Source: the human T2T-CHM13v2.0 reference genome, Homo sapiens. Taken from it: a stretch of DNA of 64,000 nt. Position numbers and translations under genes: made by a program. This document shows positions 1-64,000 of the stretch, one piece after another (position 1 is the first letter of the stretch; every line of letters begins with the position of its first letter). The notes beneath the pieces are model-generated. The model saw nothing but the letters and a program-made list of their open reading frames with translations, searched no databases and was not told where the DNA came from. Location of the stretch: the NCBI RefSeq assembly GCF_009914755.1, contig NC_060932.1. One strand, 5' to 3'.

Positions 1-1589
1 TTTTATGCCAGCATTTCATAGTGGTGATACAAATCATCAGTTTCATAAAATAATGATGTTGGAAACACAGCAGTCAACAGAAGCAAATCCAATACTTTGC
101 TCCATGTGCTGGTAGTCACCATATAGGAGTACCCTGAGAGAGTGGGGAGAGGCTTCCCTGTTGAGCAATCATTGGTGATTTAATCCACTGGTTTTCGAAA
201 TCTGTAATGTAGTTTACAGCTGCCCCCAAGTAAAGCCAGAGCAAAACAGGCCTTAAAATATGGAAAGAAAAGTAGAGTACTCATTCAATAACCTCCAATA
301 AAATAATTTATTTCTGATATACAGTGAGAGGAATCATGGCCATGTGAATTTGGAAAAATGTTACAAAACCATTAAGGCTTTTTGGTTGATTTTCTTACAG
401 TTGGGAAATTTGTGAGGTTAACCACCTAGTCTAGTGTTGTTGTTGTTTTTTTTCAGTAATCTTTTTGTTTTGTTTTATTTTTAAGTAACTATTACCTATT
501 CTTTTTAATTAGAGATAATAGCTTAAATTAAACTGTTTTTTTAAATATATGTAGTTATTAAAACTTCTGAGTTTTTCAATGAGATTCCATTACATACAAT
601 TATTTAAAAAATATTTTCATCTGAAATTATGCGTGTGATTTTATGTGAGGCATCACCTGAAATAATATCTGTTTTTAAAATTCCCAGAGCAGTAAAAGAT
701 ATTTGACAGAGCATGCATTCAATTATAAATCATTATGACTCAATTCCAAAACCTTGCTATATGTTGATCCTTAAAGTAGGTGCTGTTGCGTTTACAAAAA
801 AATTTCATTTTAGGCTCAATAGGCAATATTACATAGTCTCTGAGCTTGAACAGTTAAGCTACTTGTTTACAGACATGAACAAAAATATATGCCCTGATAC
901 TAGTTGTGAATTTTTTAAAATTGGACTTGGGATATTAATAAAAAAACAGATCAGATTTTCCTGCTAAAAGAATATGAATGAACAGGATGAAGGAGCAGAT
1001 TTCAAAAGACAGATCTGCTGGAACAGTATGAGGAGACTGAGTAGAACACAATATCATCAAGAAGCCAGTTTTCCACCTGGGTATTCCAGAGAGGAATGTT
1101 AATGTTTCAGCAATAATCATATATGACAACTTTTTAAAAAGTAATCCAATATAACAAATAGCAATGTTAAGGCAATTGCTAAAAAGCAATGGTGTCTGAA
1201 ACTACTCACTAAGCTAACTATAATTCTTAAATAAAAATTTAGGGATTGAATTTGTATACCTAAGGAAAATAAGAATATTTAATCTTTATGCAAATCCCTA
1301 AAGCTCAGTGCTGATTCATTTACAAGGAACCCATATGGTTCTGGCCTTTCACAGAGGTCCACAAGCCCCTGTTTCTATAAATGGACATGTAGGGTGGTTC
1401 CGGAAGGGGGCAGTTATTGTTAGGGGTATCTGGCAGTAGGTAGCAGGGCTCTAATTCCTAGAAAGACCTCAGTGAAAAAAGAAGTTGAAAGACCAGACCC
1501 TACACCTAGGGAAACTAGAATACCTGCCAGACACCAATGGATGAACAGATTCTTGTGCTCAGGAGACAGAAATTAAGAACAAAGTTTGA

Positions 1590-1790
1590 AGAACAAATAT
1601 TCCTGGGTTCCAATCTAGACATGAAGCTCTCCACGTGATTTTGGGAAAGTCACTTTACCTCTACTGGCTTTGTTAGCTAATCAGCAAAATATTGAAAATT
1701 GCAATATGTACTTTATCTGATTCTTTTGAGAATTAAATAAAATAAGTGAATATGGTGCTTGGCACATAAACTGCAAAAAATGCAATTCAT
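1590..1790 (+). mobile_element. MIR SINE, degraded
   Basis: cctgggttccaatc...gggaaagtcactttacctct...gagaattaaat...gcttggcacata resembles the MIR core. Confidence 0.6.
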
Positions 1791-2390
1791 TTTTATTAAA
1801 GTTGATCTAGTGTTGAGCTGGTAGAGCTGAGGAAAAGATTGAAGACAAAGCTCGGCAGAGGGCAGGAAGGTGGGTGAGTATTTATGAAGAAGGTGTGATT
1901 GAGATGAGTAGATTAACTTGGGCATTTATAGAAAAAAGATTGAGATTCAAAATCTGTGGTTTCAATGGCAATGAAACCACTGAAACTTTTATGAAATTTA
2001 AAATTGTTTTGCTTCACGAGTACATGAAGTACTAATGTAGCCAAGTAAAGCTACTTTAATTTGGTAAACTCAGGCATGGACCCTATTTTATTACTCTGCT
2101 CAAATCTCTTCAGTTCAAGAGGTTGAATGCCCCTTGAAAGGCAAAGATGTTATTTAGACCTAATAGCTTCAGATGCCTCTGGAAGGAGCTGGGTTTCAGT
2201 AAGCAAAAATAAACATAGTTGCACTGACTTCTATTTTGTAGAATAGAAAGAAGTTTGGTTTTGATATGTTGAACTGAAACTTCTAGTTTATGACACCACT
2301 CTTCAGTTTTAAGTCCACAGAAATTTTCTAATAAAGGAGACCATGTTGCTTTTATCTTTTAGCTAATACACAGTTTACTAACATATTTCA

Positions 2391-3789
<1,399 letters not shown>

Positions 3790-4514
3790 TGAAATAACTC
3801 AGATTGTTGCTGATAGTGGTCATTTTCTTTTCAATGCCATAATTCGAGTTTTGTTTCTCCAAAACTATGATATCTCTGCTAGCTAAAGCAATCAAGGGTG
3901 AAATCAAATCATGTCATCTGGCTCAGGGTTAAATTTAGATGACATTTGTTTGTAATATTTTGACTGAATGTTATACAGTATAACATCCTAACAGTGGTTA
4001 GTATAGTGAAAAGCTCATTACCCTTTATCAGAATGTATAACATCCAAAGAGGACTCACTGATTATTGTGCATTTTTATTAAATTAGCACCTTTGACTCAA
4101 AGGTTCAAGTATACAAATGAACAGGAATAAGAATATTTTTGCACAGTCAGTCTGCATCCCTTCATACATAATTGGTCAGTAATGTTTCTTTCCTTTTCTT
4201 TAAAAAATTGTTCATTCTTTTACAATAGTATGTTTTATTTGGGTAGCTTTTTCATATAAAGGTTTAAAGTTAGGAAAATCCTATTTATTCGAACTGGCAG
4301 GAAGCTCAAAGAAGTTTTACTTTAATTCTCTGTCTTATTGACAAAGGGGATGTTGACATCAAAAAAGTGTCACTACAAATCCAAACTAAGTCTCTTACAG
4401 CCTCTCCATCTATAATATTATTCATGATGAGTAATGTGATTATTGATGAGCCTGGCACAATGTAAGATCTGAAAGTCTTTCTGAATCATCAAGAAGTGAT
4501 TAAGTTATTGAGAT

Positions 4515-4730
4515 ACAGTGGATAGAATGTGGAACCAGAAGAGTTGTTTTAGAGTACTGACTGGGCCACTCACTGACAATGCTGTGACGGTCCAGCCTTT
4601 TCATCTTTCTGTGCCTAAGTTTTCTCAACTATAAAACTGAATTAATAATAGCATTATCTCAAAGGGCCAATAAGAATCAGATGATACAATGGATATGACT
4701 AAGCTGTGTAAATTATATGAAGAGCTATTT
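4515..4730 (+). mobile_element. MIR SINE
   Basis: ctgtgcctaagttttctcaactataaaactg...aataatag MIR core. Confidence 0.65.
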
Positions 4731-4799
4731 AAAGTTATTTAGTTCATAGTTTTGGGGGTAAAGATTTCTCATATTCCAATATTTTGAAATTAGTACCCT

Positions 4800-7004
4800 G
4801 CTCTATCACTAATGTGTTCTACATTTCCAATTTTTGTCATCTCAAAAATGTTACATAAATAGAACCATACAATATGCAACATTTTAGGTTTGGCATTTTT
4901 CACTTAGGATAATTCCCCAGAAATTCACCAAAGTTGTTTGTATCAGGAATTACTTTTTATTTCTGAGTAGTATTACCCATGAGATACTTAGAGTTCGCTT
5001 AACCATTCAAGTGCTGAAGGACTTTTGAGTTGATTCCAGCTTTTGGCTATTATGAATAAAGCTGTTATGAGCATTCATGTACAAGTATTTATTATTTATG
5101 AGAACATAAGTTTTCATTTCTGTGGGGTAGATGCCCAGAAGTGCAATTGCTGGATCATATTATAATTGTCAAGCTATTTGCCAGAGTGGCTGTGGCATTT
5201 TCCATTCTGATAAGCAATGTATGTGTGATCCAGTTCCTCTGCATCATCACCAGCGTTTGATGTTACCACCATTTTTAATTTTACCCATTCTTATAGGTAT
5301 GTAGTGATATCTTATTGTGGTTTTAATTTGCAATTCCTTGATGGCTGTTGATATTGAATATCTTATTTACCATCTATACATCATTTGGGAGAATTGTTTT
5401 CTTTTCATGACTTTTGCCTATTTCTTAGTTGATTATTTTCTTACTGTTGAGTTTTGAGAATCTTTTCTATGTTCTATATACTAGTCTTTTGCAGGATATG
5501 TGGTTTATAAGCAGTTTCTTTCAGTCTGTGGTTTGTCTTTTCATCCTCTTAACAAGGTCTTTTGTCAAGCAAAAGCTTTACATTTTTATAAAGTCTAATT
5601 TATTATGTTTCCCTTTGTCTTTGAATTCTTTGTCTTGCTCTAGATTCTGAGGATTTTCTCCCTTTTTCCCAAGATACTCTTATATTTTATACTTAAATTC
5701 ATGACCTATTTTGAGTTGACTTTTGTATAAAGTGTGAAGTTTTGGTCAAAGTTCTTTTTTAAATCCTTCCTCCATTGAACTGTTTGTGCAATTTTGCCAA
5801 AACTCAGTTGTGCATATTTGTATGGATTTATTTCTGGGTTCTCCTTTCTGTTCTATTGATCTATGGGTCTATTCCTTCAACAATATCACTCTGTCTTGTT
5901 TACCATAGCTATATAGTAAGACTTTATATCCAGGATAGGGACTTTGCCCATTTTATTATTTTTCAAGATTATTTTAGCTATTGTTGAGTCTATATTTTGC
6001 CATACAAATTTTCTCCTTTTTTTTTTAGCAATTGAGTCTTGTTATGTTGCCCAGGCTGCTCTCAAACTTTGGGGCTCCGATGATCCTCCCAGTTCAGCAT
6101 CCTAAGTAACTGGGATTACAGGCTCACGCCACCATGCATCACTAAATTTTATAATAACTTGTCCATGTCTACAAAAAACCCTGCTGGAATTTTTATAGCA
6201 ATTACATTAAACCTAGAAACTAATTTGGGGAGAATAGATGCCTTAACTACATTGAGTCTTCTATTCCATGAACATGATTTGTATCTCTGTTCATTTAGGT
6301 CTTTTATTTCTTTCATCAGGATTTTGTAATTTTCAGCATACAGATCTAATACATGTTTTCTTAAGTGTATACCTAAGTATCTCATTTTCTTTGGAGTGAT
6401 TGTAAGTAATTTTATGCTTTTCATGACAGTTTCTGCATGTTCATTTTTACTATATAGAAAAGTGTTTAATGTTTGTGTGTTAATCTTGTATCATGCAGCA
6501 TTACTGAACTCACTTATTAGCCCTATGTCTTTATTTGTAGATTTCTTAGAGTATTCTATATAGCCAATGATGTCATCTTCAAATAGGGACAATTTTCTTT
6601 CTTTCTTTCCAATTGGTATGCCTTTTACTTATTTTTCTTACTTTATTGCACTATCTAAAACTTAGAGCACTATGGTGAATAGAATCATCCATTTCTACTC
6701 AATTGCCAGATTTCGAAGTGAAAAGCTGTTTGTGGCAGTCCCATATTATTCTTATAATAGCTTTAGGATCTTTCTGTGATACTCCTTGCTTGATTCCTGA
6801 TGGTGATATCAAATATTTTTGTCTTGTTCCTGTTCTTAAGAGAAAAGCAATCAGTGCTTTACTATTAAGTCTGATGCTAGCTGTAGGGTTTTTGTGATGG
6901 TAGTTACTCTCTATATCTAGTTTGCTGAGAGTTTTTGTCATGAAGGTTGACTTTTGTCAATGCTTTTCTACATCAACTGATAGTATCACAAAAATTTTCT
7001 TCTT
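4800..7004 (-). mobile_element. Old L1M (3' end and ORF2), host of the L1PA insertion
   Basis: Minus-strand ORFs 6149-6424 and 6699-6941 are degenerate ORF2 (…SWNRRLNVVKASILPKL…, …AFLLRTGTRQ…). Confidence 0.85.
6015..6142 (-). mobile_element. Alu monomer (FLAM-like)
   Basis: polyT then tgttgcccaggctgctctcaaact...gggattacaggc. Confidence 0.8.
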
Positions 7005-7272
7005 GGGGTGGTCCCAAGATGGCCAAATAGGAATAGCTCCAGTCTACAGCTCCCAGCATGAGTGACTCAGAAGACAGGTGATTTCTGCATTTCCAACTGA
7101 GGTACCGAGTTCATCTCACTGGGGCTTGTAGGACAGTGGGGGCAGGACAGTGGGTGCAGCCCACTGAGCGAGAGCTGAAGCAGGGCAAGGCATTGCCTCA
7201 CCTGGGAAGCACAAGGGGTCAGGGAATTCCCTTTCCTAGCCAGGGAAGCAGTGACGGATGGCAACTGGAAAA

Positions 7273-7455
7273 TCAGGTCCCTCCCACCCTAATACTGTGC
7301 TTTTCCAACAGTCTTAGCAAACGGCACACCAGGAGATTATATCCTGTGCCTGGCTCAAAGGGTCCCACACCCATGGAGCCTCGCTCATTGCTAGCACAGC
7401 AGTCTGAGATCAATCTGCAAGGTGGCAGCAAGGCTGGGGGAGGGGCGTCCGCCAT
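7273..7455 (-). pseudogene. L1 ORF0 (antisense 5'UTR ORF), truncated at 60 aa
   Basis: MADAPPPALLPPCRLISDCCASNERGSMGVGPFEPG... matches primate L1 ORF0; early stop. Confidence 0.8.
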
Positions 7456-8030
7456 TGTTGAGGCTTGAATAGGTAAACAAAGTGGCCAGGAAGCTCGAAC
7501 TTGGTGGAGCCCACCGCAGCTCAAGGAGGCCTGCCTGCCTTTGTAGACTCGACCTCTGGGGGCAGGGCATAGCTGAACAAATGGCAGCAGAAACCTCTGC
7601 AGACTTAAATGTCCTTGTCTGACAGCTTTGAAGAGAGCAGTGGTTCTCCCAGCATGGAGTTTGAGACCTGAGAACGGACAGACGGCCCCCTCAAGTGGGT
7701 CCCTGACCCCGGAATAGCCTAACTGGGAGGCACCCTCCAGTAGGGGCAGACAGACACCTCACACGGCCAGGTACCCCTCTGAGACAAAGCTTCCAGAGGA
7801 ATGATCAGGCAGCAACATTTGCTGTTCAGCAATATTAGCTGTTCTGCAGCCTCCGCTGCTGATACCCAGGCAAACAGGGTCTGGAGTGGACCTCCAGCAA
7901 ACTCCAACAGACCTGCAGCTGAGAGTCCTGACTGTTAGAAGGAAAACTAACAAACAGAAAGGACATCCACACCAAAACCCCATCTATACATCCCCATCAT
8001 AAAAGACCAAAGGTAGATAAAACCACAAAG

Positions 8031-9045
8031 ATGGGGAAAAAACAGAGCAGAAAAGCTGAAAATTCTAAAAATCAGAGCACCTCTCCCCCTCCAAAGGAAC
8101 ACAGCTCCTCGCCAGCAATGGAATAAAGCTGGATGGAGAATGACTTTGATGAGTTGAGAGAAGAAGGCTTCAGAAGATCAAACTCCTCCAAGCTAAAGGA
8201 AGAAGTTCGAACCCATCGCAAAGAAGCTAAAAACCTTGAAAAAAGATTAGATGAATGGCTAACTAGAATAACCAATGTAGAGAAGTCCTTAAATGACCTG
8301 ATGGAGCTGAAAAACATGGCACGAGAACTATGTGATGAATGCACAAGCTTCAGTAGCCGATTCGATCAACTGGAAGAAAGGGTATCAGTGATTGAAGATC
8401 AAATGAATGAAATGAAGCGAGAAGAGAAGTTTAGAGAAAAAAGAGTAAAAAGAAACTACAAAGCCTCCAAGAAATATGGGACTATGTGAAAAGACCAAAT
8501 CTACGTCTGATTGGTGTACCTGAAAGTGATGGGGAGAATGGAACCAAGATGGAAAACACTCTGCAGCATATTATCCAGGAGAACTTCCCCAACCTAGCAA
8601 GACAGGCCAACATTCAAATTCAGGAAATACAGAGAACGCCACAAAGATACTCCTCAAGAAGAGCAACTCCAAGACACATAATTGTCAGATTCACCAAAGT
8701 TGAAATGAAGGAAAAAATGTTAAGGGCAGCCAGAGAGAAAGGTCGGGTTACCCACAAAGGGAAGCCCATCAGACTAACAGCGGATCTCTTGGCAGGAACT
8801 CTACAAGCCAGAAGAGAGTGGGGGCCAATATTCAACATTCTTAAAGAAAAGAATTTTCAACCCAGAATTTCCTATCCAGCCAAACTAAGCTTCATGAGTG
8901 AAGGAGAAATAAAATCTTTATAGACAAGCAAATGCTGAGAGATTTTGTCACCACCAGGCCTGCCCTACAAGAGCTCCTGAAGGAAGCACTAAACATGGAA
9001 AGGCACAACCAGTACCAGCCGCTGCAAAATCATGCCAAAATGTAA
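8031..9045 (+). pseudogene. L1 ORF1p, disrupted
   Basis: ATG GGG AAA AAA CAG at 8031; premature TAA at 8124; frameshift near 8456; stop at 8921. Confidence 0.93.
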
Positions 9046-9108
9046 AGACCATAGAGACTAGGAAGAAACTGCATTAACTAACGAGCAAAATAACCAGCTA
9101 GCATCATA

Positions 9109-11380
<2,272 letters not shown>

Positions 11381-12226
11381 CTGGGGGGAGGGATAGCATT
11401 AGGAGATATACCTAATGTAAATGACGAGTTAATGGGTGCACCACACCAACGTGGTGCATGTATACATATATAACAAACCTGCACGTTGTGCACATGTGCC
11501 CTACAACTTAAAGTATAATAAAAATTAAAAAAAGACACTATCTCAAATTAAATAAATAAATAAAATGCAAATAAAATAATTTAATTATGCAACAGATATT
11601 ACCTGCAAATAAAATGTGTAATTATCTACCAAATGGAATTAAGTATGGTATAAATCAAGTAGAACACCAATTCCCACATATACCAGCCAAGATGTCTGCC
11701 ACGATGCGTTATTCTCATGCATTATGACTAAATATAATTTATATAAATCTTAAGAAAACTCCAAAAAATTTTTTTCTTCTTTAGCCTATTGCTATAGTGG
11801 ATTACATGGATTGATTTTTCAATGTGGAGTTAACCTTGCACATGTGGAAAAAGTCCACTTCGTTATGTTATATTATTCTTTTAATACATTGCTGGACTTA
11901 GCTTGCTAAAATTTTGTTGAGGGTTTTGTGATTAAGTTCATGAGATATATTTACCTGTAGTTTCTTTCTCTCATGATAGTTCTGTATTTTTGGTGTCAAG
12001 GTAATACTAGTCTCATAAAATAAATTGGGAAGCGTGTCTTCTTTTGTTCTTTGGAAGAGATTGTGTAAAACTGATGCTAATTCTTCATTAAATGTTTGGT
12101 AGTATTCTCCATTGAAACCATCTGGGCCTGTGATTTTCTTTTTTGGGAGCTTTTAAATTATTATTTTAACTTATTTCATGGTTATGGGAATATATAGATT
12201 ATTTCATTTTGGTTGAGATTTGGTAA

Positions 12227-12730
12227 TGTTTTCATCACTTCCCATTTGCCCCATTGGTAAAGGGAGATTTCCCCCCCAGTGTTATGGGGATGGCCAACCA
12301 CACAACACCCAACACTGGAAAGATGAGATTGACAACAGTTCATTAGTCACACATACTCACAGCCTGTGGGACGGGGATATCACATGCCACACAGAGACTC
12401 AGGATAGAACTCAGGAACAGAGTGAACAACCAGGGGCCGTGGAAGGCAGGCTTTATAATTTCAAGAGGATGAGGCACTTCTTGGTTCCCACAAGAAGATG
12501 TGATGGACTCATTTGAACAATCTGTGGCCTGGCAGGAAACGGAAACCTGCAACTCAGGGATAAACAGGTACAATGCCTGGTCCTTTTAATAAGAAGCGTT
12601 GTTTGGTTAGAGGACCTTATCCACAGGATCAGAATGTAGAGGGGAAATTGCAAGTAGGTCACTCAGGGCCCTCCCAATTTCAGCAGATGTTAAGGCCAAC
12701 ATATTAGGCCTTAGTTTTAGGACTACCACA
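12227..12730 (-). mobile_element. Solo ERV LTR, family unassigned
   Basis: About 500 bp TG...CA-bounded non-L1 block inside the L1M. Confidence 0.6.
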
Positions 12731-13289
12731 AGCAGTTCATAGTTTTTGAGGAATGGTCTATTTCTATTAAATTGTCAGATTTGCAATTGTAAAACTGTTT
12801 GTAATATTACTTTACAATTCGTATAATAATTTTAGGATCTGCAGTGATACTCCCGGTTTATTCCTGATATTGATGATTTGTGTCTTCTCTCTTTATTTTT
12901 GTAAATCTTGCATGAGGTTTATAAATCTTGTTGATTTTTTTGAGGAACTTTTAAAACAGGTTTTTTTCTTTTACTTTCAATTTTCAACATTATTAATTGT
13001 TATTCTTGCCTTTATTATTCCCTAGCTTGTACTTGTTTTGGGCTTAGTTTGCTCTTTGTTTTTCTAGTTTCTTGAGGTACAAACTTAGATTATTGATTTG
13101 AGGTTTTTCTAATATCGAATGTACTGATTTCATGCCATAAATTTTCCCCTCAGGACTGTTTTAGCTGCATCCTCAATATTTTGATATGTTGTATTGTTAT
13201 TTTTGATCAGGTCTACATTGTAAAATTTTCTTTGAGACTTACTCTTTGACCTATAGATTATTTAGAAGCATGTTGTTTAATTTTAGTGT

Positions 13290-13695
13290 TGATATGGTTT
13301 GGATCTGTATCCCCTCCCAAATCTCATGCCAAATTGTTATCCTCTATGTTGGAGCGGGGGGGCCTGGTGGGAGGTGATTGGATCATGGGGAAGATTTTGC
13401 TCTTGGTGCAGTTCTCATGATAGCGAGTGAATTCCTATGAGATCTGGTCATGTAAAAGTATGTGGCACCTCCCCCCACCTCTTGCTCCCACTCTAGCACC
13501 ATGTAAGATGTTCCCACTTCCCCTTCTGCCCTGATTGTAAGTTTCCTGAGGCCTCCCCAGAAGCAGAAGCTGAAGCTGGTTCTGTATATGCTTCCTGTAT
13601 AAACTTCAGATCTGTGAGCCAATTAAACCTCTTTTCTTTATAAATTACCCAGACTCAGCTATTTCTTTGCAGCAATGTGAGAAAGGACTAATACA
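13290..13695 (+). mobile_element. MaLR solo LTR (MSTA/MST-like)
   Basis: tgatatggtttggatctgt...aattaaacctcttttctttataaattaccca...gactaataca. Confidence 0.9.
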
Positions 13696-15228
13696 ACTGT
13701 GTTCAGAGATTTTCCTATTGTGTCTTAGTGATTTCTAGTTTGATTCCATTAGGACCAGAGAACACTGTTTGATTTCAATCTTGAATTCGTGGAGCTTTGC
13801 TTTATGGCCTAAGATAGGGTCTGTCTTGGCGAATGCTCTATGGACACTTGAGAAAATCTATATTCTGTGTTTGTTGGATTGAGCATTCTTCTATAAATAT
13901 GAATTGAATTCTGTTGGTTCAGAGCTCCTATAATTGTGCCTATATTCCACCTTGTAGTTTTATCAGTTGCTAAGATGGATAATTGGCCCCTAATTTTAAT
14001 TGTGATTTTGTCTATTTCTCTTTTCTGCTTTGTCAATTTTGTTTCCTGCATTTTGAAGCTCTGTTGTTAGATGTGTACACATTTAGGATTCTTATGTCTT
14101 CATGGTGAATTTATATTTTTATCATTATGTGATATTTTTCTTTATCTCTGGTAATTGTCCTTGTTCTAATTTCTACTTAATATGCTATTGATATAGACAC
14201 TTCTCCTTCTGTTCAGTTAATATTTGCATGGTATATTCTTTCCAGCCCTTTACTTTAAATCTACCCGTGTCATTGAATTTAAAGTGAGTTTCTTGTAAAG
14301 TGCATATCCTTGGGTCATATTTTATTATATATCCTGCCAATTTCTGTCTTTTAATTGGTATATTTAGATCTTTTACATTTAAGTTAATTATTAAGATGTT
14401 AGAGCTGAAGTCTGTCATTTTATTATTTGTTTTCTATTTGTTCATTCTGATTCTCACTTCTTTATCTTTTTTTGCCATTTTGTGAATTACTTAAACATTT
14501 TTTAGAATTCCACCTTTATTTATTTATAGTGTTTTTCAGAGCATCTCTTTGTATAATTTTTCTAGTGGTTGCTTTGGGCATTACAATATGCATTAGTGAC
14601 TTACCACAGTCAACTTGGATGAACATTTTCCACTTTAAGTGCATGGAAACCTTACTTCTATTTCCCTTCCTCACTTTTAAATATCATTGTCTTGAGTATC
14701 AGATGCTGTTAAAATTTTTGTTTCAATCATTAAACATGATTTCTATAACTCTTGAAAGGGATAGTATATAGTATGTACCCATGTTTCTGTTCTTTTCATT
14801 GTTCTTTCTTTCCAGATTCTCCAGATTTCCTTTTTTATCACTTTCCTTCTGTATGAAGAACTTCATTTAGGGCCACCTTTTAAGGTAGGTCTACAGGCAA
14901 AAGCTCTTTTAGTTTTCCTTTTTCTGAGAATGTCTTTATTTCCCCTACATTCCTGAAAGACAGTTTCATTGGATATAGATTTTGTGGTTTACAGTTCTTT
15001 TTTTCCAGAACTTGAAAAATGTGCCACTTCCTTCTGTTTAATTTTTTCCAATGTATCTTTGTTTGAAATCTTTGGGTTTATCCTGATTAAGGTTCATTCA
15101 GCTTCTGGAATCTGTAGTTTTGTTTATTTCACCAAATTTGGGCAAAGTTCAGTCATTTTATTCTCAAATACTCTTTTAGCCTCACTCCGTTTTTTCTTTC
15201 ATTCTGAGACTTTGATGATACAGACGTG

Positions 15229-15309
15229 GGAAATTTCGTTATTGTCCTACAGGTTGTAATTTCGTTATTGTCCTACAGGAAATTTCGTTATTGTCCTACA
15301 GGTTGTAAG
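15229..15309. repeat. Three tandem copies of AATTTCGTTATTGTCCTACAGG
   Basis: Read directly. Confidence 0.9.
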
Positions 15310-15538
15310 GTTCTGGTTGGTTGGTTCTTCAGTCTATTTTCTCACTGTTGTTCTTATGGAGTAAATTCTAGTGATCTGCCCTCAACTTTATTGGCTTTAT
15401 CCTTTGTCATCTCTCCTGTGCTATAGAACCCATCCAATAAGTTTTTTTACTAATTTGTTATTTTTTTCTATAATTTCCATTTGTTTCTGTTTTTACTTCT
15501 TTTATTTCACTGAGATTTTATGATGGCTGCTTTGGTCA

Positions 15539-15840
15539 GGCCAGGCACGGTGGCTCATGCCTGTAATCCCAGCACTTTGAGAGGCCGAGGTGGGCTGATT
15601 AGTTGAAGTCAGGAGTTTGAGATCAGCCTGGCCAATATGGTGAAACCCTATCTCTACTAAAAATATAAAAATTAGCCCGCGTGGTGGCACATGCTTGTAA
15701 TCTCCACTACTTGGGAGGCTGAGGCAGGAGGATTGCTTGAACCCAGGAGGGGGAGGTTGCAGTCAGCCGAGAGTGCGCCACTGAACTCCAGCCTGGGTGA
15801 CAGAGTGAGACTCCATCTCAAAATAAATAAATAAATAAAA
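15539..15840 (+). mobile_element. Alu (S-type)
   Basis: Full dimer, (AAAT)n tail, TSD-like ttggtca. Confidence 0.95.
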
Positions 15841-15974
15841 TCCTTGGTCAGATAATTCCAACATCTGACTCTTCTCAACATTTACATCATTGACAGTTTT
15901 ACTTATTCAAGTTGTGATTTTTTTATTGTATCTTTGACATTTTGGTTATGTTAGAAGATTCTGGATCCTATCTA

Positions 15975-16388
<414 letters not shown>

Positions 16389-18034
16389 TTAAATATTTTC
16401 TTCTAGCAGGCAGTCATCTTGTTTGGGTTTAGCATGCAGGTCCTAGTCTAATTTTGTAGGCTATGGTTCCAATGACACTTTAATTTTCAGAGCCTTTGTG
16501 GTGTTCTTTTGGTCTTTTGGTACCACTAGGGCCCCCACTTGCCCCTGCTGGTGTTGCCTGGTAGGACAAAATGAGTTGCCTCAGGCCAGATGCCTGGTGT
16601 CTTTTTATGGGAGAAGGAAGTGTTAGGCCCTTGATGATGAAGTTGTTTGCTGGGCCAGGTGTTTGTTGTGATAGATATATTCTCTCAGGGCCTCCTACTG
16701 AGTCTGGATTGGAAATGGGAGTTTTGAGTCCCTTGGAACAAAGAGGCTCCTGGGGCTGGGACACTTCTTGTGGTGGGGTTCTTCTTGCAGGTGACACCCC
16801 ACTGACCCAGAATCTCTCAGCGAGAGTGAGAGAGAACCAGGCCTGTCAGGGAATGAGTCCTCCCACTGGCCACTCTCATTCGCCAGGCTCCTAATGAATT
16901 TCATTTGCCAGTGACACAGGGCTTGACTAGTTTTCCCGGTTTTGTTGGAGAGACTCCCATTTGATTTAGGGGAGGAATGAAACTACCTGAGCTGTCTCTT
17001 CTGTTGCTAGGTTGTGTGTCAGAAAATACAGGTTACTTTCTTCTGTTGGGGTGCGGTCAGGAGATGTAAATGCCTTGCAGCTCTGTTGTTCCTCCATTCC
17101 TGGGGTCACAATTCAGTTCTCCTTCCTCTTACTGCCTTTCAGAATCCTGCCTTTGGTTGCCTAGTGTATTATTTCCAGCATTTGTAGTCATACTTAGCTG
17201 GGAGGAGTAGAGAGAAATGAAGTCTATGACATCTTGCCTAGGCTAGAAATCCTAAACTAACTAAAAACATGATTTTTATAACTTAGAGGGTGCTATGCTT
17301 CAAAAATCAGATGACTTTACATGTGTGCGTCTGTTTCTGGCTTCTATTCTGTTTCATGATTCTATGTTTTGATTAATCAAGTGTGTCTCTGATCTTCAGT
17401 GTAAACTATAACTCTGCTCACTGCACCATAAAAAAACAAGTTATAGTTTAGGTATAGTTTTGCTGGTGCTGCTGCTATTGCTTGTCTATATTCAGCTGAT
17501 ATTTCATGATATTTTATGGCTTATTTTTCCATGTGTAAAAATAGGGAGATTCATCAAAAATTTGTTTCTGAAATCTGTTACTAAATAAACCACCAATGAC
17601 ATGGAAAATATAAACTAGCAAATGAGGGAAATAGTTTGGCAAAGATTCTCATGAGATTTTGAACAGAGGTCTCTTCAAGTTCATCAAATCAATAAACACT
17701 TACTCAGAATATCTCACCCTGTGACTTTAGGCTTGACCCTTCAATCTTCTCCCTGTCAATTTCCTACTTTATAATTCAACTATTTTTTCATGGTTCTGTA
17801 ATTGTTCTTCCAGTTTTCTTTAACTCTGTGTTTTGTAAGTCCTATTCTGGGCGTTATGTCTGATGCAAAAGTTGAGATTGTACTATAACTGCCTGAAATA
17901 TAATTACAGACATAAGATCAATACATGTATAAATATAATTATCCAAAGCATATTATTGGAATAGAATCATAGTCAAATGATGTGAACAAAAGCTTGCTAG
18001 ACTGTAAGCTGTATGAGGGAAAAAACTGGATTGA

Positions 18035-18345
18035 TTTTTATTTTTTTATTTTTTATATTTTTGAGACAGGGTCTCACTCTTTGGCCCAGGCTGGAGTGCA
18101 GTGACATGATCACAGCTCACTGCAGTCTCGACCTCCTGGGCTTAGGTGATCCTCCCTCTTCAGCCTCCTGAGTAGCTGGGACTACAGGTGTGTGCCACCA
18201 TGCCTGGCTAATTTTTTTTATATTTTTGTAGAGACAGGGTTTTGCTGTGTTGCCCAGGCTGCTCTTGAACTGCTGGGCTCAAGCTATCTGCCCACTTTGG
18301 CCTCTCAAAGTGCTAGGATTACAGATATGAGCTATCATGCCCTAT
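18035..18345 (-). mobile_element. AluJ-type
   Basis: gagacagggtctcactct...gatcacagctcactgcag. Confidence 0.9.
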
Positions 18346-18858
18346 GTCTGATTTTTTATTCCATTTTATCCTCAGTGTCCAGAGCAAAGGCTCAGTGAAT
18401 ATTCATTGAATTAAAAATTAATCACACAAGGAATATGTTAAAAGTTACATTTGGTATAGTGTGAGAAAGTGTAGCTAACCAACAAGAAAGAAAAGTATAG
18501 CTAACCAATCAGAATGGGCACTGTCTGGGGTGTTGCATTAGTGTGCACCAGTGATTATGAGGCATGAGTGCAGAGGCAGGAGAGGGAGAGAGAGTTGTGT
18601 AGTTAGGGGAGGTGCCACTTGATCCAGGCTTGAAAGATTTGTGGATTTCAGGTTGGGGTGAGGGAGGAGGATGGTATTTAACTGCGGCAAATAATTTGAG
18701 TAAAAGTACAGAGGTGAGAATTCTGGAGAATAGTAAGCAGAACAATCTGGTTTAATCGGAGACGAGAAGTTTTTACAAGTCGTTTAGAGTCCAGATATTG
18801 CAGGGTCTGATATTTGTACTCTCCTTTTGTGCTCATTTTGTACTCTCATGTATCGTTG

Positions 18859-18860
<2 letters not shown>

Positions 18861-18908
<48 letters not shown>
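18861..18908. repeat. (GT)n microsatellite
   Basis: Read directly. Confidence 0.97.
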
Positions 18909-18912
<4 letters not shown>

Positions 18913-18923
18913 CTCCAAAAGAA

Positions 18924-19414
18924 TGAGGAAGCTGTCCTCACAGGGTTAACAAGAATTCTGGACAGAAATATAGCTATAATTGATCATTAATCAGGGTGCA
19001 CCTTGACTTCACAGGGTGCACCTTGACCACAGAAGTCATGTAGCACTAGATATTTACCATTTGCATCCTCATTGTTCCTATAATAGATATGATTTCCGAC
19101 ATTAGAATCATAAGGCTTTTGTTTAAGAGTTGCTTAAGGTGTTTTTAAGATTCTGAATTCCAGTAAATATAGTTTCTTCAACTCCCTGTCCCACAGCTTC
19201 ACCTGCACTCTTTGATCAATCAAGGATCTTCACACTTCGGCCTACTCCAAAACCCTTAACAACCCTAGCCTCAAACTCTTGGGGGAGACAAATCTGAGGT
19301 TCTCTCCTATCTCCTCATTTGGCAGCCCTATGATTGATCCTCTTTCTCTGCTGCAATCCCGTGTCTCAGCATATTGACTTGCCATGTGCAGTCAACGAAG
19401 CTATTACAGTTACA
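18924..19414 (+). mobile_element. ERV1 (MER4-group) solo LTR
   Basis: tg...ctgtcctcacagggttaacaagaattctggacagaaat...ctattacagttaca. Confidence 0.7.
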
Positions 19415-20313
19415 ATAATAACAATAAAACATTTGTGAATATTATTTTTCTGTCATCTCCCTTTTCATTGTTATTTAATTAATTTAACTAAATTTTAGAA
19501 GTTTAGTTTTAGAAACCCAGTGAATCATCAGCCTTTAACAAGCAGCATTAAAATTTAAAACGCTCAAAATGCACAAATTCTTTCATTTATTTTAGCAATA
19601 CATGTTCTCATAAAATCAGATTGCAACTTATTATCAATATTCAATGAATGAAAGAAAAAATAGTATATTTTGGCCATGTAATCCTTGGAGCTTGCCTCTT
19701 TGGCTCTCTCTTTTCTACAGGGGAAAATAAAAACAACCAGTAAATTTTTTATGTGGCGTATATAATCACAAGAATGGCAGGGTCACATTACATGCTCATA
19801 AATAAATCATTCTAAGGCTCCCTCATATGTATTACTCCCTCCTCAACCTTGTTCTGATCTAGGAGGCATTGAAGAGAAAGTAAGGCAGAAGCATCATTTT
19901 GTTATAGAGAAAACAAGGCTAATAAATACTGAATCCACTACTTGGACTCTCTTCGTTCCTTTTTTCCCAGCACTATTGACTGGGACACAGAATGTCTTTT
20001 ATCAGAACCTGAAAAAGTAAGATAGATTTAATCATTGATTTAAAAAAAAGATCTGAAAGAATTATTATCTTATTGTTATAGAAATAGACCAAGACACACG
20101 TTTTATTATTTGACTTGAACGTGGAATCTCATTGGATACACTGTATACACTGGAAAAGAATGCCCGTAATAATTGAGTTATCAGAATGTCATTCTGACTT
20201 AAGTAATACACGAAAAGAGATTTCAGTATTGCACTATTGTGTATTCTCCTATCAAATAGCACAAATGCCTCTTTCGAGGAAAATAAAGAGATAATGGGAT
20301 GAACATATAGATA

Positions 20314-20455
20314 AAATTAAGGTTACTACAATAAAAATCTTCATACCATATTTGCATTTTCATGATATGAATTTGCATTTCATATGAGAAATAACATTTC
20401 ATATAATGAAAATGCAAATATGGTATTAAGACTTTTATTGTAGTAACCTTAATTT
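20314..20455. repeat. 58-bp inverted repeat with 26-nt spacer
   Basis: Arms 20314-20371 and 20398-20455 pair with 3 mismatches. Confidence 0.9.
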
Positions 20456-20546
20456 CTTTCTTTCTCTTACATTAAAAAAATTGAACCCACCAATGTAAAA
20501 CAAAGGATTCACCTTAAGAATTGGTTTTATGCCTTTAAAATATTAA

Positions 20547-20900
<354 letters not shown>

Positions 20901-21274
20901 CCCTTGCAATTATTGAATGAGCATACAGAAACATTCAGATTACTCCCTTTCATTAGTTTTAAAAAGATGCTAATCTCAATGATCTACACAGGCCAATTTG
21001 TTAAAAGATAAAATGGTTTAATATTTGGTGAGTAGAACCTCAGAGCCTAATCAGTTCAGCACCAACTTCATCGCGGTGATTGACTAGTCAGAATCATCTT
21101 CGCATTTAAATCCTTTTCTCGTCTCCTGTATTTCCCAAAGCTTTTTAGCATTCTGTGATTTCCATTGTTATTCATTCTTCCTTGCATCTTTATATTTGCT
21201 ACATTACAACTTACACTGTTCATGTCATTTTAAAAAATTTTAATATTTTAATTTTTCCAAATGAATTTAAACAT

Positions 21275-21569
21275 TGTCATTTCAAAATATAATCCACATA
21301 AAATGGTGAAAAAAGATATTTTATACGCTTGCTTTAAACTGTCTTCAAAATTTAGTGTATAATTTTACACTTACAGTGCATCTCAATTTGAAAGTTAAAT
21401 TTTATCAGATACACTTAATCTGTATTTAGATTTTATAAGATGTACAGTTGAAAGAAGATTTACATATCCAACTTGTTCCAAACACACCTTAACATTTTTC
21501 CAATAATTAAATCAAATGTCAGTTTTTAGAGTTAAATTTACACTAATTAAAATTGTATTTTAAAATTCC

Positions 21570-21570
<1 letters not shown>
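21275..21570. mobile_element. hAT-Charlie MITE (MER33-like)
   Basis: tttagtgtataattttacacttacagtgcatctcaatttg...ttaatctgtatttagatttt. Confidence 0.65.
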
Positions 21571-22907
<1,337 letters not shown>

Positions 22908-24542
22908 TTTTTTTTTTAAGGTAATTTTAGAACTTTATTTGATGTATTTGAGGATCAGCAGTTAGTTCTCATCCACACTAACTGTAGATTTTTGAAAGTG
23001 GTTACCCGTGATGGAAGTGACCACTGCCATCATTCTGGCTGCAGGAGAGAGGCGGGGCTGGGGCTGGACACTCCATGGAGCCGGTGGGAGCCCCGCCCCT
23101 TCTCAGTTGGGATGAGAGCTCCCCGGGTGACGCTGCAGCCACCCGAAACACAGCTGCAGACCCAGGTGTCTTGCTCTATGGAGGAGGCAGGAGTCCCATC
23201 CTCCTGGGCGGGCTACAACCACCCAAACTGCAGCCACGGCTCCGAGCCTCCCTGTGTTCTCATGGGAGGGGCAGGAGCAGGCAGGATCTGCCCCGCTACC
23301 GGTGCTGCTGCGGCCACCCTCCCAGGCGGAGGAGCCGGGCGTCTCTGCAGCCGGCACTCTCAATGGCCCCAGGAAGGATGCCCCGCCATCCCTGCAGGTT
23401 CAGGGGTGTCTGCTCCCACTGTCTGGCCTCTCTCCACTTCTGGTGCCTGCTCCAATCTCCTAGCAGGGCTTGGGCTGAGCCACAGGGCCTTGACTGGCAG
23501 CGGGAGGCAGACAGAGTCCTGGGATGAAGGGGGCAGGTCCCCAGTAAAGCCCCACCTTCAGGCCAGGGAGGGCCTGCAGGCTGCGGGCTAGGCTGCCAGT
23601 CCCGTGGACCTGAGTGGGGACTCATGGTGCCTCTTCTGGGCTCCCTATGGCTGCCCAGGGACCAATTGGCAGGCACTTCCTCCCCTCTGAGGTCCAGGGC
23701 AGAGGACAATGGCCGGAGGAGAGGACAGCAGAGAGATGACAGTAGAACCAGATGCAAAGAGGAGTACCCTCTCGCTGAGAGCTACAGAGATGACCTGATG
23801 GTAGGGAGGAGCTACTTTCCCTGCTGAGAGCTTCAGAGACCAGTAGAGAGGAGCTACTGTCTCTGCTGAGAACTTCAGAGACCTGCAGAGACGAGCTACT
23901 CTCTGCTGAGAGTTTCAGAGACCTGCAGAGATGTCCAAATGACTTACCTGTGGACAGGAGCCACCCTCTCCAGGGCCTCCTCTCTGCTGAGAACTGAACC
24001 TTGGACGGATGACCTGCCTACAGAGATGAGCTACCCACTGCATGTCTCCTCCGAGTTGTTGTAACACTTAATAAAGCTTATCTTCATCCTGTTTACCCTT
24101 CATTTGTCTGTATACCTCATTCTTCCGGAACACAGGACAAGAACTCAGGCAAGGGTGCCATCAGCCACAGAGGTTTCTGGGAAGAAAATCAACACCCCAA
24201 AGATCCCAGTACACAGGTACATAGGTAACAAAAGTATTTGTTACTTTTCCCGGACAACCACACATGGATACGATATGGGACATTCTTTATTCCTTTGGCC
24301 CAGACAGCTTAGTTAAGCCTGGTATCAATGCACACATCTGGAGTTCATGTCTTCTTCATGGCAAATTTCCAGATCTCTTTGAGTGCTGGAGGGGCATGCT
24401 TCTTCAAGCCCACTCCATGGATGTGTTTGTGAATGTTGATGATGTATTCTTGTCACCACATCGTTGATGGGGGAACGGCCCTTTTTCTTCCAGCCACCCT
24501 TCTTTGTGGGAGTCATTCTGCTGGGCCCAAGTTGGAAAGGCC
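22908..24542 (-). pseudogene. RPL31P: RPL31 processed pseudogene, split by an LTR
   Basis: Minus strand: 5' TOP cctttccaacttgggccc, [23 protein letters not shown] (RPL31 is [23 protein letters not shown]); C-terminus VTTFKNLQ...VDEN*, AATAAA and polyA at 22908-23008; no introns; frameshifts. Confidence 0.93.
23009..24213 (+). mobile_element. ERV1 LTR, MER52-like
   Basis: GC-rich long LTR with ctctgctgagagc repeats, AATAAA at 24070, end caccccaaagatcccagtaca. Confidence 0.8.
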
Positions 24543-24885
24543 ATAGTGCATTTCTTTTTATCATCAGATAGTATTCCTTTGTTTGGATATGCTACAATTT
24601 GTTTATCCTTTCATCTATTGAAGGATATCTTGGTTGCTTCCAGTTTTTGGCAGCTATAAGTTGCTATAAACATTTGTGTGCAGGTTTTTGTGTGGATATG
24701 TTTTCAAATCACTTGGGTAAATAACTAAGAGTGCAATTGGTGAATCATATGATAAGACTGTGTTTAACTTTGTAAAAAATACTGCCAAATGGTCTTCAAA
24801 GTGGCTATACTGTTTTGTATTTCCAGTAGTAATGAATGAAAGATCTGTTGCTCTGATCTTCTCTAGCAATTGGTATAGCCAGTTT
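24543..24885 (-). mobile_element. Old L1M 3' region (continuation)
   Basis: tagtattcc...gtttatcc...ttggttgcttccagtttttggc. Confidence 0.75.
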
Positions 24886-24888
24886 TAA

Positions 24889-25166
24889 TGAACTTTAGGG
24901 TAGGCACTAATCCAATGTGACTGGTGTTCTTATAAGAAAAGGAAGAGACATCAGAGATGAATGCACACTGAGAAAGGACCCTATGAGAATACAGCAAGAA
25001 GGCAGCCATGTACAAACCAAAGAGAGAGTCCTCAGGAGAAACCAAATCTGCCAACACCTCGATCTTGGACTTTCAGCCTCCAGAACTGTGTGAAAATAAA
25101 TATCTATTATTTAAGCCACCAAGTTTGTGGTATTTTGTTATGCCAGCCTGAGCAAACTAATACGCA
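24889..25166 (+). mobile_element. MaLR LTR (MLT1-like), partial
   Basis: taatccaatgtgactggtgttcttataag...gatcttggactttcagcctccagaactgtg...aaactaatac. Confidence 0.85.
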
Positions 25167-26667
25167 AGGTTTCAAAGTTTTTCTTCTATGTTTTCTTCAA
25201 GAAGCTTTATAGTTTTTGCATATAGATGTGGAATTTTAGCAGTACAAATTATTAAAGAGGCTGTCTTTTTCCATTGAAGTACTTTTGCAATTTTATTAAA
25301 GATCAGTTGACTATATTTGTATAGCATTATTATTCTTTTATTATTTAGATGAGTGCATGTGAATTAATATTTAAAACAGTATTACTTCCAAATAAGGCAA
25401 CGATTCATTTAGCTTAATATTAACTACAAGGCTATAAAGTGATCTGTATGACTCATTAAATCATTTGATTTTTTTTCTAGATGAGGTCAGACAGATCTAT
25501 TTCTTAGAAGAGAACATTTCAATTTGAGGAAAATGCCAATGATTTATTTTGGCATTTTGGGAGTCAGCCTCCAGGCCAAAATCTTATGTGTGATCATTCA
25601 GATCTAACCATGGGCAATGACAAAGGTTTTACCTGGCTTCCTCATTGGGGCAAGCTGCCCCTCTCACCCTAGGCTTTCTGCACAGCCAGTGCATTGCAGC
25701 CTCTGGAGAGAGTTGCAGTCAGAGACTCAGCTCCTGTTCAACTCCCCTCTCTCCTTTTAACACCCTTTCCCCTGCCTCCCGCTGACCATAACCTTACTAT
25801 ATCTGCATTCCTAGCCTAGGTGTCTCCATTCTAAGACATTACTTGGGGCAGCAGGGATACTCAACTGAAACTGATTAGGCACCTCTGTTGAGACCTACTT
25901 ATGGGAAGGCCCTGAAGAAACTTTTCTCTATTCTGACTCAGTACTTTTGTACTCCTAGCCCTCCCTTCTCAGGATTTGTAAAATGGCAGGAGCCTTTTTT
26001 CCAGAACTTCCTGGGCAGTGAAAGGATCCTGCTCCCACTCCTCCCACCTGTGCCAATACATCTCTTCCTCTGTTGGTGCTGTTCCATGGGGGGAAAAATG
26101 GAAGACTGGGAAAGCCACTGTCTACTTTCTGCTTTTGATCTAGTCCTTACACTGTCAGAGTAAGGGATTAAAGGCTTCATTGTTACCTATTTGACCATCC
26201 TGACACCTACGGCTCTCTACAGCACTTATTACAGTTCTTTCCTGACACTTAAATAGAGTCCTCAGTTCCTCCCAGTAATCTTTTATATGTCTATCTATCT
26301 ATCTGTACATCCACCTATCACTCTGTCTATCTACAAGATATTTTAATTAGTTTTATGGATTATGGCTAGAAGATGGGACCACAGTCTGAGAGCTTCCAGG
26401 AGCACTGAAATCTAGGACCTTCCACATCTGAAAATAAATGACCACTTTCAACTTTTAAAGTCCAAAATGTCATTATTGTGATAGTCATGAGAGCTGTACT
26501 TACTAAATTGGCTTAAGAAAAGATGATGGGCATCCACTAAATTTCATCTAGAATTATGGTGCATGTCACAATGTTTCTTAACTTCTCTAATGGTTAGGTT
26601 TTTATTTTCTTCACTTTTCAGGTGAGTAAATTTGTATCAGGATTACTAATTAAAATCAGATTCCTGG

Positions 26668-27384
26668 CTCTGGAGTAGGTAGCTAGTCAGACATGAGCAG
26701 GGCAGGAGAGGGCTCCTCACCCAGGAATGTTAGGTGACCATTAGGTGATGGTCAGGCAGTTGTTAAACTATGTCTCTGAAATGATCATTGGTCATAGCCA
26801 GTGCCATGGAAAGGCAGTCTCCCAATAGATGGAAAACACTTGGAGGTGGTGATCAGCGGCTTCCTGATAAGATCTCAGGAGTTGGGCAAGTGGGCTTAAG
26901 CATTCACACTAACAGGCAAAATAGTGGATGTATGACCTTCTCTGGGAGTGTTTGACCAGTAAAGGTGAATCACCCGTAGACAGCATGTGCACAACCTCAG
27001 TAAATGCACTACACATACAGTCATCCTCCCAAATGCTGACCAACACTGTGCGAGTGGCAGTTAAGCAACAACCTGCCCCAAGGGAAGGCTCAAGGGAGGA
27101 GAAACACAAACCCTGGAACCATGCCAATGTAAAACCCCAAGTCCAGGGCTGAACAGGGCACTTGGATCTCTCAAGTCACCTGCTTGGTCCTCTTCCAAGT
27201 CCACTTTGATTCCTTTCGCTCCTGCTCTAAAACTTTTAAAATAAACTCTCACGCCTGCTATAAAACTTGCCTCAGTTTCTCCCTCTACCTTATACCCTAC
27301 TTCTGCCCCTCAGCCGAGTTCTTTCCTCTAAGATGGCAGGGATTGAGTTTGCCACAGACCTGTACTGATTCACTGCTGGTTACA
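26668..27384 (+). mobile_element. ERV1 solo LTR, MER50-like
   Basis: ggagtaggtagctagtcagacatgagcagggcaggagagggc...aataaactctc...ttaca; homologous to the LTRs at 36177 and 37871. Confidence 0.85.
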
Positions 27385-28494
27385 CTAGGGGCCACCAAGC
27401 CAACTGAAGTAAGGGTTTCCAGGGGAGTTATTATAGTTAAGTGCCTGGGCTCATTCTAGTCATCAAAGAAGTTTGGTAATCCTGGCCAGACTTGAAGGTG
27501 AAAAAAGGTTTACAGTAAGTATCCTGGTCTTCCTGCCTTCAATTTATTAAATTGTCATAAAATTTATTAAGTTTGCCAGCAAAACCTTTATTATACTAGC
27601 ATTGTTTTGATTCTGCTTCACCCTTTATTCTTTATTCTTTGATTCTCCAGACTCCATTTGGTTTAAGGAAACATTCTCAAGGTTAAATTTTTATTTTCTT
27701 CACTTTTTGGGTGAGTAAATTTGTAAGAATTCTCAGGAAATTGGTGTCATCTAATTTTGGGAGATGTATTTTATTTGAGTGTGATGAAACTTACACTAGA
27801 CATATTTAAAATAAAGACAGACACATATAATTACACTTGCATGTATTTTCAGATCTCTGAAGTTGTTGCATAGGGCAATCTCATGATAGCCATAAGAGCA
27901 CTTCTTTATTTTGTTGTTTCTTATAGCTATGATTTATTGTATCTATTTGCAATCCCTAAAGAATTCTATAGAATTTTAAGTTAAATTTACATGGAGAATA
28001 TTTTTTTTTCTAATGCTTCAGCAGATTCACACAACAGCTGCTGGATTCTCCTTCAAATAGTTCAGTAACATGAAGATCTGGAAGAGATTTGGGCTTACTC
28101 TATATAACAGGCCCAGAGTTTGTCACTTATAATTGAAGCATAAGCTTCCCCATATTACAGTACTCCTTCCATCTCCATCATTAAGTAAAATCTATAATAC
28201 TTAAAAAGCTGTTATATATATTTATCCAGCTGACACCTGCACACATGAATACACTACTTTTTGAAATAGAAACACATATTTGCAAATTCATTATAGAAAC
28301 AAGCATCTCACTCATATTAAATTTCACAACAGAAATCACTGTAGCATAAAGGGTAACAGACTCTGTGTTACCTATAATGAATGCATTTGAGTTTACAGAA
28401 TGAGGCTCTAAATTATCATAACTTAGAATTTTAAATACTTGAATATAAAATAACTTTAGTTACTACTTTCCCAAGATGTTGATAAGGAGCACCC

Positions 28495-28498
<4 letters not shown>

Positions 28499-28538
<40 letters not shown>
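28499..28538. repeat. (CA)n microsatellite
   Basis: Read directly. Confidence 0.97.
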
Positions 28539-28540
<2 letters not shown>

Positions 28541-31461
28541 TTCAACTAAATGCTATTCTATAATAATAAAAGTATAAGTTTTGAAATGGGGCAATCTGAC
28601 TCTTGCAACAGATAGATTGAATGTGGAATGTGACTGGTATGGATCTTTTTGGTCATAACTGAAGATTTTTTCAGTTGGTAAAGCAGTTTCATAAAATGTG
28701 TTAGCCCCTGCCTTTACAGAATTCACAAGCTAGCAAGGGAGATAGATATATATAAAATATTAGAAGGCAAAACAACAAGTAAATACTTGTTGGAGGTAAA
28801 TGTACTATTTGAGGTAAGCACAGAAGGGGTGAGTCAGAGTGAGTTTGTCTGGAAAAGTCAGAACCACTCACAGAAGAGGAGATGAGTGTAGGGAAAGTAA
28901 ATAAATAGAGAAAGAAAGGGACATTTTAGGAAGAAAGAATATTCTGTGTCATGTAATGAAAGTGTGAAAAACTAAGATCTATGTGACAAAGTAGATGTCA
29001 CTTGGTATGACTGTAACATCGGATATATATATAAGAAAGAAGCCTCTCTTACCAAGGATAAATGAAGTTCCAGTGAAAATAAAGGTGATTGGAGTATCAT
29101 GCCATCACCTAAGACTTAAAACAACTTTTAAGGACTTGAAGGATTTATATTTAAACTGAAATATCTAATTTAGTCGACAGTAAGTATTCACAGAGAAAAA
29201 CATATGTACTCAAAGCATATGCAATACATTTGAAGAAGGAACTTCATTAAAGATCTGTATCTATGTGATTGGCAATCACCTTAGTTAATATATTTTCAGT
29301 ATAAGCATGGTATCAGGAAATACATGACCAGGTACTGACCAGCCACCCAAGGACTTCTAGGTATGCACATTTGAGGGCCTTCCATCAAAATAATCAGAAA
29401 GTCTTAGCAGAACTGCATTTATTACTTACTTAACAGGTTAGTCACCATGGCAGACCTTCTAATCTGCCTCTTAGTTCATTAATTTTGAAAATGAAAGGGT
29501 AACTCAGGATCAAGTTTTTAATATGAAAGAGGGTCCAAAAGTAATAAATATGGTAAATTTTTCAAAGGAAAGAGAGAGAATGCAGAGTAGTGGAAAACTT
29601 TAAAAATAAATTACTAGAGATACCACTTCCAGTGTGGGCCCAAGGAATTTACTACTAGGCTGAGCACATATAATATATAATTTATATGTGTTAATGTAGT
29701 TGATAGGTATCATATGATACCTATAATCCTTGGACAATATATGGAAAACAACTACCTGAAAACAGTAGAGAGTGAACAGAAGTAGGTGGATTCCACAGGA
29801 GAAATGACATTTGGAAGAAGGGACTCTCCTCTCTACCTTTTTAAAAATGTTTTTTACTTAAGGGTAATCAGAAGTTGGCAACATACTGAGTGGCTAAAAC
29901 ATCAGAAAAAAAAACATTTTTCTGGCTTGAAGAAACAAAGAACAGAGTTCAGATATATGAGAGATAATGGAAAGTGAAGGAAAAATCCTGGAAATGTGTG
30001 AGTAAAGGAGGGGAACCCCAAATTCTACATACATAAATTTTGAAAAAAAATTATGGTCACCCTATCCATGCATACATAAAGAAAACTGTAAGCAGCATAT
30101 GTTCAGTTTGAGACAAACCAAGTCAATTCCCTGCAAATAAAAACTCAACACCTTTTGGAGAAATTTAGAAGAACCCAGAGTTTCTAAATTACAGAATTCA
30201 TGATGTCCAGAATGCAATCCAGAATTACCAAAGCAAAATAGGAAAATATGACCCATTTTCAAAAGAAAAGGCAGTAAAAAGGATTGAACCCCAAAGTGAC
30301 CAAGATGTTGGAAATGGTAGATAGGATTTTAGAATGGATGCACAACTACACTGAATGAAACGAAGGGAAATCCACTCACTCACGATAAATAAAAAGATAG
30401 GAATTGTTAGAAGAGAGATAGAACCAAATGGAAATTCTAGAATTGAAAATATATTTGAAATTCAAATTTACTGGGCAAGTTTAGCAGCAGAAAGGAGATG
30501 GCAGAATAAAGGGTAAGTAACCCCTGAAGATAAATCAGTATAATTTATCTAATCAGAAGAAGGAAAAGGATAAAGATAGAAGAAAAAGAGGATTAGCATT
30601 TCAGGGACCTATGAAACAATAGCAAAAGGTCTTAGATATGTATATTGTTGTGTCTCAGAAGAAGAACGGAAAGAGAATCAGGGAAAAGAATATGTGGAAA
30701 ATAATGGCTGTGACTGCTACTTCTGGCCAAGATGGAGTAACAGAGACCAGATTTACCTCTTATTTAAAGCAACCCCCGAAATTAGATAAAATATGCAAGG
30801 CAACACTTTTTAAGACACTGAAAATCAGGCAATGATAACAGAAAAGAAATGAGGTCAGTACTATGATTGCTCCAGCTTACTGACTTGAGAGCACTTCCAG
30901 GCTACAGTGAAGGAGAAGTGACCCATTTGGGCCCAGTGGTCTTCCTAAGTTGCAGGGGAGAGGAGGACAGGGGGAGTTGTTCAATAAGGAAAGAGTTTCA
31001 GTTTTGCAAGATGAAAAAATTCTGGAGATTGGTTACACAACAATGTGAATATACTTAACACTGAATTTTATACTTAAAAATGGTTAATATGGTAAATACT
31101 ATGGTATGTGTATTTTACCATATTTTTTTAAGTGAAAACCCAGAAACAACCTAAATGTCTGAAAACAGGAACCTGATATTATAAAACACGGCATTGCCAT
31201 GTGACAGAAAACTCTATGTCCTCTAAAGATAAGGCATAGTGGAATAATATTTCATGACTTCAAGAGTCCATGATTTAGTATTAAGAAAAAAGTAGGATTA
31301 TAAAACAGCGTGTGAACTAGAATCCACTTTTTAAAAACATGTATATCTAAATAAGAAGTCTAGAATGTTCACAAGCATTATGACTAAGTGACACAATTAC
31401 AGGTATTTTTGCATCATTTGATATTTTTGAAATTTTCTATAATACATTATTTTTGTGATCA

Positions 31462-31836
<375 letters not shown>

Positions 31837-34800
31837 CTATTAAATTCATTTTTTCCTTACCAAGGTGAAGAGAAAGACTGCCCATACCAAATGCTGGTAA
31901 GGATATGAAATTACTGGAACTCTTAAACACTTTTCTTGGGAATGTAAAATGGTACAATCTGTTTAGAAGCAGTTTGGTAATTTCTTAAACAGTTAAACAT
32001 ACTTCTACAATATGGCCCAGCCATTCCACTTGTAGGCATTTACCCAAGAAAAATAGAAAGAGTGTATACGAATGTTCATGGCAACTTTGTCTGTAGTGGT
32101 CTCAAAGTGGACACAATCTCAGTGTCCATCAGCAGGTGGATAAATATATTGTAGTACATCCATACAACAGAATACTACTCAGCAATGAAAAGGAACGAAC
32201 TATTGATACACACAATAATGTATGACTCTTGAAATAATTGAGTCTCAGTGCAAGTAGCTAGACAAAAAGTATACATAATGTATGAGTTCATTTCTATAAA
32301 ATTCTAGGAAATGCAAATGTATAGTGTCAGAAAGGAGATCAGTGGGAGCCTGTGAATCAGATGGAATGTGGGAGGAATTACTAAAAGGCAGAAGGAAACA
32401 TTCTAGGGTAATAGATACGTTCATTGCTTTCATTGTGGTGATGATCTCCTGAGTGTATATGTATCAAAATGATCCAAATATACATTTTGAATATGTGATG
32501 CTTATTGTATGTCAAATCTACCTCTCAATAGGCTTTTTAAAAAATTAGCAAACTTCAAGTTGAAAAATTAAAAATAAAACTAAATTTTGGCTCATCCTAA
32601 TGAAAGCACTGAATACCAAAAAATAAAGAGGAAATCTTGAAAGCATCCAGAGAAAAACAACACATTCAATAAAGGTGAACAGTATAGCAATACACCATAA
32701 TTACAGTCCTGAAAGAACAGAAAAAAAAATCTAACAACCAATTCTCAACCAGCAAAGATGAAGAAGGCAAAATAAAGGCATTTTTAGAAAAAGAAAAAGA
32801 GAATTCTTTACCAGTAGACTATCTCCTTGAGAAATGCTAACGGAAATTCTTCACGTTTTAGGTAAATGATAACATATCACCCTGCTGATCTTCAGGAAGG
32901 AATTAACACTGGAAATAAAGACACACATTTCATAATGCCAAAAGAATCATCAGTTCATTTAGGAAGACAATATTCATAAATAGTTTTTTTTTGTCTCTGA
33001 ATAGCTTCAAAATTCATGAAACAACATTCATTAATCAAAGGGAGAAATAAATGATTCTAAAATCATAGTTGACAATTTTTAACAACATTCTTTTAGCAAT
33101 TGATAGAGCCAGATAAATAAAATTAATGAAGACGTAGATGGATTTGAACAAACTATCAACCACCTTGACCTAAATGATTTTATAGAACACTACACTGAAT
33201 AACTGCAGAATATACATCTTTTCAAGTAAATACAGTGTGTTCACTGAGATAGATTATATGCTGGACCCTCCAACAAGTCTCAATAAATTTAAAAGTGTTG
33301 AAAGCATACAGAATATGTTTTCTGAGCATAATATAATTAAATTAGAAATCAATAACAATGTGGCATCTAGAAAAATCCCTAACATTATAGCAAATCCCTC
33401 AAATTTCTTTAGTAAATAAATCAGCAAAAAAATTAGAGAATATTTTGAGATTGAAAATACATAAAACCATATAATTTTTGAAGGAAAACATAGGATAATG
33501 TTTGTGATTTGTGAGAAGGCAAAATTTGGGACCTGAAACATAAAGCAATAACCATAATAAAAAATGAATAAGTTACACTTCATCAAAATTAAAAACTGCT
33601 TAACAAAACACCACTAATGAACAGGCAAGCCACAGATTTTAAGACAATGTACATTGCAAAGCATGTATATAACAAAGGCCTGGTATGCAGCATATATAAA
33701 GAAATCCTACAACTCAATAATAAAAAAACAGCTCCATAAAAATGGTGAAAGGAATTGAATAGACATATCAACAAGTACATGAAACAAGTACATAAAAATA
33801 TGTTTAACATCGTTAGTCATTAGAGAAATGCAAATTAGAACTACATAGAGCCACCACTACACACCCCTTACAATGACTAAAATTAGAAAAGCTAATTTTT
33901 GGTAAGGATGTGCAGCAACTGGAAATCTCATACATTACTGCTGGGAGTGTAAAATGGGACAATATTTTGGAAAAAAGAGGTAGCATTTTCTTCTAAAACT
34001 AAACATATATTAACCTATGATCCAGTAACATAATTTCTGGGTATTTACTCAAAGAAGGCATATATATGCATAAAAAGCCTGTACGACAATATTCAAATCT
34101 GTTTCATTTCTAATAGCCAAAAGTGGAAAACATCCCCCAGATACTTTGATGTGAGACAAGAATGAATAAACAAGCTTTGGCATTTTTATTCAATGAAATA
34201 TGCAGCAATAAAAAGAACCAACTACTGACATGCAGCAATATGAATAAATCTCGAAAACATTATATTGAGCAAAGGAAGCTAGTCATAAAATTGTACATAA
34301 TTTACTACAGTATTTTAGTTTTATGAAGTTCTAAAACAGACAAAGCCAATCAATGATGGAGAAAAATTTGAACAGTAGTTTTCTTGGGGTGTGGTCAGGA
34401 TTGGTGATTGAGAAGGGACACAAAAGATTTTGCTAGGGTGATAGTAATGTTGTATAATGATGGGCTTTGAGTTATAAAAGTATATACATTTTTCAGAACT
34501 AAGTAAAATGTGTGTGTAAATTAATTGTGTATTAATTGTACATCAAAAGGAAAAAATTGAACATTGAACTCTAATTAATGGCAGAGCATGTGGAAAGATC
34601 TAGGAGAAGCATGCACTTGTTTGCAGTTTACTTTCAAAAGCATATAACAAGTAATATATTAATTCAGGAGTAAATACATGAAAAAGCAAGAATATAGGTG
34701 CTGAGTGTATATTAGCATTCATGCTAAAATTCTTTCATTTCAGCTATACATTTCAAAAGTTTGATTAAAAAAATTTGGAAAAAGTAAAATGCTACAACCA

Positions 34801-35280
34801 ATAGCTTTACAGAGAAGAGAAAACATATCAAAAAGACAAGAGATAACCAGTGTTGGAGAGGATGTGGAGAAAAGGAAGCCCTTATACATTGGCGGTGGGA
34901 ATGTAAATTAGCACAGCTATTATGGAAAGTAATATGGAGTTTCCTCAAAATATTAAAAATAGAACTGCCTATATTCCAGCCCAATTCCACTTCTGGATAC
35001 ATATCCAAAGAAAATGAAATGAATATGTCAAAGCAGTATCTGCACTCCTATGTTCATTGCAGCTTATTCACAATAGCCAAGATATGGAATCAACCTAAGT
35101 GTCCATCAACAGATGAATGGATAAATAAAATGTAGTATATATGTACAATGGAATACTATTCAGCCTTAAAAAAGAAAGAAATCTGGTCATTTGAGACAAT
35201 ATGGATAAATCTGGAGGAAATTATGTTACACGAAATAGGCCAGGCTTAGAAAGACAAACACCACATAGAAACAGAGGGTA

Positions 35281-35512
35281 GGCAGGGTTCAGGGGCTCAT
35301 GCCTGTAATCCCAGCACTTTGGAAGGCTGAGGCAGGAGGATCGCTTGAGTTCAGGAGTTCAGGTGTCATGGAGCATGCCTGTGGTCTCAGCTACTTGGGA
35401 AGTTGAGGCAGGAAGCTTGCTTGAGCATGGGAGCTTGAGGTTGCAGCAAGCTGTGATCAGGGCACTATACTCCAGCCTGGGCAACAAAGTGAGACCCTGT
35501 CTCAAAAAGAAA
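35281..35512 (+). mobile_element. Alu (J-type) with internal deletion
   Basis: Left arm joined directly to right arm. Confidence 0.85.
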
Positions 35513-36176
35513 CAAGAAATAGAGAGTAGAATTATGGTTACCAGGAGCTGAAGGACGAAGGAGTTGAGGAGATGTTGGTCAACAGATCCAAAGTTTCAGT
35601 TAGCAGAAGTAAGTAGAAGAGAGCTATTCTACATCACAGTGAGTAAAATTAATAAGAATGTATTGTATACTTGAAAATTGCTAAGAGAGTAGATTTTAAA
35701 TGTTCTTTCACTACAAAAAATGGTAAGTATGTGTGGTAATAGATATGTTAATTCACTTGACTAGTCATTCCACAGTGTATACATATATCAAAATATCATG
35801 CTATATATCATAAATATGTACAATTTTTATTTGTCAATTTACAAAAGAAAAGGCAAAATAAATAAGGAACCTTATGACAACAAAATGCTCTCAAATAGTA
35901 AATCCCATCTCCTAAATACACATAAAATCAACAGGAGGATGGGAAGTTTAGGTTGAGACAATCTGCCCAAAAGACAAAGAGATGGAAAAATAGAAGAGTG
36001 AAGATAAGAAAATATAGCATTAGGCAAAAGGATTCAACATCATCTAAGTAGTAATCTAGACGATGAGAATTGAAAAAATGTTTCTGAGGAAATTACCAAA
36101 GAAATAACAGAAGAAAATGTCCCACAACAGGTAGGAAAGAATGTACTTTCCTAGACTGAAAGGACTATGTGTCTAT

Positions 36177-36881
36177 TATTAGAGTGGACAGCCAGACAGA
36201 CATGAGCAGGGCAGGAGAAGCCCCCCACCCCACCAGGAATGTCAGATGACCATCAGGTGCTAGTCAGGTGGTTGTTAAACTGTTTCTCTAAAATAATAAT
36301 TGGTTGCTGCTGGCACCGGGGAAAGGCAGTCTCCCAATAGATAGAAAACACCTGAAGGTGGTGGTCAGCAGTTTCCCAATAAGATCTCAGGAGTTAGTTC
36401 AGTGTGCTCAAGCATGCACATTAAGAGGCATAATGGTGGAGTTTAACTGGCATATAACCTTCCTCCAGGAACACTCAGCTGATAAGGGGGAAAACACTTC
36501 AAGTGAGCATACACACAACTTCCAGTAAACATACTACTCATGGGGCCCCTCCCAAGTGCTGGCATGTACATGCAAACAGCCCACCCCAAGGAAGAATCAG
36601 GAAAGAAGAAATGCAAAACCCTACAAGCATGCCAACATATAAAAAGCCCAAGTCAAGGACTAAATGGCACACTTGAACTCTGGAGTTGCCCAGTGGGCCC
36701 TCTTCCAAGTGTACTTTACTTCCTTTCTTTCCTGCTTTAAAACTTTTAAATAAACTTTCGCTCCTGCTGTAAAAATTGCCTTCATCTCTCACTCTGACTT
36801 ATGCTCTGCGGATGAATTCTTTCTTCTGACTAGGGAAGAATTGAGTTGCTGCAGACTCATATGGATTCACCACTGCTAACA
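36177..36881 (+). mobile_element. MER50-like LTR (arm 1 of inverted composite)
   Basis: tattagagtgg...agacatgagcagggcaggaga...aataaac...gctaaca; preceded by CTAT. Confidence 0.9.
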
Positions 36882-36886
36882 TACTT

Positions 36887-36904
36887 TGGTGCTGTGACTT
36901 GGAT
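36887..36904 (+). other. Retroviral primer-binding site, tRNA-His
   Basis: tggtgctgtgacttggat versus TGGTGCCGTGACTCGGAT (complement of the last 18 nt of tRNA-His); differences are CpG transitions. Confidence 0.88.
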
Positions 36905-37256
36905 AAAACTGTATGGGATGGGTTTTGTGAGAGCACCAGCTATACTGAGGGAAACTTTGGAGGGAACCAGCTACTAGATGATTCAATTAGTCTTTCATCC
37001 CTATATCCAGGTTGGACAATCGATTTGCCCATCAGGACCATTGCGGACCTCCACCAGTTTCCTCTGGCTTCATCTTGCCCAGGCATAGTTCACAATCTTT
37101 CATTTCCTAACACCTGTGCTCATGCTCCACCTCCCCAGCGTGGCAGGAGATACAGACCAGTGGTAGACTGGTGGTATTCCCTCAGTAGAGTGGAGAGTCC
37201 TTGGGAACCCACCGTGGGTGATGAGTGCTCCAGTCTTCACCTTCATTGCACCATGG
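36901..37256 (-). pseudogene. 28S rRNA fragment (antisense on + strand)
   Basis: gagggaaactttggagggaaccagctactagatg..., tttcctctggctt...cccaggcatagttcac, cttcaccttcattgc are reverse complements of conserved 28S sequence. Confidence 0.92.
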
Positions 37257-37398
37257 TCCATGGCAGTCCTGATGTGCAAATTAGGTGTCCAACCTGGGTA
37301 TAGGAAAAAAGACTAATCAAACCATCTGGTAGCTGGTTCCCTCCAAAGTTTCCCTTAGGATACCTGGTGCTCTCACAAACCCATCCCATGCAGTATCC
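37255..37398 (+). pseudogene. 28S rRNA fragment (sense), inverted copy of 36901-37048
   Basis: gtcctgatgtgcaaat...cctgggtatagg...aaagactaatcaaaccatctggtagctggttccctccaaagtttccc matches 28S. Confidence 0.92.
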
Positions 37399-37407
37399 CA
37401 GTCATGG

Positions 37408-37856
37408 TGAACCTGACCCAATTGTCCCATAGACAGTTCTTCTTGATAAACATAGGAATTGACACTTTTGGTCTTAAAACTTAAAACTTATATTTGTTTT
37501 ATCTGAGTTCCTTCCTCAGGAAACAACTTTCAGGCCTCTCAAAAAAAAAATATCAAGGAACTAAAATTCACCAGATTACCACATCCAGACAATCAGATGC
37601 CAGGACCTATCATTCAACATTATTGCTTCCTTGCCCCTCCCTAGTTCCTGTTCTCTTACATTGTTACATTTCTTCCCTTCTATATAAACCCCTAGTTTTA
37701 GTGGGTCAGGGAGATGGATTTAGACTGAGCTCCCATCTCCTCAGCTGCAGCACCTGATTAAAGCCTTCTTCCTTGTCAATAGTTGTCATCTTAGGGCTTG
37801 GCTTTCTGTGTGGCAAGTAGCAGGACCTAGACCGAACCCCTGGTGTTTTGGTAACA
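37408..37856 (+). mobile_element. ERV1 solo LTR (MER83-like, tentative) inserted in the second PBS
   Basis: tgaacctgacccaattgtcccatagacag...gaacccctggtgttttggtaaca; flanks atgg/acag are CpG-decayed ACGG. Confidence 0.85.
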
Positions 37857-37870
37857 ACAGCACCAAAGTA

Positions 37871-38573
37871 TGTAAGCAGGGATGAATCCATATTTGTCTG
37901 CAGTAACTTGATTTTTGCCTTTTCAGAGGAAAGAATTCATATGAGAACCATAAAGCAAAGTGAGAGACCAAGGCAAGTTTTAGAGCAGGAGTGAATATTT
38001 ATTAAAAAGTTTTAGAGCAGGAATGAAAGAGAGTTAAGTATACTTGGAAGAGGACCATGGAGGTGACTTGAGAGATCCAAGTGTGCCATTTAGTCCTTGA
38101 CGTGGGGTTTTATATGTTGGCATGCTTCCAGGGTTTTATGTCTCTTCTCTCTGATTCTTCCCTTGGGATGGGCTGTCTGCATGTGCAGTGGCCTGCCAGC
38201 ACTTGGGAGGCACCACATATGCAGTGTGTTTACTGAAGTTGTGCGCATGCTCACTTGAGGTGTTTTTCCCTTACCAGTCAAGTGTTCCTAGAGGAAGGTC
38301 ATATACCAGTTAAACTCTACTACTGTGCCTCTTAGTGCGCATGCTTGAGCCCAATCACCCAACTCCTAAGATCTTAATGGGAAGCTGCTGATCACCAGCT
38401 TCAGGTGTTTTTTGTCTATTGGGAGACAGCTCTTCCTGGTGCTGGCCGCTACCACTTATTATTTTAGAGTTTAATAACCACCTGACTATAACCTGATAGT
38501 CACCTGACATTCCTGGTGAGGTGGGGGGCCCTCTCCTGTCCTGCTCATGTCTGGCTAACTACCTACTCTAACA
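37871..38573 (-). mobile_element. MER50-like LTR (arm 2 of inverted composite)
   Basis: Reverse complement begins tgttagagtaggtagttagccagacatgagcagg; followed on + strand by CTAT. Confidence 0.9.
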
Positions 38574-39764
38574 CTATCACAGTGATTGAGGAAAGATATT
38601 ACCCCTACCAAGACATTTCAGAACCCAGGGACAGAGACTTTATTTGGAAAGCTTCCAGAACATGGAGTAGGGGATGGAAAGATGAAGTAGGGCAGAGTGG
38701 GGAGGGTGGGTGAGGAGGGGGTGGAAGCAAGTTGTCAACAAAAAACTGGGGATTGGAATGGTGTTACAGCACTATTGTCAAAAGATGATGGAATTATGCC
38801 TTTCAAATTCTGAATTATTTCCAATTTAGCATTGTATTATCAAATAGTCAAGTGGTGGGATTATAATAATAAAACATTTAAAAAGATGCAAAAGTCTCAA
38901 AAAAATTGATCTTTCATGCACACTTTGTCAGTAATTTACTGTGATGCTCACCTGAAGTAAACTTGTAAACCAATAAAGAAAGAAATATGAACTGTTTTCT
39001 GGGAAACAGGAAATCTGACTTTAGAGTGGAGTGAAGTGAATTCCTGAGATGATGGTGAAAGGAAATCCTAGTATAATGAAGAGGAGCTGTCCCAGGAAGC
39101 AAATTTTCCCAATTAGAGCAAGGGTATCCAAGGACTCTAGAAGGATTGTTCTAAGAAACAAAACAATCACATTTGCTTGTTGTTTATGAACAGGTTGTGG
39201 GGAGTTTTATTTAGATGAATGGGTGGGAGTTTGGGCAAAAATCAGTGGAAGGTACATAAGAAAGGAATTAAACAAGCAATAGGACTTGATTAAAGTGAAG
39301 CAACAAAAGTGTTACACAAAAAAGGCTCCTTCATTAATGAGTGTGTGGTTCAGCTATGGATTATTATATGCAAATCATAATGTCAAATTGAATATTAATA
39401 AAAAAGATCAATAACTACAGTGGGTGACTATAGGAAAGGGTACATTATAGAACTCAATCCTCATCTTCCATAGTATGAAGTCAGTAGATACTACTATTGA
39501 AAAAACTAAGAAACAATATTCTATATTATCGTTGAGGAATTTGATAATAAATACCAGAAAAAAATGAGTTGAACATCATTTCCTCTGGAGATCACAGATC
39601 AGGGTGAAGAAGGAACTAGGGGATGGCTGCTTTCATCATGTCTTATAAAGCTGTTTAACTGTTTAATGAATAAGAAAATAAAATTTAAGTGTAGTTATAT
39701 TAAAGAATACCATCAAGCATGTTCTCTATTGTTGAGAAAGAACATTCATTCTTCTAGCTCAAAT

Positions 39765-40455
39765 TGAAACTGTCTCTGCAAAATTATGATGGAAAGAGAC
39801 ATCTGACTCCATCTTGCTTCTAGCCTTAGAGATTGGTTCTCTTTGTCCATTTCTGCATGTGGGCAAAGCTAACTTTGTGAGAAATTTAGTTTATAGTTTA
39901 AATGATAATAGCCCTTCCCGAAACTAAACTGTTCTTATAAAACAAATGAAAGACTACCAAGTTAGGAGGATAAGAGGGGCTTAAATTCTCAATAATTACC
40001 AGCCGTTATTCTGGAGGTCATAAGATTTGCACTTTCTCCAGTTAATCCTGCGGATAACATCACTGTTATAGAACCTAAGATTGGCCTTTTGAGATATCTT
40101 TTCAGAATTTTGCAATTCTGACAACTGGACGGCCCCACCTAGACCCACCAACCAGCCCTGTGGCCCCCACCCAAGAACTGACTCAGCACAAGAGGACAGC
40201 TTCCATTCCTTTGATTTTATCTCCAACCCAACCAATCAGCATGCACCCTATCCTAGCCCCCTGCCCACCAGACTATCTTTGAAAAACCCCTAACCTCCAA
40301 GCCTTTGGGGAAATCGATTTGAGTAATAACTCCATCTCCCGTGTGGCACAGCTGGCCTTGCATCAATGAAACTCTTTTTTTTACCGCAATGCCATAGTCT
40401 CAGTGAGCTGATTTTGTGTGTGCAGTGGGGAGGAAGAACCCATTGGGCAGTTACA
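39765..40455 (+). mobile_element. LTR8-family solo LTR, TSD AAAT
   Basis: tgaaactgtctctgcaaaattatga...gaacccattgggcagttaca. Confidence 0.88.
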
Positions 40456-41273
40456 AAATTCATGTCATAAAATATAATAATCTTGATTTTTTTCCAACGG
40501 AAAAGTTAAGCCTACTAGTCATAAACTTGTAAGCATAAAGTTAAGTGAAGCAATGTATATTTTATAATAATTTTTTTCATGTAAGAAAACTCAGTGATAT
40601 TTTCTAGATCTCTTTCTCCTCAAGGAATTGACTTGAGAGTAGTGAAAATATGAAAAGTACACAAGTAAGTATAGAATAAATTTTTATGGAGTACTGAATT
40701 TATTTAGAAGAAATGAAATGTAAATGTGCTATATTGTGTTGTGTATAGATCAAACAAAATATATCAGGGACATTAGTTGTTACAGGATTGATTTCCATAA
40801 AACTCTAGTCTGAGCAGGTCACCTTAAGCTGAAAAACATCACTCTGTCCCGCTGCCTACAAAATAAAGCTTAAACTTCTTTCCTTGATGTATGATGCTAT
40901 CTGTGCTCTACCCTGAACACATATTTCCTAAATAATTTATTGCCATTCTCCCTTGCTGTACCCTTCAATAGAATCAAAGTGAGATTGCAGCAGTTCCTCA
41001 TAATCAAAACTTTGTTTCTCTCCTCCAGGACTTTTCTTTTTTCCTATTATAATTTAAAAAATTCTTTTATCATAAAACATAATGTATCTTAAAATTATTT
41101 TATATTTAAAGTATTAAGTAAAATCAAATTTAAATATATTTTGTCTGTATTTGAAATTAGTCTTAAAATTATTTTAAAAATTAAAAAGAATTAAAAATCA
41201 ACTGTCCATTAACTTTACATCTCTTTTTAGCCATAATCTGATCTTTTATCTTTTAGAGATACCTTCTTGAAAG

Positions 41274-42222
41274 TGAAGCGGCGTCACTGTCTGGGGTAAA
41301 TACCCAAGGTTCACTGTCTCACACCAGGGGAATCAAGGATATGGACACACAAGAAATGGTTTTAGGAGCAGAGGTTTAATAGGCAAAAGAAAGAGAATGG
41401 AGAATAGCTCTCTCTCCTGGGAAAGAGAGGGGCGCCCAAATGAGACTTCAGTCATGGCAGAGTGCACTGGGTTTTATAGACTGGCTTGAGGAGGTGGTGT
41501 CTGATTTACACAGGGCCCAGAGATTGGTTGGACCAGGTGTGACGTTTTCTTTCTTTCTTTCTTTCCCTTCCTCCCTCCCTCCCTTTCTTCCTTCCTTCCT
41601 TCCCTTCCTTTCCTTCCTTCCTTTCTTCCCTCCCTCCGTTTTCCTTCCTTCCATTCTTCCCTCCCTCCCTCCCTCTTTCCCTTCCTTCCTTCCTTCCTTC
41701 CTTCCTTTCTTTCTTCCTTCCTTCCCTTCTTCCTTCTCTCTCTCTCCCTCCCTTCTTCTTTCCTTCCTTCCTTATTTTCCTTCCTCCTTCCCTGTCTCCT
41801 TCCCTCCTTCCTTCCTTTCTTTCTTTCTGGATTGTGGGGCATTCTATTTCTTTTGTAATAGCTCATGAAGAAGCTGGCCACCCCACCCTAATCTTTTATT
41901 ATGCAAATGTGTTTTCTACCGGGCTGGCGCCATGTTGTCTTCTCCTTATTGTACACATGGTTGGCAAGGAAAAGGGAAGGTGGAGCCCCCATGTTGAACA
42001 TACCTGGCCCCCAGGTTAGCTTTTTCCCATTGGCACAGCTGCCAGCATTCACCTGTGCAAGCTTCCAGCTTGCTTATCTATGTCTGCAGCTTGATTTTAC
42101 AGGCTGCTGTTTGTTAGAAAAGAAATTATTTTGGGGCTGCTTTTCATTAAAAGGAAAACCTTACCGAGGACTTCTTTACCCTCACTATCTGCCTAAATAA
42201 TTTCTTTCTAACTCCTATATCA
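41274..42222 (-). mobile_element. ERV1 solo LTR (LTR9-like) containing a CT-rich insertion
   Basis: Reverse complement begins tgatataggagttagaaagaaattatttaggcagatagtgaggg. Confidence 0.8.
41546..41828. repeat. (CCTT/CCCT)n polypyrimidine tract
   Basis: Read directly. Confidence 0.95.
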
Positions 42223-42407
42223 AATGGACTGAAAGATGTTTATTAGGTTTAGTTAGGTTTATTAGGTTTAGTTAGGAGGTTTATTAGGTTTAGTTAGGAG
42301 GTCTGAGGCCACCTTAGCAAAAGCAGTATCATTGGAGTTCTAGAAATTTATACAGGTAACAAGAGATAAATAAGAAATTAGAGTAAACACATGCAGATAT
42401 TTCCAGG

Positions 42408-42846
42408 CTAGCAGTCAGCACGTTTCTGTAAAGGGCCAGATTTTAGGTAGGCTCCCTCCTTCCTTCCCTCTTTCCTTCCCTCTTTCCTTCCTTCCTTCCT
42501 TCCTCCCTCCTCTTCTTCCTTCTCTCTTTCCCTCCTTCCTTGTTTCCTTCCTTCCTTCTTTCCCTTCCCCCTTCCCTGTCTCCCTCCCTCCCTCCCTTCC
42601 TTCCTTCCCTTCTTCCTTCTCTTTTTCCCTCCTTCCTTCTTTCCCTTCCTCCTTCCCTGTCTCCCTCCCTCCCTCCTTCCTTGCTTTCTTTCTTTCTGGC
42701 TTTGTGGGGAATTCTACTTCTTTCATAATTAGTCAACTCTGCCAGCATACAGTGAAAACAGCCATGCACAATACATAAATAAATAGCACAGCACAGTTGT
42801 ATACCAGTAAAACACAGATTTGGCTTAAAGGATACAGTCTGCTTAC
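42408..42846 (+). mobile_element. hAT MITE (MER58-like) containing a (CCTT)n tract at 42452-42697
   Basis: tttctgtaaagggccagattttagg...caactctgcca...aaaacagccatgcacaatac. Confidence 0.75.
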
Positions 42847-43304
42847 CTTTTTTCCTAATGTCACCACATAAGCCTCTTCCACAAGTTGCTTAATTGCAGC
42901 ATAAGCATAAGAGGCACTATCTTCTCCCAGAAGAAAAGATTAGAAAAAAGGAGATCTGGAGCACAGGTGTCATTGGAAAACACACTTGAGCCCAAGAAAT
43001 AAGCCAAGTGAGCACAAAGTAATACTATAATAATGTTAAAATCACAAAATTAAAAATCTAGTCAAATTCTCTAATTCTATAATTGCTAAAACCAAGGCGC
43101 AGAGACAAATGTGACAAAGACACACCTGGGACACAGTAGGTGCTCAACACATTTTTTGATGAATTATTAACTTGCTCAAGGCTGTGTCTGTAATAAGAAG
43201 CACACCTGAGAATATAATTCAGGTTTTGAGATTCACATGTAGAGTATTATTTTCACTCTGACAGGTCAACATCACAGGGAAAGTATTTCCCACATGTATG
43301 AGCT

Positions 43305-43880
<576 letters not shown>

Positions 43881-43893
43881 TGTGTGGTAGAAA

Positions 43894-44612
43894 TGAAACT
43901 GACTTTGCAAAAGTTACAACAGCAAGAAAACTATGGCAGTGGAGGAGATCTGATCTAGCCAACCCCCATCTTGCCTTTAGCATTCAAGCCGCCCTTGAAT
44001 ATTCCTGGGCGTGGGTCAAGCTAACTGTGGGAGATGTTTAGTTTATAGCTTAAGTGATAATAGCCTTTCCCCAAAATTCAGCCACCTTGTAAAGCTAGTG
44101 AGAGACCACCGGGGCTAGGAGGATTAGAGGGGCCTGAATTCTGCTAAGGTGTAGACATAAATGATTGCCAGCCATTCATTATTCAGGAGGTCACAAGATA
44201 TGCAACGTCCCCAATTACTCCTGCAGATAACATCACTATTGTAGAACTTAAAATTGGCTTTTTGAGATGTCTTTTCAGGTTTTTGCACCTTTAATGACTA
44301 GTGGCTCCACTGAGACCCACCAATCAGTCCTGTGGCCTCACCCAGCAACCCACTCAGTGCAAGAGAATAGCTTCTACTCCCTATGACTTCATCCCTGACC
44401 CGACCAATCAACACTCATACCCTAGCCTGCTGCTCACCAAACTATCTTTGAAAAACCCCTAACCTCCAAGCCTTCGAAGAGATTGATTTGAGTAATACAC
44501 GTGGCATGGCCAGCCTCACGTCAATTAAACTCTACCTTTATTGCAACGCCATGATCTCTGTGAAATGATTTTGTTTGTGCAGTGAGCAAGAAGAACCTTT
44601 GGGGCAGTTACA
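43894..44612 (+). mobile_element. LTR8-family solo LTR, TSD GAAA
   Basis: tgaaactgactttgcaaaagtta...ggggcagttaca; homologous to 39765-40455. Confidence 0.88.
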
Positions 44613-44780
44613 GAAAAACTATAGAAAAAGAGGTTGATAGGTCCACCGTATAAATCAAAACAGGTTTCTGTTTTGCTTGGTAAGAGTTTTCTTTTTTCTC
44701 TTCATAAAGAAATAGAGTAACACTCCCCACCCCTCTGTAAAACTATAAGTGAGGTCCAAAAGTTTAGTCAAGGAAAATGA

Positions 44781-45110
<330 letters not shown>

Positions 45111-46224
45111 AGTTTGCAAACCATTTTTGCAAACAAAATTTTCTAGTCAGTTTTCCAGGTATGGTGTGAAAAAAGAAAGAAAATGATATTTGTTAAACTT
45201 GCATATTATTAGAATAATACCCATCTCTCTGTGTATGAGAAAGTCCAAAACAGTCATGAGGTAATCACTTCATCCTCCACAGCCCCAGGAAGAGAAATGA
45301 GCTTGGCCTTCCTGGTTTGAGAATGGGTGCTGGCTGAGGAGGGAGCTAATTTCTTATCATGTTATATCTAAATTCATATTATTGTGAGGCATTATCAAGT
45401 TTGCTGTATGGGCTGTGTAGTGAACCTTAATAAGTTCATTTCAGTTTAAATAAAGTATGTTGTACACCTGTGAAGTACAAAATATTAAGGTGTGTATGGC
45501 CTGAAAGGGTGGAAAGAGGATAATGACAATACATGACACAATAGCAGAATAAACAGTCATATGGATTATTTTCCAATATTTCATTATTGTGATGGGTCAG
45601 ATCCCTGAGGCATGGGTTTCTCACAGCCTGGACATCCTCAAATATGGAAATTGTCTACTGTAGACAAAAAGAAAGCTTTTTGCAGTATTTTGCCCCAATT
45701 GTCTCTTTGAACCTAGAGAAGCAGCGGGGCACATGTGGCGAGCGCAGAGTTGCTGTGACTGAAGCGCGGAGCTGGGAAGAGTAAGGGAGGGAAGAGGCTC
45801 CTTGGGCAGCATTCTGCCACTGGCAACTGGACACCACTCGGTTAGGAGGAAGAACAAGTCTGTATTTTCTCTTGTCCTTCTTCCTCATATTTATTCATTT
45901 CTCCCTCTTACATTCCTAATACTCTTGCTTCCAGGCTGTATAACAGCTTGGTTTGAGCAGGGAATTCTTCCCACAATGGAAAGAATCTTCTGCAACGGAC
46001 ATCAGCCATTTTGCTTGTATTCAAGGACACAGAGATGCTTTTAGGTAAAAGTGATTTATCATTAGAATCATTAAACGTGAAAAGTAGTTCTATGATGTTA
46101 CCAACCTTAGATCGCTGATGCTGGGGATTGAAGGAAAAATCATTATTAAAATATTCACATAATATATAATACAGGCCATACAAAAATGTATGTCTAATAT
46201 TCATTATTCGATTTTATTCATGCA

Positions 46225-46470
46225 TCAATTGATTACATAGCATACGCTGTGTGTCAGATACAATTCTAGGCATTTTTATCACTAGTAACTCATTGAGTCT
46301 TTACATCAACCCTACCGAATAGGTACTGTTGTCATCATCCTCATCTTGCATATGAAGAAACTGAGGTCCAGAGAGATGAAGTATATTGCCCAAAGTCAAA
46401 CAGAGTTGGGACTCAGATCCATACAACCTGGCTGCAGAGTCCTTACCATTAATTGTTATGCCATGCTGCT
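46225..46470 (-). mobile_element. MIR
   Basis: tatgaagaaactgaggtccagagagatgaagtatattgcccaaagtca. Confidence 0.8.
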
Positions 46471-47303
46471 GTAATGGTGACTAACGAATATTTGGGAAAA
46501 GAGTTTCATAGCTCATCGTAGCTGCTAATTTGATTCCACTTACTTCATGGTATCCAACATTTGGGGAGTGTTTAAAGAGTGGTCAGCTGCTGAAAACACT
46601 GGTAGGGATTTAAGGGCCTGGCAGTACAGATAACTTGAAGACCCTCCAGCTACCAACACCAAGAATTGCTCAATAAATTATAACTAACATCCTTATAAAT
46701 ACAGGGCTGAGCTGCTAAGAAAAGCAGAAAAATTGCCTTCGGCCAGAAATGAAGAAGAAACTAAAAATCAGGACAGCAAACTGCAAAGCTGATGCTGTGT
46801 CTGCTCTGGGATATTTATTGCTCTAAGTAACATAGGTGCTGAAACAATACCAGTGTACAGATGGGGAGAATTGGGACTGAGGCTCGCATCTTCTAGAGTG
46901 TTCTTTCTTTGGTATGAGGATTTGAGCAACAGGAACCCTCAAAAGTTGTGGGAAGAATGATAAATTTATACAACTGCTTTGAAGAGCAATGTGACAATGC
47001 CTGATGAATTTGAACATGCCCATCCTTATGACCAAACAATTCCTTTGGCAGATTAATACCCCCGAGAAATTCTAGGCCGTGCAAAAATTCAGACATGAAC
47101 AAGAATTTTATTGCAGCATTGTTTGCATTAGTAAAAACTTGGAACAGGAGAATGGATAAATGAGTTGTGCTCTAATCACACAATGGAATATGCAGAGCAG
47201 TGAAAATCAATGTACCATAGACATGTATCATCAGGGATAATTCTCAAAGCTTCACTTTCATGGAAAAAGCAAGGCAAGCTGCAGGATATTTGCAGAACTG
47301 AGC

Positions 47304-48550
47304 TGTAGAGGTAAAAAGCGTGTGATATCTTTCTTCACCCCTCATAAGGGTCCCAGTCAACACTGCTATAACAAAAGACAACTTAACAGGAGAAAAGCAC
47401 ATACAAAAATGACTTACTTAAAGTTTTATGTGACATGGAAGCCTTTGGAATGAAGATCCAAAGGTACAAGAAAAAATATCCATTTTTATGCTTAGGTTGA
47501 ATGAAGAATGAATAGCTGTATAAAAACTTCATTGGAAAAAAGGGTGTGATCCAGCAGACTGAGATGAGAAAACCCAGTAAGGCATGTCCAGATTCTTCTT
47601 GGCCTCTCAGTGGCATTCCCTCCACCTGGGTATGAAGCAAGAACCCTCTACAGTAGGAGTCTTATGACCTATTATCAGACAAGGGTAGGTCAGAGAATTC
47701 CTTTATGGCCAGCTCCTAGACAGAAAGGTAGGAGGTGAGAAGGTTAGCCTTGTATTCCTTGTAGGTTATTCCTTGTATTCATGGCTGACTTGGGCAATAG
47801 GGGTTCTAGTTTCTATGACCTGCCTTGGGGAAGAGGAATTCTGGTTTCTGTGACTTGCTTCCAGGGAGACTCAAGGATGAGAGACAGGAGGGCAGGAGAA
47901 GGTCAGAGTGACCCTGGTCCTGAGACTGCTTCTGAGGCCCTTCAGATGTCCTTTAGATCAGTAGTCCCTCTCCTTTTTGGGACCAGGGACTGGTTTTGTT
48001 GAAGACAATTTTTCCATGGACTGGGGAGGGGGTGGTTTCAGGATAATTCAAGAGCATTACACTTACTGTGCACTTTATTTCTATGATTATTACATTATAA
48101 TATATAATAAAATAAGTATACAACTCACCATAATGTAGAATCAGTGGGATCCCTGAGCTTGTTTTCCTGCAACTAGATGGTCCCATCTAGGGATGGTGGG
48201 AGACAGTGACAGATCATCAGGCATTAGATTCTCATAAGAACCTTGCACCCTAGACCCTTCCACATGTGCAGTTCATAACAGGGTTTATGCTCCTATGAGA
48301 ATCTAATGCCACCACTGATCTGACAGGAGGCAGAGCTCAGGCGGTAATGCGAGTGACGGGAAGTGGCTATAAATACAGATGAAGCTTTGCTTGCTTACTG
48401 CCGCTCACCTCCTCCTGTGAGGCGCGATCACCAACAGGTCATGGACTGGTGCTGGTCTGTCGCCTGGGGGTTGGGGGCCCCTGCTTTAGTTGGAAGTGCT
48501 CAGCAGGCCAAAGTGCTATACTTTGGATTATCATTTTTTGAACCCCAACA
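47304..48550 (-). mobile_element. ERV1 LTR (MER39-like) interrupted by MER1
   Basis: Reverse complement begins tgttggggttcaaaaaatgataatccaaag; flanks gagc/aagc. Confidence 0.75.
47959..48483 (+). mobile_element. MER1A-like hAT-Charlie element, 8-bp TSD ctttagat/ctttagtt
   Basis: cag...ctg termini; gaagacaatttttccatgg; 8-bp TSD typical of hAT. Confidence 0.88.
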
Positions 48551-49202
48551 AAGCCTAATGCTGAACTGTAGAGGATCAGAAAGAAATTTTAAAAAATGTA
48601 ATCCTTAACCTCAAGAAAGGAAGAAAGGACAAAACAAAAAGGACTTTTAATTACTCCTCTCAAAAATGAAAGCAACACCAGTGTTGCAGATGTAATTGGC
48701 TTCCTTTTGGCCCAGCTCCCACTCTGCACACGGGCAGACCCTCAACACAGAGCCCACGCATAGCAAGAAAGACAGAAGGAGTTCTTACTGAATATTTCCC
48801 AAGTACAGGGGGGAAGTAAACTAAGGCAAAAATTACACAAAATTGTGTTTATATATCTTGTTTAGTTCACCGAAATTCAAATCAACTCAACATAGCTCTC
48901 TTTCTCTTCACAGTGCATTTTTGCTGCTTTCTGGCCTCACCCAGTGTCTCATTTTCTAAAGCCACACAGATGCACATAGCTCCAAACTAATGCATAGTTA
49001 TTAAACTCCCCTTTGCTTTTAAACTTGCATTTTTGCTCCATTTTGTGGCTCACTAAATGAAAGCTCCTTTTTGAAATCTTTTTATAATTGTGTGTGTGTG
49101 TGTGTGTGTTTCATAACAACATATTTTTTTCACAGTTTAAAAAAAAAATCTAGGATCCAAGAGGACCTTAGAATCAACAAAAATTAACAATTACTGTTAA
49201 TT

Positions 49203-49516
<314 letters not shown>

Positions 49517-49529
49517 TAATTCTTAAAAT

Positions 49530-52160
49530 AACATCTTTGTTGAGATATACTTCACATACCAGACAAGTCACCTATTTAAAGTGTACAATTGAATAGCTTT
49601 TAGTATATTCACAGAGTTGTGCAACCTTCAGCAAAATAAATTTTAGAACATTTTCATCACACCAAAAAGAAACTGTAAGCCCATTAGTGGTCATTTCCAT
49701 TCCTCCCCCTGTTACTGTCCTGCCCTCACACCTGTCACCCTGCAACACTTTCCTGCCTTCCTACCAGCCCTAGGCAACCACTAATCTACTTTCTGTCTCT
49801 GCAGACTTGCCTACTGTGGTTATTTTATATCAATGGAATCATACAATACATGGTGTTTTTGTGACTGGTTTCTTTGACTTGGTATAATGTTTTCAAGGTT
49901 CATCCATGGTGTAGCATGTATTGGTACTACATTCATTTGAATCACAAAATAATATTTCATTATATGGACATACCACATTTTATATAGCCTTTTATCAAGT
50001 GATAGATATTTGGGTATTTGGATTGTTTTCACTTTTTGGCTGTTATGAATATTGCTGCTACCAACACTCATGGATAAGTTTTCATGTGGTCACGCATTTT
50101 CATTTTTCTTGGGTATAAACCTAGGGGTGGAATTGCTGGATCACTCAGTCAGTCGACATTTAACCTTTTGAGAAACTACCAGACTTTTTCAAAGCAGTTC
50201 CACCAGCAGTTTATGAGAGTTCCAGTTTTTGGACACTTTGCCAGTGCTGTCTTTTTTATTATGTAGCGCTGTCCTAGTGAGTGTGAAGTGGTATAACATT
50301 GTGGTTTTGATCTGCATTTCCCTAATGGATAATGGTGTTAGGCATGCATTTCTGTGTTTATTGGCCATGTGTATATCTTCTTTGGAGAAGTAACTATTCA
50401 GCCACGTTGACTTTTTTAATTGGGCCATTTGTCATTTTTATTATTGAGTGATAAGAATTATTTATATATTGGAGAAACAAGTTCCTTATCAGATACATGA
50501 TTTGAAAATATTTTCTCCCATTTTTTGATTTTCTTTTCACTTTCTTGATGGTGTTCTTTGCATAAAAAGGTGTTTATTTTGATGATATCCAATTTATGTT
50601 TTTGTCATTTGTTCTTTTGGTATTATATCTAAGAAAACATTATTTAACCCAATGTCACCATGATGTATGCCTCTTTTTTCCTATAAAAGAGTTATAGCTT
50701 TAGCTCTTAGATTTAAGTCTTTGATCCATTTTGAGTTAATTTTTGTATCTAATGTGAGGTACAGGTTCAATTTCATTCTTTTACATGTAGATATCCAGTT
50801 GTCTGAGCACAATTTGATGAAAATATTATTCTTTCTCTATTGAATTGTCTTGATACTCATATCTAAAATCATTTGACCACACATGTGAGACTTTATTTCT
50901 AGACTCTCAATTCTATTCCATCGATATATATGTCTGTCTCTATGCCAGTACCACACTGCTTTAATTGCTGTAGAACTTGGTAGTAAGTTTTGAAATTGGA
51001 AGTGTGAGTCTTCCAATTTTGTTCAAGATTGTTTTGGTTATTCTGGGTCTTTGCATTTCCATATGATTTCAGGATTAGCTTGCCAATTTCTGCAAAAAAA
51101 AATCCAGTTGGAATTTTTAAGAGAATTGTATTAAATATGTAGATCAACTTGGGGAGCGTTGCCATCTTAACAATAGTAAGTCTTCCAATTCATGAACACA
51201 TAATATCTTTCATTTTATCTTTTTCTTGAGACAGAGTCTTGCTCTGTCACCCAGGCTGGAGTGCAGTGGCACAATCTCGGCTCACTGCAGCCTCTGCCTC
51301 CCCGTTTAAGTGATTGCCTTGCCCCAGCCTCCCAATTAGCTGGGACTACAGGCATCTGCCACCACACAGGGCTACATTTTATCTTTCATTTAGATCTTCT
51401 TTCATTTATTTCACCAATGTTTTGTAGTTTTCGGAGAATAAGTTTTATACTACTTTTTTTTTTTTTTTTTTGAGACAAGATGTTACTCTGTTGCCCAGGC
51501 TGGAGTGCGGTGACACAAACATGGCTCACTGCAGCCTTGACCTTGCAGGCTCAGACGATACTCCCACCTCAGCACTGTGCCCTGTCCCCTTCACCCTTCC
51601 TCATCTCCCACCACCCCACCCCTGCTCCCAGGTAGCTAGGACTCCAGGCATGCCCTACCACACCTGGCTAATTTTTTGTATTTTTTGTAGACACAAGGTT
51701 TTGCCATATTGTCTGGTCTGGTCTTGAACTCCTGATCTCAAGCAATCCTCCTGCCTTGGCCTCCCAAATTGCTGGGATTACAGTCATAAACCACCGCATC
51801 CGGTCCATGCTACTTTTGTTAAATATATTTCTAAGTTTTTCACTTGTTTTTGATGCTGTTGTAAATAGAATCATTTTGTTAATTTCATGGGATATTTTTG
51901 TTCATTGAAGATGTATAGAGATATGGTTGCTTTTTGCATGTTATCTTGTAGCCTGCAACTTTTCTAAACTCCTTTATTGGTTCCAATAGTTTTTTTTTTT
52001 TTGATGGATTTTTTAGGATTATATATACACAAGATCATGTCATTTGCAAATAGAGATAGTTTAACTTCTTCCTTTGCAATCAGGATGATTTTTATTTCCT
52101 TTTCTTTCCTAATTGCCCTGGCTAGAACCTCTAATACAATGTTGAATAGAAGTGGTAAGA
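49530..52160 (-). mobile_element. L1MB-like 3' end plus ORF2, with nested Alus (51220-51375, 51453-51805)
   Basis: ccctaggcaaccactaatctactttctgtctct; minus ORF 50899-51165 MATLPKLIYIFNTILLKIP. Confidence 0.85.
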
Positions 52161-53522
52161 TGTCATTTTAAGCCTGTGTTTCTCCCAGATTATTTTCTTG
52201 CTTATGATTTGCTGTAAGGTAGTAAAATAAAAGAGCTGTTTCTTCTTTTCTTAGGAGCAGTAAAAGAAGAATGAGTGTGGCAAACCACACACTGCTCTAC
52301 AGCCGCTGTCTGAGAAAAGTTAAAAGGGAGAAAGAGTAAATGGTCACCATGAGCAACAGGAAAGCAAGGAAAGCAAACTGGGGCTCTGGCTCCTCTTTCA
52401 GAAACCAACAGGAGTGCAGAGACTGGTTGAGCCTGAAGTATGGTCTTGAGAATTAACAATATGAAAGTTTGTGTCAGTTCCTTTTTAAAGTGTAAAGCTG
52501 ATTCTTTCTAGAATATGCACCAACTTATACAGGATTACCACACAACCAAGGGTGTTTAGATCACAGAAGTTTGGGCTGGAGAAAAAACATCATTAAAAAC
52601 CCTCAAACTTTTGTTGGTTGTTTTTATGTAATCCACGGACATCAAAAATCAAATTCATCAATATTGGGTATTAAATGATCTTAATTATAAGAATATATTT
52701 CTTTAAACCAGGCTTAGGAAGTTTGTGATATGTTAATGTCTTTTTCTTGAGTTTGGAAATAAATATGTATCATCACTTTTAAATGTATTATCATGTCAAC
52801 AATTACTTTCAAACTAGTTTTTTTTTCTGTTTTTCTTCTCCTTTTTTTGATATTGGCATTTGAAGGCCATCAGCTTATTAAATAATAACCTTTTATTCAA
52901 CTGGTCATTTAAATCTCCAGTTTTTCTTGAGTGGCAGAATGGTGAAATGGAAGCTATTTTAGACTAGAGATAAGACAAATGAGAGAGTCAGACCAATGTT
53001 TTTGTGGCCAGACTTTGCTTCCCTTTAAATTGGGGGAAAGGAAGAGGAGGAAATATGAATAACTTCTGAAATATCTTCCAATGTAGTCAACAATGACATA
53101 GGTAATATTTACTGAGCATTTACTCCTCGGTAGGCATCGAGCTACGTGTTGACATATTCTCAAGCAAACCTCACAACAACTCCTTGGTATAGGCCTATTA
53201 GTATTGTTTAATTTTCTGTCAGAGAGAAATGAAGCTTAGAGAGGAACTTGCCAAAATTCAAAGCTGGTATGTACTAGAACCAGGATTCAAATCCATGGAA
53301 GTCTATTCTGTGTTCTTTTGTGTAATGTTTACTCATCAGTGGACCCTACTTTATATGGGTAGGCTCTAGTAGCCTAGCATCTGAACCTGGGATGATCGAG
53401 GCAGAGGAATATTGTCTCCTGGAGTGTGCCGGTCAGATAGACGAGATGTGACCCTGGACTGGTTATTTTTTACATCAAAGACGATGCTTCCTGAGCTGTT
53501 TGTTGTCTCTAAGAATTGACTA

Positions 53523-53877
<355 letters not shown>

Positions 53878-54125
53878 TTATATTCCAGAGTCTATAAGTT
53901 TTAAGTATTCTCCAATATCACTTCTTGTATTCTAAAAAAATTGTCAGTGAGAAATTAGTAACAAAAAATATATTACAATGTGCAAACACCTTTTCATGTT
54001 GTTGAAATGTATGAGATTGATCAGTTGCTTTACAAGTCCATTAAACAACATTATTAACTATGCTTCTAGATGCAAATAGCTTTGAATGTAAAAACATTAC
54101 AACAATAATATAAAGAAATTGAAGT

Positions 54126-54505
54126 GTTACTGGATCCTGACAAAAAGTCTCTCCTTGACTATACTTTAGTCAGGCTCCTCTTAATACTCTTCTCAACTAT
54201 ATATCAACTTTTGGGCTGCTTTGTCCACCTTTGCATCGCCCAGTTTTAACAAAAATTCTGCTAAATTGGTTTAGCCACAATCCCCCGCTTATCCCTAATG
54301 TTTCCTCTTAATAATTTTTCATCCAATGACTTCTACTCTTTATTTTGGCTATGAAGTCTCACTTTTTCTTGTTGTGTTTTGAGTTGAGCCCAATCTCTGT
54401 CCCTTACTGCAAAACCCCATAGCAGTAGTCCCCATACTTATTGCAATAGTCCTGAATAAAATCTACTTTACATTTTAACAAGCGTCATGAATAATGTTTT
54501 AAACA
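54126..54505 (+). mobile_element. ERV1 LTR (MER31-like, tentative)
   Basis: aaagtctctccttgac...tttagtcaggctcctc...ctgaataaa. Confidence 0.6.
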
Positions 54506-56846
54506 GTATTCAAAACAGTAGCAATTGAAATTGGCCCTGTGTAATAAGATAACATATATTTTGGAATCAGACTGATTTGTATTTGAATTTTGGCTTTTCC
54601 ATCAACTAGTTTGATATGTTATCGAATGCTATTGACCTCAGTTTTCTCATCTGTAAAATGCAGAATGAACTGTAGGCAGTCATGGGTCACACACTTGTCA
54701 GCAAGTAACTGACCCGTATTTCAATCTCAAGTTTCACACCAAAGCCATTTCAGCTGTCTTAGAGAAAATTACACTCCAAGCGAGATTAAAAATGTCAAAG
54801 GGCACCTAAATATCAGCACAAGTTCTGAACAAATGTAAAGAAAGATAATTTGTTGTGGGGAGCAGAGAGAACACACTTTAGAAAACTTTTCTCATATATT
54901 TCATTCCATGGGATGCCATTCTATTGCTGCCTAATTTTAATTTATCATTGGAGGGAGACTTTTGAAATTAAATATCAATGAAATGTATAAGATTTACCAT
55001 ATTACCTTGTCCTGTTTGAATCCTGAAATATCCTTACTGTCATTGTTTTATTAAAGACACATGTTTAATGTGATGTCATTTTATGAAAGCTAATGATTGA
55101 AAAGGAGAAAAAATGATTTTCTTTTGATAATACTTTTGGCAAATCACATCATATGAGTTAATATATGTTGAGAGTGGAAAATACCCATCCTAAGGTATAT
55201 AAAATCTTGGGTTTGGTGACAATGATTTGATATAAAAATATGCCTAGGAATATGAAGGGTCAAGGGTAAGCTATTACAGACAAAAGAATGTTAGAATATG
55301 TTTTAGAAACTGAATGTCGCAGAAAACATTTTTCAACTTCAGTAGGAACCTTAGTTTGTCTTTAGACATCACAATTGTGCACAAATGTTTCAGGCTTAGG
55401 CTGCAAGGTAAGTGAAACTTCCTTTAAAAAAGACAGGAAGGAAGTAATAAAGGAAGAGAAGGAAAGAGAAAAGTGACAAATTGAAGAGGAGAGGCTCAGA
55501 GAAAGACATAAAGACAAATCAATGCTGTTATCTTACTGAAACATTTACTATATTTAAGTACTTCAAAAATACTTAGGTTTTTTTAAACAAAATTAATTAT
55601 ACTTCATTATGCATATATAAAAGGAACTTAAGTATAAATGACTGAGAACTTGACTATGCCTCTGAGTTACCTAATAAGTTACCAGCATTTTACTCATTCA
55701 TTCTTTCTTTGTTTATTCTTCTATCTCTCCACTCATTCATCATTCATTCATTGAATATTTGGTTTCCTAATCCTCCCAGACAAAGCTAGTAAGTTTAGTT
55801 CCCGGTCTTTATGACCCCATCATAAATCTTTTGTGGCAGATATATGATAAGTAAGTGTATTTCCCTGACCTTTGTGGAAACTTAGCGTATCCTTAGACAT
55901 CAGTAAATTATCTCTCTCCCAGGACTGAGACCATCTGAGGGTTGAGGGGTGGGTCTTATCCATAGGTAATGGGCTAACGACATCTGCTTTGGAAGAAGAG
56001 CTTTGCTGACTACTTTGAGTATTATAGTTTCCAGGGTGTTTTTGCAGAAAGCTAAGTCATCCTTCTATTTTATTTTATTTTTAAAATTTAAATTTCCTCT
56101 AGGTAATGGTGGTTCCACTAATTCTGCTAAAAGTACCTTTAACCCTTAGTGCAGAGGTTGTTGTAATGTGCTTCCTTATGAACAAGCATTAGCTGACATT
56201 TACAGATATCCGAGTTTGAGAAATAGGTCCCATGTTGCTTATTCCTTGATAGTGAGACTAGAGCAATAGTATATCCTGTCCTAGGCAGAGTGTCGGGCTC
56301 CCCAGGGTGCACACCGAGTAGAATTGTTTTGCCTTATGACATCGTCTTTTGTTTGCTTAGTTGCTCTTATTTCCTCCTCCTTTCCAATAAATTCAGTATC
56401 ATGTTACAGTATCCTATAACAGTTTTCATGGCTCAAGGTTTTGTTTTTTCCTTCCAACAAAGACTCTTGAAAAATCAAGACAATACGCTCTCGGAAATTA
56501 TAAGCAAAAAGCATATCAGGTTTAACAGACTATGGGCAATTAACATCAAGGGTATCTACATAGTCTGATATCTATAGATTTCCTTTAAATGATTCATAAC
56601 AACAAAAATTAACATGTTATAAAATGCATTTACATAAAGTCTTTTAGATGGAGATTGCTTATATACAGTCCACATATTAAAAAATTAAAAAATAAATATT
56701 AAAACCTAATGAGTAAAGGCAGAAATTAAAGAGATAGAAATGTAATTTCAGAAGGCTGAATGGCAGGATTTCACAAGCTGGCACCATCATTTGAGTTGTC
56801 AATTTAGTAGATCCAGTAAGTTGATATTTTCCACACAGTTAGAACC

Positions 56847-57166
<320 letters not shown>

Positions 57167-57394
57167 TTAGCTATTATTCAAACTCACAAGAGACAACATA
57201 TTCATTTAGTATGGAGCCAGAAAGTTACCCCGTTATCTGCTACCCATACTACTTCCCTTCCCATACCCACACACTGGGGAAGTCAAACTAGTCATCAAAA
57301 CACAGCTTGGTCAGAACTAATCCAAAGCAAAGGGAATCAGACTGATTTGTACTTGAATTGGTACTCTTGCAACCTTGACAGTGGGGGTTTAATA

Positions 57395-57605
57395 CATCAC
57401 TGGGGTTCAAGATACTCTGCTACTTACTAGCTATGACCTTGGGCAAGTTACTTACCTGGTAAGTGTCTCAGTTTCCTCATCTAAAAAAATGGGAATAATA
57501 GTAGTACCTACTTCATGATGTTGTTTTGAGAATTAAATGAGTTGAGGGAGTGTATAAAGTGCTGTTATCAATACCTAGTACATAGTAAATGCTGTATGTG
57601 AGCTC
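57395..57605 (+). mobile_element. MIR
   Basis: cttactagctatgaccttgggcaagttactta...ctcagtttcctcatct. Confidence 0.88.
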
Positions 57606-59074
57606 ATTTGCATTAGTTGTGGGAGGCATTTCGGGCAAAAATGAAGAAAACTCTCTATGTGCACCTCCCTTTTATGGCCAGATTATTCATATGTGCTGGG
57701 TTCCTTGGAAAGATATTTTTCCCTTTTTGTTACAAAGTGGCAAGGTGAAACCAAAACAGAAAGAGGATAAGTATGCTTCAGGGATAGAAGTCTAAATTCA
57801 AGAAATCCATATAGAACATCTCTGCTCTCTGACTTCAACATTTAATTAATTTCAATGGATTACATTGCTAATACTTCCTAATTGGGTCAACTGGACTTCA
57901 CCACTGTTCCCTCATCTCTCCGAAACCTATTTGTGTAAGGAACTGTGCAAGGTGTCTTACAAATGGAGTTGGACAATGGCTTTAGTGAATTCTATAAATT
58001 GGATTCTGTACATCTGTAAATTATGCTGACAGGCACTTCTATAACACAATGAGGTCAAAACAGTCTCACCGAAAATGGTCTTTTCATGCTGTATCCAACC
58101 CAAAAACGGCGAAAGGATCCTAAAGGTACCATGGCATATGTGCAGAAAAAGTTGATAAATTCAATCCAAGACAATGGTTACCTTTCAGCCAATTTTAAAG
58201 GGACTACCTAATACAAATCTTAAAACTTATAGTAATAGTACCTTAATTAAAGATATTTTATGAAGAACCTACTATGCGAAAATATACTGTGTTACACACT
58301 GTAAAGTAAAAGAAAATTATTAAGATACAGTTCATGATTTTAGAGAGTTTGCAGTTTAAAAGAGAGACCAAAATATGCATGCAATTGACTAAAGGAAACA
58401 AAACAGAGTATAAATGCCATGAGTCAGAGGCAAAGTTTAGACTGAAAGAACATAGCTGGACTGAATTGATATTCTAAAATTCAATTCATTCATTTAATTG
58501 CTATTTCTGGAGTATCTACTATGTGCCAAGTCATGAGACATAGCTGTTCCCACAAAGGGGTGCTAATATCTATAAACTCAATTTTTGACTAGTTTCCAGG
58601 TTACAGGGTAGAGAGCAGAAATAGCTTCAGCTTTAGAGTTAGAAAAACCTGAACTAAAACCTTGCCCTACCAATGATACATTGGGTGACTTGGGTAAATA
58701 ATTTGTCATCTCTTAGCTTCATGTCAGATATCAGAGTGTCATCTTTGATTTCCTCCTCTAACTTCATCCTTCATTTAGTTAATCAACATTAGTCCTTTAC
58801 TATGTCTGGAATCCATCCCATCCCCGTTAACCCTATATCTTAAGTCCTAACAATAACCCCATGATTTGTTACAGATTCTGTAGCCTAACAAGTCACTTCT
58901 CATTATCCACAAGATGTAAGTCTATTGTTCTTAACAAGGCATTTAGGACTTTCAATGAGCTGAACTCTGCTTACATTTTTAACCTCACATGAAAATAATA
59001 CTCCTCCACATATACTTTACATATCTTTAACTACCAGCCTGTTGGGTGTCTCTGTGCCTCTGTACATGCTATCT

Positions 59075-59330
59075 TTTTTAAAAAAGAAATAGAATCTTGC
59101 TTTGTTTAGGCTGGAGTGCAGTGGTGCAATTACTGCAACCTCAAACTCCTGGGCTCAACAGATCCTCCTACCTCAGCCTCATGAGTAGCTGAGACTACTA
59201 TTTTATTGTTAATAGAGACAAAGTCTCGCTATCCTGCCCGGGCTGGTCTCAAATTACTGGGCTCAAGTGATCCTTCTGTCTTGGTCTACCAAAGTGCTGG
59301 GGTTACAGGTGTGAGCCACCAAGCCCAGCA
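59075..59330 (-). mobile_element. Degenerate AluJ
   Basis: ggctggagtgcagtgg...caaagtgctggggttacaggtgtgagccacc. Confidence 0.85.
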
Positions 59331-59659
59331 TCTGATGCCATTATTTATATATATGCCGATTGCCTCAACAAGACGAAGCAACTGAGGACAAAGACAAAGC
59401 CTTTCACCTTTGAATTCCCAGTCTTAACATAATGTCTGTCACTGAGAAGCTATGCAATAAATGTTTATTGTAGTAATGAAGCCATGTTTAGGGATAAATA
59501 GAAAGAACCAAGAAGTGCTTTATGAAGGAGGTGATATTTAATGTTGGCCTTGAAAAGCTTTGAAAATACTCCCTGAATTTTAAATGTGCAATTTTGGGAT
59601 GCTCAGAGTTTTAACATACATAAATGGGTATGCATATCCTCATGTTGCTCTTCTTTCTT

Positions 59660-59955
59660 TGTCTCTTGCTCTCTTTCTTCCTTTCTTTCTTTTGACTGAG
59701 TCTTGTTGTATGGCCCAGCCTAGATGCAGTGGCACACTCATAGTTCACTGCAGCCTCAAACTGCAGCTCAAGGGTCCTGCTGTCTCAGTTTTCCCAGTAG
59801 CTGGAACTATAAGTGTGCACCACTATGCCCAGCTAATTAAAAAAAACAATTTGTTTTAGAAATGGGGTCTTTTTATGTTGCCCAGTCTTGAACTGCTGGC
59901 CTCAAGTGATCCTTCCACATAATTGGGATTACAGACGTGAGCCTTTGTACTTGGC
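59660..59955 (-). mobile_element. Degenerate AluJ
   Basis: Two Alu arms, diverged. Confidence 0.8.
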
Positions 59956-61379
59956 TTCATTCTCTCTTTAAAACATACACATTTTGCCAGCTGAAGCTTT
60001 GTCTCTTCTATTCAAAGCCCTAAGTGCAATAGTCTGAGCATGGTGAAGACTTAATAAGTGTCTTTATTTCATTTAAAGAAGCATCCTCCTGATGCCTCTT
60101 AAAAGAGAAAGACTCTTGATTTCAGGAAGCGTACCATCTTGGTACCTTATGTGGTATCAAAAATAGTAGGCTTTTTAGCTGGGTCATAGATGGCCTTCCT
60201 TATGGCTCTACGCTATACCTTTTAGCAAATAGAAATGTTGGTATTCACTCTGTGTATTTAATTTCTCCTGGACACATTAAAAAATACATAAGTAAATATA
60301 CCTTCGAACCAAAATGGAAAGCACGAGGCAACCCTGGACACCTCACTGCTATTTAACTTAACCCTCCCTAGGCAGATCATATGAGTCCGATTGTAAAAGT
60401 ATTAATGTGGACATCTTTCCACTCTGGATCAAGTCCATTTCAGGTTATCAGGGATGGTTAAGCTCCTAGCTATTCTAGCAGATTTCTTATGTCTTAATGC
60501 ATGAAATTAATAATAGTTCCTGGGATATTCCACACTTATCTATTACATGTTTCCACATATTTAAAATACAGAAGGAAAACATGAACACCAATAAAGAAAC
60601 TATGAGTAACAGAAATCCAGAACACAGTGAAGAAAGAAAGAAAAAAATATATACTGCTGCAGTCAGCTTTTAGGAAAACTGTTTCCATCATTCTGAAAAT
60701 TTATATTTATTAGAAATAAATCTAATTTTGGCAGCACATCATGGTTAGGAGCCAGGGAAATTGTCATTGGGACCTTAGTATTGTATTTCACAAGAAAGAG
60801 AGCTCTGTGAGGAAGCCTGGGCTATCTGCAAACCTTCGACTCGGAAATCCCTGCATAATAAGAAAGGTATTGGCTAAATTTGAGCAGCTCACGCAGTATC
60901 TAGAGGAAACATTATGAAGTGGGATAGTGTGGTGTCTGAGATGCAGTTATAGGTATACAGACATGACTCAAGGCGTGGATTAGGAAGGCCAACTTTGGAG
61001 GGGAGGGCTGGCTCGCTCATTTCTCTTCTCCCTGTCAAATGCTGAAAGGCTGGTTCCAGCCTTTGAGCTCCTGCACTTTGAGAGTTTTCAGCTGGGTTCT
61101 CAGGCTGCGTTCACCCGTCGACTTGCTCCAGGCCAAACCAGATTTTGAAAAGGAAGGCAACTTCTTTTTCGCGGCAAACCCTTAAACCCACGCACCTTCT
61201 CAAAACTCTGCCCTTCTCAACCCCTGCGCTAGAGTAGGCAGGGCAGAAGGTGCTGAGGAGAGGCTCAGAAGGGGCGGTGGGGACGATCCCCTTTCGAACT
61301 GCATTTGTAGCTGCCAAGGAGTAGCCAACAAGCACCAGATTTATGTGCACTTTGAAAGAAGCACCTTCACCATTGGCTT

Positions 61380-62400
61380 TTTAAGCGGCGCTGTCGCTAG
61401 GGAGCGGCTGGTAGGGCGAGCAGCCTCGGGGAGCAGCCCGGGCTGTTTGTTCCGTCACCGGGGAAAGGAGGTACACACAGTCGCGCGCGCACGGACACAC
61501 ACACACACGCACGCACGCACACACACCGGTGGCGAGTTCGAGCCCCGCGGCCCCTGTCCGCCCGCGTGCGCCCCTCGACACAGCTCGCCTCCCGCCCCCT
61601 GATTCCTGCTGCTGCCGCCCAGAGGAGAAAGGAACCTCTGCCTCGAATTTCCCCACTGCGCCGGGCGCTGCGGAGAGCGGCGAGGGTGGGCGCGAGGCGG
61701 AGAACGCGATGAATGAGTTCTCCCCTCGCCTCGGAGTTGTCTGAGTTGGCGGCGCTGCGCCCAGGCTTCCGGCTCTCAGCGCCCCACGCGCGCGTGGCTC
61801 CCCGGGCTGCCACCCACGCCCGCGGCCGGGGCCGAGCCAGCCACGCAGGGCAGCCGAGGCTCCGGAGCTCCTGTCCCGGCCCCAGTCCGGGTAAAAGGAG
61901 GGTTGTCCCCAGCGGAGGCGCACAGCCGCGCGTTCTCCCTGCACTCTCTTCGCGGTCCCATCTGTTCCCCATGGCGTCTCATCCGCAAACCCGGATCCAG
62001 GCTTACCTGGAGAAGAACAAGATCGGTCCCCTGTTTGAGGTAAGGCGCTGTGGAGGAGGGCAGTCCCGTTGTCTTTAGGGGAAGGGGTGCAGTAATGAAA
62101 ACAGAACACTCCCAATCCCACCCCTCCCAGGGAAGGAGGGCTAGAGAACCAACGCGCGGGAGAGGGCGCCCTGGGATTCACTGGCATTCGCTCTGTCCCG
62201 GCCAGGTGTCCTGGAACGCGGCCGGGCGGGCACTTAGCCAGTTACCTGAACGCGGACAGGTGAGCTCGGGAGGGCCCAGCCTCAGCCTGGCAGGGGAAGT
62301 TTTGGCCCTCTGACTGTCCTGCACCTCTCAGCTACATGTTCAGGACCCGGGCAGGCTGAGGCAGGCGACGCATACGGATGCACACACTCAGACTGTGTTG
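61380..62400. promoter_or_regulatory. CpG-island promoter of C8orf34, probably bidirectional or overlapping an antisense lncRNA (C8orf34-AS1)
   Basis: Sharp rise in GC and CpG content, GC boxes, (CA)n at 61494-61526; antisense lncRNA is recalled from annotation, its exons cannot be seen here. Confidence 0.88.
61713..62039 (+). CDS. C8orf34: C8orf34 first coding exon (109 codons, phase-0 donor GAG|GTAAGG); ends at the start of an RIIa/dimerization-docking-like domain
   Basis: MSSPLASELSELAALRPGFRLSAPH...MASHPQTRIQAYLEKNKIGPLFE recognised; strong splice donor at 62040; lies in CpG island. Confidence 0.9.
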
Positions 62401-62481
62401 CACACGCACACTTTCTTTTTTGAATTCACGCTATCTTGAGTGTTCGTGTTGGATTTTCTTTTTTCTTTTCTTTTCTTTCCT

Positions 62482-62518
<37 letters not shown>

Positions 62519-62899
62519 GAGGGCGGTAATAGAACCCGAAAAGGTGGAGGAGGTGCTTAGCAGTTAATACAATTAACTGGAAGACAGCTGAACTGGTGAG
62601 GAGTAGGCTTCAGTCGGTGCGGGCGTGATGAATGAAATTGGCAAACTGAGAGACTGCCATTTGGTCACTGGACGAAAGGAGAGTCCTTTGCACTGCAGAC
62701 CCCACATGTGTTAGCAGGAGAAAGGGACGGAGAAAGGTTCTGAAAAGCACACACGTATTTGTGGAAGAAGACTATAGCTCTGAGCTGGTTTTGTTTTTTT
62801 TTCTCTCTCTCGCCATTAAAGAATTTAAGACAAAAATACAGTAGAAGGAAGAGCGCGAGGACACGAGAAAATGAGAACAAGAGATTGAAGCCTGGCACC

Positions 62900-63250
62900 A
62901 GCAAAGCGTCCCGCGGGTTGCCAGGGTGCTGAGCAGGGGTGGGGCGTGCGGACCGTAGTCAGAAGTGGAGGCCCTTGCGGAGGGACTCCCTTGGTCCCAT
63001 CCAGTTCAGGGGGCACTGACCGGCGGCGAGAGTTCGCGGGAGGGTCGAGGTGCTCCCGCCTTGCCCCCGCCTTGCCCCCGCCTTGCCCCCGCCCCCCACG
63101 TCTCCCAGAAGCAGTTGTAGCTGTTCTTAACAGCTTGGTTTGGGGTGAGGGCTTGGTATGGGGAGGAGGTTACGTGTCAGTGTCTGAGAGAGGCAGAATC
63201 GCGGCAAGTGGAAGGGGCTGCACTGGAGATCGCGGAAAACCTAGCAAAGA
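62900..63250. promoter_or_regulatory. Second CpG-rich patch in intron 1 with tandem GC boxes (CCTTGCCCC(C)G x3, 63059-63097)
   Basis: Read directly; Sp/KLF-like motifs. Confidence 0.6.
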
Positions 63251-64000
63251 CTGAAGAGAAGCAAGTGAGAACTGTGGAGAACAAAAAAATAATGCGAGTT
63301 AATGACCCTGCAAAAAAAGGGCGCGGAGGACAAAGGTGTGGTCCAATAGGTCTTTTGGGAGGACGGGTTTCACATAACAAGATTTGCAAGATCTCCTAAG
63401 TTTTTTTGCCCAACTTTAACGTTGATCTGTCTTAGACGATAAGACCATTGTTTCAATTGAAGCTCGCATTGTGGGGTGCAGAGTCCTACAATTGCTTTGA
63501 TTCTTTTTTCTGCCAAAAATGTTAACAAAGGCAATCCATGCAAGAGCGAAATAAAATTGATGGAACTACCAGATTTCTTTTCTTTGCCTTTAGTTTAATG
63601 ATTATTGATTATACATAATCCTATATAATTTTTTTAAAGGCAGAAGCCTAAAACCTTCTGCAACGCAGTGTATTAATTGCATCGAAAGAATCATAAAATA
63701 CATACATTTAGAGTGTGTGTTTTCTCTCTACTCTCCTGGAGTATAAAGTACAATTAGCCTGGGAGAATAAATGAATTGTTTTTAATAAATACTGTTTTAA
63801 TTTGTTATCTTAAAATCCCCAAGATTTTAATAATAATAAAATTAGGAATATATGTAAACTTTCTGCAGAATTAGAAAATAAACTCAAATGGATATTTATG
63901 AAGTGCCCCCTAACCCCCACCTTTTGATGCTCACCAGCAAGTTATGCGCTGAAGAATTTTAAGTGATAGCAACGTGTCTCATAAAAGCTTTAGGTCCCCT

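What the first reader, a model, noticed from the sequence alone, without database searches (positions are those of the whole stretch)
36173..38577. Inverted-LTR / tRNA-PBS / 28S rRNA composite integrated as one unit
Seen: CTAT - MER50-like LTR(+) 36177-36881 - tRNA-His PBS - antisense 28S (36901-37256) - sense 28S (37255-37398) - PBS(-) - LTR(-) 37871-38573 - CTAT. Both outer termini are U3 ends, unlike a provirus, which has direct LTRs. The 4-bp duplication is the size ERV1/gamma-type integrases make, and the flanks (…agactgaaaggactatgtgtctat | cacagtgattgaggaaaga…) read as one continuous old L1/HAL1 ORF1-like sequence. Inference: a single integrase-catalysed insertion of a palindromic cDNA with no retroviral internal sequence, carrying only rRNA. 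It is either an aberrant reverse-transcription product or a member of an undescribed non-autonomous LTR-rRNA element class.
Basis: partly seen in the sequence, partly recalled or inferred. Interest (0 to 1): 0.93.

Follow-up and report, generated by a model that had tools for sequence, protein, structure and literature searches.

The report
Palindromic retroviral strong-stop DNA fossil with 28S
An ancient retrovirus left a one-off, mirror-image insert made of two outward-facing LTRs around a piece of 28S ribosomal RNA, and its joints show it to be a failed reverse-transcription product that the viral integrase inserted anyway.

Summary
Window 36177-38573 is a palindromic insert. Each arm is a ~705-bp LTR, 5 nt, an 18-nt tRNA-His primer-binding site (PBS) and a 28S rRNA segment. 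Both outer ends are U3 termini, flanked by a direct CTAT/CTAT duplication.

New here:
- The PBS|28S joint lies exactly after PBS nucleotide 18, the normal 3' end of plus-strand strong-stop DNA. It sits on a 5-nt microhomology (CGGAT / 28S AUCCG).
- The 28S runs antisense from that joint, as cDNA copied from rRNA would.
- The strand turns back on itself at a 2-nt overlap (37255-37256), leaving ~205 unpaired central bases.
It landed later inside the right-arm PBS with its own 4-bp duplication.
- This LTR family makes 4-bp duplications (9 of 20 solo copies perfect).

Not supported:
- The "new element class": the junction is unique in this genome, and the five family copies with a PBS carry other sequence after it.
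- The L1/HAL1 reading of the flanks.

Not testable here: orthologous empty sites and the name MER50.

Best reading (about 0.68): strong-stop DNA mis-transferred onto 28S rRNA, snapped back, became duplex, and was integrated through two U3 ends. It is a single fossil, not a family.

The parts
36173..36176 (.). Left copy of the 4-bp target-site duplication (CTAT)
   Evidence: Read. Identical to 38574-38577. The family's solo copies carry 4-bp duplications.
36177..36881 (+). Left LTR (U3-R-U5), U3 end outward; starts TATTAGAG (TGTTAGAG in the other arm and in other copies) and ends GCTAACA
   Evidence: 2070 first-look candidates in the genome, of which 40 were scored at 77-82% identity. Searches give the ends. 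The TATA-like and AATAAA motifs were read.
36882..36886 (+). 5-nt spacer (TACTT) between U5 and the PBS
   Evidence: The same spacer, with variants, is present in the five family copies that keep a PBS.
36887..36904 (+). 18-nt primer-binding site complementary to the 3' end of tRNA-His (GTG); its last 5 nt (36900-36904) also match 28S
   Evidence: (tRNA-His gene L080). 16 of 18 match; both mismatches are CpG to TpG.
36905..37256 (-). 28S rRNA-derived cDNA, antisense on the + strand. 36905-37049 pairs with the right arm; 37050-37254 is the unpaired centre.
   Evidence: (Rfam 130.3 bits, model positions 675-954).
37255..37256 (.). Turn-back junction: GG shared by the end of the antisense 28S and the start of the sense 28S
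   Evidence: the antisense HSP ends at 37256 (L002 position 1501) and the sense HSP starts at 37255 (L002 position 1699). Reading.
37257..37394 (+). 28S rRNA-derived sequence in sense, mirror copy of 36905-37049
37395..37407 (-). Right-arm PBS, inner 13 nt (ATCCCAGTCATGG); the last 4 nt are one copy of the nested LTR's duplication
37408..37856 (+). Unrelated 449-bp solo LTR (TGAACC...GGTAACA), inserted later into the right-arm PBS. Its flanking ATGG/ACAG are the two CpG-decay forms of ACGG in the PBS.
   Evidence: 1470 first-look candidates, 40 scored at 81-85% identity; among 9 paralogues the 4-bp duplication is perfect in 3, has one mismatch in 2, does not match in 3, and one copy is 5'-truncated so its start is unplaced.
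37857..37865 (-). Right-arm PBS, outer 9 nt (ACAGCACCA), including the second copy of the nested LTR's duplication
37866..37870 (-). Right-arm 5-nt spacer
37871..38573 (-). Right LTR, inverted, U3 end outward (reverse complement starts TGTTAGAG)
   Evidence: (81% identity to the left LTR, the best non-self hit).
38574..38577 (.). Right copy of the 4-bp target-site duplication (CTAT)

Best explanation
The insert is the integrated fossil of a failed reverse transcription by an ERV1-type (4-bp duplication, tRNA-His-primed) retrovirus.

Shown: each arm is U3-R-U5, 5 nt and exactly the 18-nt PBS. That is the structure of plus-strand strong-stop DNA (+sssDNA). It is followed at once by 28S sequence in the orientation of a cDNA copied from rRNA.

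Inferred steps:
1. The 3' end of +sssDNA (...CGGAT) did not transfer to the minus-strand PBS. It paired with AUCCG in 28S rRNA, and reverse transcriptase copied about 350 nt of rRNA.
2. After the rRNA template was lost, the 3' end folded back on its own strand at a 2-nt overlap. It copied itself through 28S, PBS and LTR to its 5' end, which gave a hairpin with a ~205-nt loop.
3. The hairpin was converted to a linear duplex. One natural route: a second +sssDNA anneals to the new PBS(-) copy and is extended by strand displacement through the whole hairpin.
4. Integrase processed two U3 ends. The family's U3 and U5 tips share the 6-bp TGTTAG. The palindrome was inserted with a 4-bp duplication.

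Later events: the arms decayed independently (K2P 0.188), and an unrelated LTR integrated into the right-arm PBS.
For: - Junction position. In the tRNA-His gene of this genome the 18 nt matched by the PBS are preceded by A (position 58 by the standard numbering). The element has AAAACTG after ...GGAT, not the tRNA read-through. Passages of PMC8599865 state that plus-strand synthesis stops 18 nt into the tRNA, one nucleotide before m1A58, and show this for M-MLV RT.
- Microhomology. The rDNA reads CAGTTTTATCCGGTAAAG, so CGGAT/AUCCG (5 nt) is shared by the PBS end and 28S.
- Orientation. The 28S is antisense downstream of the plus-sense LTR-PBS.
- Turn-back. The antisense part ends at 37256 and the sense part begins at 37255. 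The arms are collinear over 858 nt.
- Unit insertion. The palindrome ends at LTR base 1 on both sides, and the flanks are not mirror images. CTAT/CTAT is direct.
- Duplication size. Of 20 solo copies with both ends located, 9 have perfect 4-bp duplications, 6 have one mismatch and 5 are worse. 5-bp and 6-bp comparisons do not match.
- Not a family feature. 0 of 28 other copies have 28S. The five with a PBS continue into non-28S sequence; three of them share a common leader. The junction is unique.
- Terminal repeat. The U3 start TGTTAG equals the reverse complement of the U5 end CTAACA.
Against: - No orthologue or empty site could be examined, so the single CTAT pre-insertion state is inferred only.
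- Flank continuity is unproven. Neither flank has usable paralogues, Pfam finds nothing, and L1 ORF1p does not align across an in-silico empty site.
- The LTRs alone do not show that the arms are each other's closest relatives. An ML tree makes them sisters at 92/85, but the bootstrap had not settled. They share 0 bases private to the pair and rank 55-195 of 435 pairs on shared rare bases. Arm-arm identity is 82.7% against a median of 81.4%, rank 80 of 435.
- Shared non-CpG differences from modern rDNA are few (3), and at least one is also in an independent 28S fragment.
- Conversion of the hairpin to a duplex (step 3) has no direct trace in the sequence.
- A 2-nt overlap at the turn is as compatible with end-joining as with self-priming.
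Confidence: 0.68

Rival explanations
1. Two separate half-molecules. Two LTR-PBS-28S duplexes formed, each by mis-transfer onto 28S with its second strand primed by leftover rRNA fragments. Each gave one U3 end to a concerted integration. The host then joined the two ragged 28S ends by end-joining at the GG overlap.
For: The arms are unequal, with 28S reaching L002 position 1501 on one side and 1699 on the other. The join has only 2 nt of overlap, as end-joining gives. This route needs no unfolding of a hairpin. The LTRs show no private shared variants.
Against: It needs the same mis-transfer at the same nucleotide twice. It also needs a chromosome break to be held together until repair. A single fold-back explains the same sequence with one rare event fewer.
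Confidence: 0.13
2. Post-integration rearrangement. A one-armed LTR-PBS-28S insert, or a provirus, was later turned into a palindrome by a chromosomal fold-back or inverted duplication. On this reading the CTAT match is chance.
For: Fold-back inverted duplications with short microhomology and an unpaired centre are a known product of replication errors (general knowledge, not tested here). A 4-mer match has a chance of 1 in 256, which is not negligible genome-wide.
Against: A chromosomal fold-back would copy the left flank as well. Here the mirror symmetry stops exactly at LTR base 1 on both sides, and the right flank is unrelated to the reverse complement of the left flank. The duplication also has the family's own size and is in direct orientation.
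Confidence: 0.08
3. It is a member of a non-autonomous LTR-rRNA element family that amplified.
For: Both ends are integrase-competent, so in principle the structure could be mobilised. Only 40 of 2070 first-look LTR candidates were scored, so most copies were not inspected.
Against: The 85-nt junction query found no second place crossing PBS|28S (0 of 28 other candidates). An 18-nt junction pattern had 2 exact hits: the window, and a chance site without 28S. With up to 2 mismatches it gave 623 hits against 618 for the reversed control. A palindrome without a packaging signal or a direct R-U5...U3-R layout could not be reverse-transcribed in the normal way (inference).
Confidence: 0.03
4. Assembly artefact.
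For: Palindromes can be produced by assembly or library artefacts.
Against: The arms differ at 16% of sites and by several indels. One arm carries an old nested LTR with its own decayed duplication. A RefSeq lncRNA exon maps to the centre (annotation supplied with the finding).
Confidence: 0.01

Closest known systems
Plus-strand strong-stop DNA, the normal retroviral replication intermediate
   Same: Each arm is U3-R-U5 plus exactly 18 nt complementary to the primer tRNA, ending one base before tRNA position 58 (PMC8599865 passages).
   Different: The intermediate is normally transient and transfers to the minus-strand PBS. Here it is fossilised in a chromosome, extended on 28S rRNA and duplicated in mirror image.
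Solo LTRs and proviruses of the same ERV1-type family
   Same: The same ~705-bp LTR with TGTTAG...CTAACA ends, a 4-bp duplication and a tRNA-His PBS.
   Different: The LTRs are inverted rather than direct, both outer ends are U3, and there is no gag/pol/env or leader. rRNA takes the place of internal sequence.
Rearranged unintegrated retroviral DNA, such as the inverted segments in cloned circular MLV/ASV DNA attributed to autointegration or aberrant strand transfers
   Same: Inverted LTR-containing arrangements arising during or after reverse transcription. One such paper appears only as a reference-list title in PMC12789967 (Shoemaker et al. 1980). The Olsen and Swanstrom papers of 1985 and 1990 are recalled only and could not be read.
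   Different: Those are unintegrated, mostly circular forms made of viral sequence. This one is integrated in the germ line, has a duplication at two U3 ends, and carries cellular rRNA.
Chimeric retrocopies made by RT template switching onto cellular RNAs (LINE-1 chimeras with snRNA, rRNA and other RNAs)
   Same: Reverse transcriptase switches to an abundant cellular RNA at short microhomology (search listing and abstract of PMC13174262 only).
   Different: The enzyme and the integration route here are retroviral (LTR ends, 4-bp duplication), not target-primed L1 insertion. There is no poly(A).
Ordinary 28S rRNA-derived fragments in the genome
   Same: L081 on chromosome 8 at 56.2 Mb carries the same 28S region at 86% identity to rDNA.
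   Different: L081 runs through the AUCCG site into further 28S sequence, has no PBS or LTR, and abuts an A-rich tail that follows an Alu-like repeat (family named by eye).

Membership tests
ERV1-type (gamma-like) LTR family, 'MER50-like' | LTR with TG...CA ends and short terminal inverted repeat | tested here: met
   The right arm starts TGTTAGAG. The left arm starts TATTAGAG, one substitution away. Both end GCTAACA or GCTTACA. 25 of 28 other copies show both end motifs.
ERV1-type (gamma-like) LTR family, 'MER50-like' | 4-bp target-site duplication | tested here: met
   CTAT/CTAT here. Of 20 solo copies with both ends located, 9 are perfect, 6 have one mismatch and 5 have two or more.
ERV1-type (gamma-like) LTR family, 'MER50-like' | Match to the curated Dfam/Repbase MER50 model | not testable with these tools
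No repeat library is on hand. A paper search for 'MER50' plus '28S' gave 0 papers.
Canonical provirus or solo LTR | Two direct LTRs around gag-pol-env, or one LTR alone | tested here: not met
   The LTRs are inverted. Between them are only the PBS copies, 28S and a nested foreign LTR.
Plus-strand strong-stop DNA | U3-R-U5 followed by exactly the 18 nt copied from the primer tRNA, stopping before position 58 | tested here: met
   36177-36904. The PBS matches 16 of 18 to tRNA-His plus CCA, and the next base departs from the tRNA.
Eukaryotic LSU rRNA (Rfam RF02543) | Score above the gathering threshold | tested here: met
   130.3 bits against 50, model positions 675-954. It is a fragment only, not a gene.
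Non-autonomous LTR element family (TRIM/LARD-like) | Several copies sharing the same internal sequence and direct LTRs | tested here: not met
   The junction is unique, 0 of 28 LTR copies have 28S, and the LTRs are inverted.
   Pfam gave 0 families for both flanks read through with X at stops. tblastn of an L1 ORF1p from this genome against the in-silico empty site gave nothing better than E 4.6. A very old element could escape both tests.

The most novel reading that the evidence does not exclude
This is a natural germ-line record of three events otherwise known, as far as I could find, only from biochemistry or not at all. First, plus-strand strong-stop DNA mis-transferred onto a cellular rRNA at 5 nt of homology. 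Second, the product snapped back and copied itself. Third, a DNA bearing two U3 ends underwent concerted integration in vivo. If so, retroviral integrase does not need a U5 end in vivo. Dead-end replication intermediates would then be a previously uncounted source of insertions carrying cellular RNA, and could be searched for systematically.
Probability: 0.6. Interest if true: 0.62.

Novelty: new variant of a known kind. Interest (0 to 1): 0.55.

Why it matters
The joints of this insert are precise enough to read a failed reverse transcription step by step, tens of millions of years after it happened. It suggests that dead-end replication intermediates can still reach the germ line. It suggests that integrase can use two U3 ends in vivo. 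It also suggests that rRNA was available as a template where this virus reverse-transcribed.

It gives a concrete search pattern for more such fossils: an LTR, an exactly 18-nt PBS, then non-viral antisense RNA, or inverted LTR pairs with a family-sized duplication.

It is a single locus, not a new mobile-element class. Its local afterlife is an lncRNA exon on the turn-back junction and an annotated silencer in the 28S part, which is incidental reuse.

Tried and rejected
- Flank continuity. DNA searches with the left flank (self plus one 45-nt hit) and the right flank (self only) gave no paralogues spanning the site. Pfam on both flanks with X at stops found 0 families (one search had failed because of stop codons). 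tblastn of an L1 ORF1p taken from locus L073 against an in-silico empty site found nothing significant. The L1/HAL1 claim is therefore left unsupported, not disproved.
- Family search by the 28S-containing core. rDNA arrays took 80 of the 81 listed rows, and the remaining row was the window's own locus. I switched to the LTR and to the junction.
- Junction pattern with up to 2 mismatches. Hits were at the control level, 623 against 618. The one other exact hit (L082) has no 28S or LTR similarity.
- A hit of the junction query to chromosome 8 at 56.2 Mb. It proved to be an independent 28S fragment without a PBS.
- The 9-nt 'deletion' shared by both arms relative to modern rDNA, considered as proof that the arms are copies. 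Rejected, because L081 has the same shorter form.
- LTR phylogeny as proof of sisterhood. The tree says sisters at 92/85 with an unsettled bootstrap. Shared-rare-base counts do not agree, so this is inconclusive.
- Literature. Ten searches found no description of an LTR-PBS-28S palindrome or of inverted-LTR ERV insertions with duplications. These cover open-access PMC and bioRxiv only. The two older J Virol papers I recalled are not held.
Full report
**What is there**

Reading 35900-38900 and running the repeat finder confirm a large inverted repeat. Eleven collinear inverted segments (I1-I11) link 36174-37038 with 37266-38577. One later insertion has to be removed from the right arm (see 'The missed piece'). 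After that, the left arm (36177-37056) and the reverse complement of the right arm align over 858 bases at 83.6% identity. There are 89 transitions, 52 transversions and 35 gap columns, giving K2P 0.188.

From outside to inside, each arm consists of:
- a ~705-bp LTR;
- a 5-nt spacer;
- an 18-nt primer-binding site (PBS);
- 28S rRNA-derived sequence.

The centre, about 37050-37254, is present once. It is a continuation of the left arm's 28S.

**The LTRs**

The left LTR has 2070 first-look candidates in this genome. The 40 that were scored are 77-82% identical to it, and the right arm is the best non-self hit at 81%. The LTR starts TGTTAGAG (the left arm has TATTAGAG) and ends GCTAACA. A TATA-like box and AATAAA lie in the expected order, so U3 faces outward on both sides.

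I located both ends in 25 of 28 other copies. Five of these are followed by a PBS and so are proviral 5' LTRs. Of the remaining 20 solo copies:
- 9 have a perfect 4-bp duplication;
- 6 have one mismatch;
- 5 have two or more mismatches.

Comparisons at 5 and 6 bp do not match. The family's integrase therefore made 4-bp duplications. The insert is flanked by CTAT (36173-36176) and CTAT (38574-38577) in direct orientation, abutting LTR base 1 on each side. The mirror symmetry does not continue into the flanks.

**The PBS**

A 15-nt pattern taken from the window's PBS hits 401 places in the genome. One of them (L080) is a gene that ARAGORN calls tRNA-His (GTG). Its last 15 nt plus CCA are the reverse complement of window 36887-36904. 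The match is 16 of 18, and both mismatches are CpG to TpG. The tRNA base just 5' of those 18 is an A, which is position 58 by the standard numbering.

**The 28S**

Rfam's eukaryotic LSU model matches 36969-37284 on the minus strand at 130.3 bits. Against an rDNA unit of the same genome (L002):
- the left part is antisense (36929-37164 at 85%, and 37191-37256 at 77%);
- 37255-37382 is sense at 85%.

Printing the rDNA beside both arms shows that the homology runs on to CAGTTTTATCC, directly abutting the PBS.

**The joints and what they imply**

In the rDNA the sequence is CAGTTTTATCCGGTAAAG. In the element it is, read as sense, CAGTTTTATCC followed by the rest of the tRNA-His 3' end.

The 5 nt ATCCG (CGGAT on the other strand) are common to the PBS end and 28S. 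So the crossover lies within the last 5 nt of the 18-nt PBS. It is compatible with the exact 3' end of plus-strand strong-stop DNA. What follows the PBS is not the tRNA read-through.

Passages of PMC8599865 state that plus-strand synthesis ends 18 nt into the tRNA, one base before m1A58. They also show that M-MLV RT stops there in vitro.

The left arm is therefore U3-R-U5-PBS, which is +sssDNA, extended by a cDNA copied from 28S rRNA. That also explains why the 28S is antisense relative to the LTR.

At the other end, the antisense cDNA stops at 37256 (L002 position 1501) and sense 28S starts at 37255 (L002 position 1699). GG is shared between them. From there the strand retraces itself to the LTR's first base. 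This is the signature of a strand that folded back and copied itself.

**The missed piece**

Positions 37408-37856 belong to a different LTR family. It has 1470 first-look candidates, and the 40 scored are 81-85% identical. Paralogues start TGAAAC... and end ...GGTAACA. Among 9 paralogues the 4-bp duplication is perfect in 3, has one mismatch in 2 and does not match in 3. The ninth copy is 5'-truncated, so its start could not be placed.

In the window this LTR is flanked by ATGG and ACAG. These are the two CpG-decay products of ACGG, and ACGG is what the tRNA-His PBS has at that spot. This was a later, independent integration into the right-arm PBS. It is not part of the original structure.

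**Is it a family?**

- None of the 28 other LTR copies has 28S within 1.5 kb downstream.
- The five copies with a PBS (L024, L025, L026, L031, L034) continue into non-28S sequence. L024, L026 and L031 share a common leader; L025 and L034 follow it only at its start.
- An 85-nt query across LTR end, PBS and 28S start found 28 other candidates. 27 cover only the LTR/PBS part. One covers only 28S, and it is an independent rRNA fragment (L081) that runs through the AUCCG site into more 28S.
- An 18-nt junction pattern has two exact hits: the window, and a site with no 28S or LTR similarity. With up to 2 mismatches, hits equal the reversed-pattern control (623 against 618).

At this sensitivity the structure is a singleton. 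Only 40 of the 2070 LTR candidates were scored (12 of them without a locus and so not inspected), so a diverged second copy cannot be excluded.

**Are the arms copies of each other?**

The strongest evidence is the identical PBS|28S joint and the same 28S segment on both sides. The LTRs themselves add little:
- An ML tree of the two arms plus the 28 best-matching copies is a star in which the arms are sisters. Support is 92/85, the bootstrap had not converged, and 11 of 500 label shuffles did as well.
- The arms share no base private to the pair.
- They rank 55-195 of 435 pairs on shared rare bases.
- They rank 80 of 435 on identity (82.7% against a median of 81.4%).

This is what one expects if the source virus was close to the family's founder. 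It is not positive proof.

The arms share a 9-nt shorter form of 28S relative to modern rDNA. L081 has the same shorter form, so it most likely reflects the rRNA of the time.

**Mechanism**

The steps below are inferred unless marked otherwise.
1. +sssDNA was made normally. This is shown by its exact structure.
2. Its 3' end paired with AUCCG in 28S rRNA instead of the minus-strand PBS, and RT copied about 350 nt.
3. The free 3' end snapped back on its own strand at GG. It was extended to the 5' end, which created a blunt U3 end and a hairpin with a ~205-nt loop.
4. The hairpin became a two-ended duplex. A natural route exists: the new strand contains a perfect PBS(-). That is the normal acceptor for a second +sssDNA, whose strand-displacing extension through the hairpin would give the full complement.
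5. Integrase joined the two U3 ends to the target. The U3 and U5 tips of this family share TGTTAG, so a U3/U3 pair offers the same terminal 6 bp. PMC12789967 describes the att sites as imperfect inverted repeats with conserved CA/TG.

Step 4 leaves no trace in the sequence and is the weakest step.

**Rivals**

- Two half-molecules plus host end-joining explains the unequal arms and the 2-nt joint. It needs the same mis-transfer twice.
- A chromosomal fold-back after a one-armed insertion would have mirrored the flank. It would also not give a direct, family-sized duplication.
- An assembly artefact is excluded by the 16% arm divergence and the old nested LTR.

**Age**

K2P 0.188 between the arms means about 9% decay per arm. 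With a recalled neutral rate of about 2.2e-9 per site per year, this is roughly 40 million years, and more at slower rates. This is a rough figure and was not checked against orthologues.

**What could not be done**

- No primate genomes are reachable, so there is no test of the empty site.
- No repeat library is on hand, so 'MER50' and the flank family are untested.
- The flank L1/HAL1 claim failed every test I could run.

**Literature**

Ten searches of open-access PMC and bioRxiv found no description of such a structure. The older work on rearranged unintegrated retroviral DNA that I recall could not be read. Subscription-journal literature was not searched, so the claim that this is undescribed is limited to those searches.

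**Verdict**

The best reading is a one-off integrated snap-back of plus-strand strong-stop DNA primed onto 28S rRNA. It is a mechanistically informative oddity, not a new element class.

Noticed in passing
window 37408-37856 (+): An unrelated 449-bp solo LTR (TGAACC...GGTAACA; 1470 first-look candidates genome-wide) is nested in the right-arm PBS. Its 4-bp duplication has decayed to ATGG/ACAG.
   Followed up: yes
window 37213-37293 (-): Exon 2 of the lncRNA C8orf34-AS1 (from the supplied annotation) lies wholly in 28S-derived sequence and spans the turn-back junction at 37255-37256. On the minus strand it is bounded by AG (37294-37295) and GT (37211-37212), read.
   Followed up: partly
window 36968-37168: The RefSeq 'silencer' feature (from the supplied annotation) lies entirely within the antisense 28S part of the left arm and centre.
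   Followed up: no
L081 (G000:C8:56219300-56219900): An independent antisense 28S fragment (86% identity to rDNA over 318 nt) follows an A-rich tail downstream of an Alu-like repeat (family named by eye, not tested). Like both arms of the palindrome, it lacks 9 nt that the modern rDNA unit has in the GC-rich stretch just 5' of CAGTTTTATCC. This suggests the extra bases are a later gain in rDNA.
   Followed up: partly
L024 (G000:C8:68127314-68131044), about 600 kb upstream of the window's locus: A copy of the same LTR family with PBS and leader (a proviral 5' end), preceded by a 157-bp LTR fragment (last row). No link to the palindrome was seen.
   Followed up: no
window 37975-37995 and 38007-38027: A 21-nt direct repeat 32 nt apart in the right LTR (D1). 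The left LTR has the corresponding pair around the AATAAA region, so this is a feature of the LTR itself.
   Followed up: partly
window 37240-37256 (centre of the palindrome): The 28S cDNA ends about 9 nt beyond the motif GCAATGAAGG (read as sense). I recall, without any check here, that human 28S carries an m1A in that motif. Whether RT pausing near a modified base set the turn-back point was not tested.
   Followed up: no
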